A DNA stretch of 64,000 nt, from the NCBI GenBank assembly GCA_965277805.1, contig OZ255842.1:2720001-2784000 (forward strand), read 5' to 3'. The notes beneath the pieces were generated by a model. It made no database searches. It was given only the letters and a program-made list of their open reading frames with translations, and was not told the origin of the DNA. Both the position numbers and the translations under genes were made by a program. Numbering within the stretch: position 1 is the stretch's first letter; every line of letters starts with the position of its first letter. Source of the stretch: Candidatus Lustribacter sp. Its GTDB lineage: Bacteria > Vulcanimicrobiota > Vulcanimicrobiia > Vulcanimicrobiales > Vulcanimicrobiaceae. Positions 1 to 64,000 of the stretch are shown here, piece by piece.

Positions 1-966
1 GTCGGCGGATCAGAGACGGAAATGACGCTGCGCCGTAATCGCGAGGCGATCGAAGGCCTAGCGTTTCGTCCGCGCGTCTTGCGCGACGTGCGCACCGTCG
101 ACACGTCGACGCGGCTGCTCGGCACGAAGCTTCGCATCCCGTACATTCTGGCGCCGGTCGGTTCGCTGCAGACGATCACGCCCGACGGCGCAGCAGCGCA
201 AGTGCGCGGCGCCTGCGCATTCGGCACGTTGCCCGTGATCAGTTCGGTGACGGAGCCCTCGCTGGAACAGTCGGCAGCGGCGGCCGCCGGCGACAAGTGG
301 TTCCAGCTCTACGTGCGTGGCGACGTCGACTGGATTGCCGAGATCCTCAAGCGCGTGAGAACCGCCGGCTACAAAGCGCTCGTGATTACGGTCGACGTTG
401 CGCACTACAGCAATCGCGAACGCCAAAAGCGGCATAGTTTCGTGCCCGACGGGCAGCGCGCCGGGGGCAAGGATTTTCAGGCGGCGCTCGACTGGAAGAT
501 GCTCGATAAGATTCGCGGCCTGGCGAAGATGCCGGTGATCGTAAAAGGCATTCAGACGCACGAAGATGCGCGTATCGCGCTGAAGCGTGGCGTCGACGGC
601 ATCTGGGTGTCCAATCACGGCGGCCGGCAACTGGATCATGCGCGCGGCGGCCTCGACGTTCTCCCTGAAGTCATCGACGTGGTGCGTGGCAAGATTCCGG
701 TGATCGTCGATGGCGCTTTCACGCGCGGCACTGATATTATCAAGGGAATCGCACTTGGCGCCAACGCGGTGGCGGGCGGGAAGATGCATGCCTGGGCGCT
801 CGGCGCCGGCGGCACAACGGCCCTCGAGCGCATGCTCGAGCTGCTGCGGATCGAAGTCGAGACGACGATGGCCCTGCTCGGCATTACCGCGCTGAAGCAG
901 CTCGACAAATCGTACGTCGCCAAAGCCGATGCCAGCATCGGCCGCGGGCCTTTCCCGCTGCTCTAG
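1..966 (+). CDS. FMN-dependent alpha-hydroxy acid oxidase/dehydrogenase (LldD/MdlB family), 5' end cut by window edge
   Basis: Frame open from base 1 (VGGSETEMTLRRNR); motifs FRPRVLRDV, WFQLY, LVITVD, IVKGI and catalytic VSNHGGRQLD. Confidence 0.92.
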   Translation, partial: VGGSETEMTLRRNREAIEGLAFRPRVLRDVRTVDTSTRLLGTKLRIPYILAPVGSLQTITPDGAAAQVRGACAFGTLPVISSVTEPSLEQSAAAAAGDKWFQLYVRGDVDWIAEILKRVRTAGYKALVITVDVAHYSNRERQKRHSFVPDGQRAGGKDFQAALDWKMLDKIRGLAKMPVIVKGIQTHEDARIALKRGVDGIWVSNHGGRQLDHARGGLDVLPEVIDVVRGKIPVIVDGAFTRGTDIIKGIALGANAVAGGKMHAWALGAGGTTALERMLELLRIEVETTMALLGITALKQLDKSYVAKADASIGRGPFPLL

Positions 967-972
967 CTTCGA

Positions 973-1338
973 TTAATCGAAGTCGTCCGGTCGCAGTTCG
1001 ATCGGTGATCCATGCGGCGTGCGATCGGCTGCGTGATCCCACGCATCGTGATAGCGCGTGAGCGCTGCTCGATCCGTTAGCTGCTTTTCCGCAACGATGC
1101 GTTCAAGCGCATTTTGCCAGTAAAGGTAGTAGTTTTCGCCCGTATCCGGATCGCCGGTTTTCTCGGCGATGCGAATCTCATCTGCGAGGACGGCGGCCCA
1201 TTCGGGCCAAGTGAACGCGCCGCGTTCGTAAAGCGCTACGGCCATCGCAAACGATTGGGCTTCCCAGGGCTCGCGAAAGACGGGACCCTCCTCATCTCGA
1301 GGAAGGTCAGGCAGCACGTCCGGCGGTGGTAAACTCAT
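973..1338 (-). CDS. Nitrile hydratase accessory/activator protein (P14K-like)
   Basis: PVFREPWEAQSFAMAVAL...FTWPEWA and YYLYWQNALE; ATGA overlap with the beta subunit. Confidence 0.9.
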   Translation of the reverse strand: MSLPPPDVLPDLPRDEEGPVFREPWEAQSFAMAVALYERGAFTWPEWAAVLADEIRIAEKTGDPDTGENYYLYWQNALERIVAEKQLTDRAALTRYHDAWDHAADRTPHGSPIELRPDDFD

Positions 1339-1988
1339 GCCGGTATCAGGTACGGCTCGAATGCTTCGATCGACACGGTGGTCGACGGATCAGCGTCGTC
1401 ACCCCACAACTCGCGCCCGGAAAAGACGACCGTGTAGAGCCACTGCGGTTGTTCGCCTTGACCGATTGCGACCGAATCGGGATACACGTGGCAGCCGCGC
1501 ACGGCCTCAATCGTACCGCGCTTGTCGCGAGCGTATCGCGGTAACCGCGTATGGGTGATCGGATTGAGATTGCGCGTCTGTACGTGATCACCCGGCTTGA
1601 AACGGGCTGCGGTCAACGGCGGACGCCCGAAGTCGGCGCGCTTCATGGTTGCGACCGCGGCCGGCGTCATGACCCGCGCGACCGCCTTTCCGGGCCGTAG
1701 CGACTTTCCGGCTGCGATTTCGTCGGGACCGATATAACCGCGGTCGATCAGGCGTTTCTCGATCCCGGTAAACCATTTTTTGTAGTACGAGAAACGAAGG
1801 TAATCGACCGGATTCATCGCTTCAATCGACGCGCGGCTTTCGTCGATCACCCACGCCCCGGCATAACCCATGACGCGGTTGATCCCGTAAACACGACCTT
1901 CCCACGCAGCGTGGAACGCGGGCTCGTTCGCTTCTTCGATCACTGGACCGAAGCCGTCCATGCCGCCCAAATCGTGTATCGAATTCAT
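1335..1988 (-). CDS. nthB: Nitrile hydratase beta subunit
   Basis: MNSIHDLGGMDGFGPV, FHAAWEGRV, HTRLPRYAR, ELWG, FEPYL; start moved to ATG 1988, which overlaps the nthA stop (ATGA). Confidence 0.95.
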   Translation of the reverse strand: MNSIHDLGGMDGFGPVIEEANEPAFHAAWEGRVYGINRVMGYAGAWVIDESRASIEAMNPVDYLRFSYYKKWFTGIEKRLIDRGYIGPDEIAAGKSLRPGKAVARVMTPAAVATMKRADFGRPPLTAARFKPGDHVQTRNLNPITHTRLPRYARDKRGTIEAVRGCHVYPDSVAIGQGEQPQWLYTVVFSGRELWGDDADPSTTVSIEAFEPYLIPA

Positions 1989-2614
1989 CGCGCGACCTCG
2001 GCCGGACGCAGCGCAACACCCGTTCCGATCATACTGTTGCGCGTCACGAGCGCGGCAAGTTCGTCTTTGGTCATGCCCTCCGTATCCGTGGGCCGCATCG
2101 GCAACACGATAAAGCGCGTTTCGGCAGTCGAATCCCAAACACGAATCGCAGTTTGCGGCGCGAGCGTTACGCCAAAATCGGCGAGCACACCCCTCGGATC
2201 GCGAACGGCACGCGACCGGTAGGGCGCCGACTTATACCAGGTGGGCGGCAAGCCGAGTACTTCCCACGGATAACACGAACACAGTGTGCAGACGACCATG
2301 TTGTGAATCTCCGGTGTATTCTCGACGGCGATCAAATCGCTGCCGACCGGACTGCGATGTCCCAGGGCGTTGATAGCCTCGGTCGCGTTTTCGAGCAGGT
2401 GCTGCTTGAACGCCGCATCGCTCCATGCGCGAGCGACGATTTCGGCACCGATGCGCGGACCGATTTTCGTCTCGAAGGTTTGAACGATCTCGTCAAGCGC
2501 GGCCGGCTCGACGTAGCCTTTTTCAGTAAGGATCGTCTCGAGCGCTCGAACCCGCAACTGCATCTCGCTGAGCTCGGAGCCGTGATCGTGATCGTGTCCA
2601 TGATGCTCTGGCAT
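1985..2614 (-). CDS. nthA: Nitrile hydratase alpha subunit, cobalt type
   Basis: Metal motif VCTLCSCY (Thr/Tyr = Co-type signature), GLPPTWYKS..YRSR, VWDSTAE; His-rich N-terminus. Confidence 0.96.
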   Translation of the reverse strand: MPEHHGHDHDHGSELSEMQLRVRALETILTEKGYVEPAALDEIVQTFETKIGPRIGAEIVARAWSDAAFKQHLLENATEAINALGHRSPVGSDLIAVENTPEIHNMVVCTLCSCYPWEVLGLPPTWYKSAPYRSRAVRDPRGVLADFGVTLAPQTAIRVWDSTAETRFIVLPMRPTDTEGMTKDELAALVTRNSMIGTGVALRPAEVAR

Positions 2615-2703
2615 AAGTCGGGGATACTTCGACGGATTACACCGTGGGGTCCCGTGTTCAGAGCCCTTGTTGCCGTGCTCCGGATAATGCTAGGATTAAG
2701 GTT

Positions 2704-3618
2704 ATGGCTCACGTCTTACCGTCATTTGCATCCGGCGTGGTTGTAAAGCCGCTTGGCGACGCCGGGGCCGCAGAGGTCAAGGGCTTAGACTGTTCGCGCC
2801 CGCTTGGCCCGGAAGTGCTCGCCGCACTACAGGCGGCATTTCTGGAATACCCGATTCTTGCTATCCGCGATCAGGTTCTCACCCCGAAGCAACAAGCCGC
2901 ATTCTCGCGGCAATTCGGTGTCCTGGAACCACAGGAGCGATCGCAGTACGTCCACGCTGACGATCCCGACGTCCTGATCCTTTCGAATGAAATTGGGCCC
3001 GACGGTAATCCCGTCGGGGTCGTGGATGCCGGCGACTTCTTGCATTCTGATTCTTCGCATATGCCGGAACCGGTCAAGGCAACGACGTTGTATGCGGTTA
3101 AGAACCCGAAGACCGGCGGCGATACCGAATATTGCAACATGTATATGGTTTACGACGCGCTGCCGGATGATCTGCGTAAAGCGATCGCGGGACGCACGGC
3201 CGTTCATCACGTCAGCAAGGCTCGCAATCCGCGCGTGTCGATCTCGAAGGATCGACCGGATGCCAAGGACTTCTACGCAGAGGCTGAGCGCAAGTATCCC
3301 GACGTTCACCAGCCGGTCGTTCGCACTCATCCCGAAACGGGCCGCCAAGCGGTGTACGCGTCGCCCCGGTTCACGCTGGCAATCGATGACATGGATCCCG
3401 ACACATCGGAACGCCTTCTCATCGCCGTTTTCGAAATTATGAAACAGCCGCAGTTCCGTTATCGCCATCTCTGGCATGACAACGATCTCGTGATGTGGGA
3501 CAATCGATGCCTCACGCACCGGGCGACCGGCGGTTATGTGTTACCCGACGTGCGGCGCATGCATCGGACCACGATCTGCGGAGACAAGCCGTTTTATCGC
3601 CCTACGATTGGAGAGTAA
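2704..3618 (+). CDS. TauD/TfdA family Fe(II)/2-oxoglutarate dioxygenase
   Basis: HxD (LHSDSS), GGDTEY, PVVRTHPETGR, WDNRCLTHRA. Confidence 0.92.
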   Translation: MAHVLPSFASGVVVKPLGDAGAAEVKGLDCSRPLGPEVLAALQAAFLEYPILAIRDQVLTPKQQAAFSRQFGVLEPQERSQYVHADDPDVLILSNEIGPDGNPVGVVDAGDFLHSDSSHMPEPVKATTLYAVKNPKTGGDTEYCNMYMVYDALPDDLRKAIAGRTAVHHVSKARNPRVSISKDRPDAKDFYAEAERKYPDVHQPVVRTHPETGRQAVYASPRFTLAIDDMDPDTSERLLIAVFEIMKQPQFRYRHLWHDNDLVMWDNRCLTHRATGGYVLPDVRRMHRTTICGDKPFYRPTIGE

Positions 3619-3619
3619 G

Positions 3620-4585
3620 ATGCGTCGACTGATCCGCGGGTTCGCTTTGTTGGCTACGGTAGTGGCGCTTTCTCTCGGCGCCGCGGATGCGCAAGACCGT
3701 CCCGTCATCTCCGTCATCTTGCCGCCGAGCACCGACGTTGCCCCGCTGCTCTACGCGGATCACGCGGGCCTGTTCACTAAGGCCGGACTGAACGTCCAAA
3801 TCACGCAGTTGCCGAACGGCGCGACGATTGCGGCCGCAATTGCCGGTGGTACCGGGCAGATCGGCTTTTCGAGCCTCTCTGCGCTGATCACGGGACACGC
3901 TCGCGGACTCCCCTTCCAACTCGTCGCGCCTGGCGGCGTTTACTCCGCCGACGATCCCTACGCATATATGCTGGTTCGTAGCGATTCGCCGATTCGTAGC
4001 GGCCGCGATCTGAATGGAAAGACGCTGGGGTCCGCGTCCATCGGAGACCTCGATACGGTATCGGCCTACGCCTGGATGGATCAAACCGGCGGGGATGTGA
4101 AAACGACCCACGTGATCGAGCTCCCGAATCCGATCCTCTCACGGGCGCTTCTCGATGGACGGATCGACGCGTTGTCGATCGGCCAGCCGTGGGTGACCCT
4201 GGCACTCGACAGCGGCAAGGTACGCACGATCGGCAAGTCTTTCTCGGCGATCGCTCCCCGATTTCTGATGAGCGCGTACTTTTCAACCGCAGCCTTCGCC
4301 GCGAGCAACCCCGATGCGCTCGATCGATTTGAGCGCGTGGTAAGCGACGCCAGCGCATACGTGAACGCACATCACGATGTGATCATCTCGCTTCTAGCGT
4401 CGTTCACGAAGCTCGATCCGGCGCTCATCGCGCGAACGATGAAAGGCTCCGACGCTCAGTATCTCGACGCCAAGGACATCCAGCCGATGATCGACGCGAG
4501 CGCGAAATTCGGAATGATCGCGAAGCCGTTCAGGGCCGAGGACATGATGAGCTCCGTCCTCCTGAAGCCGCCGGCCTCACATTAA
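3620..4585 (+). CDS. ABC transporter substrate-binding protein, SsuA/NMT1(THI5)-like
   Basis: Signal peptide; GLFTKAGLNV, DSPIRSGRDLNGKTLG, GRIDA..QPW; starts 1 nt after the TauD stop. Confidence 0.85.
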   Translation: MRRLIRGFALLATVVALSLGAADAQDRPVISVILPPSTDVAPLLYADHAGLFTKAGLNVQITQLPNGATIAAAIAGGTGQIGFSSLSALITGHARGLPFQLVAPGGVYSADDPYAYMLVRSDSPIRSGRDLNGKTLGSASIGDLDTVSAYAWMDQTGGDVKTTHVIELPNPILSRALLDGRIDALSIGQPWVTLALDSGKVRTIGKSFSAIAPRFLMSAYFSTAAFAASNPDALDRFERVVSDASAYVNAHHDVIISLLASFTKLDPALIARTMKGSDAQYLDAKDIQPMIDASAKFGMIAKPFRAEDMMSSVLLKPPASH

Positions 4586-4646
4586 ATCACCTTCGCGCTC
4601 ACTGCTACCGCGGGAGAGCGCTGTTCGCTAATCGAACTGCGCGTGC

Positions 4647-5315
4647 TTGGTGCGCGTTCACGTTGGACCCTTCTATGCATTGTCCGTTGCCGCAGGTTGC
4701 GTCGATGCGATCTCGTTTGTCGGCTTCGGCCAAGTTTTCACCGCCAATATGACGGGCAATATGGTCTTATTGGGCATTGCGGCCGTGACTCGGTTCGGGA
4801 CGCTGCCCGTGACGATCGGCTTCGTCGCTCCGCTGATCGCGATCCTCGCCTTCATGGCGGGCGCGCTTGCGCCGCTGCCGCTCTTTCCGGCCGGTCTCCA
4901 CGCGCGCCGGGCGGGCGCGGTCGTACTGGGGGAAGGCGTGCTCGTCGCGATCGCGGCCATCGCGTATGCGTTCATTCATGCGCCTTTCGTCGTGCCGCTC
5001 TGCATCGCACTCGTAAGTTTTGCGATGGGCGCACAGAGCATGGTGGCGAGCAAAGCGGCGCTGCCGGGCATCTCGACCACCTACGTCACGGGCACGCTGA
5101 TCACGGCTATGACGCGAGGCCTCTCGCACGGCGCCCCCGACGAACACCGCCGCGATGCGGTGCGCAACGTGTGGGTGCTCTTCGCCTACATCGGCGGAGC
5201 CTCGCTCGGGGCGTTGCTGTATATAGCCCTCCACCACAAAGTGCTGCTCCTGCTCGCGGTCGCCTTCGCCGGCATCGCCTTCTGGCTCGATCGGCGGGCA
5301 TTCCACAAAACGTAG
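4647..5315 (+). CDS. YoaK/DUF1275 family membrane protein
   Basis: AGCVDAISF...VFTANMTGN and AMGAQS...STTYVTGTL repeats; multiple TM segments; start uncertain. Confidence 0.85.
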   Translation: MVRVHVGPFYALSVAAGCVDAISFVGFGQVFTANMTGNMVLLGIAAVTRFGTLPVTIGFVAPLIAILAFMAGALAPLPLFPAGLHARRAGAVVLGEGVLVAIAAIAYAFIHAPFVVPLCIALVSFAMGAQSMVASKAALPGISTTYVTGTLITAMTRGLSHGAPDEHRRDAVRNVWVLFAYIGGASLGALLYIALHHKVLLLLAVAFAGIAFWLDRRAFHKT

Positions 5316-5351
5316 CCCAGAACGCTTTTCACGAGCAAGCGAGCATGCTAA

Positions 5352-5600
5352 GGTGCCTTCTTCAACTTCGTCTGCGGCAGCGCGGCGATCACCGTTGCCG
5401 GTTTGCAAAACGCGGTCACGCAGTTCGAGCGCAGCATGATTACGACGGGCAGCTTGTGGGATCAAGGTTACGCTGCACGACGGCCGCTTCTCGACGCTCG
5501 CGCAGGTGGTCGCGTTCTACAACTCCGGCGTACAGGAAGGGCCGAATCTCGATCCGCGCCTTAATCCCAATGGCGTCCCGAGCCGGGCGCTTCACGAGCC
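5352..5600 (+). pseudogene. Internally deleted, frameshifted remnant of a di-heme cytochrome c peroxidase (CcpA/MauG-like)
   Basis: One frame reads FNFVCGSAAITVAGLQNAVTQFERSMITTGSLWDQGYA; a shifted frame from 5476 reads HDGRFSTLAQVVAFYNSGVQEGPNLDPRL; no start codon, no CxxCH. Confidence 0.7.
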
Positions 5601-5637
5601 CGTTCAGGAGCACAACACCCGCAAGCGTCGCGCGCCG

Positions 5638-6567
5638 TTAGGTTCGGCCTATCGCCTTGCGCCCGTTATAGCGCGCCGAGACCTCATCGTAATAGGCGAT
5701 CGCGCCGGGATGCGTTGGTGCACCGGCGTGCGGCGCATGGCGCGGGCTGTAAAAGATGTCCTCGGATACGCCGTGCGTCGGGCTATCGACATCGAGTGCC
5801 TTGGCCAAGCGGTACACCAGATCGTCCGAGAGATCTTGGCGCACGACGATTGAGTAACCGGGATTCGCTACCGTGATGAGCGGCTTGTCTTGACCGCGAA
5901 ACGTCCCGGCCGGCACCTCGACGACGTCGAGGCAATACTCTGCGGCGACTTCGTCGGCGATGTCGCGATCGAGCGTGAGGAACGACAGATCGTAGACCGC
6001 CGACGCCTGGCCGACGGCCATGAAGCGCGTGCCCTCGCGCATCTGCGCGTTCGCGCGCCCATCCATCCACTGAGCCGTCGTTTGGCCCATGACGTTGAAC
6101 ATTTCGCCGCCCCAGGCCGGAATATCGCGATCGATATCGACGCCGTAGCGGCTCAAGTACGCGCGCGTAATTTGACCGGCGATGAAGCCAGGCGATGCGA
6201 CGCACAGGCCGAGCTTCGGCTTGATGCGCGCGATGTCGGCAAATTCGCGCACGCCGGTATCGGCCTTCACGACGTTCCAGAAATAGTGCCCGACGTGAAT
6301 CATGCCCGCGAGTCCGCGCACGCGCAGGTTCTCGCCGCGATACAGCCCGCTCGACTGTCCGGCCATCTGCGCTGCCGACGTGAGACTGACGGACACGTCC
6401 GCCTCGCCGTCCGAGAGCCAGCGCACGGTTTGTAGCCCGTCGCGTCCCTTACGCTCGAAGCTCGTCTCGAAACCGGCGGCTTTGAACGCGGCTTCGGCCC
6501 AGCGCATGACGATCGCCCAATTTTCGCCCATGCCCTCGATCGACCGAAGGCGGATCACTTCGCTCAC
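5638..6567 (-). CDS. TAXI-family TRAP solute-binding protein-like, no evident signal peptide
   Basis: GTG start overlapping the upstream stop (GTGA); VVKADTGVREFADI, VPAGTFRGQDKPL, IVVRQDLSDDLVYRLAKAL, PTHPGAIAYY. Confidence 0.78.
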   Translation of the reverse strand: MSEVIRLRSIEGMGENWAIVMRWAEAAFKAAGFETSFERKGRDGLQTVRWLSDGEADVSVSLTSAAQMAGQSSGLYRGENLRVRGLAGMIHVGHYFWNVVKADTGVREFADIARIKPKLGLCVASPGFIAGQITRAYLSRYGVDIDRDIPAWGGEMFNVMGQTTAQWMDGRANAQMREGTRFMAVGQASAVYDLSFLTLDRDIADEVAAEYCLDVVEVPAGTFRGQDKPLITVANPGYSIVVRQDLSDDLVYRLAKALDVDSPTHGVSEDIFYSPRHAPHAGAPTHPGAIAYYDEVSARYNGRKAIGRT

Positions 6568-7544
6568 GCGGCCGCCTTGATGAGGAACATATCTTCGGCT
6601 TTGAAGCTCGTGGGAATGTATTGCGTTTTTACCGCCGCATCGATCACCGGTTGCAATTGCGCGGGCGTGAACGACGACGGCACCTGCGACTGACCCATTT
6701 TCGCCAACGTTTCCGGCGGCATTTTCGAAAAATCCGCGAGCATCGGAAGCATCTCTTGGTAGTGAACGTTGACGTAGCTGCTGGAGCTCTTCATGACCGC
6801 CGCAAAGGTTGTCGCGGCATCGCGATGCTCGGTCACCCAGGGCGCAATCGAGAACCACGCCGACGCTAAAAAGGCCGGCGCGATGGCATCGAACGGTGTC
6901 GCAATGACGCGCGCGCCCGCTGCTTCGGCCGCGCTCAGGTAGGGCTCGAACGCCATGATGGCGTCGACGCGATGCCCTTGCAACGCCGTCACCGCAACGC
7001 TCGGCAGCGCGGCGAGAAAGTGCACCGAGGCGGGGTCCACCCCTTCGCGCGCGAGCCACGCGGTCATGGACAGACCGAGAATATTCTTCATGACGCCGCC
7101 GACCGTTTTGCCGGCCAAGTCCTTCGCCGACTTAATGGTCGAGTCGCCGGGAACGACGAGCTTGACCGTCGGGGCCACCGACCGGTAAAGTCCGCCGGGC
7201 GAGATGAGCTTGAGCGGAATGCCTTTTTGAAAGGCCTGCACCAGCGTGTATGAGTCGGAGTAGCCGATCTGGACGCTGCCACCCACCTCCGCGGCAAGAA
7301 TGTCGGCCCCGTTCTGCATCGTTTGAAGCTGCAGGTTGAGGCCGGCCTTCGAAAACATGCCTTGACTGCGGCCGTATAGGATGGTTGCCATATCCGGTGA
7401 CGGCAACAGCCCGACCACGACCGGATTGGACGCCGCGGCGGGTGCAGTTTGCGCCAGCGCAGGCCGCGCGAGCGCCAGCGAGGCTGCCGCGCTAATGCAC
7501 GCGCCAACGAACTGTCCCCGTGAGGAAATCTGAATCGGCTTCAC
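6564..7544 (-). CDS. ABC transporter substrate-binding protein, SsuA/NMT1-like
   Basis: Tat-like signal SRGQFVG...ALA; GMFSKAGLNL, DSTIKSAKDLAGKTVG, RVDA..FEPY. Confidence 0.85.
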   Translation of the reverse strand: MKPIQISSRGQFVGACISAAASLALARPALAQTAPAAASNPVVVGLLPSPDMATILYGRSQGMFSKAGLNLQLQTMQNGADILAAEVGGSVQIGYSDSYTLVQAFQKGIPLKLISPGGLYRSVAPTVKLVVPGDSTIKSAKDLAGKTVGGVMKNILGLSMTAWLAREGVDPASVHFLAALPSVAVTALQGHRVDAIMAFEPYLSAAEAAGARVIATPFDAIAPAFLASAWFSIAPWVTEHRDAATTFAAVMKSSSSYVNVHYQEMLPMLADFSKMPPETLAKMGQSQVPSSFTPAQLQPVIDAAVKTQYIPTSFKAEDMFLIKAAA

Positions 7545-7610
7545 GCGCCGTCCTTCTTTGCCGTCTTGGGGCGACCTTGCCCTCGGCGTAAACGCGGCGC
7601 GGGCAGCGAT

Positions 7611-7649
7611 AGCACGAATCGAACAAGAATAGCAAGTTTCCGCACAAGC
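7611..7649 (+). promoter_or_regulatory. Putative AraC-type operator, copy 1
   Basis: AGCAC-N5-GAACAA-N5-GCAAG-N6-CACAAGC upstream of the 7703 gene; same pattern at 9992-10029 on the minus strand. Confidence 0.6.
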
Positions 7650-7702
7650 CGCGTGGTCCGTTATGCCGTAAGGCTCGCGAGCACGTGGGACGGAGGCTTT
7701 GC

Positions 7703-8905
7703 ATGAGCATCAGCACGCAGACGCGGAAATTGGCCGTTCGGTCGTTCGCCGGAATACTTGCCCTCTTGATCGGCGGCGCAGTGCCGGTGCCGGCGGCCGA
7801 TACCTACGTCATTCCGGTCGATCTGCCGCAAACGGGCTCCGGCAGCCTCTTCGGGCAGGGCGAACTCGCCATTCTCCGCCTGCTCGAAAAACGCGTGAAC
7901 GATACCGGCGGTATTCACGGCCAGCCGCTGCACTTCGACTTCCTCGACGATCAGTCGATCCCGCAGAACGCGGTGCAAGTCGTCTCCAACATGCAGGCGG
8001 CAAAACCGGCGGTCATCCTCGGCCCGTCCGTCTCCGCTGCATGCCTCGCCGCCGAGCCGCTCGTCAAAGACGGTCCGGTGTTGTACTGCCTCTCGCCTGC
8101 GGTCTATCCGCCGAATGGGAGCTATATGTTCGGTGCGTACATGACGACCGAAGCCATCGAACGCGCAACCGTCCGGTACATTCACGACATGGGCTGGCGG
8201 CGCATCGGCATGCTGGCGACCACCGACACGAGCGGTCAGGTCGGCGTGCGCGGTTATCAGCGCGCGATCAACGGGCACGAGAAAGGCTACGCGACGATCG
8301 TTGCGCTCGAGCGCTTTAACCCGGACGACGTCAGCGTTGCAGCGCAAGTTGCCAAGATCAAGGCGGCCAACCCACAGGTCATCATCGCATTTGCGGCCGG
8401 AGCTCCGTTCGGAACGATTCTCCGCGCTCTGCGCGACGCCGGCATGGACCTCCCGGTCGATACGAGCTCGGCGAATACGACGCCGACCGCACTCGCACGC
8501 TACGCGCAGATCTTGCCGACGACGCTGATCGTCAACGGGTCGCTCTACGACGGCCGCAAATTGCTTCCGCCGGGACCCTTGAAGGACGCGTGCGATGAGT
8601 TGGAGACCGTTCTGCGCGTCGGCAACGGCGGCACGCCGGGCGCAACCGAACTCCTCACGTGGGACGCCGGGCGGCTCGTCGTCAGCGCGTTGCGTGCGCT
8701 ACCCGCCGGCGCAACGGCCGCGCAACTCCGCGACTACATCTCGCAATTGCACGGCTTCGCCGGCGTGAACGGGATCTACGACTTCCGGACCGGCGACCAG
8801 CACGGACTCACCGATTCCTCGGTTATCGTGTCGCGCTGGGATCCGCAGCAAAAACTCATGGTGGCCGTCAGCCAACCGGGCGGAGCCCCGCTGCCGTCGC
8901 GCTGA
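7703..8905 (+). CDS. ABC transporter substrate-binding protein, LivJ/Peripla_BP_6 family
   Basis: GGAGG RBS; signal peptide; LPQTGSGS, VNDTGGIHGQPL..LDDQS, FAGVNGIYDF. Confidence 0.85.
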   Translation: MSISTQTRKLAVRSFAGILALLIGGAVPVPAADTYVIPVDLPQTGSGSLFGQGELAILRLLEKRVNDTGGIHGQPLHFDFLDDQSIPQNAVQVVSNMQAAKPAVILGPSVSAACLAAEPLVKDGPVLYCLSPAVYPPNGSYMFGAYMTTEAIERATVRYIHDMGWRRIGMLATTDTSGQVGVRGYQRAINGHEKGYATIVALERFNPDDVSVAAQVAKIKAANPQVIIAFAAGAPFGTILRALRDAGMDLPVDTSSANTTPTALARYAQILPTTLIVNGSLYDGRKLLPPGPLKDACDELETVLRVGNGGTPGATELLTWDAGRLVVSALRALPAGATAAQLRDYISQLHGFAGVNGIYDFRTGDQHGLTDSSVIVSRWDPQQKLMVAVSQPGGAPLPSR

Positions 8906-9959
8906 GGCTGCCGAACTCCGGAATCACGCGCTCACCGAAGAGCTGCAACGACTTCGTCGCCATGTGCGCCGGCATGCCGGTAACTTGGTGATGCGTCAGC
9001 AAGACATCGTAACCGCAGAGCTGCTGCTGACGTTCGATTGCACGCGCTACGGTCTGCGGGCTTCCGACGAACGCCAGACCCTCGTCAATCCAGAAGTCGT
9101 ACGATTTCGCGGTCTGGATATAGATGCGACCGATTTCCAGCATCTCGGGCGTCTTCTCCGACTCTTTCAAATTGAGCGCCCGGGCGACACCGCGCTGGCC
9201 GGCGAGGCCTTCCAGCATGAACGGCTCGGCTTCCCGGCGCGCGAGGTCGTCCGTTTCCGCGACGTGCACGTGACGCACGAGCAGTTGCCGCGGCGACTTC
9301 TGGTGGCCGTAGGTCTTCCATTGCTCGAGGTAGCTCGCGAACTTCTCGGCGATGACGTTTTCGACGTCCATGTTCTGCGCGAAGCCGAAGCCGCTTGCCG
9401 CTGCATACGTGATCGACGTGGGGCTGTGACCGCCCATCCAGATCGGCGGCGCCGGTTGCTGGTACGGTCGCGGCTGCGGTTGGGCATTCTCGAACGTAAA
9501 GTGCGCGCCGTGGTGGGAGAACAGATCGTTGGTCCACGCTTTCTGAACCACGTCCATGACTTCAAGGCCGAGTTCGCGGCGCTGCGTGAAGTCGATGCCC
9601 CATGGGCCGAACTCGCGCGCTTGCGTCCCGTAGCCGATCGCGAATTCGAGACGTCCGTGCGAAAGCTGATCCACCATCGCCGCATCCTGCGCGAGACGGA
9701 TCGGATGGTGCATCGGCAACTGAAAGACCATCGCGCCGAAGCGCAACGTCGACGTCTCGCGGGCGACCGCGGCGAGATATACGTTCGGTGAGGAAATGAC
9801 CGGAAAGAGCGCGTTCTGGTGCTCGATAAAAAAGTAGTACTCGTACCCCAGCGACTCTGCCGAACGCGCGAGGTCGATGTGCGCATCGTATGCCGCGGCG
9901 AGATCGCCCCGTTGATCGGGTGCGATAGTGTCGAACACACCGAATTCCAACTTGCCCAT
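8868..9959 (-). CDS. Luciferase-like (LLM class) flavin-dependent monooxygenase
   Basis: AESLGYEYYFFIEHQ, HPIRLAQDAAMVDQLSHGRLEFAIGYG, PRPYQQPAPPIW, LFGERVIP. Confidence 0.92.
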   Translation of the reverse strand: MGKLEFGVFDTIAPDQRGDLAAAYDAHIDLARSAESLGYEYYFFIEHQNALFPVISSPNVYLAAVARETSTLRFGAMVFQLPMHHPIRLAQDAAMVDQLSHGRLEFAIGYGTQAREFGPWGIDFTQRRELGLEVMDVVQKAWTNDLFSHHGAHFTFENAQPQPRPYQQPAPPIWMGGHSPTSITYAAASGFGFAQNMDVENVIAEKFASYLEQWKTYGHQKSPRQLLVRHVHVAETDDLARREAEPFMLEGLAGQRGVARALNLKESEKTPEMLEIGRIYIQTAKSYDFWIDEGLAFVGSPQTVARAIERQQQLCGYDVLLTHHQVTGMPAHMATKSLQLFGERVIPEFGSLSATAAGLRPVG

Positions 9960-9991
9960 GATCCCAACGTTCGAAGAACCGCGCCGCCTCT

Positions 9992-10029
9992 GCTTGCGCG
10001 CGCCTTGCCAATATTGTTCAAAAAGTGCT
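9992..10029 (-). promoter_or_regulatory. Putative AraC-type operator, copy 2
   Basis: Minus strand AGCAC-TTTTT-GAACAA-TATTG-GCAAG-GCGCG-CGCAAGC, between the LLM gene and the divergent AraC gene. Confidence 0.6.
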
Positions 10030-10073
10030 CCCCAGGCGGGGATGGGCCGCCGGTGGCGGCGTAGCTACCGCCG

Positions 10074-10937
10074 ATGAGCGTGGTGTCACCCGCCGATGAA
10101 ATGCTCCCCGTCTCCTCGAGACAAGCCCTTGTCTTGGGCGGTCTGCGGATCGAGCGCGTCCTCATCCATGAAGGCGCGTTTCCGGCGAAGGCGAGCCGCA
10201 AACTCCGCATCGTGGCAACGCTCGGCAACGGCTGGGAAATGCAGATCGACCACGGTCAGCGCATGCGCTACGATCATGGTGAAATTTGCCTGCTACCGCC
10301 GTGGCTCGCACGTCAGTCATTCTTCCGCGCAAGCGGCGACAATTTGCTCATCTCGGTGGATGATTCGTTGTTGATGCGGCTTGCCGGGGAAATCGGCCTC
10401 GACGATCCGTTAGCGTCGCTTCCATTCCAGAAGCTGACCGACGCGACGGTGCACCAATTGATGGCCTCGATCGCTGACGAACTCGGGCCGGGCGGGTATC
10501 GCGGACCGGCGTACACGGAAGCGCTCGCGACCGCGCTGATCGGACATCTGCTCCGCGGCCACTTGCAGGCGTCGAACGTGGTGGTTCACGGAACCGGCCT
10601 CACGCCGCAACGGTTACGGCGCTGCCAGCAGTACATCGAGACCCATCTCGGTGATGAGTTGTCGATCGACGACCTCGCAGCGACCGCCGAGATGAGCCGC
10701 TTCCACTTCACGCGCGCGTTCAAAAAGGCGATGGGTCAAACCCCGCATCGTTACGTCATCGAACGGCGAATCAGCGTCGCGCGCATGATGATGCAGACGA
10801 CGTCGCGTCCGGTCAATGAGATTGCGAACGAACTGGGTTTTTCCAATCAGAGCCATTTCAGCGCGGTATTCAACCAGCTGACCGGCGTGACGCCGTCGGA
10901 GTACCGGCGCAACGGCGCGACCACTAGCACTACATAA
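10074..10937 (+). CDS. AraC family transcriptional regulator
   Basis: C-terminal double HTH: LSIDDLAATAEMSRFHFTRAFKKAMGQTP...IANELGFSNQSHFSAVF..TGVTPSEYR. Confidence 0.95.
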   Translation: MSVVSPADEMLPVSSRQALVLGGLRIERVLIHEGAFPAKASRKLRIVATLGNGWEMQIDHGQRMRYDHGEICLLPPWLARQSFFRASGDNLLISVDDSLLMRLAGEIGLDDPLASLPFQKLTDATVHQLMASIADELGPGGYRGPAYTEALATALIGHLLRGHLQASNVVVHGTGLTPQRLRRCQQYIETHLGDELSIDDLAATAEMSRFHFTRAFKKAMGQTPHRYVIERRISVARMMMQTTSRPVNEIANELGFSNQSHFSAVFNQLTGVTPSEYRRNGATTSTT

Positions 10938-10947
10938 GGAGATTCGT

Positions 10948-11697
10948 TTGAGCATTGTAACCGAGACGACCACGTATAAAGCTAAGGACGGCGTGCAGGT
11001 CTCAACGTTTGTCGCGCGCCCTGACGGGGCGGGGCCGTATCCGGCGCTGGTCCTCGGCTACGAATTTTGGGGCATGCTCGAGATCCCGGCGGGCGCGCCC
11101 CACATGCGCGACTGCGCCGCGCGGTTTGCGGAAAACGGCTACGTCGCCGCGGTCCCCGACTACTACGCCGCCCGCGGGCAACAGCCGACGATGGAAGGCG
11201 GCACGATCACCGGCTCGCCAAGCGACGAGCAGAGTTCGAGCGACCTCAGCGATGCCGTCGACTGGCTCGAAGGCCTGCCGTATGTCGACGGCGCGCGGAT
11301 CGGGGTCGTCGGCTGGTGCGGCGGCGGCCGGCAAGCGTGGTTCTTGGCCGCGCGCAGCAAGAAGATCCGCGCTGCCGCATCCTTCTACGGCCGTCCGATC
11401 AATCGTCCGACGATGCACGGACCCTCACCGATCGATCTGATACCGCAGATGAACTGCGCGCTCTTCGGCGGTTACGGCGCGGCCGATGCCGGGATCCCGG
11501 TCGAGTCGGTCGAGAAGTTTCGCGACGCGCTGCTCGCGCAAGGCAAGACGGCCGAGATCCACATCTATCCGAACGGAAAACACGCGTTCATGAACGACCG
11601 CCGTCCGGAAGGCTACGATCGCGAATCAGCCAACGCCGGCTGGAACGACGTGCTCGATTTCTTCGAACGCTACCTGAAAGTGCCGGTACCTGCGTAG
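10948..11697 (+). CDS. Dienelactone hydrolase family protein
   Basis: AAGGAG RBS with TTG start; nucleophile GWCGGG, YGAAD, HAFMND. Confidence 0.9.
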   Translation: MSIVTETTTYKAKDGVQVSTFVARPDGAGPYPALVLGYEFWGMLEIPAGAPHMRDCAARFAENGYVAAVPDYYAARGQQPTMEGGTITGSPSDEQSSSDLSDAVDWLEGLPYVDGARIGVVGWCGGGRQAWFLAARSKKIRAAASFYGRPINRPTMHGPSPIDLIPQMNCALFGGYGAADAGIPVESVEKFRDALLAQGKTAEIHIYPNGKHAFMNDRRPEGYDRESANAGWNDVLDFFERYLKVPVPA

Positions 11698-11699
11698 CG

Positions 11700-12188
11700 C
11701 TATTGCCACACGCCGCCGAAGAGAAGTCCCGGATAGAGCGGCAACTGCAAGACCTTGTAAAACATACCGTAGACGAACAGGGTCACCGCAACCGCGGTGG
11801 CTCCGCTCGTCACGAACCCCCGCTGCGCGCGCCAGCGCAGCGAGGCGAAGACGAACACCGGCACCGACGCTAACACGCCGATCAGCGTGAACCCGGCGAT
11901 GAGTGCGAGAATCGGCGCAACACCGATCCAGAATGCGCGCGCGGGGCTGGTGCTTTGGGCTTCAACCGGAACCAGTGCCGCCGGATTGAGGGCACTCGTC
12001 AGCGCTCGACCGGCCGGCATATCGGTGCGTGCGACGATGTCCAGCGTGACGAACACCAACGTCATCCACCCGACCAGCAGCGGCATCGCGCGCGCGACCG
12101 GTCCGAGCCGATAGGCGGCGATGATGAACGCCGCGGTGACGAGCCAGATCACGCCCGGCACGATGAACGTGCGCATCGCTGCCGGCAT
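11700..12188 (-). CDS. Tripartite tricarboxylate transporter small membrane subunit, TctB-like
   Basis: Four TM-like segments, C-terminal LQLPLYPGLL; TGATG overlap with tctA. Confidence 0.78.
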   Translation of the reverse strand: MPAAMRTFIVPGVIWLVTAAFIIAAYRLGPVARAMPLLVGWMTLVFVTLDIVARTDMPAGRALTSALNPAALVPVEAQSTSPARAFWIGVAPILALIAGFTLIGVLASVPVFVFASLRWRAQRGFVTSGATAVAVTLFVYGMFYKVLQLPLYPGLLFGGVWQ

Positions 12189-13684
12189 CAGCTCTGTCGC
12201 GCCTTGTGCAATGCGAAACGCGCCGGCGGCACGACCAGCGCAGCGACGATGAGCACGGCCAACGTCACCGAAATCGGGCTCGCGACGAAAATGCCCCAGC
12301 TGCCGTCCGAGATCATCAGGGACTGGTGATAGCTGCGCTCGATGATGCCGCCGAGTACCATGCCGATGACGATTGTGAGGCGCGGGTAATCCTGACGGAT
12401 CAGGACGTAACCGAACACGCCGAAGACGCCGCTGACGATGACGTTGCCGATGCTTTGATCGATCGAGTACGAACCGACGAGCGCGAGGCACACGACGATC
12501 GGCACCAGCACCCGCGTGGGCACGAGCGTGATCGCCGCTAACGGACGAACGCAGAGCAAGCCGATGAAGGATGCCAGCACGCACGCGAGCGTAAGCGCCC
12601 AGACGATGCCGTAGATTTCCGGCTGATGATCGATCAGCATCGACGGGCCGGGCTGGAGTCCGTGCAGCATCAAGATGCCGAGAAATACTGCCATCTCGGC
12701 GCCGGCCGGGATGCCGAAGCCGAGTGTCGGGATGAGATGGCTGCCGTCACTTGCGTTGATCGCCGATTCCGCCGCGATCACGCCCTCGATGTAGCCCTTC
12801 CCGAACGTCTCCGGCTGTTTCGACACTTGCGACGTGATCGAGTAGGAAAGAAACGCCGCTACCGTGCCGCCGACGCCGGGTACGGCGCCGACGACGGTGC
12901 CGATCAGCGAACCGCGCAGCACGGTCGGCCAATGACGGAGCGTTTCCATCAAACCGGCCGTCATGCGCTCGACTTTCACGTGGGCGTCGGCGTTCGAAAC
13001 GATCGCGCCGCCCTTCACCGACAAGTTGATCATCTCGGCAATCGCAAACAGCCCAATCAGCGCCGGCACGATGCGCACGCCGCTCCAGAGGTACTGGCTC
13101 CCGAGCGTGAAGCGCAGTTCGCCGGTCACCAAGTCCTGCCCGATGCAAGCGATCATGAGGCCGAGGCCCGCGGTCACGAGCCCGCGCAGCATCTTGCCGC
13201 GCGATGACAACGCGACGACGACGAGCCCCAGCATGCCGAGCAAGAAGAATTCCGGCGGACGAAACAGCAGCACGATCCGGCGCGCCAGCGGCATGACGAC
13301 CAGCACCGAGATCGTTCCGATCAACCCGCCGATCGAATTCGAACTCGCCGCGGCGCCGATCGCGAGCCCCGCCTTGCCTTGGCGCGCGAGCGGATAACCG
13401 TCGATCAACGTGGCGGCGCTCGGCGCCGCGCCGGGCGTGTTCAGCAAAATGGCGGTGATCGAACTGCCCATCGGCACCGCGCCCATCACGCCGCACGCAA
13501 ACGCGATCGCGCCGAAGGAATCCATGCCGTACGTCAACGGAACGGCGAGCGCGATCGCGGTCGCGCCGCCGATCCCCGGTAGCGCACCAACGAACAACCC
13601 GTAGGCCATGCCGAGCGCGAGCAACAGGAGTTGCACCGGATGAACGAGGCTCGCGAACCCCGTCCACCAGGCTTGCCAGATCAC
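12188..13684 (-). CDS. tctA: Tripartite tricarboxylate transporter permease
   Basis: GALPGIG, ILLNTPG..SAATLIDGYPLARQGKAG, GVIAAESA, IPTLGFGIP, GLQPGP. Confidence 0.92.
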   Translation of the reverse strand: MIWQAWWTGFASLVHPVQLLLLALGMAYGLFVGALPGIGGATAIALAVPLTYGMDSFGAIAFACGVMGAVPMGSSITAILLNTPGAAPSAATLIDGYPLARQGKAGLAIGAAASSNSIGGLIGTISVLVVMPLARRIVLLFRPPEFFLLGMLGLVVVALSSRGKMLRGLVTAGLGLMIACIGQDLVTGELRFTLGSQYLWSGVRIVPALIGLFAIAEMINLSVKGGAIVSNADAHVKVERMTAGLMETLRHWPTVLRGSLIGTVVGAVPGVGGTVAAFLSYSITSQVSKQPETFGKGYIEGVIAAESAINASDGSHLIPTLGFGIPAGAEMAVFLGILMLHGLQPGPSMLIDHQPEIYGIVWALTLACVLASFIGLLCVRPLAAITLVPTRVLVPIVVCLALVGSYSIDQSIGNVIVSGVFGVFGYVLIRQDYPRLTIVIGMVLGGIIERSYHQSLMISDGSWGIFVASPISVTLAVLIVAALVVPPARFALHKARQS

Positions 13685-14640
13685 GGCTTCCCGATAAGCT
13701 CCGCATTCTTGACGAAGAATGCGTGTTGCGTGGCCACCACGGCCGCGGCTTGGGCTGCATTGCCGGGGGCGAGATTTGCGCTAGCCGTTTTCGCACGTTC
13801 CTGTGTGTCGGGATCGCGAATGGCCGCCGCGATCGCGTCGCTGAGACGTTTGCGAATATCCGGCGGCAGCCCGGGCGGTGCGCCGACGAGCGTGTCGAGC
13901 GAGATCTTCGCGAGGTCGGTCTGATGCACGGCACGAGAATTCGGCACGCCCGGCACCGCGTTGCCGTCATCGAAGGACAGCAGCAGCTTCACCTGATGCG
14001 AAGTGATGTACGGCGAGAGCGCGGTCAGGTTGGTGATCACGGCATCGCCGTCACCGCGAATGACGCCGAGGATGTATTCGGGCGCACTCGGGTAGCCGGT
14101 GATGATCTTCCCGTTCAATCCGAGCCGCCGCATCGCGAGCTGCGTGGCGGCGTACGCCGTCGAGCCGGGGCCGGCGCTGGTGAACGATACCGGGCGACCG
14201 AGAGTCTTCAGTCCTGCAATGGAGGTGACCGGCGAATTCGCCGCGACCGCCAACCCATACGTCTCGTGCGCGACGCGGCCGAGCCAGGTGTATTTGTCGA
14301 TGTCGAAGTCGGTGCTGCCCATCAACTGCAGGAGCAACGTTCCGGGCATCGCGACGATGCCGATCGTGTAGCCGTCCGGTCGTGCTTTGTAGAGCTGCGT
14401 CGGCGCGACCGGTCCCGCGTTGAAGTTCTGCGGGAGAATCGTCACGCCCAGTGCCTTCTGCAGTGCGGGAATCAAGAGCCGCGCGCTGATGTCGTACGCG
14501 CCGCCCGGAGCGGCCGGGATGATGAACGTGATCGGCTTTGTCGGGTAATCGGCGGCGCGAACTCCGGTGATAGCAGTCAGGATAACGGCGATCACGATCG
14601 CCGGGAGAAGTAACCGCCGCACCGCCGCCGGGACCTTCAT
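13681..14640 (-). CDS. Tripartite tricarboxylate transporter substrate-binding protein (TctC/Bug)
   Basis: YPTKPITFIIPAAPGGAYDISAR, ARPDGYTIG, GAPPGLP; GAGGAG RBS. Confidence 0.88.
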   Translation of the reverse strand: MKVPAAVRRLLLPAIVIAVILTAITGVRAADYPTKPITFIIPAAPGGAYDISARLLIPALQKALGVTILPQNFNAGPVAPTQLYKARPDGYTIGIVAMPGTLLLQLMGSTDFDIDKYTWLGRVAHETYGLAVAANSPVTSIAGLKTLGRPVSFTSAGPGSTAYAATQLAMRRLGLNGKIITGYPSAPEYILGVIRGDGDAVITNLTALSPYITSHQVKLLLSFDDGNAVPGVPNSRAVHQTDLAKISLDTLVGAPPGLPPDIRKRLSDAIAAAIRDPDTQERAKTASANLAPGNAAQAAAVVATQHAFFVKNAELIGKP

Positions 14641-15278
14641 GCTAACTCCTCGCCGTTGTACATCCACGGCCGATCCGTACTTGCTTGCCGGTAGAAACGC
14701 TCGATCTCGCCGAGCGACTGCAGCGTCGTGTCGATTTCATCGAGGCCGTCGCGCAATTGACGGCGGCGAAATTCGGGCAGCGCGAAGGTGAGCTTTCGTC
14801 CGCGCGGCGAGATGAGGGTGAGGTTTTCGAGATCGAGCGTGAGCAGCGCGCCCGGAGCGCCGGCCGCGCACTCATCCGCCAACTGTACCGTCTCGCTCTC
14901 GTCGAGTTCGATCGGGACGATCCCGTTCTTGAAGCAGCCCGATTGGAACAGCGGACCGAAGCTCGGAGCGATGACGGCGCGAACGCCGAACGCGAGCAGC
15001 GCCCACACCGCGTGCTCGCGCGCGCTGCCGCAGCCGAAGTTCGGCCCCGCGATAACGAACCGCGCTTCGCGAAACGGCGGCCGGTTTAGGACGAAGTCCG
15101 TCACTTCCGTACCGTCATCGTTGAAGCGCCAGAAACGGAAGAGGTCGGTCGACTTCACCGATTCGGCCGCACCTTGCGTTGCAGCGCCACCCTTTTCGGC
15201 CGGCGTGCGCGGAGCGATGATCATCGGGTCGATGTTCGGGCGCAGGATCGCTGCAGCCGCGCCGGTCACTTCGCTCAT
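14637..15278 (-). CDS. LeuD-like aconitase-family hydro-lyase small subunit, divergent
   Basis: LFRFWRF, FVLN, GPNFGCGSAREHAVWAL..FGVRAVIAPSFG, GLDEI; ATGA coupling on both sides. Confidence 0.85.
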   Translation of the reverse strand: MSEVTGAAAAILRPNIDPMIIAPRTPAEKGGAATQGAAESVKSTDLFRFWRFNDDGTEVTDFVLNRPPFREARFVIAGPNFGCGSAREHAVWALLAFGVRAVIAPSFGPLFQSGCFKNGIVPIELDESETVQLADECAAGAPGALLTLDLENLTLISPRGRKLTFALPEFRRRQLRDGLDEIDTTLQSLGEIERFYRQASTDRPWMYNGEELA

Positions 15279-16684
15279 GACGCGAACTCCCGGACGTCGA
15301 CGATGTGTCCGGCCACGGCAACGGCCGCGGCAGTCGCCGGGCTCGCAACGTGCGTGATGCTTTGCGGACCTTGACGATTCGGGAAGTTTCGCGCGATCGT
15401 TGACACCGCGCGCTTGCGCGGACCGAGCAGCTCCGTGAAGCCGTTGCCTTGACCGCCGCACATCGAGCAGCCGGGCTCACCCCAGTGGAAGCCTGCGGCT
15501 CGAAAAATGACGTCGAGCCCCTCGGCCTCCGCTTGACGCTTCACCGCTTTCGATCCCGGAATGACCCACGCATCGAGCGACTTCGCAACCGTGCGGCCTT
15601 TGGCAACGGCGGCGGCGCTGCGCAGATCCGAGATGCGATTGTTCGCGCACGAGCCGATGAAGACGAAATCCACCGGCGTTCCGGCTATCGGTGCGCCCGG
15701 CGCGAGGTTCGTATAAGCCAGCGCTGCTTCGAGCACGGCGCGCCGTTCGCTATCCGGCTCGTTGGCGGGATCGGGAACGTTCTCGCTAATTCCGATGACG
15801 AAATCGGGCGCTGGACCCCACGTGATCAGCGGCTCGACGCGGCTGACATCGATCGTGACGTCGCGGTCGAACGCGGCGTCGCCGTCCGACCCGAGCTGCA
15901 GCCAATCGCGCACCGCCGCATCCCAATCGTCGGTCGACGGCGCATATTTGCGGCCCTTGAGGTAATCGACGGTCGTGTTATCGGGTGCGATCATCACCAC
16001 CCGCGAGCCGAGTTCGACGCCGACGTTGCAGCACGTCAGGCGGCCTTCCATCGGCATCGCGCGGATCACGGGCCCGGCAAGTTCAACCGCGTAACCGGCA
16101 GCGCCGGCGATGCTCAGCTCGCGCAGCACGTGCAGCATCATGTCCTTCGCGGTAATGCCGGCGCCGGGCGTTCCTACGAGCGAAATCCGCATCACCGGCG
16201 GCTTCTTGAGGATGACGGTTTGGGTGGCGAGCGTGTGCAGCACGTCGCTCGCTGTCGAGGCCCACGCCATCGCACCGAGCGCGCCCGAGGTGCATGCGTG
16301 ACTGTCGAGCACGGTGAACGTGCTTCCCGGCCAGACGATCGCGAGTTCCGGCGCGACGATGCTGGTGATGCCCTGATCGAGATCGTCCGCGTCGAAATGC
16401 GTGGCTCCGAATTGCGTCGCTTTGTCGTGCATCATCGTGGTCCAGGAGTTGCGCCGCGAGGCGGCTTGCGCAGGACCTTCAACGAGCGTGGGTACCGTGT
16501 GGTCGGACACGGCAAACGTGCGCTTGGGAAAGCGCAGCGGCAGACCGCGTTCTGCGAGTTGCACGAACTGCGGGGACGAGAGGTCGGTGAGCATCTGCGC
16601 GTCGACGAAAATGAGGCCGAAGCCGTCACCTAGATCCTTGACCAAATGGCGGTCCCAGATTTTCTCGAACAGCGTTTTGCCCAT
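15275..16684 (-). CDS. LeuC-like aconitase-family hydro-lyase large subunit, divergent
   Basis: KTLFEKIWDRH, DSH, [4Fe-4S] ligands IGSCAN and PGCSMC, RNF..RQG, SPATAAA. Confidence 0.88.
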   Translation of the reverse strand: MGKTLFEKIWDRHLVKDLGDGFGLIFVDAQMLTDLSSPQFVQLAERGLPLRFPKRTFAVSDHTVPTLVEGPAQAASRRNSWTTMMHDKATQFGATHFDADDLDQGITSIVAPELAIVWPGSTFTVLDSHACTSGALGAMAWASTASDVLHTLATQTVILKKPPVMRISLVGTPGAGITAKDMMLHVLRELSIAGAAGYAVELAGPVIRAMPMEGRLTCCNVGVELGSRVVMIAPDNTTVDYLKGRKYAPSTDDWDAAVRDWLQLGSDGDAAFDRDVTIDVSRVEPLITWGPAPDFVIGISENVPDPANEPDSERRAVLEAALAYTNLAPGAPIAGTPVDFVFIGSCANNRISDLRSAAAVAKGRTVAKSLDAWVIPGSKAVKRQAEAEGLDVIFRAAGFHWGEPGCSMCGGQGNGFTELLGPRKRAVSTIARNFPNRQGPQSITHVASPATAAAVAVAGHIVDVREFAS

Positions 16685-16746
16685 CACGCTGGCGGCTTCG
16701 CGCAGCCCTCCTGGGGGTCCGCCCGATTCTTGGGTATGCGTTCGGC

Positions 16747-16914
16747 ATGGATACAAAGAACGTACCGGCAGACGATGACTTTGAGGACGAAATCGAACGG
16801 GCGGTCGAAGACAAGCGCGAGGGTGTCCTGGCGGCGGACGCTACCGGCATGGTCCAAAGCGAAGAGACACACGTCGTCGAACTGGTCGATGGGGAAGACA
16901 TCCCGCCTACGTAG
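16747..16914 (+). CDS. Small acidic hypothetical protein (55 aa), below the ORF-track cutoff
   Basis: MDTKNVPADDDFEDEIERAVEDKREGVLAADATGMVQSEETHVVELVDGEDIPPT; fills the gap and stops 3 nt before the next GTG. Confidence 0.6.
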   Translation: MDTKNVPADDDFEDEIERAVEDKREGVLAADATGMVQSEETHVVELVDGEDIPPT

Positions 16915-16917
16915 TTC

Positions 16918-17886
16918 GTGCGCTTCGCGGTAGGCGTCAACTACGCTCCCGATGATGCTGGCACGATCCAAGCGGATCTTGCCGGCATCGCCGCGGCGGG
17001 TATCACCGACGTGCGATTTTTGGTGCCCTGGGATGGACCGCCGTCGGTGGTCGATGATCTCGAGTCGCTGGTCGGCCGCGTTGCCGACGCGGGTCTTCGG
17101 TGTCTGCCGTCGCTGACGTGCAGTCCGGGCATCGGGAACATTTACGGCGGAGCGTTACTCGAACGGCAAGTCGCTTTTGCGCACGATGCGGGTTCGCGGT
17201 TGCGGGCGCATCCGGCGATCACGGCTTGGGATATCGGACATGCGTTTACGTTTGCGAGCCCGCCGCCGGGCGGCAAACTCAGTACAGGCGAGCATGGGAG
17301 CGAGCCCGTGGCGGAACGCATGCTCGCGGGCTGGTCGAAGAAACTCGCCGATTCGTTTCGCACGTCGTCGGCGCTACCGGCGACCGTCGGCACGACGAGC
17401 GATGATCTCATGCATGATAACAACGTGCGCCTTGCGACGCTGTGCGCTCCGCTGCGGTTTGCGTCGATGCAAGGGTCGAACGTGTCGTTGCCGTTCGTTC
17501 GCGATCGCCTCGATGCTGAAGCGCTGCCGTTTCTTGCGATGATCACGGCGGGATTCTCGTACAAGCCGGTGCTTGTTAGCGGGTTTGGAAATCCGTCCTA
17601 TCCGTATTATACGGATGAAGAGAACGCTGCGTATTGCACGGCGGTGCTCGCGCGGCTACATCAGGACGGGCGGCTCGGTGCGTATTGGTTCAACTGGCCG
17701 GGGAGTGATAGCCCCGTGACGGCCGCGCTTGGGGCGTTCGCGCGTGAGGGACGGGAGAGGGTGACGGCGCGGGATATGCCGATGATCTCGAGCACGTATT
17801 ATTATCGCACGCTGCCGACCAGCACGCAGACGTTGTATGACGCGTTTCTCGGGTTTATCGAAGAACGTCGCACAATGTCACCCTGA
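16918..17886 (+). CDS. Glycoside hydrolase clan A (GH5-like) TIM-barrel protein lacking both catalytic glutamates
   Basis: FAVGVNYAP, DLAGIAAAGITDVRFLVPW, HPAITAWDIGHA, KPVLVSGFG, GAYWFNW. Confidence 0.65.
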   Translation: MRFAVGVNYAPDDAGTIQADLAGIAAAGITDVRFLVPWDGPPSVVDDLESLVGRVADAGLRCLPSLTCSPGIGNIYGGALLERQVAFAHDAGSRLRAHPAITAWDIGHAFTFASPPPGGKLSTGEHGSEPVAERMLAGWSKKLADSFRTSSALPATVGTTSDDLMHDNNVRLATLCAPLRFASMQGSNVSLPFVRDRLDAEALPFLAMITAGFSYKPVLVSGFGNPSYPYYTDEENAAYCTAVLARLHQDGRLGAYWFNWPGSDSPVTAALGAFAREGRERVTARDMPMISSTYYYRTLPTSTQTLYDAFLGFIEERRTMSP

Positions 17887-17895
17887 GGGATGACA
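17876..17895. repeat. Short palindrome resembling a collapsed REP-type element
   Basis: TGTCACCCT-G-AGGGATGACA at the junction of two convergent genes. Confidence 0.45.
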
Positions 17896-17915
17896 TATGT
17901 TCACGGCACCGGTGA

Positions 17916-18965
17916 TTATTGGCCTTGGGCCCAGGCTAGTTGGGCTCGGGCGCATTCGGTGTGGAGGTTCATGAAGCGGTCGACGTCGTCTTTGTTGACG
18001 AAGGGGTTGGGGTCGCCGGGTTTGCGGGCGCGGACGGCGTCGAGTTTTTGCAACGTATTGTCGTATTCGGCGTGGATGTGGATGATCGTGTCGACGCCGG
18101 CTTTGTCTTCGAGGTCTTTGAAGCGCTGGGATGAGGCGATGTAGGTGGTAGCCATGGTCGCCATGTCGGGGAACATTTGCACGCCCTCCTGGACGAGGCG
18201 CATGAAGTCGCCGCCCAGCATTCCGGCCATGTGCCGCTGGGTGCCGTCTTTCACCGGAAAGATCAGCGAGAGATTTCCGGGTGTGGACGTCGGCGTTGAG
18301 TAGAGGGTAACGGTCGTGTCGCCGAGGGTGAGCTTCTCGCCGTCGTAGGCCACCATGTCGCGCACCGGTTTGACGCCGGCGGGGGAGTTGTCTTTGGCGA
18401 GCAGGTCCCAGTCGATGGCCGACATGATCACGTGCGCGTTCGGGACCATCTTCTTCAGCGCGTTGATGCCCCACGATTGATCCGAGTGCGAGCGTACGAC
18501 GATCGCATATTTGATGTTGGCCGGATCCAGACCGAACGTTTTCAGCTCGTTCACGAGTTCGGGCGTTACCCACGGGAAATTCGTGTTGAGGAGAATGATG
18601 CCGGCCGAGGTGGTCAGCGCCCAGGTCGATTCGGTTTGCGTTCCGATGTAGTAGAGGTTGTCGAACACGCGAACGGGCGGGACGTACCATTGATCGCGCG
18701 GGGTCGGCACGAGCTTCTCTTTTTCTTCCGGTTCGCCGGCGCCGACGAACGGCGGCTTCGCAGCGGGCTTCGGCTGCGAGCAGATTAACTTGAACATCGA
18801 ACTGTAGGTTTGCCACGGCTTCGCGTTCGCGCCCGGAGGCGACACGAGCGCCGTCGCTGCGGCCAGATGCGCCTGCGCGGCCGATACCGCCTGGCCGTTC
18901 GCATCCGAAGTGATGCCGCCGGCGAGCAGCGCCGTGCACAGCGCCGCGCTCCAGAAACGCCTCAA
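17916..18965 (-). CDS. Secreted metallo-beta-lactamase-fold protein (subclass B3-like) with degenerate metal motif
   Basis: TTG start overlapping the upstream stop; signal peptide; PVRVFDNLYYIG, TSAGIILL, GLDPANIKY, LTLGDTTVTL; RSHSDQ where HxHxDH is expected. Confidence 0.8.
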   Translation of the reverse strand: MRRFWSAALCTALLAGGITSDANGQAVSAAQAHLAAATALVSPPGANAKPWQTYSSMFKLICSQPKPAAKPPFVGAGEPEEKEKLVPTPRDQWYVPPVRVFDNLYYIGTQTESTWALTTSAGIILLNTNFPWVTPELVNELKTFGLDPANIKYAIVVRSHSDQSWGINALKKMVPNAHVIMSAIDWDLLAKDNSPAGVKPVRDMVAYDGEKLTLGDTTVTLYSTPTSTPGNLSLIFPVKDGTQRHMAGMLGGDFMRLVQEGVQMFPDMATMATTYIASSQRFKDLEDKAGVDTIIHIHAEYDNTLQKLDAVRARKPGDPNPFVNKDDVDRFMNLHTECARAQLAWAQGQ

Positions 18966-19918
18966 GTAGAAACGACCGTTTGCAGCAGTTCGCGCGCATC
19001 GAAGCGCTGGGGAATGTTCTTGTACTTCGCCATCAGGTCGATCACGGGTTGAATCGCCGACGGCTCGACCGTGGGCGGCGTGAAGCCGTGGCGCATGTCG
19101 ACCGCGACCTTTGGATCCATGCCCGAATACGACGCCATGATCTGGCTCGTCTCCGGAATGTGCGCGTTGCTGTAGGCAGCGGCACGCTGCAGCACCTTGG
19201 CGAAGCGCGCGACGGTGTCTTGATTCTTCGCCGCGTACTCGCGGCTGGAGAAGTAGACGACTTCGAGGATCGGGCGTTCGTAGCCGGTCAGCTCGTCGAT
19301 GAAGAACCGCAACTTGCCGGCGCGCACGTCCTGCATCATCACGGGCTCGGCGATCAGGCCCGCGTCGATCCGGTTCTGTTCGATTGCAGCCGACACGGCA
19401 GCGGTCGGCGGCAGTTCGATAAACTTCACCGTTGAGGAGTCCCCGCCGCGCGCGTCGATCAGCGCACGCAGACCAAGGTAGGCGATGTCGCCGATGGCAG
19501 AGCACGAGACGACCTTGCCTTGAAGATCGAGCGGCGTGCGCAGCGGCGAATTCGCGGCCACCACGATGCCGGCGGTCGCGACGTCCTTGCGGTAGATGAT
19601 CGATGGGGCGACGATCGCAAACGGCAGGTTTCGCGCATACGCCGCGATGATCGACGTAATGCTCGCCATCCCGATATCCTTCGCTCCGCCTACGATCGAT
19701 TGCGCAACGACCGCACCGGTCGTGGCCTGCTGCCAATCGACGTCGAGACCGGCCTGGCGAAAGAGTCCCGTATTCAGCGCGTAGAGAAACGGGCGCACGG
19801 CATCGGCTACCGACGCGATGAAACGCACCGGAGTCAGCGGCGCATTTTGCGCGAGCGCCGCCGGCGTTACCGCCGCAGCCACCGCGCCGCCGATCATCGC
19901 CGCACGCGTGATCGCCAT
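18962..19918 (-). CDS. ABC transporter substrate-binding protein, SsuA/NMT1-like
   Basis: GLFRQAGLDV, NSPLRTPLDLQGKVV, RIDAGLIAEP; TGATG overlap with the Rieske gene. Confidence 0.85.
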   Translation of the reverse strand: MAITRAAMIGGAVAAAVTPAALAQNAPLTPVRFIASVADAVRPFLYALNTGLFRQAGLDVDWQQATTGAVVAQSIVGGAKDIGMASITSIIAAYARNLPFAIVAPSIIYRKDVATAGIVVAANSPLRTPLDLQGKVVSCSAIGDIAYLGLRALIDARGGDSSTVKFIELPPTAAVSAAIEQNRIDAGLIAEPVMMQDVRAGKLRFFIDELTGYERPILEVVYFSSREYAAKNQDTVARFAKVLQRAAAYSNAHIPETSQIMASYSGMDPKVAVDMRHGFTPPTVEPSAIQPVIDLMAKYKNIPQRFDARELLQTVVST

Positions 19919-21180
19919 CAGAAGCGGACCAGTAGCTCCGACTGCAGCGCTTCGTGCCAATCGGCGCCCTTTTCAACCGTATGGTTGCCGCCGCGCAGCG
20001 CGCGGAACGTGGCCGGATCGGTGCCGCGCGGAGACCCGCCGGCTTCGACCGTATCGACCGCTTCGAGCAAGAGGCGGCGCAGCACGATCACCGCGCGATC
20101 GGTCGTGCCGAGATGTTCTTTTGAGCGGTCGACGACCGGGCCCATGCCCACTTGCAGCGCGATGTCTTGCGTGTTGATGCCCGGAATGCCGGTGAACGTG
20201 CGCTTCTGCAACTCGCGGTCGATGAAGAAGTCGTTGGAGAGCTGCGCCTTGAGGCGGAACGGACGATCGGGGTCGAGATCTTCCGGACCGCGTCCGATCT
20301 CGTGCTCCGACTCCTCGATGAACTTCTGCGTCAGCGGCACGGCCGGATTATCGGAGTACATGAAGTTGTAGATCACCGTGTGCGTGTCGTCCATCGGCAC
20401 CCAGTAGTGACCGTTGATCGTGAGGATCTCCGGGTCGAAGGCGTGGTTCTGACCGCGAATCTGCATCACCGGCATCACGTAGTGATAGACGCGCACGTGC
20501 TGCAAATCGCCGCGCGACCGGATGCCGGTATACAGATAGCCGTAGTCGGTCGGCTCGACTTCGATGCGGGGCACCGTGGCGTCGTAGTTGCTCAAGAACG
20601 AACGGTCGCCGATTTTCTGGTTGTGCAAGATCAGCACGTGCGCGGAATCGAAACCGCCTTCGACGGCCTGCAGGTAGTTGCAGTCCTCGTACGTTTTCGA
20701 GACGTGGCGATGCGATGCCGGCGCACGCAGCAGTTCGCCGTCGGGTGGTTCGGGCTGGGACTCGGGCGGCCCCATGTACGTCCACAGCATACCGCCCGCT
20801 TCGTAGGTGGGATAGGCGCTGATCGTGACCTTCGTTTTGAACAGCGAATCCAGTGGTTCCGACGGCATGTCGACGCACGTGCCGTTGCGATCGAACTTCC
20901 AACCGTGATAGACGCAGCGCAAACCGCACTCTTCGTTGCGGCCGAAGAACATCGGCGCGCGGCGGTGCGGGCAGAACGCGTCGACGAGCCCGACCTTGCC
21001 GTCGCTGTCGCGAAACGCGACCAGGTCTTCGCCGAGGATACGCACGCGTATGGGTGCGCCGTCGGGCTCCGGGAGTTCGCTCGAGAGCGCCGCCGGCAGC
21101 CAGTAGCGCCGCAGCGTTTCACCCATCGGCGTTCCGCGGCCCACGCGCGTCAAACGTTCGTTTTCTTGCGGCGTCAACAT
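19918..21180 (-). CDS. Rieske non-heme iron oxygenase alpha subunit (phthalate 4,5-dioxygenase/LigX-like)
   Basis: ENERLTRVGRGTPMG..LRRYW, CPHRR...CVYHGW, DSAHVLILH, QD..QVGMGP..DRSKEHLGTTD. Confidence 0.93.
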   Translation of the reverse strand: MLTPQENERLTRVGRGTPMGETLRRYWLPAALSSELPEPDGAPIRVRILGEDLVAFRDSDGKVGLVDAFCPHRRAPMFFGRNEECGLRCVYHGWKFDRNGTCVDMPSEPLDSLFKTKVTISAYPTYEAGGMLWTYMGPPESQPEPPDGELLRAPASHRHVSKTYEDCNYLQAVEGGFDSAHVLILHNQKIGDRSFLSNYDATVPRIEVEPTDYGYLYTGIRSRGDLQHVRVYHYVMPVMQIRGQNHAFDPEILTINGHYWVPMDDTHTVIYNFMYSDNPAVPLTQKFIEESEHEIGRGPEDLDPDRPFRLKAQLSNDFFIDRELQKRTFTGIPGINTQDIALQVGMGPVVDRSKEHLGTTDRAVIVLRRLLLEAVDTVEAGGSPRGTDPATFRALRGGNHTVEKGADWHEALQSELLVRF

Positions 21181-21282
21181 ACGCGGTGGGTCTCCTAAGA
21201 TGCGAAGCGGCGGGGAGCACGAATGGGGTTCGAAAAGCGTTTTCTGCGCGCTCTCGTTGCCGCCTCCGGAGGATCTCGCATC

Positions 21283-22245
21283 ATGGTCGTTTCCCGTGCT
21301 CACGCGCTCACCGTCATGGCGGGCGCGGCGCTCGCCTTCCCCGCCGCGGGAAGTGCGCAAACCCCGGTGGTGGTGCGGATCGGAACGCCCGGCAACGACG
21401 GCAACGCGCTCGCCTACTACGCCTTCGAGAACGGCGTCTTTCGGAAGTACGGAATCACGGCCCAGATTCAGACCATCCGCACCGGCAGCGGCGCGGGGAT
21501 CGCGGGCGCGGTGATCGGCGGCGCGCTCGACATCGGCGAAGGCGACATCATCGCGGTAGCCGCCGCGCGCGAACATGGGCTGCCGCTGGTTCTCATCGCG
21601 CCGTCATTTCTACATCGCGGACCGGCGCCTGTCAGCGCGCTGATCGTCGCCAAGAGCTCGGCGATCCACACCGGTGCCGATCTCAACGGTGCGACGATCG
21701 CCGTTCCGTCCCTCACCGGTCCGGCGAAGCTGGTAACCGTTGCATGGTTGAAAAAGAACGGTGCCGATCTTGCATCGGTCAAGTACGTCGAACTTCCGCA
21801 AACGGCGATGGCCGCAGCGATCGCCCGTGGCACCGTGGCCGCCGCGACGACCACCGAACCGAACCTGGCCGGCGCACTCGACGACGTGCGCGTCCTCGGC
21901 TACGTCTACGATGCGATCGGCAACCCGCTGCAAGTCACGAGCTGGTTCGCGACGGAAGACTGGGTCAAGGCCAACCCCGACGTTGCCCGCCGTTTCGTCG
22001 CGGCCGTGCGCGAATCGGCCGTGTGGGCGAACAATCCGAAAAATCACGCCGCGTCGGCAGCCATACTTCAGAAGTACACGCCGTTCAGCGCGGACCTGTT
22101 GCCGAAGATGCATCGCGCACAGTACGGCGAGTACTTCGATCCGGCGACGATCCAGCCGCTGCTCGATGCGGCCTACGATCAGAAGTCGCTACAAAAGCCC
22201 ATCGCGGCAAAGGATCTGTTCAGCAGCATCGCCGCTACACACTAG
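21283..22245 (+). CDS. ABC transporter substrate-binding protein, SsuA/NMT1-like
   Basis: GGAGG RBS; GVFRKYGI, IHTGADLNGATIAV, EP; paralog of 30727-31701. Confidence 0.85.
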   Translation: MVVSRAHALTVMAGAALAFPAAGSAQTPVVVRIGTPGNDGNALAYYAFENGVFRKYGITAQIQTIRTGSGAGIAGAVIGGALDIGEGDIIAVAAAREHGLPLVLIAPSFLHRGPAPVSALIVAKSSAIHTGADLNGATIAVPSLTGPAKLVTVAWLKKNGADLASVKYVELPQTAMAAAIARGTVAAATTTEPNLAGALDDVRVLGYVYDAIGNPLQVTSWFATEDWVKANPDVARRFVAAVRESAVWANNPKNHAASAAILQKYTPFSADLLPKMHRAQYGEYFDPATIQPLLDAAYDQKSLQKPIAAKDLFSSIAATH

Positions 22246-22963
22246 CCGCGAGAATTGCGGGGAGTGCGATCTCGGAGCCGGTGTTCAGAGCGAGTACGTT
22301 CGGGCCGCCGGTTGCGTCGGGGTTGATCTCGATCACGTTCACACTCGCGTCCCCGACACGTCCGAGCGACGCGGCGGGATACACCGCGAGCGAGGTTCCG
22401 CCGACGATGATGAGATCGGCGGCTTGCGATTCGCGCGCCGCGCTTTCCCACGCGCCTTCCGGTAACGACTCCCCGAACCACACGACGTTCGGCCGCAACT
22501 TGCCGCCGCACGCGTGCGGGATGCGCGCGAGATCGAACGGCGCATCGAGCGTCTCGCGATACGCGCAGCCGGTGCAGCGGACGGTTTGGAGATCGCCGTG
22601 CAGTTCGACCAGGGCGCGCGAACCCGCGCGCTTCTGCAGGCCGTCGACGTTTTGCGTCGCGTGAAACACGTGCGGCACGACGCGCTCGAGTTCGGCCAGC
22701 GCGCGATGCCCCGCGTTCGGTTCGGCGACGGCATAGGCTTCGAACCGCTCGTTGTACCACGTCCACACGAGCACCGGATCGCGCTCGAAGCCCGCGCGGC
22801 TCGCGAGTTCTTCGAAACGCTTCTCGCGCCAGTAGCCGCCGTCGCCGCGAAACGTCTTCAGGCCCGAGGCGACGCCGAGCCCCGCGCCGGTAAGAACGAA
22901 CACTCGCTGCGCCTGCCGCAACAAAGCGGCTGCTGCTTCGATGTCTTGCGCATCTAGCGACAT
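22235..22963 (-). CDS. cobB: NAD-dependent protein deacylase, Sir2/CobB family
   Basis: LTGAG..SG..TFRG, WYNER (YxxR), TQNVDGL, ELHG, LRPNVVWFGE, GTSLAVYPAA. Confidence 0.9.
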   Translation of the reverse strand: MSLDAQDIEAAAALLRQAQRVFVLTGAGLGVASGLKTFRGDGGYWREKRFEELASRAGFERDPVLVWTWYNERFEAYAVAEPNAGHRALAELERVVPHVFHATQNVDGLQKRAGSRALVELHGDLQTVRCTGCAYRETLDAPFDLARIPHACGGKLRPNVVWFGESLPEGAWESAARESQAADLIIVGGTSLAVYPAASLGRVGDASVNVIEINPDATGGPNVLALNTGSEIALPAILAASV

Positions 22964-24408
22964 TCCGGCAAGATGCGGCCCAGGCGCGCGATCGCCTCTT
23001 CCATCGTTGCCTCATCGTGCTCGGCAAATCCGAAGATGAATTCACCCGGTACCGGATCGCGCAGATGATGCGGCGCGGTGCTCATCACCGCAACCCCGGC
23101 GCGGCGTGCGCGCTCGATGAAGCGGCCGGTTTCCAAGAGCGGCAACCGCACGACGAGGTGCATGCCGGCGCTTTCGCCGCTCACCTCGAGCCCATCGCCG
23201 ATGTGGCGCCGCAAGGAATCGAGCAGCGCCGCGCGCCGCGCGCGGTAGAGGACCCGCATCCGCCGCAAATGACGTTCGAAACCGCCGTCGACGATGAACG
23301 ACGCGAGCGCGCGCTGTTCGAGAATCGGCGACTGACGGTCGGCGAACCCCTTGGCCGCCTGGAGCACGTCGCGCAGGGCCGGCGGCGCCACGACGTAGCC
23401 GATGCGCAGCGCCGGAAACATCGTCTTCGAAAACGTCCCGACGTACACGACGCGTCCCGACGTATCGATGCCGTAGAGCGCGGGAATCGGCCGGCCCTCG
23501 TAGCGGTAGGCGCTGTCGTAGTCGTCTTCGACCACGATCGCGCTGTTGCGCTCGGCCCAGGCGAGCAAGGCACGCCGCCGCGTCGCCGCCAGCAGCACGC
23601 CCAGCGGAAATTGATGCGACGGCGTGACGTACACCAGCCGCGCGCCCGCAGCGTACCGCTCCAAGGCGTCGACCCGGATGCCGTCGTGGTCGACGGCGAT
23701 CGCGCGCAGGTCGGCACCGTGCGCGCTGAACGTGCGCTGGGCACCGAGGTAGCCGGGCTCTTCGAGCGCGACGACATCGCCGGGTTCGACCAGCACGCGT
23801 GCGACCAGATCGATCGCTTGCTGCGAACCGTTGACGATCGTCACGTCGCGCGCGGTGCACGCTATCCCGCGCGCCCGTCCCAAATACGCTGCGATCGCGG
23901 CGCGCAACGGCAGATAGCCGGCCGGATCGGCGCTGTAGTCGAGCAGCGATCCGTCACGTGACGCGCCGGAAAGCGCTCGGCGCCATTCGGCGTGCGGAAA
24001 CGCGCTGAAGGCGGGGCGGCCGTCGCGAAAATCGATAAGACCCGCGCGGCGCGGCGGTTCGAGCGGCCCAGCCTCGGTGAGCGACGCGCCGTAAGTGGAA
24101 AGCCGGATGGACGCCTTACCGCCTTCGGCGTCATCAGCGCTGCGCGGTAACGGACCCTCCGGCAACTCCGCGCTGACGAACGTGCCGGAGCCGGTGGTTG
24201 CTTGCAGATAACCTTCACTGTGAAGCTGCGCGAAGCTCGACACGATCGTCGAGCGCGAAACACCGAGCGCTTCGGCGAGCGCGCGCGTTGAAGGCAGCCG
24301 CGTACCCGGTGCAACCTGGGCGTTGAGAATCGCCCCACGCAGTCCTTCGTAGAGTTGCCGATGCAACGGAACGTTGCTCGACGCGTCGAGTTCGAGCGGC
24401 AACTCCAT
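22954..24408 (-). CDS. MocR/GabR/PdxR family regulator (GntR HTH plus PLP aminotransferase domain)
   Basis: RLPSTRALAEALGVSR..GSGTFV; YVTPSHQFPLG, EDDYDS, GTFSKTMFPALRIGY. Confidence 0.95.
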   Translation of the reverse strand: MELPLELDASSNVPLHRQLYEGLRGAILNAQVAPGTRLPSTRALAEALGVSRSTIVSSFAQLHSEGYLQATTGSGTFVSAELPEGPLPRSADDAEGGKASIRLSTYGASLTEAGPLEPPRRAGLIDFRDGRPAFSAFPHAEWRRALSGASRDGSLLDYSADPAGYLPLRAAIAAYLGRARGIACTARDVTIVNGSQQAIDLVARVLVEPGDVVALEEPGYLGAQRTFSAHGADLRAIAVDHDGIRVDALERYAAGARLVYVTPSHQFPLGVLLAATRRRALLAWAERNSAIVVEDDYDSAYRYEGRPIPALYGIDTSGRVVYVGTFSKTMFPALRIGYVVAPPALRDVLQAAKGFADRQSPILEQRALASFIVDGGFERHLRRMRVLYRARRAALLDSLRRHIGDGLEVSGESAGMHLVVRLPLLETGRFIERARRAGVAVMSTAPHHLRDPVPGEFIFGFAEHDEATMEEAIARLGRILPECR

Positions 24409-24415
24409 GCTTTCC

Positions 24416-24447
24416 GGTGGTATGCTCTCCTTCCACCAAAATGGTAC
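24416..24447. promoter_or_regulatory. Putative MocR-family operator
   Basis: TGGTAT (24418) and TGGTAC (24442) direct repeats plus GGTGG...CCACC inverted repeat, just upstream of the MocR start. Confidence 0.5.
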
Positions 24448-24712
24448 TTGAGTACGACCACTCGCGCCATTACGCTATGTGACACCGAATCAGTTCCGTT
24501 TTGTCCATCTTGCGTACGCTCCAGCGTGCAAGACGGCGAAGCATGCGTGGAACTGATTTCCGTCACGTCACGACGTCTTCAGCAATTTTATACAAACGAC
24601 CACTCAGCGTCGTGATGCGCGTCGCAAATTGACATTCTTGTCGCGCGCGATCTCCTCTATAGTTCTCCTAACGTCAACGCCCCTCAATGTCGTTCAGGAG
24701 ATGCAATCAACC

Positions 24713-26101
24713 ATGTTACCGCAAGCAACAAGCCTGCGCACCCACTGTCTGAGCTTCTGGACCGTCCTGGCTCAGAGTATTGCGCTGATCTCACCGACGA
24801 TGACTGCGGTGCTGATCGTACCACTGATGTTCGGCACGACCGGAAACGCGAGTTGGCTCGCCTACGCGTTCGGCACGATCATGCTGTTATTCGTCGCATT
24901 CAACCTCAACCAATTCGCACGCCGCTCCTCGCACACCGGATCGATGTTCTTGTATTCGGTGGCGGGGCTCGGGCCAACCGCAGGCGGCATGGCCGGCTGG
25001 TGCCTGATCTGGGCCTACATGTTCATCGGAACGGCCGGGGTCAGCGGCTTCACCATCTTCGCGCAACAGCTGCTCGTGATGATGCACGTCAACGTCCCGG
25101 CCGTCGCGCTGTTTGCGCTGTGCGCAGCGATCTGCTGGTACTGCGCCTACAAAGACGTCCGACTCTCGGCGGTGCTGATGCTCGTGCTCGAGGCGGTCTC
25201 GGTCGCGCTCATCGTGGTCCTCGCGTTCGCGGTCCTCGGACACCACAACTTTGCGCTCGACGCCGATCAGCTCTCGCTCAAGGGCAATACCCTCAACACC
25301 CTCGGCCTCGGCGTCGTGGTCGCGATCTTCAGCCTCGTCGGCTTCGAAGCGGCGACGGCGTTTGGTGAAGAAGCGAAGAATCCGCTCAAGAATATCCCGC
25401 GCGCGGTGATCGTGAGCTTGATCCTCACCGGCGTGTTCTTCATCTTCATCACCTACGTCGAAGTTTTGGGCCTGCGCGGCGTGAAGCCGTCGCTCGATGC
25501 TCAAACCGCCCCGCTCTCCACCCTCGCGACGATGATGCACCTCGACGTGCTGCAGATCCCGATCGATCTCGGTGCCATGTTGAGCTTCTTCTCGCTCGCG
25601 CTCTCGTGCATGAACGCCGGCGCCCGCGTGATCTTCCAAATGGGCCGCCAAGGGTACTTCCACGAAGCCACCGGCAACGCGCATTCGACCAACGAAACGC
25701 CGCATGTCGCGATTACGATCTACGCGCTGCTCGAGTTCGGGATCCCGGCGATCATCCTCTCGTTCAAAGGTCTGGCCGTCACCGACGTCTTCAACGACGC
25801 CGGAACGTTCGGGGCCTTCGGTTTCCTCGGCGCGTACATCTTCGTCTCGGTGGCGGCACCGATGCATCTGAAAAAGATCGGAGAGTTGCGCCCGCGCGAC
25901 ATTGCCTACTCGGTCGCGGCGCTCGTGTGCCTGCTCGTACCCGCCATCGGCAGCGTCTATCCGGTTCCCGCGCCGCCGGTCAACACGTTCGTCTACGCCT
26001 TCCTGCTGTACTTCCTCGTCGGACTCGCAGTCTTCGTGGCTCGCCGCAGCAGGCCGCAGACGGAGCCGATGGAACTCGCAACCGATGCTGCAGCAGCTTG
26101 A
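24713..26101 (+). CDS. APC family amino acid/amine permease
   Basis: AQSIALISPT, FARR, FSLVGFEAATAFGEEAKNPLKNIPRAV, ETPHVA; about 12 TM segments; start 24701 or 24713. Confidence 0.92.
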   Translation: MLPQATSLRTHCLSFWTVLAQSIALISPTMTAVLIVPLMFGTTGNASWLAYAFGTIMLLFVAFNLNQFARRSSHTGSMFLYSVAGLGPTAGGMAGWCLIWAYMFIGTAGVSGFTIFAQQLLVMMHVNVPAVALFALCAAICWYCAYKDVRLSAVLMLVLEAVSVALIVVLAFAVLGHHNFALDADQLSLKGNTLNTLGLGVVVAIFSLVGFEAATAFGEEAKNPLKNIPRAVIVSLILTGVFFIFITYVEVLGLRGVKPSLDAQTAPLSTLATMMHLDVLQIPIDLGAMLSFFSLALSCMNAGARVIFQMGRQGYFHEATGNAHSTNETPHVAITIYALLEFGIPAIILSFKGLAVTDVFNDAGTFGAFGFLGAYIFVSVAAPMHLKKIGELRPRDIAYSVAALVCLLVPAIGSVYPVPAPPVNTFVYAFLLYFLVGLAVFVARRSRPQTEPMELATDAAAA

Positions 26102-26909
26102 AGGGGCGATCATAGAACCGTTCGTCGCCCGGCTACGCGTGTTTCCATTCAAGTCGCTGGACGGCGCTGACGTGAAAACGTCGGCGCTCGTCGCGCGCGG
26201 CGGATTACGATCCGATCGCGCGTTCGCGTTGTTCGACGAGAACGGCGGCTTTGTCAATGCGAAGCGCGAACCGCGCGTGCACGAACTGCGCGTCGGGTAC
26301 GATGCGGACGTCACCCGCGCGACGTTCGTGAGCCCGCGCATCGCGACGCCGTTCAGCTTCGCGTTCGATGACGACACAAAGGCGCTCGAAAGCTGGTTGA
26401 GCGTACATTTCGAGCGGCCGGTGACGGTGCGCTGCGACTTGGACGGCGGCTTCCCCGACGATCTCAAAGCACCCGGACCGACGCTCGTATCAACGGAGAC
26501 GCTGGCCGCAATCGCCAGCTGGTTTCCGGGTCTCTCCGCCGACGACGTGCGCCTGCGCTTGCGGGCCAACATCGAACTCGGCGGCGTCCCCGCCTTCTGG
26601 GAAGACGGGCTGTTCACGCGGGCCGGCGAGGTTGTGCCGTTTCGCATCGGCGCTACCGTGCTCGAAGGCACGAACCCATGTGCTCGGTGCATCGTCCCCG
26701 GCCGCGACGCGCGAACCGGCGTCGCGCTTCCGACCTTTGCCAAAGTCGTCTCGCAGCAGCGCGCGGCCACGCTGCCGCGTTGGGCCGACCGCAGCCGCTT
26801 CGATCACTTCTATCGCCTGACCGTGAACACGCAAGCCGGAGCCGGGCAATCCGGCCGCACGATCGCCGTCGGAGACGTGCTCGAACCGTTGGCGGCAACG
26901 GCGCACTAA
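26085..26909 (+). CDS. MOSC domain protein (N-terminal beta-barrel plus MOSC; YcbX/mARC-like)
   Basis: RLRVFPFKSLDG, DRAFAL, RLRANIEL, PCARCIVP; start uncertain. Confidence 0.85.
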   Translation: MLQQLEGAIIEPFVARLRVFPFKSLDGADVKTSALVARGGLRSDRAFALFDENGGFVNAKREPRVHELRVGYDADVTRATFVSPRIATPFSFAFDDDTKALESWLSVHFERPVTVRCDLDGGFPDDLKAPGPTLVSTETLAAIASWFPGLSADDVRLRLRANIELGGVPAFWEDGLFTRAGEVVPFRIGATVLEGTNPCARCIVPGRDARTGVALPTFAKVVSQQRAATLPRWADRSRFDHFYRLTVNTQAGAGQSGRTIAVGDVLEPLAATAH

Positions 26910-26950
26910 AGTGATTCGACGTACGGGGACCGCCGGGAACGCGGCGGGAA

Positions 26951-28408
26951 TTGGCTGTCGTGGCCTATGCCGGAGTACCGGTTCATGCGCTCCGTCTGGC
27001 GGCCTGTTTGGTGGCCGTTGGCCTCGTCATGTCCGGGTGCGCGGGTAGCGGAAGCAGCACGAAGCAAACCCCCGCCGTTGTCGTGCCGACCGCCGGCGCC
27101 GCGCCGCAAGCAAAGCTCGGCCAAGCCTCGATCACGATCACGGTTCCACAAGCAGCGACGGGTGCGGCGGCGGCGCGCCGGCCGGCCTTCATTTCGGCGA
27201 GCGCGCAATCGCTTTCGATCTCGAGCTACGCGGTGTCCGGCGGCGTACCATACGGACCGGCACTCGCGACGAGCAATCAGAACCTCGTTTCGACCGCACC
27301 CGGCTGCACCGGCAGCGGTCCGCTCCAGTGCACGGTCACGGTCGCCGCACCGATCGGTCAAGCCGGCTTCAGCGTCACGATCTACCAAGGCCTCAATCAG
27401 ACGGGCGCGACGCTGTCGTCGTTGCCGCAGTCGCCGGCGACGGTGTTCACCATCGCCGAGGGACAAACGAACGTCGTTCTGCCGCTGATCCTCAACGGCG
27501 TCCCGGCGTCGGTCGTCGTTGCACCGCAAGTCACCAGCGTGAACGGCGGCGTTTCCACGACCATTCCGGTTTCGGTCGTCGTGGAGGATGCCGGCGGAAA
27601 TATTATCGTAGGGCCGGGCGCCTACGCGAATCCGATCACGTTGACGAACACCGACGGTTCCGGCACGACGACACTCTCGACCACCACGCTCACCGCTCCC
27701 GGTCAAATCGTGACGCTGACCTACAACGGCGGCTACTTCGCATCGCCGCTGACCCTGAGCGCAACGGTGAGCGGCGCGACGGTTACGCCGGCCTCCATCA
27801 CAGAGATTCCGGGGGCGCTCGTCGTCGGGTGCTCGAGCGGCTGCGGCGCCGCGAACGGCAGCACACCCAATCCGGTTGCGATCAGCGAGGGCGGCTACGG
27901 CAGCGGCACGTTCACGCTCAGCGGCGGCGGCACGTCGTGTAACTTCGATCCGGCGACGAGCATTACCGCGAGCAACGGCAGCGCCAGCGTAAACGTCTAC
28001 GGCGATCCCGCGGGCGGCACGTGTACGCTCTCCGTCACCGATTCGCACGCGCAAAATCTCACGGCGACGCTATCGTATCCGAGCGCCGGAACGCCGACGG
28101 TCGTTTCCTCCTGTAGCGGCTCGCTGCCCAAGCCCGCCGATCCGTTCGGCGGCACGCTCTATGTTGAGAGTTGCTCCACCGGCGTGCAGTACGGCAGCTA
28201 CCTTGCGGTCCCGCTGGATTCGACCAACAATCCGCCCAGCTCGTTCGTCATCGCGATCTACGCCAACGTGAATCAACCGCCGGTGTATTCGTTCGTGAAC
28301 AACACCAATCGCTATGAAACCGGAGCGTCGATCTCGGCGCCGAACGTCGTTTGGGCCGGTCAGTACGGCAACACGTTCGTCAACTTCTCCCAGCTGATCC
28401 CGCCGTAG
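26951..28408 (+). CDS. Putative surface lipoprotein with beta-rich (Ig-like) domains
   Basis: Hydrophobic stretch ending VMSGC (lipobox-like); Thr/Ser/Gly-rich beta pattern with paired Cys; start uncertain. Confidence 0.65.
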   Translation: MAVVAYAGVPVHALRLAACLVAVGLVMSGCAGSGSSTKQTPAVVVPTAGAAPQAKLGQASITITVPQAATGAAAARRPAFISASAQSLSISSYAVSGGVPYGPALATSNQNLVSTAPGCTGSGPLQCTVTVAAPIGQAGFSVTIYQGLNQTGATLSSLPQSPATVFTIAEGQTNVVLPLILNGVPASVVVAPQVTSVNGGVSTTIPVSVVVEDAGGNIIVGPGAYANPITLTNTDGSGTTTLSTTTLTAPGQIVTLTYNGGYFASPLTLSATVSGATVTPASITEIPGALVVGCSSGCGAANGSTPNPVAISEGGYGSGTFTLSGGGTSCNFDPATSITASNGSASVNVYGDPAGGTCTLSVTDSHAQNLTATLSYPSAGTPTVVSSCSGSLPKPADPFGGTLYVESCSTGVQYGSYLAVPLDSTNNPPSSFVIAIYANVNQPPVYSFVNNTNRYETGASISAPNVVWAGQYGNTFVNFSQLIPP

Positions 28409-28425
28409 GATCAGCCGGGGATCGT

Positions 28426-28962
28426 TCAGGCCGGTAAACTTCGCGCGCGGAACGCGAGCGCGATCATCGTTGCGCCGATGACGAAACCGTAGATCGCGAT
28501 CATCAGCACGATGTAGACGAGGCCCGTCGCCGGCGCGAAGAGCACGATGAATCCGAAGATCACCGAGACGACGCCGTAAAGTATGTAGAGCCATTCACCG
28601 GGGACGTGCGCGCGCACGCGAAACGCCGTTACGATCGCCAGCACGCCGGTGATGATGGCCCAATAGCCCACCAGGTATGCGAGCGTCAGCGCGCTGAGTC
28701 CGGGCCATGCGAAGATGGCAAGGCCGACCACGACGCCCAAGATGCCCTCGAGCAGCAATACCCACCAGTGCGCGTCGGAGCGCATGATGCTGAATGATTT
28801 CCAGATCGCAACGACGCCGTCGACGATAAGATAGGCGCCGATCAGCAAGACCGCGACGGCCAGCGTCGCGCCCGGAAAGATCAGCGCCAACACGCCCAAC
28901 GCAAGTCCGAACAATCCGCGGATGAGAAAAAGCCACCAATAGCTGCGAAGTTGGCTAACCAT
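28426..28962 (-). CDS. HdeD/DUF308 family membrane protein
   Basis: WWLFLIRGL..LALIFPGAT, WWVLLLEG, WAIITG, GEW; GGAGG RBS. Confidence 0.88.
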   Translation of the reverse strand: MVSQLRSYWWLFLIRGLFGLALGVLALIFPGATLAVAVLLIGAYLIVDGVVAIWKSFSIMRSDAHWWVLLLEGILGVVVGLAIFAWPGLSALTLAYLVGYWAIITGVLAIVTAFRVRAHVPGEWLYILYGVVSVIFGFIVLFAPATGLVYIVLMIAIYGFVIGATMIALAFRARSLPA

Positions 28963-29002
28963 GTAAAAGCCCTCCAAGCTCGAGCAGATGGCCGAGCCTT
29001 TG

Positions 29003-30454
29003 CTACATACCCGGCAAAACCCGCCGCGAAGCCGGCAGCGCGTCGTCCAGCTGCGTCACGTAAAACGTCGCTTCCGGCTCGCCCGCAAAGCGATAATCGA
29101 GCCGGCGGGCCGTGCCCACGTGAGCGTACGCTGTATATAGATATGTGGGAATGTCGAACGGCGCGCCCGTATTCGTTGCGGGCAGCACGAGCTCGGCATG
29201 TTGCGGGACGGCGGCCGGACGATACCAGCGCATCCACTGCGCGAGTTGTCCCCGCTGAACGACGATGTACGATGGGATCCCATACCAGAGCAGCTCGGAC
29301 GAGGTCTCGTAGCGATCGGTATAGATCGTCACACCACGTGCCGCATCGGCGCGCAGATCATCCGCCAGCGGACGAAACGCATACATGCCCGACGCGAACT
29401 GCCGCCGCAGCGACGGCGCGGCATGGAAGGCCGCTGCCTGCGCCCGCTCGGGCAGCGCCAGAAAGATCGCCGGGACGGTCGCCACGGCCGTGCCGATGCC
29501 GAGCATCGTCAACGCGATGCTCCGGCAGAGCACGCTCGTTCGAGCGAGGACCGCACCGCAACCGATCGCCAGGGACGCTGCCGGACCGAGGATCCAATAC
29601 GTTTCGGTTTGCGTTGCGACCGAGAGCGCGAACAGAATGATCGGCAGCGGCAGCGCGGTCCACGCAACGAGCGGCAGCGCCGGAGCGCGCCGCAAGGCGA
29701 CGAACCACGTCAACCCGACGATCAGCAGCCCGTAGAGCAGCGTGCGCAAAGTGATGACGTTGAACAACATCGCGAGGCCGAACGTCATCGATTGACGGTG
29801 CACGAATTCAAACGCAAACGTCTCCCACCCGACCGACGCGTTCCACACCAGAAACGGAATGTACGCGACGACTGCGATCGCGCATGCGACGGCAACGGGC
29901 CGCAGCAGATCGCGCCGCGTCACGATCGCCCACGCGGCGATGCCGAATACGAGCGCCCAGCCGAACGTGCGCGAATAGACGCACGCCGCGAGCGCGGCAC
30001 CCAGGCCGAGCACGGCTTGCGGCGAGGCTCGCCGGCCGACTGCGGCTGCAGCCCACAGCGCGAACGCCCACGACGTGATGTACGCGCCGTCCGGAATGCA
30101 CTCCGCGAACTCGAGTTTCGTTTGCGGGATCAGCGCGAAGACGATCGCCGCGTAGGCGCCCGCACGCGAACTGCCGGTGAGGATCTTCGCTGCCATCCCG
30201 GCGGCGAGCGCCGCCAGTGCCTCGGCGATGATGAACGGCAAACGCACGGCGCCATAGCTATGGCCGAAGAGCGCGCCCAGAGCGATCAGCCACGCAACCA
30301 TCGGCGGATGGTCGGTATAGCCGAACGACGGATGAAGGCTCCAAGTCCAGTAATAGGCTTCGTCCAGGGTCAAGGGAAAGTTGAACGCGGCATAGGCGCG
30401 AAGGAGAGACAAGATGGCAACCAGCACCACCGCTCCCAAAACCGGTCGGGACAT
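29003..30454 (-). CDS. ArnT/PMT (GT-C fold, GT39/GT83-like) membrane glycosyltransferase
   Basis: LDEAYYWTWS..PSFGYTDHPPMVAWLI, PD, PFLVWNA; many TM segments. Confidence 0.85.
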   Translation of the reverse strand: MSRPVLGAVVLVAILSLLRAYAAFNFPLTLDEAYYWTWSLHPSFGYTDHPPMVAWLIALGALFGHSYGAVRLPFIIAEALAALAAGMAAKILTGSSRAGAYAAIVFALIPQTKLEFAECIPDGAYITSWAFALWAAAAVGRRASPQAVLGLGAALAACVYSRTFGWALVFGIAAWAIVTRRDLLRPVAVACAIAVVAYIPFLVWNASVGWETFAFEFVHRQSMTFGLAMLFNVITLRTLLYGLLIVGLTWFVALRRAPALPLVAWTALPLPIILFALSVATQTETYWILGPAASLAIGCGAVLARTSVLCRSIALTMLGIGTAVATVPAIFLALPERAQAAAFHAAPSLRRQFASGMYAFRPLADDLRADAARGVTIYTDRYETSSELLWYGIPSYIVVQRGQLAQWMRWYRPAAVPQHAELVLPATNTGAPFDIPTYLYTAYAHVGTARRLDYRFAGEPEATFYVTQLDDALPASRRVLPGM

Positions 30455-30719
30455 CAGCAAGCGCGTTCTGCTCGCGCTCTTGGTCGCCTTCGCTATCGTG
30501 CCGGCGGCCGCGCCCGCGCTCGCGCAAACGGCACCAACCCCGGTTCCGATTCCGGTGCAGCCCGCACCGAGCGCGATGGGCTACTACATGATGCAGGGCA
30601 ATCGCATCGTGGGCGGCCCGTATAGCAGCGGCCCGGCGTGCATGAAGGCCGTCGCTGAATTGATGAAATCACTGCCCGCCAACATCGCGCCGATCGTCTG
30701 CGCGCACCGCAAGCCCTAG
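30414..30719 (+). CDS. Small secreted hypothetical protein with two Cys
   Basis: KR-hydrophobic-ALA signal, Pro-rich linker, GPYSSGPAC...VC; ends 7 nt before the next gene. Confidence 0.6.
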   Translation: MATSTTAPKTGRDISKRVLLALLVAFAIVPAAAPALAQTAPTPVPIPVQPAPSAMGYYMMQGNRIVGGPYSSGPACMKAVAELMKSLPANIAPIVCAHRKP

Positions 30720-30726
30720 GAGACCT

Positions 30727-31701
30727 ATGCGTCAACGAACGTTTTTCGCGCGGCTGCTTATCGTGGCCGCTGCGCTTGTATGTAACGGCGTCTCCGTTCA
30801 AGGCGCCGACGTCCCGGGACTCACGACGATCCGCATCGTCGACGCCGGACAAGACGTGGACGCGGAAGCGTTTTACGCGCAAGACCTCGGCATCTTCAAG
30901 AAGTACGGCATCAACGCCGAGATCACGCTCTTGCGCAAGGGCGGCGGCGCGGCGGCCGTGGCTGCGGTTGCCGGCGGCTCCGCCGACATCGGCGAAGGCG
31001 ACCTCGTGTCGGCTGCCAACGCGCATCAGCGCGGCATTCCGATCGTGCTGCTCGCACCGTCGGGCATCTTCCGCGCATCGGCGCCGACGACCGAAGTGAT
31101 CGTCGCCAAAGATTCGCCGATCAAGTCGGGCAAGGATCTCGAGGGCAAGTCGATTGCGCTGATCTCACCCGAAGGTCCATCGCGCATCGCCACCAACCTG
31201 TGGCTCGAGAACGCCGGCGCCGCGCTCGACAAGGTCTCGTTCATCGAGCTGCCGGCCGTCGACATGGCCGCCGCCGTCGACCGCGGCACCGTTGCCGCGG
31301 CCGTCATCAACGAGCCGAGCCTCGTTGCATCGCAGAGCTGCTGCCGCGTGCTCGGAAACAATTTCCAGAGCGTCGGCAACACGTGGCAACTGAACGTGTG
31401 GTATTCGTCGGCTGATTGGCTCGCGAAGAACGCAGCCTTGGCGCGGAAGTTCGCGCAGGCGATGCGCGAAGCCGCGGTATGGGCGAACAATCCGGCCAAT
31501 CACGCGAAGTCGGGCGAGATCCTCAACAAGTACACGCCGTTCCCGCCCGAGCTGCTACCGAAGATGAATCGCGCCACGTACGGCGAGACGCTCGATCCGA
31601 AAACGATGCAGCCGATCCTCGACGCCGCGCTCAAGTACAAGGCGCTGCAGACGGCGGTTCAGCCGCAGTCGCTGATCAGTTCGGCCGCGCTAACGCCTTA
31701 A
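30727..31701 (+). CDS. ABC transporter substrate-binding protein, SsuA/NMT1-like
   Basis: AGGAG RBS; GIFKKYGI, DSPIKSGKDLEGK, NEP. Confidence 0.87.
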   Translation: MRQRTFFARLLIVAAALVCNGVSVQGADVPGLTTIRIVDAGQDVDAEAFYAQDLGIFKKYGINAEITLLRKGGGAAAVAAVAGGSADIGEGDLVSAANAHQRGIPIVLLAPSGIFRASAPTTEVIVAKDSPIKSGKDLEGKSIALISPEGPSRIATNLWLENAGAALDKVSFIELPAVDMAAAVDRGTVAAAVINEPSLVASQSCCRVLGNNFQSVGNTWQLNVWYSSADWLAKNAALARKFAQAMREAAVWANNPANHAKSGEILNKYTPFPPELLPKMNRATYGETLDPKTMQPILDAALKYKALQTAVQPQSLISSAALTP

Positions 31702-32646
31702 CGCGGGCAACGCGCGCGCGGCGGGTGACGGCGACGGTGTCGGTCGCACGAGCAAACGCGCTGCGTCGTTGAGATTGAGATTGCCGGGTTGCGTGGTGGT
31801 GTTGGTGTTACCGGAAGTGGAATTCGAATTGGACTGCGGCTGCGGAGAGCCCGGGCCCGAAACGACGCCGATCGCCGTCCCGATGCCGGCCGCGGCTGCA
31901 CCGACCGCGGCCGCGGTGCCGGTGCTCATGCCGGCGATCGTTCCGGTTGAAGCCGGCAGTCCGGCAGCGACCGCCGTCGCGTCCGCGCTCGTCGGTACGC
32001 CGGCCGCGGTAAAGGTGCCGAGTACCGTCGTCGTGATCGCCGACGTCGTGACCACACCGGCCGCGGAGATCGTGGCGATCTGTCCGGTCAGGAGCGAAAT
32101 TTGTCCGTTCGCCGTCGTGATCGTCACGCTGTCCGCGGCGCACGACAGACATGCCACCGTCTCGACGTTGTTTGCGAAAGAGATCAACCCGATGGTGCCG
32201 CGCACTCCGACCGCCGACGTATTCGTGACGAAGCGGTAGTTCGCAACGCCGCCTTGCGGACGCCTAACGTCGAAACGCAGCGCGCCGCCGTTGATCGTGA
32301 TCGTCGATCCCGGACCGGCGGCGCCGGTGTTGAGCGCGCCGACCTTCACCGTCGTGTTCTCACCAAGTGAGATCAGCGAGGAATCGGGCATTGCCAGCAC
32401 CGCCGCCGACTGCGCGCGGGTGCTCGCGAAATCGTCGTCCGGCAGGTCGAACTTCCCGAACACCGGCTTGAAGTCGGTGCCGGCCGCGGCGGTTTGCCAG
32501 CCGATCGTCCCGCGCACGTGCTGCAACTGTTTGCTTTCGCCGGCGGCGCGCGTCATGTGCGGCAAGCCGGCGAAGACGAAGGCCAGGGTGAGCGCAGCCG
32601 CAACGAGGGCGCGCACGGATCCGGATATGCGAAGCAAACGCGGCAT
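31690..32646 (-). CDS. Secreted FecR-domain protein with low-complexity tail
   Basis: Signal peptide; DSSLISLGENT, GALRF, TNTSAVGVRGT. Confidence 0.72.
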   Translation of the reverse strand: MPRLLRISGSVRALVAAALTLAFVFAGLPHMTRAAGESKQLQHVRGTIGWQTAAAGTDFKPVFGKFDLPDDDFASTRAQSAAVLAMPDSSLISLGENTTVKVGALNTGAAGPGSTITINGGALRFDVRRPQGGVANYRFVTNTSAVGVRGTIGLISFANNVETVACLSCAADSVTITTANGQISLLTGQIATISAAGVVTTSAITTTVLGTFTAAGVPTSADATAVAAGLPASTGTIAGMSTGTAAAVGAAAAGIGTAIGVVSGPGSPQPQSNSNSTSGNTNTTTQPGNLNLNDAARLLVRPTPSPSPAARALPALRR

Positions 32647-32768
32647 CAAAAGTACCCCTCGTTCTCGGACGTTGCCAGCATTTTGTAAGGCAAGCGCCTA
32701 CTCCTTCGGCTAAGCGGGGCATCAGGCGCCACAGTAGCGGGTCCGTCGCGGCGAGAACGTGCCTCTCA

Positions 32769-33791
32769 ATGAAATCGCGCCCCCCGCACACTCGCCGGCA
32801 ATTTCTCGCAGCTTCAGCCGCCGCGCTCGGCACGATTGCCGCCGTTCGGGCGCCCGCGCGCGCGGCGACGTGGAACTACCGCTACGCCAGCAATCTCTCG
32901 GTGGACCACCCGCTGAACGTCTATATGCGCCAATGCTGGGACGCCGTGCGGCACGAAACCGGCGGGCGGCTCGACGTCGCGATGTTCCCCAATGGCCAAT
33001 TGGGCGGCGACACCGCGGTGCTTTCGCAACTGCGTTCGGGTGCGGTCCAGTTTTTCTCGCTCGACGGCGGCATTCTGCAAGGGGTCGTTCCGGTTGCCGC
33101 CATCCAGGGGATCGGCTTTGCGTTCAAGGATTCCGCCGACGCATTTCGCGCGCTCGACGGCCCGCTCGGCGACTACGTGCGCAAAGAGATCGCGGCGAAG
33201 GGCCTCTACGTGCATCCCAAGATGTGGGAGAACGGGATGCGTCAGATCACGTCGAGTTCGAAACCGATCCACACCGCCGCCGACCTAGCCAACTTCACGA
33301 TTCGCACGCCGGCCGGCGCGCTGTGGGTCGATCTGTTCAAGTCGTTCGGCGCCTCACCCACGCCGATCAATTTCAACGAAACGTACACCGCGCTGCAAAC
33401 GAAGGTCGTCGACGGCGAAGAGAACCCGTACGCGATCATCGACAGCGCGCACCTCTACGAAGTGCAGCACTACCTCAGCGTGACCAATCACATGTGGTCG
33501 GCCTACCATCTGCTCGGCAACAACGACGCCTGGCAAACCTTGCCGCCCGACGTCCGCGCGATCGTCGATCGCAACCTCACCAGATACGCGCTCCAGCAAC
33601 GGCGCGCGACGGCACTGCGCAATGCCTCGCTCGCCGACCAGCTCGCCCGGCGCGGCATGACCGTTTCCCAAGCCGACACGCGCAGCTTCCGCGCGCGCCT
33701 CGAAACCAGCGGCTTCTACAGCCGCTGGAAAGCCACGTTCGGCACTGCCGCGTGGAGCTTACTCGAAGCCCACACCGGCAAACTCGCCTAG
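32769..33791 (+). CDS. TRAP transporter substrate-binding protein (DctP family) with Tat signal
   Basis: TRRQFL; FPNGQLGGD, WENGMRQIT, YTALQTKVVDGEENP, TNHMW. Confidence 0.92.
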   Translation: MKSRPPHTRRQFLAASAAALGTIAAVRAPARAATWNYRYASNLSVDHPLNVYMRQCWDAVRHETGGRLDVAMFPNGQLGGDTAVLSQLRSGAVQFFSLDGGILQGVVPVAAIQGIGFAFKDSADAFRALDGPLGDYVRKEIAAKGLYVHPKMWENGMRQITSSSKPIHTAADLANFTIRTPAGALWVDLFKSFGASPTPINFNETYTALQTKVVDGEENPYAIIDSAHLYEVQHYLSVTNHMWSAYHLLGNNDAWQTLPPDVRAIVDRNLTRYALQQRRATALRNASLADQLARRGMTVSQADTRSFRARLETSGFYSRWKATFGTAAWSLLEAHTGKLA

Positions 33792-33834
33792 ACTCGCCCT
33801 GTGCAACATGACAGATTTATGGGTGACTGATTTG

Positions 33835-36168
33835 TTAGGGTGGGTTGGTGTCGCCTATGGCGGTGGCTAGGGCGCGGTAGATGTTGAGGCGGCCGCAGCC
33901 TTGACGCGAGTCATGCAGATCGTCGGCGGTCGAGCAGAGGAGCGTCTTCATGGCGCTTGGGTTCTGATAGGTCGAGCCGCTGACGGCGAGGATCAACGCT
34001 GCCGCTCCGGCAACGTGCGGGGTCGCCATCGACGTGCCCGCGATCAGCGTGCGGCAATCGCTAATGCTCGAGGTGTTGAAATCGGGCAAACACTCGCCCG
34101 CGAAGTTCGCGTCCAGCGGCGTCGACGTCCAGATGTTCTCGATCCAATGAAGATCGTCGGCATCGCTATCGCTCGACGGGTCGCCGCCCGGCGCAACGAT
34201 TCCCCACGCTGACGAACTGTGCACGTTCGCGGCCGGCGTTCCGGCCTGCGAGTAGTACGCGACGTACTCGACCGGGTTCGCCGGCGTCGCCGTCGTTGCC
34301 GCACTCGATGTATAGCCGGTCCGCAGCGACGTCCCCGTCGCGGTGCCGTCGGCCAGGCTCGTCGCGCCGGCCGCGATCACGCCCGTATCGCAGCCGGGCG
34401 CCGAAACGCCGCTGGACGAGGGCGCGCCGTTGCCGGATGCTGCGACGACGATCACGAGCGCCGCGATCGCGTCGGCAATAGCAGCGCCCTCAACCGGATC
34501 GGTGTCGTTTCCGCCCGAGTCACAACCGCCGCCGCCGAGGCTCATGCTGACGATGTTGACGTGCTGGTTGTTGACGGCATCTTCGATCGACGATGCGATG
34601 TCGGCCGTATCGGCGGAACACTGCGCGTCGTTGCCGTCGTGCGCGCACGCGTCGTCCGGCGTCGGAAAGACGCGGTAGGCGTAAATCGACGAATTGCCGC
34701 CGGAGCCCGTAAAGCCGAGCGCATTGTTCGAAGCGGCGGCCGCAATGCCCGAGACGTCGGTCCCGTGCCCGTCGGCATCGGTGCTGAAGCTGCCGGACGA
34801 TTGCGACGTTCCGCTTTCGTTGGTGATGAAGCAGTGCTGATAGACGATCTTGCTGCTGAGCTCCGGATGGCTTGCGTCCTCACCCGTATCGATGATCGCA
34901 ATCTTCACCGACGCCGAGCCGAGTGCCGCCGGATTGGCAGTATACGTGGCGCCGGTTTGGCTGTAGCCGTAGGCGTGCTCGAGACCGATCGCGTGCATGT
35001 CCCACTGCCCCGGCACGCTCGAACTTTCGGCGTAGGGCGCGGCTTCGTGGAACGGCGTAAATCCTTGGAAGTACGGATCGTTCGTATACACGGGCGTCGT
35101 GGTGAAGCGATACCGGCGCTGCCCCGTTAGCGCAACGCTTTGCACGCCGTCGCCGGAGCGCAGAACCGCTTCGGCTTGCGCCAAGGATGCGGTCGGCACG
35201 GCGACCACGTGCATCGCGATGTTCCGGTGCACGAAATCGAACGTGTGCAGCACGCTCATTCCGTACTGATGCTCGCGCGACGCAATGGCCACGGCTTGCG
35301 ATTGAGCGCGGCCGCGATCGTAGCTGACCGCGAGCAACGTGGTGGAGGCAGCCGCAACCGATCCGGCATGCAATAGGCGGCGCCGCGTCGCGTCACCGGT
35401 TGCGCTCGTGCGCGCTTCCGATGCCGACGCCGCACCGGTTGCCGGGCACGTGAATGCAGCCGCGACATCGGCGGATGTCGTCGGGGACGGAACGGGTGTG
35501 GGTGTGGGCGTAGGCGCGCGCGTCGGGATCGGCGTCGGGGTCGGGGCGACGAGCGGCTGCGCGGTTGAGAACAGGGCGAACGCGTAGGTCGTCCCGCTCG
35601 CGAACGTGATTGGCCCGGTCGACGGCGCAAAGGTAACCGTCGAGTTGCTGATCGTCGCGGGCCCGGCCAGCGTCGACCAGTTGCCGAGCGTATCGCCCGG
35701 ATTGTAGGCGAGGTACAGGTTTCCCGACGGCAGCGAGAAGCCGGGGGGCAAGATGAACGTGAACGTGGGCCACGCTTGGAACGTCACCGTTGCCGTCATG
35801 GTCAGCGTCACGTACGCCAGCGGCACGAGTGCGCCGCCGATCGCTTTCGGCAAGCGCGCCGACGACTGAACCGCTATGGGGTTCGATGCGCCCAACACGA
35901 GGTTCGCCGTCGCGCTTCCGCCGGTCGTCGGGAAGACGACCGAACCGCCGTAGCCCGATGCGATCGTCGCGAGCGTTGCCGTGACGCTGCTGCCGGTCTG
36001 CACGGAGGCATTCGAGGACGCCGGCGGCGCGGGCGTGGGCGCGGCGGTCGGTGCGGACGCCGTGCTCGGCGTCACAAACGGCGCCGAGCTTCCACCGCCA
36101 CCGCCGCCGCCGCAGGCGCAAAGCAGCGCGCAAACGACAAAAAACCACGCCCCTACATGAAGCCGCAC
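33835..36168 (-). CDS. S8 (subtilisin-like) serine peptidase, lipoprotein
   Basis: LCAC lipobox plus Gly run; triad motifs IAIIDTG, GHGTDVSG, GTSMATPHVAG; AASGN; Pro/Thr linker. Confidence 0.9.
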   Translation of the reverse strand: MRLHVGAWFFVVCALLCACGGGGGGGSSAPFVTPSTASAPTAAPTPAPPASSNASVQTGSSVTATLATIASGYGGSVVFPTTGGSATANLVLGASNPIAVQSSARLPKAIGGALVPLAYVTLTMTATVTFQAWPTFTFILPPGFSLPSGNLYLAYNPGDTLGNWSTLAGPATISNSTVTFAPSTGPITFASGTTYAFALFSTAQPLVAPTPTPIPTRAPTPTPTPVPSPTTSADVAAAFTCPATGAASASEARTSATGDATRRRLLHAGSVAAASTTLLAVSYDRGRAQSQAVAIASREHQYGMSVLHTFDFVHRNIAMHVVAVPTASLAQAEAVLRSGDGVQSVALTGQRRYRFTTTPVYTNDPYFQGFTPFHEAAPYAESSSVPGQWDMHAIGLEHAYGYSQTGATYTANPAALGSASVKIAIIDTGEDASHPELSSKIVYQHCFITNESGTSQSSGSFSTDADGHGTDVSGIAAAASNNALGFTGSGGNSSIYAYRVFPTPDDACAHDGNDAQCSADTADIASSIEDAVNNQHVNIVSMSLGGGGCDSGGNDTDPVEGAAIADAIAALVIVVAASGNGAPSSSGVSAPGCDTGVIAAGATSLADGTATGTSLRTGYTSSAATTATPANPVEYVAYYSQAGTPAANVHSSSAWGIVAPGGDPSSDSDADDLHWIENIWTSTPLDANFAGECLPDFNTSSISDCRTLIAGTSMATPHVAGAAALILAVSGSTYQNPSAMKTLLCSTADDLHDSRQGCGRLNIYRALATAIGDTNPP

Positions 36169-36268
36169 GATAGGGAAGTAGCCACGCTGTCGCAGCTTGT
36201 CCTGCCCAGCCTTTTCCCAGGAAGTATTCGCCTGTTAGACTGCTCGGTAAGCTGGGAAGGGAGGTTGC

Positions 36269-36589
36269 ATGAAAATATCATCCCTCGCTTTGCCCGCGCT
36301 CGGTGGACTGCTCGTCCTTGGCTCGGTCGCCGGAATTCCGGCTCCCGCGAAGGCCGACACTGCAAGCACCGCAGCGATCATTGCCGGCGCGGCCGGCATC
36401 GTCGGTGCCCTACTCTACGACTCCAGCAACCATCCGTATTACGTCCGCAATAATCATCGCTACTACGTCACCCAGCAAGAAGCCCAATACTACCGCGGTC
36501 ACCATCCCGGCAACACGCGCCAAGCCTACGTGCCCGAACGCGAATATCCGGTCGCACGCGACCCCTACCACAACCAGAACCACCGCTAG
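36269..36589 (+). CDS. Small exported hypothetical protein (glycine-zipper-like, Tyr/His/Gln-rich)
   Basis: GGAGG RBS; signal ending PAKA; AAIIAGAAGIVGALL. Confidence 0.7.
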   Translation: MKISSLALPALGGLLVLGSVAGIPAPAKADTASTAAIIAGAAGIVGALLYDSSNHPYYVRNNHRYYVTQQEAQYYRGHHPGNTRQAYVPEREYPVARDPYHNQNHR

Positions 36590-36592
36590 TTC

Positions 36593-36964
36593 TTAGTGCG
36601 TCGTGATCGTGTCCGCATTGAGTGAGTGATCGCTCTGCGCGGACCCGGTTACGTCCACGGTCATTCCCGGCGTCAGCGTCGCGCCGCGCGGATTGATGAC
36701 CGTTCCCTGATGCAAGTGCACGTCGCGGTAGACGTTCGGCGCGGTCTCGAGCTGCAGATCGAAGTGCCGGAAATACGTCACCTTACCATGCGCCGTATTG
36801 CCGTTGGTCGTTTGCAACAGCACGTTGCCGAGCGCATTGAGCACGCTCTGCACGATTGGATTGTTTTGCACCTCGGGCGGGATCGACGGGATCGGCATTG
36901 GGTCGGCAAAGGCTGCGCTCGTCGAGGCAACCAGCAGGGCGATCGTTAGGGCGAGAACGCGCAA
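36593..36964 (-). CDS. Secreted hypothetical protein
   Basis: TTG start 1 nt after the upstream stop; signal ending AFA; VHLHQGTVINPRGATLTPGMTVDVTG. Confidence 0.65.
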   Translation of the reverse strand: MRVLALTIALLVASTSAAFADPMPIPSIPPEVQNNPIVQSVLNALGNVLLQTTNGNTAHGKVTYFRHFDLQLETAPNVYRDVHLHQGTVINPRGATLTPGMTVDVTGSAQSDHSLNADTITTH

Positions 36965-36965
36965 T

Positions 36966-38150
36966 CTATTTCTCCGGACTGACCACCATAGGATACGTCG
37001 CAAACTCGGCATTCACCAGCATGCCGTTTTCTTTTTCGACGCGCCGCAGGTAAATGTTCTGCACGATGTCGCGCGTGGCCGGATCGATCATGATCGGACC
37101 GCGCGGGCTCTCCGCCTTATACCCCTTGAGAAACGCCAGCGTTTTGTCGGGATCCCAGTTGCCGCCTTGCGCAGCAAGCGCCTTGTAGGTTGCGCCGAGG
37201 ATATCCCATATCGCACAGCCGGCAAAGCTCGCGTTCGGGTTGCCGTGCGTGATCGCCGTGGTCTCGCGCTGATACTGCGCGTTGAGCGCGGACTTGTGCG
37301 CCGACGAATAATGATACGCCGACACGATGCCGGTGGCCGGATCGCCCATCTGCGGCAAGTTGTTCTCGCTCACGAGGTCGCCCGTGGCGAGGATCTTGAT
37401 ACCGGCCTTTTGCATTCCGGCCGCTTCGTACTGCTTGAGAAATTGCGCGCTGCCGCCGCCGGCGAGCAAGAAGATAAAGCACGCATCGGGCTTCGCGTCT
37501 TTCGCCCGTTGGATGTAGGCCGAGAAGTCGGTGGCTTCGAGCGGCATCGGACTCACGCCCACTTCGGTGCCGCCGGCGCCTTCGAAGGCGCGCCTGAAGC
37601 CGACGTGCGCATCGACGCCGGACTGGTTGTCGGCATACATCGTGTAGATTTTCTTGTAGCCGTTCTTCGCCGCCCACTTGCCGAGCACGTCGGTCAATTC
37701 GAGCGTGGTGAACGACCAGCGCGTCATGTAGGGAAACTTCGGCAAGAGCCCGGTCGCCACCGAATTGACGAGCATCACCGGCGTCTTCGACTGATTCGAG
37801 ATGTCGCCGACCGTCATCGCGTTCGCGGTGAAGATCAGGCCCGCGATCATGTCGACCTTCTCCTGAACCACGAGTTCTTGGGCCGCACGCCGCGCCGTTT
37901 CGGGCGCGACGCCGGTATCGTCGCGCCGAACGATGACGACTTTGCGGCCCGCCACCGTATCGCCATGGACTTTTTGGAACGCCGCCATCGCGCCATCGAG
38001 CTCGGGACCGGAGGCCGGTCCGCCGCCGGTATACGACCAAACGATGCCGACCTTGAACGGATCGGCCGGGGCGGCCAACGCCGCGGCGGGCGCAAAACCC
38101 GCGGAAACGAGCGCGGCAGAGGACGATTGGAGCATTCCAAGTCTCTTCAT
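36966..38150 (-). CDS. ABC transporter substrate-binding protein, LivJ/Peripla_BP_6 family (aromatic-acid-binding type)
   Basis: HGDTVAGRKV..RDDTG.APE.ARR.AQELVV.EKVD, ESPRGPIMIDPATRDIVQNIYLRRVE. Confidence 0.88.
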   Translation of the reverse strand: MKRLGMLQSSSAALVSAGFAPAAALAAPADPFKVGIVWSYTGGGPASGPELDGAMAAFQKVHGDTVAGRKVVIVRRDDTGVAPETARRAAQELVVQEKVDMIAGLIFTANAMTVGDISNQSKTPVMLVNSVATGLLPKFPYMTRWSFTTLELTDVLGKWAAKNGYKKIYTMYADNQSGVDAHVGFRRAFEGAGGTEVGVSPMPLEATDFSAYIQRAKDAKPDACFIFLLAGGGSAQFLKQYEAAGMQKAGIKILATGDLVSENNLPQMGDPATGIVSAYHYSSAHKSALNAQYQRETTAITHGNPNASFAGCAIWDILGATYKALAAQGGNWDPDKTLAFLKGYKAESPRGPIMIDPATRDIVQNIYLRRVEKENGMLVNAEFATYPMVVSPEK

Positions 38151-38214
38151 AAGGCGCCCCGTACGATGAGCAACGCCCGTCCACCTCGAAACCCAAATGC
38201 GTTCGGAGGTGACT

Positions 38215-39639
38215 ATGTCCGGGTTTGCCGACTTCCCCGGTTCTGAGGTGCGCGCGCGGCTCGATCATCCCGTGATCGACTGCGATGCGCACGTCGTCGA
38301 GGCGCGTTTCGCGATCGAGGACTTTCTCAAAGACGTGGCCGGCCCGAGCGTGGTCGCGCGTTACCTCAAGTGCCAAAACTTTCGCCAGTACAATCAGCCC
38401 AGCCGCGGCTTCTGGTGGGGCGTTCCGTCGGGTCCGCACACGAGCGATCGCGCGATGTCGATGCTGCCCAAACTCTTTCGCGCGCGCATGGACGACATCG
38501 GCTTCGATTTCGCGCACCTCTACACGACCGCCGGCATTCCGGGCTTGTACTATCAAGACGATGAAGTGCGTCAAGCGTTCTGTCGCGCGACCAACATGCT
38601 CTACGCCGACATGTTCCGCGAGGTCGCCGACCGCGTGCGCCCGGTCGCGCTGATCCCGACGTTCACGCCCGAAGAGGCGATCGCCGAACTCGAGTTCGCC
38701 GTCAAGGAACTCGGACACAAAGCGATCATGATCGGCACCGAACACATCCGTCCCGTTCCGGGCGCGCACGACGATGCACCCTATCTCACGAAGTCGATCG
38801 CGATCGATCCGCCGCACGACTACGATCCGTTCTGGGCCAAGTGCGTCGAGCTGAAAGTGACGCCGGTGTGTCACACCGCGGCGATCTTCAACGCCTACCG
38901 CAACTCACCGAGCAATTACGTCTTCAACCATCTGGGCGGCTTTGCAACCGGCGCCGACTACTTCTGCCGCGCGCTGTTCATGGGCGGCGTCACGCGCCGC
39001 TTCCCGACGCTGAGCTTCGGCTTCCTCGAGGGCGGAGCGGCTTGGGCGTTGACACTGCTCAACAACATCGTCGAACACTTCGAGAAGCGCAACGTCGAGC
39101 ACATGGAGACGAACCTCGATCCGGCCAAACTCGACATCGAGTTGCTGAGCCGGCTCTTCGGCGAGTACGGCAACGAATATCTCACCGCCGAGCGCATCAA
39201 GACCGCAACGTTCGAGAACTGGGAAACGAACCTCATTCGTCCGGTACCGTTCGATGAGTTCGCGCCCTGCGGGATGACCGAAGTCAACGATCTCAAGGCG
39301 CTGTTCATCGATCGCTTCTACTTCGGCTGCGAGGCCGACGATCGCATGACCGCAGTGGCGTTCAACCGCCGCCTCAATCCGGTGGGCGGCAAACTCAAGC
39401 CGGTGTTCGGGTCGGACATCGGGCATTGGGACGTCATGGACGCCACGACCATTCTCTCCGAGGCCTGGAGCCTCGTCGACGGCGGGCTCATCGACGAAAA
39501 CAATTTCCGCGAATTCGTGTACGAGAATCCGGCCATGATGCATCTCTCAATGAATCCCGGCTACTTTGCCGGTACGGTGCTCGAAGACGAAGCGAAGAAG
39601 CTGTTGGCGCGCAAGCCGCAGGCTGTGGTGACGGCGTGA
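38215..39639 (+). CDS. Amidohydrolase superfamily protein (Amidohydro_2-like)
   Basis: LDHPVIDCDAH, YDPFWAKCVEL, GVTRRFPTL.FGFLEGG, FGSDIGHWD; GGAGG RBS. Confidence 0.85.
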   Translation: MSGFADFPGSEVRARLDHPVIDCDAHVVEARFAIEDFLKDVAGPSVVARYLKCQNFRQYNQPSRGFWWGVPSGPHTSDRAMSMLPKLFRARMDDIGFDFAHLYTTAGIPGLYYQDDEVRQAFCRATNMLYADMFREVADRVRPVALIPTFTPEEAIAELEFAVKELGHKAIMIGTEHIRPVPGAHDDAPYLTKSIAIDPPHDYDPFWAKCVELKVTPVCHTAAIFNAYRNSPSNYVFNHLGGFATGADYFCRALFMGGVTRRFPTLSFGFLEGGAAWALTLLNNIVEHFEKRNVEHMETNLDPAKLDIELLSRLFGEYGNEYLTAERIKTATFENWETNLIRPVPFDEFAPCGMTEVNDLKALFIDRFYFGCEADDRMTAVAFNRRLNPVGGKLKPVFGSDIGHWDVMDATTILSEAWSLVDGGLIDENNFREFVYENPAMMHLSMNPGYFAGTVLEDEAKKLLARKPQAVVTA

Positions 39640-39962
39640 TCTATTCCGTCGCCGATGCGGCGGATCTGCCGCCGGGCACGATGATGCACGTCGAGCTCGA
39701 TGGACGAATGATTGCGCTCTATAACTACGACGGTGACTTCTACGCGACGGACGACATCTGCACGCATCGGCGCGCGCGTCTTTCCGACGGGTATCTGGAC
39801 GGGCGCACCGTGCAGTGCCCGCTCCACTTCGGCAAATTCGACATCATCACCGGAGAGCCGCAGAACCCGCCCTGCAAGGTCCCCGTGGCTACGTATCCCG
39901 TCATCCTCGACATCGAACGCCTCCTCGTCGACGTGCCCGAACCCGGCCTTTCTGAAAATTGA
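39636..39962 (+). CDS. Rieske [2Fe-2S] ferredoxin (oxygenase ferredoxin subunit type)
   Basis: YATDDICTH...QCPLH..KFDIITGE; GTGA overlap with the amidohydrolase. Confidence 0.9.
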   Translation: MIYSVADAADLPPGTMMHVELDGRMIALYNYDGDFYATDDICTHRRARLSDGYLDGRTVQCPLHFGKFDIITGEPQNPPCKVPVATYPVILDIERLLVDVPEPGLSEN

Positions 39963-40008
39963 CTTGAAACACAAAGCCAACAACTCCGGCGGCGCCGAAG
40001 CAAAGCGT

Positions 40009-40611
40009 ATGAACTCTCCGGCTCCGGCCAGCGAAACCCACGGCACCCTCTTCTGCACGCTGGTGGACCGCCGCTCGAGCGTCCCGCTGGCCGACGCGCG
40101 CGTCACCTGCGTCATCGGCGGCGGAATCGTGCAGGTCGACGTGGACTCCCGGGGCGAGTTCCGCGCCGACTTTCCGCAGGGCGTGTTCGACCTCGTCATC
40201 TCGGCTCGCGGCGAACTCTCGCTCACCTTACGCGGCATCGGCGTGCTGGCCGGCCACACGCAACATATCTTGCGCGCGTTCGTTCCGGGCGAGGAAGAAG
40301 TTCACGACGGCATTCCGGCCTCGGCCATCGGCGGCTATCTCACCGACCGGCTGGGCCATCCGCTGGTCGACGCCGCCGTGACGGCCACGCTCGTGCCCCC
40401 GCCGGGAACGCCGCTATATGGTGGACCCGGGAAGCAGACCTACGCCGGGCAGACCGACAAATTCGGCGCCTTCATCCTCCACGCCATCAAACCGGGCACC
40501 TACGACGTGGTCGTACGCACCAAACAAAACACGCTCTCGAACGAGCGCATCACGGTCCCCGAGCACCGCATCTTCCAGCGGCACGACCTCAAACTGATGG
40601 TGACCGTTTAA
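40009..40611 (+). CDS. Protein with two carboxypeptidase-regulatory-like (transthyretin-like) domains
   Basis: VDRRSSVPLADARVT..DSRGEF..GVFDL and TDRLGHPLVDAAVTA..TDKFGAF..PGTYDV. Confidence 0.6.
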   Translation: MNSPAPASETHGTLFCTLVDRRSSVPLADARVTCVIGGGIVQVDVDSRGEFRADFPQGVFDLVISARGELSLTLRGIGVLAGHTQHILRAFVPGEEEVHDGIPASAIGGYLTDRLGHPLVDAAVTATLVPPPGTPLYGGPGKQTYAGQTDKFGAFILHAIKPGTYDVVVRTKQNTLSNERITVPEHRIFQRHDLKLMVTV

Positions 40612-40619
40612 CCGGTTGC

Positions 40620-41402
40620 CTAACCGAAGCGGCCGGTGATGTAGTCTTCGGTGCGCTTCTCGCGGGGTTTGGTGAAGATCTGATTGGTCGTTCCGACCTC
40701 GACGATTTCACCCAGATGGAAGAACGCGGTGATGTCGGAGATGCGCGCGGCTTGCTGCATCGAGTGCGTCACGATTACCACGGTGTACTGAGATTTCAGC
40801 TCGCCGATGAGATCTTCGATCTTCGAGGTCGCGATCGGATCGAGCGCCGATGCGGGCTCGTCCATCAGGATCACTTCCGGATTCACGGCCAGCACGCGCG
40901 CGATGCACAAACGCTGCTGTTGACCGCCGGAAAGGTCGAGCGCCGAGCGGTCGAGCCGATCCTTGACTTCGTCCCACAGCGCAGCTTGGCGCAGCGAACG
41001 TTCGGCGATCTCGCGCAGCTTCGCGCCATTGGATTCGCCGTGAATCTTCGGACCGTAGACGACGTTCTCAAAAATGGTTTTGGGAAACGGGTTCGGACGC
41101 TGGAAGACCATACCGATGCGGTGGCGGATCATCACCGGATCGGAATCCGGAGCATAGATGTTCAGTCCGTCGAGCAAGATGTTGCCCGTAACGCGCGCGC
41201 CGGGCGTGAGATCGTGCATGCGGTTGAGCGCGCGCAGGAACGTCGATTTGCCGCAGCCCGAGGGACCGATCAGCGCCGTGACCGAGTTCTCGTGCATCTT
41301 GAGGCTGGCGTTCTTGATGGCGTGAAACGACCCGTAGTAGATGTCGACTTCGTTTGCGACGAGCTTCTCGGCGGTCGCAATCGGCGACTGAGAGTCGATC
41401 AC
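40620..41402 (-). CDS. pstB: Phosphate ABC transporter ATP-binding protein
   Basis: [45 protein letters not shown]. Confidence 0.97.
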
Positions 41403-42322
41403 GTTGGTCTCCCGGTAAGGCGTTTGCTCAAGGCCCGGCCGCCGACGCGCGCGACGACATTGAAGATCAGCACCATGATCAAGAGTACCAGCGCCGAGCC
41501 GTTACCGATACGGTCAACGTCGGGGACGATCGATTCGGTATGCGTATACCATAAGTGCACGGCCAGGGTCTCGGCCGTGTGAAACGGGTTGAGATCGTAG
41601 GGCGCGTTGCTCGAAACGCTGAGGCCGGCCGTAAAGATCAGCGCGGCCGTCTCACCGAAGATGCGGCCCGCGATCAGCACGATACCCGTCGTCATACGGC
41701 CGATCGCGCTCGGCAAGACCACTCTCAGGATCGTCTGCCAGCGCGTGGCCCCGATGCCCATCGACGCCTCACGGTAGCTATCGGGGATGCTTGCCAGCGC
41801 TTCTTGCGTGACCCGCATGAGGGCCGGCAAATTGAGCAGCGTCAGCGTGAGCGCGCCGCCGAGCGCCGTGAACTTCCACTTGAACAGATAGACGAACACC
41901 AGTAGCCCGAACAGTCCCATCACGAGCGAGGGGACCGTGGCCAGTGATTCCGCGCTGAACACGACGAGTTCGCGGAAGCGCCCCGGCTTCGCATACTCGT
42001 GCAGATACACGCCCGCAGCCACGGCAATCGGCACCGTGAAGATCAGCGTCATGATCAGGATGTAAAACGAATTGTAGATCTCGGGACCGATGCCACCGCC
42101 CGCGCTCGTTTCGGCCGGCAGTCCGAAGATGAACGACGGCGTGAGATAGCGCGCACCGAGGTAGAACATGTAGACGATGAACATGGCAAGCAGCAAGATG
42201 ATGCTCGATGCCATCACCCACAACACGACCGTCGCCAGCCAATCGGCGAACTTCCGGGCCCGGACGCCCGGGCTCGTAGCGGAGAGAGTAATCGTGCGCG
42301 GTGTGGTTGCCATGATGTCCAT
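41399..42322 (-). CDS. pstA: Phosphate ABC transporter permease
   Basis: [40 protein letters not shown] overlap with pstC. Confidence 0.94.
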
Positions 42323-43206
42323 TAGGATCGCTTCCGTAGCGCGAAACGCACGAGAAGGATCAGTATCATTGCGATGATGAGCAGTAAGAAGGCCATCGAG
42401 AACAGGGCATGCTCTTGAAGAGAGCCTTCGGTCGCCGAGGGCATTTCGCCGACGATAACCGTGGTTAAAGTCGCCGTCGGACCGAAGATACCCGCCGGAA
42501 ACGCGGTCGCGTTGCCGATCACCAGCTGAATCGCCAGGGTCTCCCCGACTGCGCGCGCGATCCCGAGGATGAGGGCCACGGCCAAACCGCTCGACGCGCT
42601 CGGCAGCAGGACGCGCATGATCGTCTGAAAGCGGGTCGCGCCGAGCGCCAGCGAGCCTTCCTTGAGCGAGGGGGGCAGCGAGTTGAAGGCGTCTTCGCTC
42701 AGCGAGATGACGGTCGGCAGAATCATGATCGCCAGCACGATGCCGGCGCCGGCGAGGCTGAAGCCCGATGCCGATGGGGTGTGCTCGCGAATGATCGGCA
42801 CCAGGAGCGTGAGGCCGAGCCACCCGTAGACGACCGAGGGAATACCGACCATCAACTCGATCGCCGGCTTGAGCACGAGTGCCATCCGCGCCGGCGCGAT
42901 CTCCGAGAGAAAAACGCCGACCGCGATGCCGAACGGCCCGCCGACCACGATCGCAAACACCGTGACGAGCAGGGTGCCGACGATGAAGATCGCGGCACCC
43001 GGATGATTCGAATCGAGATCGTAGTTGGGCGAGAATAAAAACGACCACAACGAGAAGTGATCGACGAAGAATGTCTTCGTGCCCTCGATCGCAAGGTACA
43101 CGAGAATCACCGCCATCGCGAAGATGACGAAACCCGCGGCAAATCGCAAAACCGTGAGGGCGATTCGCTCGTTGCGATGGGCGCGTTGGGCGGTTGAGGC
43201 GATCAC
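42322..43206 (-). CDS. pstC: Phosphate ABC transporter permease
   Basis: IELMVGIPSVVYG, MILPT, LGATRFQT, RAVGETLA..VIGN. Confidence 0.95.
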   Translation of the reverse strand: MIASTAQRAHRNERIALTVLRFAAGFVIFAMAVILVYLAIEGTKTFFVDHFSLWSFLFSPNYDLDSNHPGAAIFIVGTLLVTVFAIVVGGPFGIAVGVFLSEIAPARMALVLKPAIELMVGIPSVVYGWLGLTLLVPIIREHTPSASGFSLAGAGIVLAIMILPTVISLSEDAFNSLPPSLKEGSLALGATRFQTIMRVLLPSASSGLAVALILGIARAVGETLAIQLVIGNATAFPAGIFGPTATLTTVIVGEMPSATEGSLQEHALFSMAFLLLIIAMILILLVRFALRKRS

Positions 43207-43232
43207 GTCGATCCTACGCTAGCGAAAGCACA

Positions 43233-43259
43233 GAGAGGCGACTATGACAGCCGCCTCTC
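43233..43259 (-). terminator. Stem-loop between pstS and pstC (mRNA stabiliser or partial terminator)
   Basis: GAGAGGCG-N11-CGCCTCTC inverted repeat; weak U tail on the minus strand. Confidence 0.6.
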
Positions 43260-43290
43260 CGAAGCCTTTTCAGAATAATACGGGCCGGTT

Positions 43291-44109
43291 TTAGCGATCG
43301 GTTTCCGAGGTCTTCATGTCGCCGATCTTAATGAACGAGTTCTTGTTCAGCAGATCCGAGTTCGATTTGACGAAGTCGATGAACTTCGCCGCGTCGCCCG
43401 AGGCCGCACCGTAGGTGAACATGTGCTCGTAGGACCAGAACGGATATTTACCGGTGATCACGTTAGCTTCGGTCGCGGCGACGCCGTCGATCGCGAGCTC
43501 GGTGACCGGCTGACCGTGCGTGCCGGAGAACGCCGCGTAGCTGATTGCGCCCGGCGTCTGTTTGACGACGCTGATGACCGTACCGGTCGCATCTTCCGTC
43601 AGTCCGCTTTCGACGACCTTATTCGGTGCAATGACCGTCTTTTCGAACACGACGCGCGTGCCCGAACCGCGGGTGCGGTTGATCACGACGATCTTTTGGT
43701 CAGGTCCGCCCACTTGTTTCCAGTTGGTGACGGCGCCCGAGAAAATGTCCTGAACTTGCTTCCGCGTGAGTCCTTTGACTTTGAGATCGGGGTTCGTAAT
43801 GACGGCAAAACCAATGACCGCAACGCGGTTATCGGTGAGTGCGGGTTTGTCCGGCGCAAGGATGTCGGAGTCGCCGATATCGATTGCCTTCGCGGCGATC
43901 TGATTGATTCCGGTGCCGGAACCGCCGCCCGAGACGCTGATTTTTACGTCGGGATGCGAAGTTTGATACGCGCCGGCCGCATCTTTGACGAGCGGCAGCA
44001 GCGCCGTCGAACCAGCGATGGTCAGCGAGCTGTCGGCGAACACGGGCATTGCCGTGGTCACCACCGAGAAGCCGAGGACGAGAGCCGCAAGCGCAGCGTT
44101 CCTGAACAC
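43291..44109 (-). CDS. pstS: Phosphate ABC transporter substrate-binding protein
   Basis: AGSTALLPL, GGGSGTG, DIGDSD, GSGTR, YPFWSYEHMFT; GGAGG RBS before GTG 44109. Confidence 0.94.
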   Translation of the reverse strand: MFRNAALAALVLGFSVVTTAMPVFADSSLTIAGSTALLPLVKDAAGAYQTSHPDVKISVSGGGSGTGINQIAAKAIDIGDSDILAPDKPALTDNRVAVIGFAVITNPDLKVKGLTRKQVQDIFSGAVTNWKQVGGPDQKIVVINRTRGSGTRVVFEKTVIAPNKVVESGLTEDATGTVISVVKQTPGAISYAAFSGTHGQPVTELAIDGVAATEANVITGKYPFWSYEHMFTYGAASGDAAKFIDFVKSNSDLLNKNSFIKIGDMKTSETDR

Positions 44110-44199
44110 AGATACCTCCAAGAAAAAGTCCGTTACGACGCGCTAAATCACGCTCTCATCGCGCAATCCACGCACCGGAACCCATCGTCCCAGGAGCAA

Positions 44200-44237
44200 G
44201 ATAAGGCAACATTAACGCTAGCTTAAGTGCTCTTAAT
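44200..44237 (-). promoter_or_regulatory. Pho-box-like array upstream of pstS
   Basis: ATAA/TTAA cores at 44201, 44212, 44223, 44233 (11, 11, 10 bp spacing) in a GC-rich genome. Confidence 0.65.
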
Positions 44238-45384
44238 CTTTCTCGTCGACGACTCGCGGCAAGCGGCAAACGAAGGTCGATCCACGCCCGTAAATCGAGT
44301 GCGCGGTGAGCGAGCCGCCGTGGGCTTCGACGAGATGGCGGGCGATCGAGAGGCCGAGCCCGGTTCCGGTGTGTTCGCGCGAACGGGAGCGGTCGACGAC
44401 GTAAAATCGCTCGAAGATGTGCGGCAAATCGTGATAGGGGATGCCGCGTCCCGTATCGCGCACGCGCAGCAGCGCGTTTCGCCCCTCGCTGGCGATTTCG
44501 ACCGTGACCGTTCCGCCGGTCGGCGTGTGCCGTAACGCGTTGTCGAGCAAGTTGAGCGCCACTTGCGTGAGGCGGTTGCGGTCGGCCGCGACGAACACTT
44601 CCTCCGGCGCATCGAGGTCGAGTTCGATGCCCAAGGTAGTCGAGCGCTGCGAGAACGTGTTGACCACCGACGTCGCGACGTCGGTGAGATCGAAGATCTC
44701 GCGCCGCAGGAGCAAGTTCCCCGATTCGGAGCGCGCCAGCTCCAGCAAGTCTTCGACCAGCCGGATCATGCGGTCGACTTCCCGGGCAACTTGCGGCAAG
44801 AACAGCGTGCGCGCTTCTGCATCGTCGTCGGAGAGGAGCACCGTTTCCAGCATCAGCTTGATCGCCGAGAGCGGCGTGCGCAGTTCATGCGAGACGTTGG
44901 CCACGAATTCACGGCGCACGTGTTCGATCGCAAGCAGCGCCGTACGGTCGGCAGCGACGGCCACGGCGCCGCCTTCGAACGGGTGCGCGGTAATCCCGAG
45001 GGTGCGCTCGCGCGCGAAGTCGCCGATCGTGATATCGTTCATCGACGTCTCGCCGCCGATCGCCGCGAGCACCTGACGTTCCATCGCAACCGACGGCACG
45101 ACCGCGATCAGTGCTTGTCCGACCGCTCGTTCGGCGTGAATTTCGAACAGCTCTTCGGCCGCTGCGTTGACGTACCGGACGATGCCGCCCGAGTCGATCA
45201 GAAACGCGGCGAACGGAAATGCGGCGAGCACCCGTTGGGTGCGCCCGTCTTCGTACGGATCCAGGGCCGCCGGCCGGACCGGTGCGGCGTACGGCGCGCG
45301 CGCCGACCGGAATCGCCCGACGGCGAGCGTTACGAGGCTGCCGGCGATGAGGCCGGCGGCGGCCGCAACGAGCGCGTCGAGCAT
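44233..45384 (-). CDS. phoR: PAS-domain sensor histidine kinase, PhoR-like
   Basis: One N-terminal TM, PAS, FVANVSHELRTPL, NLLDNA, DTGRGI, IFERFY, GTGLGL; pst context. Confidence 0.85.
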   Translation of the reverse strand: MLDALVAAAAGLIAGSLVTLAVGRFRSARAPYAAPVRPAALDPYEDGRTQRVLAAFPFAAFLIDSGGIVRYVNAAAEELFEIHAERAVGQALIAVVPSVAMERQVLAAIGGETSMNDITIGDFARERTLGITAHPFEGGAVAVAADRTALLAIEHVRREFVANVSHELRTPLSAIKLMLETVLLSDDDAEARTLFLPQVAREVDRMIRLVEDLLELARSESGNLLLRREIFDLTDVATSVVNTFSQRSTTLGIELDLDAPEEVFVAADRNRLTQVALNLLDNALRHTPTGGTVTVEIASEGRNALLRVRDTGRGIPYHDLPHIFERFYVVDRSRSREHTGTGLGLSIARHLVEAHGGSLTAHSIYGRGSTFVCRLPRVVDEKD

Positions 45385-45390
45385 CGGGCG

Positions 45391-46089
45391 TTATTCGCGG
45401 AACATGTATCCGCGGCTGCGCACGGTGATGATGTGCCGCGGGTTATTCGGATCGGCCTCGATCTTCTCGCGCAACCACCGGATGTGGACGCTGATCGTCT
45501 GGTGCTCGCCCTCGAAGTCGTAACCCCAAACTTTTTCCAGCAGCATCTGCCGGGTCACGATGCGGCCGCGATTTTCCATCAGCACGTGCAGCAGCCGGAA
45601 TTCCTTCGGCGCCAGCGCGACGATCTCGCCGCGTACGGTCAAACGCTGGCGCGAGCGGTCGATCGTGATCTCCCCGATCGTAATCGATTCGTCGCGCTGT
45701 TCGAGGTCGACTTCAGTGCGGCGCAGGCGCGCTTTGACCCGGGCGATGATCTCGCCGAGCGAAAACGGCTTGGTCACGTAGTCGTCGGCGCCCAGCTCGA
45801 GCGCGAGGACCTTGTCGAACTCCTGATCCTTCGCGGTCAGCATGATGATCGGCACGCTGGAGGTCTTGCGGATCTCCTTACACGCCTCGATGCCGTCGAG
45901 CAGCGGGAGCATGATGTCGAGGATGACCAGATCCGGCTGCTCGCTCGCGGCCAAGGCAACCGCGCTGCGGCCGTCGCCGGCAGCCGTGACGCTGTAGCCG
46001 CTGCGCTCGAGGTTGTAGCGCAGCGATTGTACGATCGCCGCCTCGTCGTCGACGAGCAAAATTTTCTTCCGCGGCGGCGCGACGATCAC
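45391..46089 (-). CDS. OmpR/PhoB family response regulator (PhoB/PhoP-like)
   Basis: LLVDDE, ILDIMLP, GADDYVTKPF, VHIRWLREKIE, TVRSRGY. Confidence 0.93.
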   Translation of the reverse strand: MIVAPPRKKILLVDDEAAIVQSLRYNLERSGYSVTAAGDGRSAVALAASEQPDLVILDIMLPLLDGIEACKEIRKTSSVPIIMLTAKDQEFDKVLALELGADDYVTKPFSLGEIIARVKARLRRTEVDLEQRDESITIGEITIDRSRQRLTVRGEIVALAPKEFRLLHVLMENRGRIVTRQMLLEKVWGYDFEGEHQTISVHIRWLREKIEADPNNPRHIITVRSRGYMFRE

Positions 46090-47636
46090 GGTCGTGGCTC
46101 CGGCATTGCCGATTCGAACGTCGCCCGGACGCCGAAGGTTCGCTCGAACAGATCAGCCTTGAACATCGCAGCGCCCAGTTCGCCCGACACATCGCCCTCG
46201 GCCTGCGCGACGATCACAATTCGTCCGTCTTCACGCCGAACCGTGACATCGCCCACCACGCCCAGCTCCCGCTCGTCGAGTCCGTCGGCGATGCGCAAGA
46301 TCGACGCCAGCACCTCGACACGGTGCTTGTCGACGGGCGCCAGCGCCATGAATTCGGGATGACTCGGCTTCGGCATCGCTTTGCGGTAGTAGCGCGCCAC
46401 GAGCGCGACCAGCTCGCGTTCGTCGTCACGCCAGCCCGGCAGCGGCGAATTGCGAATCAAATATGCAGAATGTTTGTGATGCGCGCTCTCCGCGACGAAG
46501 CGCCCGATCGAGTGCAAGATCGCGGCCGCGTACAGCACGTCGCGATCCGACGGCGCCAGCTGATGCAGGCCGGCCAGCCGTTCGAACAACGCCAGCGCAA
46601 GGCGTCCGACATGGCGTTGATGTCCGCCCAGATGTTCGTAGTGATGCGCGAGCGATTCGATGCCTTCGATGCGCCGCACGCGTTCGTCGCCCAGCCGGTC
46701 GGCCAGCGCCCGATCCTGCGCCACCATGTCGACGATGATCCCGTCACGCAACGCGCGCTCGCAGACCACGATCTCATCGCGTCCGAGTTGGGCGAGCGCG
46801 GCGATCAAAATGGCATTGCCCGCAACGATGATATCGGCGCGGCGCGGGTTCATGCCCGGCATGCGGCGACGCTCGCCCTCGCTCATGCCGAGCATTTCCC
46901 GCTGCAATGTTTCGAGCCGGTCGCGCGTCACGCTATAACCGTGCACCCGGCCGGGGCTGACGCCGCGCGCAGCCGCGTCGAGCGCCGCCAATCCCATGAT
47001 CGTTCCCGACGTGCCGATCGTCAGATCGAGCCGATAGCGCCGCACCCGGTCGATCAGCGGCCCCAGCGTTGCCAGGATGTGCTTGTTGAGCTCGCGCGCG
47101 CCGCGCTGCGGCGATTTGCCGCGCAGGTAGCGGTCGTAGAGCCGCAGGCTGCCGAGCTTGACGCTGTCGAGCAGATACGGCCGCTCGCCGTCGGCGACGA
47201 TGAACTCGGTCGAGCCGCCCCCGATGTCGATGATGCACGCCAACTGATCGTAAATCGGAAACCCGCTGGCAACCCCGAGATGAATCAGCCGCGCTTCTTC
47301 TTGCGCACTCAAAATTTCCAGCGCGATGCCGGCCTGCGCCTCGACCTGCACCCGGAACTCATCGCCGTTATCGGCCTCGCGCACCGCGCTCGTCGCGACC
47401 GCGCGCACGCGTTCGGCACCGCGCGCGCGAGCAGCGGCAACGAACCGTGAGATCGCATCGATTCCCTTAACCATCGCCTTGGGCGAGAGGCGCCCGCGCT
47501 CGAGCGCATCGTCGCTGCCGAGCCGCACCATCTCACGGTCTTTGTAGACGACGCGCGTCGTATCGAAGGTGGAGTCGAATTCCACCAGGATGAGATGAAT
47601 CGAGTTGGTCCCAACGTCGATAGCACCGAACAGCAC
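46086..47636 (-). CDS. ppx: Ppx/GppA exopolyphosphatase with HD-like C-terminal domain
   Basis: AIDVGTNSIH, ATSAVREADN, EEARLI, DIGGGSTE, GTSGT, LRDG, LRIADGLD. Confidence 0.93.
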   Translation of the reverse strand: MLFGAIDVGTNSIHLILVEFDSTFDTTRVVYKDREMVRLGSDDALERGRLSPKAMVKGIDAISRFVAAARARGAERVRAVATSAVREADNGDEFRVQVEAQAGIALEILSAQEEARLIHLGVASGFPIYDQLACIIDIGGGSTEFIVADGERPYLLDSVKLGSLRLYDRYLRGKSPQRGARELNKHILATLGPLIDRVRRYRLDLTIGTSGTIMGLAALDAAARGVSPGRVHGYSVTRDRLETLQREMLGMSEGERRRMPGMNPRRADIIVAGNAILIAALAQLGRDEIVVCERALRDGIIVDMVAQDRALADRLGDERVRRIEGIESLAHHYEHLGGHQRHVGRLALALFERLAGLHQLAPSDRDVLYAAAILHSIGRFVAESAHHKHSAYLIRNSPLPGWRDDERELVALVARYYRKAMPKPSHPEFMALAPVDKHRVEVLASILRIADGLDERELGVVGDVTVRREDGRIVIVAQAEGDVSGELGAAMFKADLFERTFGVRATFESAMPEPRP

Positions 47637-47742
47637 GCCGGTCCGGCTACCGCCCGGCGCGCGAAGGCTCCTCTCCCGACCTTTGTCGCCCCGAACCGTG
47701 CAACCGAAAATGTCCCCGCGTTTGCGCGGTTAAAGAGACCGT

Positions 47743-47985
47743 ATGGCCAGCAGCACGGCGACGCCGATTGAGGAGCGTATCAACACGGCGCTCGATCGCA
47801 TCCGTCCAGCCATCGCCGCCGACGGCGGCGACGTTTGGCTGATCCGCGTCGACAACCACACCGCATACGTGCAGATGCTCGGTGCCTGCGGCGGCTGCGC
47901 CGCCGCGCACCTCACCCTCAAAAACGGGATTGAAGCCGTGATTCTCGAGGATGTCCCCGAAATCACCGCGGTCGAGGCGATCTGA
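47743..47985 (+). CDS. NifU/Nfu C-terminal domain Fe-S carrier
   Basis: LDRIRPAIAADGGDV, GACGGC..TLKNGIE. Confidence 0.92.
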   Translation: MASSTATPIEERINTALDRIRPAIAADGGDVWLIRVDNHTAYVQMLGACGGCAAAHLTLKNGIEAVILEDVPEITAVEAI

Positions 47986-48647
47986 GCAACTTCGAAACGC
48001 TGGTCTTCGATCTCGACGGCACGCTGACCGATCCGTACGACGGCATCACGCGGTCGTATCAATACGCGCGGGAGAAGCTCGGCCTCAATCTGCTACCCGA
48101 CAGCGACTTGCGCGGCATGATAGGTCCTCCGATGCAGGAGGTTTTCTCCGCACTCAGCGACGGCAATGCGGAGCTCGTCGCCCACGCGATCATCGCCTAC
48201 CGCGAACGCTACTCGACGATCGGCCTGTTCGAGAACGTCGTGTACCCCGGAATCCCGGCAGCCCTCGCGACGCTCGCGGAATCGTACCGCCTCTTCGTGT
48301 GCACATCGAAGCCGGGCACATTTGCAACCCGAATTCTCGAGCACTTCGATCTTTCAAAACACTTTGCCGGAATTTACGGCTGCGAATTGGACGGCACCCG
48401 CGCCGATAAGCGCGAGCTGCTCCAATGGCTCCTCGAACAGGAAGGCGTAGACGGTTCCGGCGCCGCCATGATCGGCGATCGCATGTTCGACGTCGCAGCC
48501 GCGCTCGCGAACGGCCTCACACCGTACGGCGTCCTCTGGGGACATGGGAGCGAAACCGAACTGCGTGCGGCCCGTGCGAAGTCGTGCTTCCGTGCTGCGG
48601 AAGACCTATGCGCGGAATTCCCGCCCCCGGCGCGGACGCGTCCCTGA
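47982..48647 (+). CDS. HAD family hydrolase (phosphoglycolate phosphatase/5'-nucleotidase-like), probable CTG start
   Basis: LVFDLDGTLTDP lies upstream of the listed start; IGPP, TSKP, MIGDR..D, GVLWG. Confidence 0.85.
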   Translation: MSNFETLVFDLDGTLTDPYDGITRSYQYAREKLGLNLLPDSDLRGMIGPPMQEVFSALSDGNAELVAHAIIAYRERYSTIGLFENVVYPGIPAALATLAESYRLFVCTSKPGTFATRILEHFDLSKHFAGIYGCELDGTRADKRELLQWLLEQEGVDGSGAAMIGDRMFDVAAALANGLTPYGVLWGHGSETELRAARAKSCFRAAEDLCAEFPPPARTRP

Positions 48648-50039
48648 CTCCTGGGTGGGCATGTGCTGCACGGCCGGCGCTTCCGGCTTCGGCAGCGTGT
48701 TCACCGTATCGATGATATCGGCTAACCGCTGTGCGGTCTCGGGCATCGCCGGAACGTCGTAACGCGGCGCTTCACCGAAGCCGAACGCGGTCGTCAAATC
48801 GCCGCAGGTCTTGCGCCGCCACGCCGTGATGTTGGGGACCTCGACGCCGAAGCGCTTTTCGAGGAGCTGCAGCACCGACGTGTGATCGAACGTATCACCG
48901 CACACATAGCCGCCGCGTGAGAACGGCGAGACGATGAGCGCCGGCACGCGATAGCCGAGCCCGATCGGCTTTCCCCCGACGAACTCATCCGGCGTCCCGG
49001 GGTCGGGCAACGGCGGAATCACGTGATCGAAGAGCCCGTCGTTCTCGTCGTACACTTGGATAAACGCGGTCTTCGCCCAGACTTTCGGACTCGACCAGAG
49101 CGCATCGAGAATCGTATGGACCCAATTCTCGCCTTGCGCCGCAAAGAAGTCCGGATGTTCGGTCTGTTCCGCGTGCGCCATGACAAACGTGACCTGCGGC
49201 AGATTCCCGGTTCGGATGTTTTGCAAAAACTGCTGGAACGGATGCCCGCGACGCGCGCGCTGAAACAAGCGCGTGTTGGAATTCGCGGCTTGAAACGGCG
49301 GAAAGAAGCGCAGCACGTTCATGAGATAGTCGTCGTACATATCGTAGTAGAGCTGCCACGAGATACCGGCCTTCTCGAGCCGCTCGGGGTAGGTTTCCCA
49401 CGTATACGTCGTACGCCCGAGAATCGCATCATTGTTGAGCGCCGGCCCACCGTGCTTGCCGCCCGGATCGATCGACGCCGTCATCCAGTACAGCCGGTTC
49501 GGATACGTCGACGAGAGCATCGAGCAATGGTACCCGTCGCAAATCGTGAACGCATCCGCCAGCGCATAGTAGAACGGAATGTCCGCGCGCGTGTAGTAGC
49601 CCATCGTCAGCGGCCCCGACACGCCGTCGGCAACGCGATGCGCGGCCACCCAGCCGTCCATCTTGCCGCCGTTGAGACACTCGTGCTGCGGATCCCAATT
49701 ATGATTGAGATCGTGCAGCTGCATCGCGCTCGTTTTCGCCGTATCGAGATGGAACGGCAGCACGTAGCCGTCGGCATGCACCGGATCGGGCTGCTGAAAA
49801 ACCGGCGCGCCGCTGGGTAATTTCGCCGCATGCGCATCGTCGAACCCGCGCACCCCGCGCAACGACCCGAAGTAATGATCGAACGAGCGGTTCTCTTGCA
49901 TCAAGATGATGAAGTGATCGATGTCGTTGAGCTTCGAAGGTCCGGCGGCCTCAGCCGGACCAACCAAACCGGCGCCGATCGCAAGCGCCGCAGCGCTCGC
50001 TCCGCCTGCTAGAAAGACTTCGCGCGAGATGCGATTCAT
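48606..50039 (-). CDS. Phosphoesterase family phospholipase C/acid phosphatase (PlcN/AcpA-like)
   Basis: IDHFIILMQENRSFDHYFG, AFTICDGYH, TYPNR, EHP, YDENDGLFDHV, GLGYRVP, FDHTS. Confidence 0.93.
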   Translation of the reverse strand: MNRISREVFLAGGASAAALAIGAGLVGPAEAAGPSKLNDIDHFIILMQENRSFDHYFGSLRGVRGFDDAHAAKLPSGAPVFQQPDPVHADGYVLPFHLDTAKTSAMQLHDLNHNWDPQHECLNGGKMDGWVAAHRVADGVSGPLTMGYYTRADIPFYYALADAFTICDGYHCSMLSSTYPNRLYWMTASIDPGGKHGGPALNNDAILGRTTYTWETYPERLEKAGISWQLYYDMYDDYLMNVLRFFPPFQAANSNTRLFQRARRGHPFQQFLQNIRTGNLPQVTFVMAHAEQTEHPDFFAAQGENWVHTILDALWSSPKVWAKTAFIQVYDENDGLFDHVIPPLPDPGTPDEFVGGKPIGLGYRVPALIVSPFSRGGYVCGDTFDHTSVLQLLEKRFGVEVPNITAWRRKTCGDLTTAFGFGEAPRYDVPAMPETAQRLADIIDTVNTLPKPEAPAVQHMPTQESGTRPRRGREFRA

Positions 50040-50051
50040 ACGCGCGCCGTT

Positions 50052-50981
50052 TCAGACCTCGAGACAGATCTCCCGCCAAGCGTCGCGCTGCACGGAATCA
50101 TCAACGTCGACACGCACCCAGCCGCCGTCGGCTAGACATTCCGCTTCGATCGACGGTCCGTCGCCGTTTGCCCCCGACAAATGCACCACCCACGTCGGCC
50201 CGATGCGATTGCTCACGTGCAGGCGCCCAAAGCGCGAACGCAATTCCAGGTAATCCGCCGTTACCGACGTCGCTTGAAGTGTCGGTGCCCAACACACGCT
50301 GCCGCCGCGATTCTCGAGCCGCACGCGAACGCGAATCCCCGCCGCCGTCGCCGCCTCCAACACACGCCCCACCGCATCCGTCGCAACCGCCGTAGCAACG
50401 TAGGGCCCGGCGAGCACGAACGCATCACTGCGCGGCACCGCATGCTGCGCAATCAGCCGGTCAAAATCTTCGCGCCGCTCGAGCAGCGGCAACACCTGGC
50501 GCAACCGGTCCGCATACCGCCGCCACGGCGCCCGCAGCGCATGCGCGTAACTCTTCGGCAGCCCATCGTCGGCAAGCAGCCAAATCAATTCATCAAACTC
50601 CGCGCTCACGTCCTCCAGCCGCACCGCCGCGATCGGCGCGCCATGCGTCGAGAAAAACTCGAGCAATCGCGCGCCACCCTCACGCCGCGCGACGACGCTC
50701 ATCCACCCGCCGAAATCGAGCCGCACGGTCGTCCGATCCCCCGACCCGCAGCGCGACCGGCACAGCCGCTGCCGCCCCTCAACGCATTCAAGCGCCGCCG
50801 CCCCATGTCCGAACAACCAGGTCGCCCGCCGGGCATACCGCGTCATCGAAAGCACGGCCGGCCAATCCGCCCGCAACCGCACGGCCTCGTCCCCGCCGGA
50901 AGCGCCCGAATCGAGCACCGGCAACTGCAGCCGAGAGGGCGCCGCCGCCGGCGCCGAGATGGGAGTCCGAAAAGCAAACAT
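50052..50981 (-). CDS. Divergent HemS/ChuS-like (tandem ChuX/HutX domain) protein
   Basis: VRLDFGGW..RLLEFFSTHGAPI..VRL and VLEAATAAGI..ENRGG..LHV..WVV..G..PSIE recall the two HemS halves; start 50981 or 50993. Confidence 0.55.
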   Translation of the reverse strand: MFAFRTPISAPAAAPSRLQLPVLDSGASGGDEAVRLRADWPAVLSMTRYARRATWLFGHGAAALECVEGRQRLCRSRCGSGDRTTVRLDFGGWMSVVARREGGARLLEFFSTHGAPIAAVRLEDVSAEFDELIWLLADDGLPKSYAHALRAPWRRYADRLRQVLPLLERREDFDRLIAQHAVPRSDAFVLAGPYVATAVATDAVGRVLEAATAAGIRVRVRLENRGGSVCWAPTLQATSVTADYLELRSRFGRLHVSNRIGPTWVVHLSGANGDGPSIEAECLADGGWVRVDVDDSVQRDAWREICLEV

Positions 50982-50995
50982 AGGGCCTTTCACGC

Positions 50996-51014
50996 ATGAA
51001 TAAGTCTAACCTAA
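50996..51014 (-). promoter_or_regulatory. DtxR/IdeR-like metal-responsive operator
   Basis: Minus strand TTAGGTTAGACTTATTCAT, 13/19 match to TTAGGTTAGCCTAACCTAA, directly upstream of the HemS-like gene. Confidence 0.5.
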
Positions 51015-51057
51015 CGATCGACTTAGGCACTCCAAACTCGACTCCTCCCGCCCGATC

Positions 51058-52290
51058 CTACAGCGAAACCGCCCCCGCATACCCCGTAAGCTCAACGTAA
51101 CCAACCCCAAGCCCACGCCCACTGACGCCGTCGCGCGCATCGACCGCTCCCTCCCAATACGAAACCCCACCCACGGTATTCGCCAACTCCTGATCGAGCA
51201 GCACCGGCGTCAACACAACATCAACATGCGCCGACGGAACGCTCACGCGCCACCCACTCGGATAGACCCCGCCCGTATGAGGCGACGTCCAAGACCCACT
51301 CGCCACCGCCGAGAACGCCCCACGCGCCAAATACGTAACGCGTCCCCGGGCATCAATCAAACTCCCACTCGACTCCGCAACAAGCGACCCATCCTTGCGC
51401 CGCAACACATACAACATAACCTCACGCCGATCATCAAGCTGAATCGAATACCAATCCCACCCGACAACCCCATCCTGCAATTCATCCGACCCAAACTCAT
51501 GATCCATCCAAGAAATCCCATCCACGCCAAACCGAGCCCCGCCATATATCATCGATCCCGAAGTCCACAACCGCGTCATCGAATAATAGTGCGAAGCACA
51601 ATTCGCACAAGGCCCCTTCTTCGAAATCCCATCATGCCCATGAACCGCCGGCGCCTTTTCCGAGACGAGAGCAAAATCAATCGCCTTCCCATCCACCGCC
51701 GCGTGCAAGCGAAACGGCGAAGGCCCCGTCAACGACCACCCATCAGCCCGCACATCAAGCCGCGTCTGCGAAGCACTCCCCGCCCCCAACGCCTCCCGCG
51801 CAAACCGCTCGTAATGCACGAATGTCTTCCCCGCCTCATCCGTAAGAGCAAAGTGCGCCGGAAACAACTCATTCCCACGCCAAGCACTACCCCCACGAGC
51901 CGCCTTCACGTCCCCCGGCCTCAATCCAACACGAAAAAACGTCAACTCATACCCAAACCGCCGCCCATCCTTAGCGCGAACATGCCCAGTAAAATACCAC
52001 CATTCTGACGCGAATTGATCGTGCGCAGCATGATCTCGCGGAAATCGAAAACGCCACGGTAACCCAGCACTGAGGAAGTGGCCATTCGCACCCTGAGCAC
52101 CATCATGCCGGATGGGTGGCGCGGCGGCGTTCGTCGCGCGGGGTGCTCTGAGGGCTTGCGAAGCCAAGATGGCGAGAGCAAGCCCGAAGGCAGCGACAGC
52201 GCGCACAGGAAGTGCGCGCCGAGCGTGCCCCGCGCGACGAACGCCGCCGCGCCACCCATCCACCACCACCCACGCAAGCCGGCGCGTCAT
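51058..52290 (-). CDS. AttH/CrtC-like lipocalin-domain protein
   Basis: FRFPRDHAAH..EWWYFTG, ASHYYS, SWMDHEF, GWDWYSIQLDD, YWEGAV, GYVELTGY; ATGA overlap with the permease. Confidence 0.9.
   Translation of the reverse strand: MTRRLAWVVVDGWRGGVRRAGHARRALPVRAVAAFGLALAILASQALRAPRATNAAAPPIRHDGAQGANGHFLSAGLPWRFRFPRDHAAHDQFASEWWYFTGHVRAKDGRRFGYELTFFRVGLRPGDVKAARGGSAWRGNELFPAHFALTDEAGKTFVHYERFAREALGAGSASQTRLDVRADGWSLTGPSPFRLHAAVDGKAIDFALVSEKAPAVHGHDGISKKGPCANCASHYYSMTRLWTSGSMIYGGARFGVDGISWMDHEFGSDELQDGVVGWDWYSIQLDDRREVMLYVLRRKDGSLVAESSGSLIDARGRVTYLARGAFSAVASGSWTSPHTGGVYPSGWRVSVPSAHVDVVLTPVLLDQELANTVGGVSYWEGAVDARDGVSGRGLGVGYVELTGYAGAVSL
52110..52261. repeat. Perfect 34-bp inverted repeat with an 84-bp spacer inside the AttH-like gene
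   Basis: 52110-52143 GGATGGGTGGCGCGGCGGCGTTCGTCGCGCGGGG is the exact reverse complement of 52228-52261. Confidence 0.93.
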
Positions 52291-54863
52291 TCCGCCCGCA
52301 CAGCCTCACTAGTGCGTATCCGAGCAGCCACCCCCGCCGGATAAATCCCAGCCGCCAACGCAGCAATCACCACCAGCACAACCGCCTCCGCCAAAAAGTC
52401 ATACGGCATGTGCAACTCAATGAGCCACCCAAAAGCCTGCCGATTGATGACGAAGATGAGCAACAGCGCGAGCAGCACGCCGACGACGACCCCGCTGATC
52501 CCCCCAAGCAGCCCGATAAACGCCGCCTCAAAGTAAACCATCCGCCGCACATCCCGCGTACGCAACCCAAGATAACGAAGCAGCCCGATCTCACGCCGCC
52601 GCTCCAACACCAGCGCAAACAGCGTAGAAACCACGCCCAGCACCGCAATCGTAATCGAGATAACGTACAATGCATACGTAATAGCAAACGTACGATCGAA
52701 AATCGTGATGACGAGCGCGCGAAGTTCCCGCGTCGTTTGCGTATCCACCCGCAACGGCAAAACGCTCCGCTCGATGGAATTCCGAAGCGCTACCAAGTCG
52801 GTACCGGGCCGAGCATAAACCGCCAACGAGGTAAGCGACGGATCCCGATACAGCCGCCGAAACGTCGCCAGGTCCATCAACACCACGCCGGCGTCGGACG
52901 AGTAATCGTTGTACACCGCAGCAACGGAGAACGTGGTCATCCCCGACGGCGTATCGAGCGTAAACCGGTCCCCCGTGTTCAGCGAGAACTTCGTCGCAAA
53001 CGGCTCGCTGATGAGCACGTTCTCCGACCCCGGCAACCCGCGCTGCAGCGTATCCTCGTCGACGCGCCCGATAAAGCGAACCGTACGCCGCGAAGCAAAG
53101 TCCGCCAGATTCGTCCCCGCGAGCCCCGTGATACGCCCGCGAAACGGAATGCTGATCTCGCGAATCACGTCGATGGACGCCACCCCGGGCAAGCGCGAGA
53201 TCGTCCGTGCCACGTCGGAAGAAAACGTCGCATCCGAGGAGGCGTCTCCCAATCCCAGCGGCCGCACAAAAAGATCCGCCTTGAGCGTATCGTTGGCCCA
53301 CGCCACCACCGTCGTGCGAAACGATCCGATGAGAATCGCCACCGCAACGGTCATCGCGATCGCGATCATCAAGGAGGCAACAGCAACGCTATTGCGCACG
53401 GGCGACGAGCCTAAGTTCGCCGCCGCAATTTCCCCCGCCGCCGAACGCGAAACGAGCACCGCACGCGCCAGGCGCGCCAGTCCTGCAATGAGCAGCGGCG
53501 CAAACAGCGACCCCGCGAAGATGATGAGCAGCCCCGCCGCGTAACCGAAGAGCGGCACATCGCCGATCGGCGGCAGCAACGTGCACGCCCAGCCGACGAG
53601 CAACAGCCCAAGCCCGAAGATCGCCGCCCGCGGCGCAAGCCCGGTGAGCCGCCGCTCGTAGCCTTGCGCGCGCATCGTGATCGCCGGCGGCGTCCGCGCA
53701 GCCTCCAGCGCCGGTACGAGCGCCGCGATCGCCGCCGCCGCCACGCCGATCAAGAACGCCTTGAGCAACACGACTGGATCGTACACGACATGATCCGCGT
53801 GCGAGGCAACGTAGAGCGTATCGACGGTCCGCGAAACCGCCGCGACCGAAAACGTTGCCAGCACGCTCCCGATCACCACGCCGAACAGCGAGCCCACCAC
53901 CCCGAACAGCACGCCCTCGGCCAGAAACGTGCGCAAGATCTGCCCGCGCTTCACCCCGAGGGCGCGGAGCGTTCCGATCTCCGGCCGCCGCTGCACGACC
54001 GAAATCGCGACGGTGTTGTAGATCAGATACATGCCGACGAGCAACGCGATGTACGAGAGCGCGGCCAGATTGAGTTCGAACGAACGCAGCATGCGCTGGA
54101 TCTCGCCCGTGCGGACCTTCGGTTCGATCGCGCGCACGCCGGGCGGAAGCACGCGCCGCACCGCCGCGATCGTCGTCGCCAATTGCGCCGGATCGACGAT
54201 GCAATCAATGCGGTCGAGCCGGCCGACTTTGCCGAAGATCTCCTGCGCCGTCGCGATGTCGACGAACACGACGCTCGAATCGACGCCCGCGACGCTCGCC
54301 GGCAAGACCGCCGCCACGCGCAGTTCGACGTTGCGGTCGCCCGCGAGCGCGGAGATGATCGAGCCAGCCTGCCAATGATACTTGGCGGCAACGCGCGCGC
54401 TGATAAACGCGCCGTGTCCGTTCACGAGCAACCACGGATCGGGCGCCGACGTTCCCGTCGCAACACCGCCGGGCGTCGCGAGAACACCGCTCGAACCCGG
54501 CACCGGCCGCAGCAGATCGATGCCCAGCACGCGCAAGATTTCGCCCGAGAACGCATCGCCGGCGCGCGCGCCGACGGTGAGCGAATCCTCGATCGCCGGA
54601 TTCGCATAGAGCACGCCCGGCACGTTCTGCACGCGCAAAATCGTGCGCTCGTCGAATCCACGTCCGACGCCCAGCACTTGCAAGTTGATGTGGTTGGAAA
54701 TTACGTTCACGCTCGATGCAAACGACGCGACCGCGGTGGTATTCGCCAGATCGACCGAGAGCGCGATCGCAACACCGAGCGCCACGGCCAGCACGGTAAC
54801 GGCGCTGCGCAGTTTGTTCGCCCCGATGTGCCCCCAAACGAGGGCCGCGAAGACCGGACTCAC
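52287..54863 (-). CDS. FtsX/MacB-type ABC permease (fused AttFG-like)
   Basis: Two MacB-PCD plus FtsX repeats; ALLVGMYLIYNT..VVQRRPEIGTLRALG, ERRREIGLLR, VINRQAFGW; GTGA overlap. Confidence 0.9.
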   Translation of the reverse strand: MSPVFAALVWGHIGANKLRSAVTVLAVALGVAIALSVDLANTTAVASFASSVNVISNHINLQVLGVGRGFDERTILRVQNVPGVLYANPAIEDSLTVGARAGDAFSGEILRVLGIDLLRPVPGSSGVLATPGGVATGTSAPDPWLLVNGHGAFISARVAAKYHWQAGSIISALAGDRNVELRVAAVLPASVAGVDSSVVFVDIATAQEIFGKVGRLDRIDCIVDPAQLATTIAAVRRVLPPGVRAIEPKVRTGEIQRMLRSFELNLAALSYIALLVGMYLIYNTVAISVVQRRPEIGTLRALGVKRGQILRTFLAEGVLFGVVGSLFGVVIGSVLATFSVAAVSRTVDTLYVASHADHVVYDPVVLLKAFLIGVAAAAIAALVPALEAARTPPAITMRAQGYERRLTGLAPRAAIFGLGLLLVGWACTLLPPIGDVPLFGYAAGLLIIFAGSLFAPLLIAGLARLARAVLVSRSAAGEIAAANLGSSPVRNSVAVASLMIAIAMTVAVAILIGSFRTTVVAWANDTLKADLFVRPLGLGDASSDATFSSDVARTISRLPGVASIDVIREISIPFRGRITGLAGTNLADFASRRTVRFIGRVDEDTLQRGLPGSENVLISEPFATKFSLNTGDRFTLDTPSGMTTFSVAAVYNDYSSDAGVVLMDLATFRRLYRDPSLTSLAVYARPGTDLVALRNSIERSVLPLRVDTQTTRELRALVITIFDRTFAITYALYVISITIAVLGVVSTLFALVLERRREIGLLRYLGLRTRDVRRMVYFEAAFIGLLGGISGVVVGVLLALLLIFVINRQAFGWLIELHMPYDFLAEAVVLVVIAALAAGIYPAGVAARIRTSEAVRAE

Positions 54864-55579
54864 GGCACGATGCGGCCGTCGTGCATGCGGATCGTGCGAT
54901 CGCACACCGCTGCCGCTTCGGCGCTATGGGTCGCCATGAGAATGGCCTGGCCGCCGTCGGCAAGCGAACGCAACAGCCGTAAGACGTTTTCGCCGTTGTG
55001 CGAATCGAGATTGCCGGTCGGCTCGTCGGCGAGCAAAACGGCCGGTTGGTGGATCATCGCCCGCGCGATCGCCGCGCGTTGCAATTGGCCGCCGGACACT
55101 TGCGCCGGAAACGCGCGCGCCTTATCGCCGAGGCCGACGGCGGCCAACGCCGGTGCCGTACGCCGCGCGATCTCCGCCGCCGCGACGCCCTGCAGCACGA
55201 GCGGCAGCGCAATGTTCGCTTCAATCGTGAGTGCCGGCAATAAGTTGAAGAACTGAAATATCGTGCCGACGCGATCGCGCCGCAAGAGCGTCAGCGCGTC
55301 GTCGTCGAGCTCGGCAGTGTCGCGCCCGTCAACAAAAACATGGCCGGACGTCGGTAAATCGACGCATCCGACCAAGTTGAGAAGAGTGCTCTTACCGCAC
55401 CCGCTCGGGCCAACCAAGGCGACCATTTCGCCACGACTGACCTCGAGCGACACGCCGTCGAGCGCACGAACGGGTGCGTCGGCGGCGGGATACGTTTTCC
55501 GCGCGTCGGAAACGACGACCGGAAGATTCGCGATTATGCTTTGTAGTAGGCCGCGTTGGCGTCGATGAACGACTTCCAC
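54860..55579 (-). CDS. ABC transporter ATP-binding protein (LolD/AttE-like); start uncertain
   Basis: [39 protein letters not shown]. Confidence 0.92.
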   Translation of the reverse strand: MEVVHRRQRGLLQSIIANLPVVVSDARKTYPAADAPVRALDGVSLEVSRGEMVALVGPSGCGKSTLLNLVGCVDLPTSGHVFVDGRDTAELDDDALTLLRRDRVGTIFQFFNLLPALTIEANIALPLVLQGVAAAEIARRTAPALAAVGLGDKARAFPAQVSGGQLQRAAIARAMIHQPAVLLADEPTGNLDSHNGENVLRLLRSLADGGQAILMATHSAEAAAVCDRTIRMHDGRIVP

Positions 55580-55776
55580 TTATCGGGGACGTCGGAATCG
55601 GCGTAAATCGCTTCGACCGGGCACGCCGATACGCAGGCGCCGCAATCAATGCAAACTTCCGGATCGATGAAGAGCTGCTTGTCTTCGTCTTCGCCGTGAA
55701 TGCAATCGACCGGACATACGTCTACGCAAGACTTGTCCTTAGTTCCGATGCAGGGTTCGGTGATCACATATGACAT
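55534..55776 (-). CDS. Dicluster ferredoxin (FdxA-like, 7Fe type)
   Basis: YVITEPCIGTKDKSCVDVCPVDCI...CIDCGACVSACPV. Confidence 0.95.
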   Translation of the reverse strand: MSYVITEPCIGTKDKSCVDVCPVDCIHGEDEDKQLFIDPEVCIDCGACVSACPVEAIYADSDVPDKWKSFIDANAAYYKA

Positions 55777-55854
55777 CGTCAGGTCGATGTAGCCTCGCTA
55801 GGAGAGGGGGAACCCACGGGACTACGGGTGAGCACAAGCCTGGTCCTTTACGAT

Positions 55855-55902
55855 AAAAGGCGGGAGCGCGCCCAGACCCCGCTCGGCCTGGGCGCGCACC
55901 GC
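55855..55902 (-). terminator. Rho-independent terminator downstream of the GlsB-family gene
   Basis: GCGCGCCCAG-N12-CTGGGCGCGC stem followed by CCTTTT on the minus strand. Confidence 0.65.
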
Positions 55903-55911
55903 ACGGTCGGA

Positions 55912-56175
55912 TCAGACCATCGAGCGCCGGCCCGAGAAGGCCCGCATGATATAGAGCAGGATCACGGCGCCGATGAACGCCACGACGATGCTCCCGAGGT
56001 TCACTCCGGTGACGCCCACGTGACCGAAGAAATTGAAGACCCAGCCGCCGATGAATGCGCCGACGATACCGACGACGATGTCACCGAGAACACCCCCGGG
56101 CCCCTCGCCCGGCACGACCCATTTCGCCAGAATTCCGGCAATGAGACCCACGATCAACCAGCCCAACAAACCCAT
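55912..56175 (-). CDS. GlsB/YeaQ/YmgE (transglycosylase-associated) stress membrane protein
   Basis: WLIVGLIAGILAKWVVPG..IVVGIVGAFIGG..AFIGAVILL. Confidence 0.92.
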   Translation of the reverse strand: MGLLGWLIVGLIAGILAKWVVPGEGPGGVLGDIVVGIVGAFIGGWVFNFFGHVGVTGVNLGSIVVAFIGAVILLYIMRAFSGRRSMV

Positions 56176-56235
56176 GATGATTTCTCCCCCTCGAAAAAGT
56201 GATCCGCGGCTCGGCGCCGCATCCTGCAGGAACTG

Positions 56236-56260
56236 GTTCCCAGAAAACTTCACGTGAAAC
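56236..56260 (-). promoter_or_regulatory. Possible SigB/SigF-type general stress promoter
   Basis: Minus strand GTTT-N15-GGGAAC upstream of the GlsB-family gene. Confidence 0.35.
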
Positions 56261-56297
56261 CGCCGCACGATTGCATCTGCGGCTGCGTTGCAAAGCC

Positions 56298-57032
56298 ATG
56301 AAGCATCGCATCCTCGCAACGCTTGCTGCGTTCGCGATCGCCGCCGGTAGCAGCGCGGCAGCGAACGCGCAAACGTCCGGCCGCCGTCTCACCCCCACGC
56401 TAACCGTGACGGGCGAGGCGTCCGTCACCCGCGCACCGGATCGCGCAACGGTGACGTTCCGCATCGAGACGACGAACGATGTCGCGGCTGCCGCGACGTC
56501 GGCCAACTCGGCCATCGCCAACGCGCTGACGGCCAAGCTCGCGCCGCTCGGCATTCCGGCCAGCGCGATCTCCACCACCGGCTACGGATTGAGCTATAAC
56601 CCGCACCCGGTCAAGCCCGATCCGGCCTCCACGCAGCGTTACGGCTATACGGTCGAGCGCACGATCGACGTGATCGCGAATTCGGTCGACGGCGCGGGCG
56701 CGGTGGTCGACGCCGGCGTTGCAGCCGGGGTCACCGGGGTGAACGGGGTCGCCTTCACGCTACGCGACGGACACGCGGCCATGCGCAGTGCGCAGGCCGC
56801 AGCGGTCGCCGATGCCGCCGCGCAAGCCCGCGGCCTGGCCGCCGCCGCCAAGATGCGCCTGGTACGCATCCTTGCGATCTCGCCCTCGGGCGAAGCGGTT
56901 CCGCAGCCATTGTTCAAACGCGCCGGCCCCGTCATGATGTCGGCCGCCGTCCCGACCACGATCGACCCCGGGAACCTGACCGTCCAAGCTAACGTCACCG
57001 TGCAATACGAGATCGCGCCGGAGCACGGATAG
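56298..57032 (+). CDS. SIMPL/DUF541 (BP26/YggE-like) periplasmic protein
   Basis: Signal peptide; TLTVTGEASV..APDRA, AVADAAAQARGLA, PGNLTVQANVTVQY. Confidence 0.9.
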   Translation: MKHRILATLAAFAIAAGSSAAANAQTSGRRLTPTLTVTGEASVTRAPDRATVTFRIETTNDVAAAATSANSAIANALTAKLAPLGIPASAISTTGYGLSYNPHPVKPDPASTQRYGYTVERTIDVIANSVDGAGAVVDAGVAAGVTGVNGVAFTLRDGHAAMRSAQAAAVADAAAQARGLAAAAKMRLVRILAISPSGEAVPQPLFKRAGPVMMSAAVPTTIDPGNLTVQANVTVQYEIAPEHG

Positions 57033-57086
57033 CGGCGAAACTGTGCCCGAACCGGGCAAGTACCTCACGATGATGGAACACTCCCG

Positions 57087-59069
57087 ATGATGGAAGCTCA
57101 GGCCGAGTGCGAGATCTGCCGCCTGCGACCAGCCAGCACGCAAGATTACGCGCTGCACGGCGGACGCTGGGTTGCGGCCGCGGTATGCGATGAATGCGCG
57201 CGTACGCGCCGGCGCGCGATCTTGCCCTACGTCGGCGCGGTAACGGCCGCGGCCGCGCTCTTCGCCGGTGCCGCATTTGCGATCGATTCGATCTCGCGGC
57301 GTAATCCGCCGCCGGGCGCTGAACCGCATCCCGACAACCAGAACCGGCCCAATCCGCTCACCGATCTCGGGCGCGCGCTGCGCGGCGGAACGCCGACCCT
57401 CGGCGCCTTCTCGCGCGATCTCACCGCGATGGCCCGCGCCGACAAACTCGATCCGGTCGTCGGACGCGACGACGAGATCGAACGCGTGATCTCGATTCTC
57501 GCGCGCCGCAGCAAGAACAATCCGGTGCTCGTCGGCGAGCCGGGCGTGGGCAAAACGGCGATCGTGGAAGGGCTCGCGCAGCGCATCGTGCGCGGCGACG
57601 TCCCGGCTGCGCTGCGCGACAAGAAAGTTCTGGCGCTCAACCTCGGACCGCTCGTTGCCGGCACGAAATACCGCGGCGAATTCGAGGGCCGCGTCAAGCG
57701 CATCCTCGATGAGGTGAAGCGCGCCGCGCGCGACGTGATCCTGTTCATCGACGAATTGCACACGCTGGTCGGCGCCGGCGCGGCCGAAGGATCGCTCGAC
57801 CTCTCTTCGATGATCAAGCCCGAACTCGCGCGCGGCGAACTGCAGTGCGTCGGCGCAACGACGTACGACGAGTACCGCAAATACATCGAGTCCGACGCGG
57901 CGCTCGAGCGCCGCTTCCAGCCGGTGACGGTGGAAGAGCCGACGATCGATCAGACCATCGCGATCTTGCGCGGCCTGCGGCCGAAGTACAGCGCGCACCA
58001 CCACGTGACCATCGACGACACCGCGCTCGAAGCCGCGGCAACGCTAGCCGCGCGTTTCATCGCCGACCGTTTTCTGCCCGACAAAGCGATCGACGTGGTC
58101 GACGAAGCGGCGGCAACCGCCGCGATGTCGGGCACGCCCAACGTCGATGTGGACCGCGTCGCGGCCGTCGTATCGCGCTGGACCGGCATTCCGCAAGGCA
58201 CGATCACCGACGCGCAGCGCGCCGGGCTGCTCGCGCTCGAAGAACAACTCGAAGCGCGTGTCATCGGCCAGAGCGATGCGGTGAAGCGCGTCTCCGAAGC
58301 CGTGCGCCGCGCACGCGCGGGGCTGAAAGATCCGCGCAAGCCGGTCGGCGGATTTCTCTTCATCGGCCCGAGCGGCGTCGGCAAAACCGAACTCGCGCGC
58401 GCCCTCGCGCATGCGCTGTTCGGCACCGACGACGCGCTGATCCGGCTCGATCTCTCCGAGTTCACCGAAGCGCATACGATCTCGCGGCTGCTCGGCGCAC
58501 CGCCCGGCTACGCCGGCCACGACGAACCGGGCCAGTTGACCGAACCGATCCGGCGCCGCCCCTATTCCGTCGTGCTGTTCGACGAGATCGAAAAAGCGCA
58601 CCCCGACGTCGCGGCAATCCTGTTGCAGATCCTCGACGACGGTCGCGTGACCGACGCCAAGGGCCGGGCAATCGACTTCCGCCATGCCATCATCGTCTTG
58701 ACCAGCAACCTCGACCGCGAGGACCTCGTCGGCGCGCTGCGCAGCGAGCTCTTGGACCGCATCGACGAAGTGATCGTCTTCGACGAGCTCGGCCTGCCGG
58801 AGATCGAGCAGATCGTCGCGCTCCAGATCGCGCTGCTGGCCGACCGCATGGGCGCACACGCGATGCAGCTCGAGCTGACCGAGCGCGCGCGGGTGTTCCT
58901 CGCCACCGAGAGCATCGCGGCCGGGGACGGCGCCCGCAACGTCGCCCGCTCGATCTCGCGCCACGTCGCCACGCCCCTCTCGGGCGCGATTCTGAGGGGA
59001 GAAATTCGTACCGGCCAGACCGCTAAGGTCGCGTTTGATGGGAAAGAGATCACCGTCAACGCTGCTTGA
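57087..59069 (+). CDS. Clp/Hsp100 double-AAA+ ATPase with N-terminal CxxC..CxxC and hydrophobic helix
   Basis: [72 protein letters not shown]. Confidence 0.92.
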
Positions 59070-59080
59070 GAGGTTCTCGA

Positions 59081-59818
59081 ATGAAGCTCGTCCCTGCGGC
59101 GGCCGCCGTCTTGGCTGCCGCAATTACCCTAGTGAACGTCGCCGGCGCCCAAACGCTGCCCACCCCGCCGCCGCCCGGCCGCCCGACCTCGACCACGATC
59201 TTCGATGCGATGCTTGCGGTCGCGCGCGCGGCCAGCAGCAACCCCGGCGCGGCCCAGAACGCGGCCCTCTCATATCAAGCCGCGGTCCAGCAGTACAACG
59301 CGGGCGATTATGACCGGGCGCGCATGAGCGCGATCGCCGCGATGGGAGAGGCCATGCCTGTGCCGCCGCTCCCGGCGCCCTCGATCGCGCCGCCGTCGAT
59401 CCCGCAGCCGGTGTACTACCAGATGCCGCTGCTCGTCGGGGCCGATCAAGCCGACGCGGAAGGCTACCTGGCGCTGGCGCGACGCTCGATGCTGGTCTGC
59501 GGCGTTGCCGGATCCAACCCGCCCCAGGTGCAGCAGCAGTATGCGGCCGCAGCCGCCGCGCTCGACGCGAAGGACTACCGCACGTCCGAGATCGCCTCGA
59601 AAGTCGTCGTCGACTATTGCGCGGCCGCAAATCAGGCACTGGCCGCCCAAGCCGCTGCCGCGCCGCAAGCCCCGTCGACGCCGATCCCGATGACGAGTTA
59701 TAAGCCGATCCCGCTCGCGACGCTGGGACCCGATCCCGCGCTCGCGCAAACGCCCACCCCGGAAATGATGCCGCCGCTGGCGACGGCCGCTCCGGCCCGG
59801 CGCGGTTTCCGGCTCTAG
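59081..59818 (+). CDS. Secreted Pro/Ala-rich helical hypothetical protein
   Basis: Signal ending AGA-Q; two short YxAAxxxY/L helical repeats; two Cys. Confidence 0.65.
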   Translation: MKLVPAAAAVLAAAITLVNVAGAQTLPTPPPPGRPTSTTIFDAMLAVARAASSNPGAAQNAALSYQAAVQQYNAGDYDRARMSAIAAMGEAMPVPPLPAPSIAPPSIPQPVYYQMPLLVGADQADAEGYLALARRSMLVCGVAGSNPPQVQQQYAAAAAALDAKDYRTSEIASKVVVDYCAAANQALAAQAAAAPQAPSTPIPMTSYKPIPLATLGPDPALAQTPTPEMMPPLATAAPARRGFRL

Positions 59819-59826
59819 ATCACAGC

Positions 59827-59854
59827 CCCCGTCCGCGGCAAGCCCCGGACGGGG
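59827..59854. other. GC-rich intergenic hairpin
   Basis: CCCCGTCCG-N10-CGGACGGGG, no U tract. Confidence 0.5.
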
Positions 59855-59873
59855 ACGGCGCGAAGGGCCGGGC

Positions 59874-60413
59874 ATGAAACGCTTTTTATGTGCTCTGGCC
59901 CTGTTCGCTTTTGCCGCCGCGCCGGCACTCGCCGACCCCAAGTCCGACTTGATGGCGGGCTGGATTCAGCTGCAGAAAGCGGGCACATACCATATGAGCT
60001 TTAACGGCAAAGCCCAAAAGATGGAAGCCGACATGGCGTTGCCGGCAAAGATGCACATGTACTCGCCGCAAATGGAAATGATCAAGATCGACCAGACGAT
60101 GTGGGTCAAGGTCGGCGGTCAATGGCGCCAGATGAACTTTCCGGGCGTGGAACAAATGACGGCGAGCATCACCGGGGCGATGGAGATGGCGAAGAGCCAA
60201 GCCGACGATTTGGTCGTAACCGACCTCGGTATGAAAACCCCGTTGAGCGGCGCGGCACCCATGCACGCCTACATGATGACCAATAAAGCCGGTAAGAGCC
60301 CATCAACGGTGTTCCTCGACCGCGGGCTCGTGAAAGAAATCGACAACGCCGACGGCACCACCGTCGTCATTACCAAAATCGGCGTCCCGGTCGACATCTC
60401 GCCGCCGATGTAG
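59874..60413 (+). CDS. Secreted Met-rich protein, possibly LolA/LppX-like fold
   Basis: Signal ending ALA; beta pattern MEMIKIDQTMWVKVGGQW, C-terminal VPVDISPP. Confidence 0.6.
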   Translation: MKRFLCALALFAFAAAPALADPKSDLMAGWIQLQKAGTYHMSFNGKAQKMEADMALPAKMHMYSPQMEMIKIDQTMWVKVGGQWRQMNFPGVEQMTASITGAMEMAKSQADDLVVTDLGMKTPLSGAAPMHAYMMTNKAGKSPSTVFLDRGLVKEIDNADGTTVVITKIGVPVDISPPM

Positions 60414-60423
60414 CTTATTCCAG

Positions 60424-60942
60424 TTACTTTAGAATGTGCGCGATCGCCGATTCGATCTCGCTCGCGCTCATCTCGCCGGGATGATACATCCGCACGATGC
60501 CCTTGGCGTCGATGAACACGTGCAGCGGAAAGTATAAACCACCGCCGTAGCTCGACCGCGTCGAATTGTCGGGATCGACCGCCAACGGGTACGGCACGCT
60601 GAAGTCGTGCGCGAAACCCTGCGCTTTGCCCATGCTCTCGCCGACGTCGATGCCGATCACGCGCAGCCCGCGCGGCGCATATTTCTTGCTGAGCGCAACG
60701 ATGCTCGGCGTCTCGAGCCGGCACGGCCCGCACCACGTCGCGAAAAAGTTCAGGTAGACGGGCCGGTTGTGCATCGTGACGTTGCTGATCGTCTTCCCGT
60801 CGGATGACGTGAGGCTGAACGGCGGCGCGGCGTCGCCCGGCCGCGGAATCGCCCAGGCCGGCGCACCGAGTGCCAGCACCGCGGCTGCGAGCAGGGGAAG
60901 GACGCGAGCGAGCATCATCGGGCGAATCTCCGAGCGAGTCAA
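60424..60942 (-). CDS. TlpA/ResA-like thiol-disulfide oxidoreductase
   Basis: Signal; LNFFATWCGPCRLETP; FIDAKGIVR; start 60942 or 60918. Confidence 0.92.
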   Translation of the reverse strand: MTRSEIRPMMLARVLPLLAAAVLALGAPAWAIPRPGDAAPPFSLTSSDGKTISNVTMHNRPVYLNFFATWCGPCRLETPSIVALSKKYAPRGLRVIGIDVGESMGKAQGFAHDFSVPYPLAVDPDNSTRSSYGGGLYFPLHVFIDAKGIVRMYHPGEMSASEIESAIAHILK

Positions 60943-61877
60943 CTGAACGAGGGAAACGTTACGGCCTTTGCGTCGAGTTCCATCTGCGCCAGCAGCGCCT
61001 CGACCGAATCGAACCGCATCTGCTCGCGCACGAAGCGAAAATCGCGCAACGCCAGCTCCTCACCGTAAAGCGAGCCGTTGAAATCGAGCAGCCACGCTTC
61101 CACCGTGCGCGCCGTCCCGTTGAACGTGGGATTCGTTCCGATCGACACGAGCCCGGGATAATCGCGCCCTTCGTGCCGCCCGGTGATCGCATACACGCCG
61201 TCGGGCGGCAGCATCTTCTCCGCCGGCACGACGACGTTGGCGGTCGGAAAACCCAAATCGTGTCCGCGCCCGGCCCCAAAGCCGACGACGCCGCGCACCG
61301 TATACGGAGATCCCAGCAGCCGGTCGGCCAGCGCGAGATCGCCGGCAGCCACCGCCGCGCGCACGCGCGTACTCGAAACGCGCTGACCGTCGACCAGCGC
61401 ATTCGGAACGCCGATCGCTTCACGCCCGAGCGCCGCCAGATGCGCTTGGGCGAACGCCACGTCGCCCACGCGCTTCGAGCCGAAGCGAAAATTCACCCCG
61501 ACAACCATCGCGCGGGCACCGAGCGCCCCGATCAGCACGTCATCGAGAAACGCCTGCGGTGAGAGCGAAGCAAACTGCTCGTCAAACGTCAGCACGAACA
61601 TCTCATCGACGCCCGCGCGCGCAAATGCATTGACCCGCTCCGCCATCGTCGCAATCTGCGGCGGCACCTCAGCCGGCCGCAAAAACGTCATCGGATGCGC
61701 CGCAAACGTCAACACCGCGGTCCGTTCCCCCGCGCGCCGCGCCGCGAGCAGCGCTCGCACGATCGCCTGATGCCCGACGTGAAACCCGTCGAACACGCCG
61801 ACCGCGACGCACAACGGATGCCGCGCCCGCTCCGCCCGATACGCATCATCCGCCGGCAACGCATAGTGCAGCTTCAC
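60939..61877 (-). CDS. ribF: Bifunctional riboflavin kinase/FAD synthetase
   Basis: GVFDGFHVGHQ, NFRFG, VSSTRVR, LGFPTAN, GTNPTF, EAWLLDF. Confidence 0.96.
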   Translation of the reverse strand: MKLHYALPADDAYRAERARHPLCVAVGVFDGFHVGHQAIVRALLAARRAGERTAVLTFAAHPMTFLRPAEVPPQIATMAERVNAFARAGVDEMFVLTFDEQFASLSPQAFLDDVLIGALGARAMVVGVNFRFGSKRVGDVAFAQAHLAALGREAIGVPNALVDGQRVSSTRVRAAVAAGDLALADRLLGSPYTVRGVVGFGAGRGHDLGFPTANVVVPAEKMLPPDGVYAITGRHEGRDYPGLVSIGTNPTFNGTARTVEAWLLDFNGSLYGEELALRDFRFVREQMRFDSVEALLAQMELDAKAVTFPSFS

Positions 61878-62743
61878 AAGAATACCTTACGCGGCGCCAG
61901 CAACGCCCCCACCGTTTCCCCAACGCCGACCAGCACCCGCGCCGAGTCGCGCACGAACACGTGCTTATCCGCCGACGGCTCATCCAACGGCACCACGCGC
62001 CCGGCCCGAAAATCCGTCGCCCGCCGCCCATCCAAAACGACGGTGGGAATCGGAATAACCCGCTCCGGCGGCACCAGCGACCCCAACGGATTCGCCGCGA
62101 CTTCATCGAGCGTCAAACTCTCATAGAGCACAAACGGCCCCGAAGCCTCACGCAACAACGCCCCCATATGCCCCACGGTCCCGCAAGCCGCAGCAAGATC
62201 CTCGCAGAACGTACGAACGTACGTCCCCTCACTGCAAGCCACGCGCATCCGAACGGTATCGCCCTCGCGCCCGAGCACGCTCAACGCATAGATCGTTACC
62301 GCCCGCTTCGCCCGTTCAACAGAAATCCCACGCCGCGCAAGCTCATGCAGCCGCTGCCCCTCATGATGCACCGCACTAAACATCGGCGGCGTCTGTTCGA
62401 TGGCGCCGACAAACGAACGCACCGCAACATCCAGCCGCGCATCTACATCATCCGCAACGGGAGACGTAGCAATAACTGCCCCAACCCCATCGGCCGTATC
62501 CGTAGCCCGCCCAAGCACCAGCGTGAACGCATACGCCTTACGCCGATCCTCAATCAACGGCAAAAGGCGCGTAGCGCGCCCCAGCGCAACCGGCAACACA
62601 CCCGCAGCCTGAGGATCCAACGTCCCCAAATGCCCGACCGCTAACTTGGACCCATCCTCGGTCGCGTACATCTTCCGCAACCGCGCACCAAATTGCGTCG
62701 ACGTCGGCCCCGCCGGCTTAAAAAGATTGAGAAATCCGAGCAT
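61874..62743 (-). CDS. truB: tRNA pseudouridine(55) synthase
   Basis: VGHLGTLDP..GVL, TDTAD, QTPPMFSA, CSEGTYVR. Confidence 0.96.
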   Translation of the reverse strand: MLGFLNLFKPAGPTSTQFGARLRKMYATEDGSKLAVGHLGTLDPQAAGVLPVALGRATRLLPLIEDRRKAYAFTLVLGRATDTADGVGAVIATSPVADDVDARLDVAVRSFVGAIEQTPPMFSAVHHEGQRLHELARRGISVERAKRAVTIYALSVLGREGDTVRMRVACSEGTYVRTFCEDLAAACGTVGHMGALLREASGPFVLYESLTLDEVAANPLGSLVPPERVIPIPTVVLDGRRATDFRAGRVVPLDEPSADKHVFVRDSARVLVGVGETVGALLAPRKVFL

Positions 62744-62765
62744 AAGGCTCCGCTAAACGAAGCGC

Positions 62766-63749
62766 CTACAATCCCTCAGCCTTGAGCGCAGCACGAACCC
62801 CAACGATCGCCGCGTCCAAATCGCCGGGATACGTCAACCCAGAAGCCATAAAATGCCCGCCGCCACCCAAAGTAGCAGCCGCAGCCTGAACATTCACCTT
62901 ACCGCTAGACCGCAAACTAACACGAACGGCGCCATCAAAATCTTTGAACAAAGCCGCAGCCTCCACGCCCTCAACCGCACGAAGATGCTGAATGATTTCT
63001 TCAGTATCTTCCCCATCAGCATCAAACGCCTTGAGCATCGCCTCATCAACGACGGTCCAGCAATAACGCCCATCTTCTTCGAGCCGAGCTGCAGCCACCG
63101 CATGCGCGACAAGCTTCGTCGCCGCAAACCGCTTGTTAGCAAAAATCCACTCAGTAATGAGCGGCTTATCTGCCCCACACTCCATCATCTCAGCCGACAT
63201 GCGCAACACATCCGCCGTCGTATTCGTGTGCATAAACGCACCCGTATCGGTCATGATGGTCGTAAGAATACAAGTCGCGATATCCGGCGTAACCGGAATC
63301 TTCATCGCCTTGAGAATGCGCAGCACGCACGTCCCGGTCGAAGCCTCAGTCTCAAGAATATAATTCAGAAACCCAAACTTCGAATTGCCGAGATGATGAT
63401 CGATATTGAGCATGTTCGCGCGATCGATCTGAGGCAAATACTCCCCAGCCCGCGAGAAATCACTCATATCCCCAAACACCCAAAGCGTATCTTTGGGAAG
63501 ATCAGCCGGCACCGCGCGCGACACAAATTCCGTATCCGGCAAAAACCGCAAATTCCGCGGCACCGCATCCTGCTGAAAATACCCAACGCGCTTACCCAGC
63601 GATTTGAGCGCCAATCCCAGCGCCAAGCCGGCTCCGAGCGTGTCCCCATCAGGCTTCACATGCGAAACGAACATAAACGACGAGCGCCGATTTAGCTCCG
63701 CAACGACTTCTTCGGTGGTAGCCGAAGCCGACTCAACAACACTACTCAT
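62766..63749 (-). CDS. nrnA: DHH/DHHA1 family oligoribonuclease/pAp phosphatase
   Basis: SHVKPDGD, IDHH, TDTG, VSLRS, GGGGHFMASG; rbfA-truB context. Confidence 0.9.
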   Translation of the reverse strand: MSSVVESASATTEEVVAELNRRSSFMFVSHVKPDGDTLGAGLALGLALKSLGKRVGYFQQDAVPRNLRFLPDTEFVSRAVPADLPKDTLWVFGDMSDFSRAGEYLPQIDRANMLNIDHHLGNSKFGFLNYILETEASTGTCVLRILKAMKIPVTPDIATCILTTIMTDTGAFMHTNTTADVLRMSAEMMECGADKPLITEWIFANKRFAATKLVAHAVAAARLEEDGRYCWTVVDEAMLKAFDADGEDTEEIIQHLRAVEGVEAAALFKDFDGAVRVSLRSSGKVNVQAAAATLGGGGHFMASGLTYPGDLDAAIVGVRAALKAEGL

Positions 63750-64000
63750 CAATCACCTTCGCACGCTCGAGCGTCTTAGACATCGCGATCGCCTGTTCGG
63801 TAGACCGATCCTCGACAAACACCAACTCCGGAGTATGCCGAAGCTTCACCAGAGCTCCAACCTCACCCCGAATAAATTTCGAAGCGCTCTTCAGCGCATC
63901 CATAGACTGTCGCGCCACATGCCGATCCCCAATGATGGAAACGAACACCTTACAGTTCATCATATCACTGGTGATTTCAGTCCGCGTGACCGTAACAAAC
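63742..64000 (-). CDS. rbfA: Ribosome-binding factor A, 5' end outside the window
   Basis: FVTVTRTEITSD..CKVFVS, IRGEVG..LRHTPELVFVED.S. Confidence 0.93.
   Translation of the reverse strand, partial: FVTVTRTEITSDMMNCKVFVSIIGDRHVARQSMDALKSASKFIRGEVGALVKLRHTPELVFVEDRSTEQAIAMSKTLERAKVIDE

What the first reader, a model, noticed from the sequence alone, without database searches (positions are those of the whole stretch)
52110..52261. Candidate intragenic inversion switch that swaps a signal peptide for a hydrophilic peptide
Seen: near the 5' end of the AttH-like gene, a perfect 34-bp inverted repeat (52110-52143 / 52228-52261) flanks exactly 84 bp (28 codons), with junctions on codon boundaries. 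The current orientation encodes HARRALPVRAVAAFGLALAILASQALRA, the only export-signal-like hydrophobic core in the protein. The flipped orientation encodes CSEGLRSQDGESKPEGSDSAHRKCAPSV, which has no stop and is hydrophilic. The arms read as extra peptides DGWRGGVRRAG and PRATNAAAPPI. Inference: inversion would keep the ORF intact but toggle the protein between exported and cytoplasmic forms, giving phase variation of localisation for the partner of the adjacent ABC exporter. Alternative: two REP-like elements inserted in frame, which would also form a long mRNA stem. No recombinase gene is visible in the window.
Basis: partly seen in the sequence, partly recalled or inferred. Interest (0 to 1): 0.9.

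Follow-up and report, generated by a model that had tools for sequence, protein, structure and literature searches.

The report
Palindromic repeat domesticated as signal peptide
The inverted repeat is real, but it is one copy of a roughly 150-base palindromic repeat family scattered through the genomes of an uncultured bacterial phylum; this copy landed in frame at the start of an exported-protein gene and now appears to supply its export signal, and nothing shows that it flips.

Summary
A perfect 34-bp inverted repeat flanks 84 bp in the 5' end of a CrtC/AttH-like gene on the minus strand, in frame, and the core encodes the protein's only hydrophobic segment.

The inversion-switch reading is not supported. 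The 152-bp unit belongs to a dispersed family: a long closing stem, two inner hairpins with conserved loops, and stems that covary. The family's loop motif occurs in 62 of 151 sampled genomes of the same bacterial family, up to 25 times per genome. In the one genome surveyed copy by copy (G011) all 25 copies lie outside the filtered reading frames, usually just 3' of a co-oriented gene. Named records carrying the motif are mostly Vulcanimicrobiota/Eremiobacterota MAGs. No Rfam family matches.

The copy here is in the same position, frame and orientation in 17 of 17 assemblies. Orthologs without it carry an ordinary short signal peptide. A second lineage has an antisense in-frame copy and keeps its native signal peptide.

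The arms differ strongly between orthologous copies yet stay complementary, with no excess of G·U pairs. That points to DNA-level correction of the palindrome.

Flipped reads could not be tested because only k-mer contigs were available. The closest analogue is the in-frame Rickettsia palindromic elements. This is a new variant of a known kind, of moderate interest.

The parts
52228..52261 (-). 5' arm of the palindrome on the gene strand. It is translated as (V)DGWRGGVRRAG and adds arginines to the signal peptide's n-region.
   Evidence: Arm sequence changes in concert with the other arm among orthologs.
52144..52227 (-). 84-nt core of the element, 28 codons, translated as HARRALPVRAVAAFGLALAILASQALRA.
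   Evidence: The core is 82-83% identical over 96-97 nt in distant orthologous copies whose arms are different.
52197..52221 (-). Inner hairpin 1: stem CGGCGCGCAC/GUGCGCGCUG with loop UUCCU.
   Evidence: Fold. Covariation of this helix in 39 family copies: 7 of 11 pairs change on both sides.
52152..52185 (-). Inner hairpin 2: stem GGGCUUGC/GCAAGCCC, an internal loop, and a GCCA/UGGC tip. It carries the family's most conserved motif, CTCTCGCCATCTTGGCTTCG, and encodes LALAILAS.
   Evidence: The motif is found in 62 of 151 family genomes.
52110..52143 (-). 3' arm of the palindrome on the gene strand, translated as PRATNAAAPPI(R).
52162..52200 (-). Codons for residues 31-43, AVAAFGLALAILA. This is the most hydrophobic 13-mer of the protein and the inferred h-region of the signal peptide.
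   Evidence: hydropathy 2.56, top of all windows. Orthologs without the element have their own h-region instead.
51058..52290 (-). CrtC/AttH-like gene, 410 aa, carrying the element in frame at codons 10-61.
52287..54905 (-). FtsX-type ABC permease gene, 872 aa. Its TGA overlaps the ATG of the AttH-like gene, and the element starts 29 nt after that ATG.
54860..55579 (-). ABC transporter ATPase gene, the first gene of the three-gene row.
   Evidence: PF00005, E = 3.1e-32.

Best explanation
The 34-bp arms and the 84-bp core are one copy of a previously uncatalogued family of roughly 150-nt palindromic repeats. The named MAG records that carry the family's motif are mostly Vulcanimicrobiota/Eremiobacterota.

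A family member has three parts: a long closing stem of about 25-40 bp whose sequence differs from copy to copy, and two inner hairpins with conserved tips (CATCCATG-like, and TCTCGCCATCCTGGCTYC). In the genome surveyed copy by copy, copies sit outside reading frames, typically 20-250 nt downstream of a gene in the same orientation.

Here a copy inserted about 29 nt past the stop codon of the FtsX permease gene. Because the next gene starts at an ATGA overlap, that site lies inside the signal-peptide coding region of the AttH-like gene.

The insertion is in frame and in the orientation whose core happens to encode a hydrophobic helix. The gene is translated from the overlapping start through the element, and the core now serves as the h-region of the export signal. 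This last step is inferred.

The arms are kept complementary by a DNA-level process, such as hairpin-templated correction or quasipalindrome template switching. This step is also inferred. The same structure must also form a very stable stem in the mRNA between the two cistrons. Its effect on expression is unknown.
For: 1. Family membership.
- Related copies with unrelated flanks occur in the same genus. Of 7 other genomes, 6 have the element, and G001 has at least 8 matches, several at contig ends.
- Copies also occur in other genera.
- The 20-nt loop motif, with up to 1 mismatch, occurs in 62 of 151 sampled family genomes, with up to 25 matches (G011). The reversed-pattern control gives 0-1.
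- Exact-motif hits in named records are mostly Vulcanimicrobiota/Eremiobacterota MAGs.
- G000 itself has a second family copy near C1:4272510-4272665 with a different stem.

2. Structure. On 39 copies, 92.4% of cells pair, against 69.5% in shuffles and 38.7-46.9% when partners are slid. Of 65 pairs, 53 show changes on both sides.

3. Usual location. Of the 25 G011 copies, 0 lie inside GC3-filtered ORFs. The upstream neighbour within 300 nt is co-oriented in 17, opposite in 4 and absent in 4.

4. Translation through the element.
- In G000, G002, G004, G006 and G007 the distance from the overlapping ATG/GTG to the element is 30, 45, 27, 18 and 18 nt, always a multiple of 3.
- No in-frame start codon lies between the element and the conserved FPRDH motif in G000.
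- Two copies (L269, L250) lack the internal GTG.

5. Signal-peptide role.
- Orthologs without the element have an ordinary short signal peptide directly before the conserved APY.F.FPRDH motif. Examples are G005, G008, G011, G017 and G020.
- Orthologs with the element have no other hydrophobic segment.
- The antisense in-frame copies in G021 and L296 encode a hydrophilic stretch, and those genes keep a native signal peptide.

6. Age and concerted arms.
- The insertion is at the same place in 17 assemblies whose proteins are 61-100% identical to this one.
- Arms have 0-4 mismatches of 34, although the arm sequences of L246, L250 and L269 differ widely from G000.
- In the outer stem there are 1192 Watson-Crick, 11 G·U, 46 A·C and 34 other cells. 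G·U is therefore not favoured as it would be under RNA-only selection.
Against: - No signal-peptide predictor was available. The n-region would be unusually long at about 30 aa, no Tat-signal or other NCBIfam model hits the N-terminus, and the obvious ALRA|P site has proline at +1, which by recalled knowledge blocks signal peptidase I. The segment could therefore be an uncleaved anchor or be cleaved elsewhere.
- The peptide conservation cannot be separated from DNA-level conservation of the core, because intergenic copies 'encode' nearly the same peptide.
- The mobilising enzyme is unknown. No target-site duplication is evident, and Y1 transposases are not found in the high-copy genomes. 'Mobile element' is thus inferred from dispersal alone.
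- In-frame genic copies are rare for this family: 0 of 25 in G011, and at most 2 of 51 elsewhere, unchecked. Yet the AttH gene has been hit in two lineages. I explain this by the family's preference for sites just past a stop codon, but that is an inference.
- The A·C excess is largely one inherited mismatch, so the G·U argument is weak.
Confidence: 0.78

Rival explanations
1. Intragenic inverton. Recombination between the 34-bp arms flips the 84-bp core. This switches the protein between a form with a signal peptide and a hydrophilic, non-exported form.
For: - Perfect arms, an in-frame core and an open flipped frame.
- Recoding intragenic invertons exist in Bacteroides, one of them only 57 bp long (passages of 10.1101/2023.03.11.532203).
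- The arms evolve in concert in situ. Arm-to-arm recombination could produce that.
- The genome holds 1 serine and 5 tyrosine recombinase matches.
Against: - 17 of 17 assemblies with this insertion have the sense orientation.
- 0 of 24 G011 copies are flipped relative to their asymmetric flanks.
- The arms are a generic feature of a dispersed repeat and differ in sequence between copies, so no common recombinase site exists.
- No recombinase gene is near the locus.
- A stop-free flipped frame is expected 64% of the time.
- Assemblies show only the majority orientation, so rare flipping is not excluded.
Confidence: 0.05
2. The palindrome is kept because the RNA structure has a cis-regulatory job in the operon. 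A 34-bp perfect duplex starting 29 nt after the start codon would either be cut by RNase III or throttle the ribosomes that re-initiate after the permease gene. Either way it would set the permease:AttH ratio. This can hold together with the best explanation.
For: - Extreme predicted stability, -153.8 kcal/mol with z = -9.24.
- The stem is maintained at this site across orthologs down to 61% protein identity.
- Family copies are biased to the sense orientation behind genes, 17 against 4. That hints at a transcript-level effect.
- By recalled knowledge, Correia and REP elements are RNase III or mRNA-stability sites in other bacteria.
Against: - No RNA run holds the locus, so nothing was tested.
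- G·U pairs are not enriched over A·C in the outer stem.
- The arms change faster than the core. This fits DNA-level correction better than purifying selection on an RNA helix.
Confidence: 0.2
3. Assembly artefact or chance inverted repeat.
For: Perfect palindromes can arise from fold-back chimeric long reads. The genome is a single-contig MAG with 5.9% contamination.
Against: - The same structure is in 16 other independent assemblies at the same site.
- Short-read contigs of 4 runs reproduce both arms and the core without differences.
- 0 of 100 shuffles give any match to the 34-mer.
Confidence: 0.01

Closest known systems
Rickettsia palindromic elements (RPE)
   Same: RPEs are palindromic repeats of about 150 bp in many copies that insert in frame into protein-coding genes, are translated, and leave the host protein functional (passage of the MITE review PMC10969869). 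Here a 152-bp palindromic repeat is in frame, conserved and translated in an otherwise ordinary gene.
   Different: - RPEs are often genic: nearly half of the 44 R. conorii copies counted in that passage, those of three of the ten RPE families, lie in ORFs. This family is almost always outside genes (0 of 25 in G011).
- No sequence relation was seen, and the phylum is different.
- The inserted peptide appears to take over a defined function, the signal-peptide core, rather than forming a surface loop.
- The stems covary strongly while the loops are conserved.
REP / REPIN elements with RAYT transposases; ERIC and Correia-type bacterial MITEs
   Same: These are short structured palindromic repeats, dispersed mostly between genes and often just behind genes. 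They form hairpins in ssDNA or RNA, and compensatory changes keep the hairpin.
   Different: - Y1 (RAYT/IS200) transposase genes were found in only 7 of 151 family genomes, and in none of G000, G001, G002, G007, G011 or G023.
- The terminal stem sequence is not conserved between copies, unlike transposase-bound TIRs.
- No target duplication was seen.
- The unit is a three-helix structure, not a simple hairpin.
Intragenic invertons (Chanin et al., preprint 10.1101/2023.03.11.532203)
   Same: Inverted repeats inside a gene flank a short segment whose inversion would recode the protein.
   Different: Invertons are defined by both orientations being observed. Here only one orientation is seen in every assembly, and the repeats are explained by membership of a palindromic repeat family.
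Quasipalindrome-associated template-switch mutation (E. coli; start of the abstract of PMC7202029 seen in the listing)
   Same: This is a replication mechanism that copies one arm of an imperfect inverted repeat from the other and so perfects palindromes. It would give the concerted arm changes seen here.
   Different: It is known as a mutational hotspot mechanism in laboratory reporters. That it maintains this element is an inference and was not tested.

Membership tests
Intragenic inverton | Inverted repeats flank the segment inside one ORF | tested here: met
Intragenic inverton | Both orientations are observed in reads or assemblies | tested here: not met
   17 of 17 assemblies are in the sense orientation. 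Raw reads were not available, and the contigs break in the arms, so rare flipping remains untested.
Intragenic inverton | A cognate invertase is present | tested here: inconclusive
   One Resolvase-domain match at 4.88 Mb and five Phage_integrase matches were found, none near 2.77 Mb.
REP/REPIN-RAYT system | A RAYT (Y1 transposase) gene is present in genomes that carry the repeats | tested here: not met
   PF01797 was found in 7 of 151 genomes. It was not found in G000 or in the high-copy genomes G011 and G023.
REP/REPIN-RAYT system | A conserved GTAG/CGTC-type 5' tetranucleotide on each REP (recalled feature) | not tested
   Not examined.
MITE | Terminal inverted repeats of conserved sequence shared with a parent IS | tested here: inconclusive
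   The arms always pair, but their sequence varies between copies. A parent IS was not searched for.
MITE | Target-site duplication | tested here: not met
   The flanks of 24 G011 copies show conserved asymmetric flanks (gccc / tNcc) and no direct repeat.
RPE-like in-frame palindromic element | A palindromic repeat of about 100-150 bp in many copies | tested here: met
RPE-like in-frame palindromic element | Inserted in frame in an ORF that stays open and conserved | tested here: met
RPE-like in-frame palindromic element | Frequent genic insertion across many genes | tested here: not met
   0 of 25 copies in G011. At most 2 of 51 folded copies in other genomes, unchecked.
Any Rfam RNA family | Match reaching a family's gathering score | tested here: not met
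   Only sub-threshold plant and animal miRNA-hairpin matches were found for this copy and for six other copies.
Sec/Tat signal peptide | A charged n-region, a hydrophobic h-region and a cleavage site recognised by a predictor | not testable with these tools
   The h-region and an arginine-rich n-region are seen. No SignalP tool was available, and no Tat-signal model hit in NCBIfam at E up to 10.

The most novel reading that the evidence does not exclude
The arm-to-arm exchanges that keep the 34-bp arms identical inside this gene sometimes resolve as a crossover. This flips the 84-bp core in a minority of cells and produces an AttH-like protein without an export signal. The result would be a recombinase-independent, low-frequency switch of protein localisation built from a domesticated repeat.
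Probability: 0.05. Interest if true: 0.8.

Novelty: new variant of a known kind. Interest (0 to 1): 0.45.

Why it matters
The finding has three consequences.

- It adds an uncatalogued, strongly covarying structured repeat family to a phylum known almost only from metagenomes. Such repeats break assemblies (several copies sit at contig ends) and can be mistaken for invertons, RNA genes or miRNA-like hairpins.
- It gives a clean natural example of a selfish palindromic repeat being co-opted as a functional protein part. Sense insertions replaced the signal peptide's hydrophobic core, whereas antisense insertions in a sister lineage left the native signal in place.
- It is a caution for inverton screens based on inverted-repeat detection. 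A perfect, in-frame, stop-free inverted repeat can be fully explained by a repeat family.

Tried and rejected
- Read-level test of inversion. The look-up of sequencing runs listed 4 holders from one sample and one study, all kept as Logan contigs, and no RNA holder. When laid on the locus, the contigs stop inside the arms (pieces 51700-52139, 52114-52257, 52228-52261 and 52232-52700), so orientation cannot be read and rare variants are dropped. This gives no evidence either way.
- Exact 34-mer as a dispersed repeat in this genome. Only the two arms match. blastn of the 152-mer finds no second close copy. The second family copy was found only through the loop motif.
- Rfam. Nothing real for this copy or for six others.
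- Earlier findings of this scan. Nothing was returned.
- TnpB/omega-RNA idea. Roughly 350-aa ORFs upstream of G011 copies looked like a repeated gene, but they are unrelated housekeeping genes truncated by my 1.2-kb flanks. Rejected.
- RAYT association. Rejected.
- Tat or other signal models in NCBIfam. No hit.
- RNA-strand selection from G·U versus A·C counts. Uninformative, because most A·C cells are one inherited mismatch.
- L251 as a decayed remnant. Only the 20-nt motif with up to 2 mismatches matches, with no significant alignment of the core. Left as uncertain.
- Literature. One search for Eremiobacterota with palindromic or repetitive listed no paper containing the phylum name. I therefore found no description of this repeat, but one search does not show that none exists.

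Full report
**1. The observation**

The window holds a perfect 34-bp inverted repeat, 52110-52143 and 52228-52261, with 84 bp between the arms. With up to 3 mismatches these are the only two matches in the window, against 0 expected in 100 shuffles. They are also the only two in the whole 5.53-Mb single-contig genome.

The gene concerned lies on the minus strand at 51058-52290 and encodes 410 aa. It carries the Pfam domains CrtC N-terminal lipocalin (E = 4e-49) and Lipocalin_9 (E = 8.6e-39), which is the AttH-like architecture. It is the last gene of a row: ABC ATPase (54860-55579), FtsX permease (52287-54905), then the AttH-like gene. Its ATG overlaps the permease TGA as ATGA.

On the gene strand the element reads arm, core, arm as DGWRGGVRRAG, then HARRALPVRAVAAFGLALAILASQALRA, then PRATNAAAPPI. 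The eight most hydrophobic 13-residue windows of the protein all start at residues 27-35, so they span residues 27-47. The flipped core is hydrophilic and stop-free. However, 64% of random 84-nt frames in this genome are stop-free too. As RNA, the region folds at -153.8 kcal/mol with z = -9.24.

**2. It is a member of a repeat family**

A search of relatives with the protein and with the 152-mer showed two things.

First, the element is present at the same site, orientation and frame in the orthologs of G002, G003, G004, G006 and G007. These are genomes of the same genus, and the element is 90-97% identical there.

Second, closely related copies with unrelated flanks occur elsewhere in that genus. 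G001 has at least 8 matches, several cut by contig ends, and G002 and G007 have one extra copy each. G005 has none.

Other genera of the same family hold more distant copies. These share the inner part but have entirely different outer stems that still pair. The common plan is as follows:
- A closing stem of about 25-40 bp.
- Hairpin 1, with a variable stem and a CATCCATG-like tip.
- Hairpin 2, with a variable 8-bp stem, an internal loop and a GCCA/TGGC tip. It carries the nearly invariant string CTCYCGCCATCCTGGCTYCG.

On 39 copies (alignment A2), with a structure taken from their own folds, 92.4% of cells form standard pairs. The figure is 69.5% in column shuffles and 38.7-46.9% when partners are slid by 1-3 columns. 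Of 65 pairs, 53 have changes on both sides. The structure was derived from these same sequences, which favours it somewhat.

The 20-nt loop motif, with up to 1 mismatch, occurs in 62 of 151 sampled genomes of the family. It occurs up to 25 times in G011, 12 in G023 and 11 in G155, while the reversed control pattern gives 0-1. These counts include the unpublished genomes G073, G121, G141 and G162.

Exact matches in named public genomes are mostly MAGs labelled Vulcanimicrobiota or Eremiobacter(ae)ota, including Ca. Cybelea, Velthaea, Elarobacter, Aquilonibacter and Lustribacter. A few are contigs labelled as other phyla, which I did not follow up.

G000 has one more family copy, near C1:4272510-4272665, outside the filtered reading frames. 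It has a different stem and a compensated tip, GGCA/TGCC. No Rfam family matches this copy or six others.

**3. Where family copies usually sit**

I looked at all 25 copies in the complete genome G011. Real genes were called by a crude third-position G+C filter. None of the 25 copies lies inside an ORF. The nearest upstream gene within 300 nt is in the same orientation as the element's core in 17, opposite in 4 and absent in 4. In 11, the downstream neighbour is convergent. The usual site is therefore just behind a co-oriented gene.

The upstream ORFs are unrelated housekeeping genes, not a transposase or TnpB. Y1 (RAYT/IS200) transposases were found in only 7 of 151 genomes, one of them the unpublished G073, and not in G000, G001, G002, G007, G011 or G023.

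The copies carry conserved asymmetric flanks, gccc on the left and tNcc on the right. Relative to the core these are the same way round in 21 of 24 full copies, flipped in 0 and different in 3. No target duplication is visible.

**4. The copy in the AttH-like gene is translated and looks domesticated**

Orthologs without the element have an ordinary short signal peptide right after the overlapping start and directly before the conserved APY.F.FPRDH motif. Those examined include G005, G008, G011, G017, G020, five genomes of a second family and G034, and also the unpublished G015 and G036. Orthologs with the element have 5-15 residues before it and no hydrophobic stretch after it.

The distance from the overlapping ATG/GTG to the element is 30, 27, 18, 45 and 18 nt in G000, G004, G007, G002 and G006 respectively, always a multiple of three. 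G003 was left out of this count because its assembly shows several frame breaks in this gene. There is no in-frame start codon between the element and FPRDH in G000. The internal GTG is missing in L269 and L250. Translation therefore runs from the overlapping start through the whole element.

A scan of public metagenome contigs with the protein gave 79 loci. Eleven more carry the element in the same place, frame and orientation: L239-L244, L246, L247, L250, L269 and L289. Their protein identity to this one runs from 87% down to 61%. Some of them are clearly the same species as the genomes above.

With the six genomes, that makes 17 assemblies, all in the sense orientation.

A different lineage, G021 and L296, has a family copy in the opposite orientation. 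It is in frame, lies after a native signal peptide that is retained, and encodes a hydrophilic Ala/Gly-rich stretch. Each ortholog thus has exactly one N-terminal hydrophobic segment, either native or element-encoded. This is the main argument that the core acts as the signal peptide's h-region.

No predictor was available. No Tat or other model hits the N-terminus, and the n-region would be unusually long.

**5. The arms**

Within the 17 orthologous copies the arms have 0-4 mismatches of 34. The counts are 0 in G000, G006, G007, L241, L242 and L244; 1 in G003, G004, L239 and L289; 2 in G002, L243 and L269; 3 in L240; and 4 in L246, L247 and L250.

Yet the arm sequences differ. G004 has 3 positions changed on both arms and G006 has 2. 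L246, L250 and L269 have largely different arms, while the cores of L246 and L250 remain 82-83% identical to G000 over 96-97 nt. The arms thus change in concert, and faster than the core.

In the outer stem of the 39-copy alignment there are 1192 Watson-Crick cells, 11 G·U, 46 A·C and 34 others. G·U is not favoured, although most A·C cells trace to one inherited mismatch, so this is weak.

I read this as a DNA-level correction of one arm from the other. The mechanism would be hairpin-templated repair or quasipalindrome template switching, which is known from E. coli (start of the abstract of PMC7202029 seen; the rest is recalled). Selection on an RNA helix alone fits less well. This is inference.

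**6. The inversion hypothesis**

Recoding intragenic invertons are real, and one is only 57 bp long (passages of 10.1101/2023.03.11.532203). The idea was therefore reasonable. Several results count against it here:
- All 17 assemblies have one orientation.
- 0 of 24 G011 copies are flipped relative to their flanks.
- The inverted repeat is a generic family feature whose sequence varies from copy to copy.
- No recombinase gene is nearby. The genome has one Resolvase-domain match at 4.88 Mb and five Phage_integrase matches, none near 2.77 Mb.

The direct test failed for technical reasons. The only runs are k-mer contigs from one sample, which break inside the arms. Low-frequency flipping, for instance as a by-product of arm-to-arm exchange, remains possible. 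I put it at about 5%.

**7. Comparison and verdict**

The closest known case is the Rickettsia palindromic elements. These are palindromic repeats of about 150 bp that are translated in frame inside genes (passage of PMC10969869). This family differs in four ways: it is almost always extragenic, it comes from another phylum, it has conserved loops with covarying stems, and in this copy it takes over a defined role.

It also resembles REP/REPIN and ERIC/Correia-type repeats in location and hairpin form. It fails the RAYT test, however, and shows no conserved terminal repeats or target duplication.

One literature search for such repeats in Eremiobacterota listed no paper containing the phylum name.

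The best explanation is a palindromic repeat inserted in frame and co-opted as a signal peptide. That is a new variant of a known kind, of moderate interest.

Noticed in passing
G000:C1:~4272510-4272665 (outside the window; locus L233:1208-1368): This is a second copy of the repeat family in the same genome. It lies outside the filtered reading frames and has a completely different outer stem. The hairpin-2 tip is changed from GCCA/TGGC to GGCA/TGCC, a compensated pair.
   Followed up: partly
L009:2563-2730 (G021) and L296:~1419-1570: In another lineage the AttH-like ortholog carries a family copy in the opposite orientation. The copy is in frame and lies after a native signal peptide that is retained. 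This is a second, independent in-frame hit on the same gene.
   Followed up: yes
G011 loci L213-L232 and L234-L238: Family copies sit 19-250 nt behind a co-oriented gene in 17 of 25 cases, against 4 opposite, and often between convergent genes. They carry conserved asymmetric flanks (gccc...tNcc, then CTGCGTTCC-like). The unit is therefore somewhat longer than the palindrome and has a polarity.
   Followed up: partly
L007, L240-L243, L269 (hairpin-2 tip): In these orthologous copies the four-pair tip GCCA/TGGC reads GTCA/TGAC. This is a compensated change that alters the peptide from LALAILAS to LALVILTS.
   Followed up: no
L022/L026 (G003:C12:173475-174704): The AttH-like ortholog of G003 shows several in-frame TGA stops and frame changes. 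It is either an assembly with indel errors or a pseudogene. I left it out of the frame count.
   Followed up: no
L251:~679-830: A 60%-identical ortholog starts with MKIVRLALFLAILAP, and its DNA matches the 20-nt loop motif with up to 2 mismatches. It has no palindrome and no significant alignment to the core. It may be a decayed remnant of the element that still serves as the signal peptide. The evidence is weak.
   Followed up: partly
loci such as L089, L101, L104, L112, L119, L154, L166: Exact 20-nt motif matches also occur on contigs labelled Planctomycetota, Krumholzibacteriia, Limnocylindria, Binatia, Pirellulales, Janthinobacterium and Pseudohongiella. These could be chance, mis-binning or real spread beyond the phylum. 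I did not examine them.
   Followed up: no
L091:2172-2322 and L143:4122-4272: Two of 51 well-folding copies from other genomes lie inside long GC3-rich open frames. They might be further genic insertions or merely 5' leaders.
   Followed up: no
window 50052-50993 (-) and 48606-50039 (-): Downstream of the AttH-like gene lie a 313-aa ORF with no Pfam match and a 477-aa Phosphoesterase-family (phospholipase C-like) gene.
   Followed up: no
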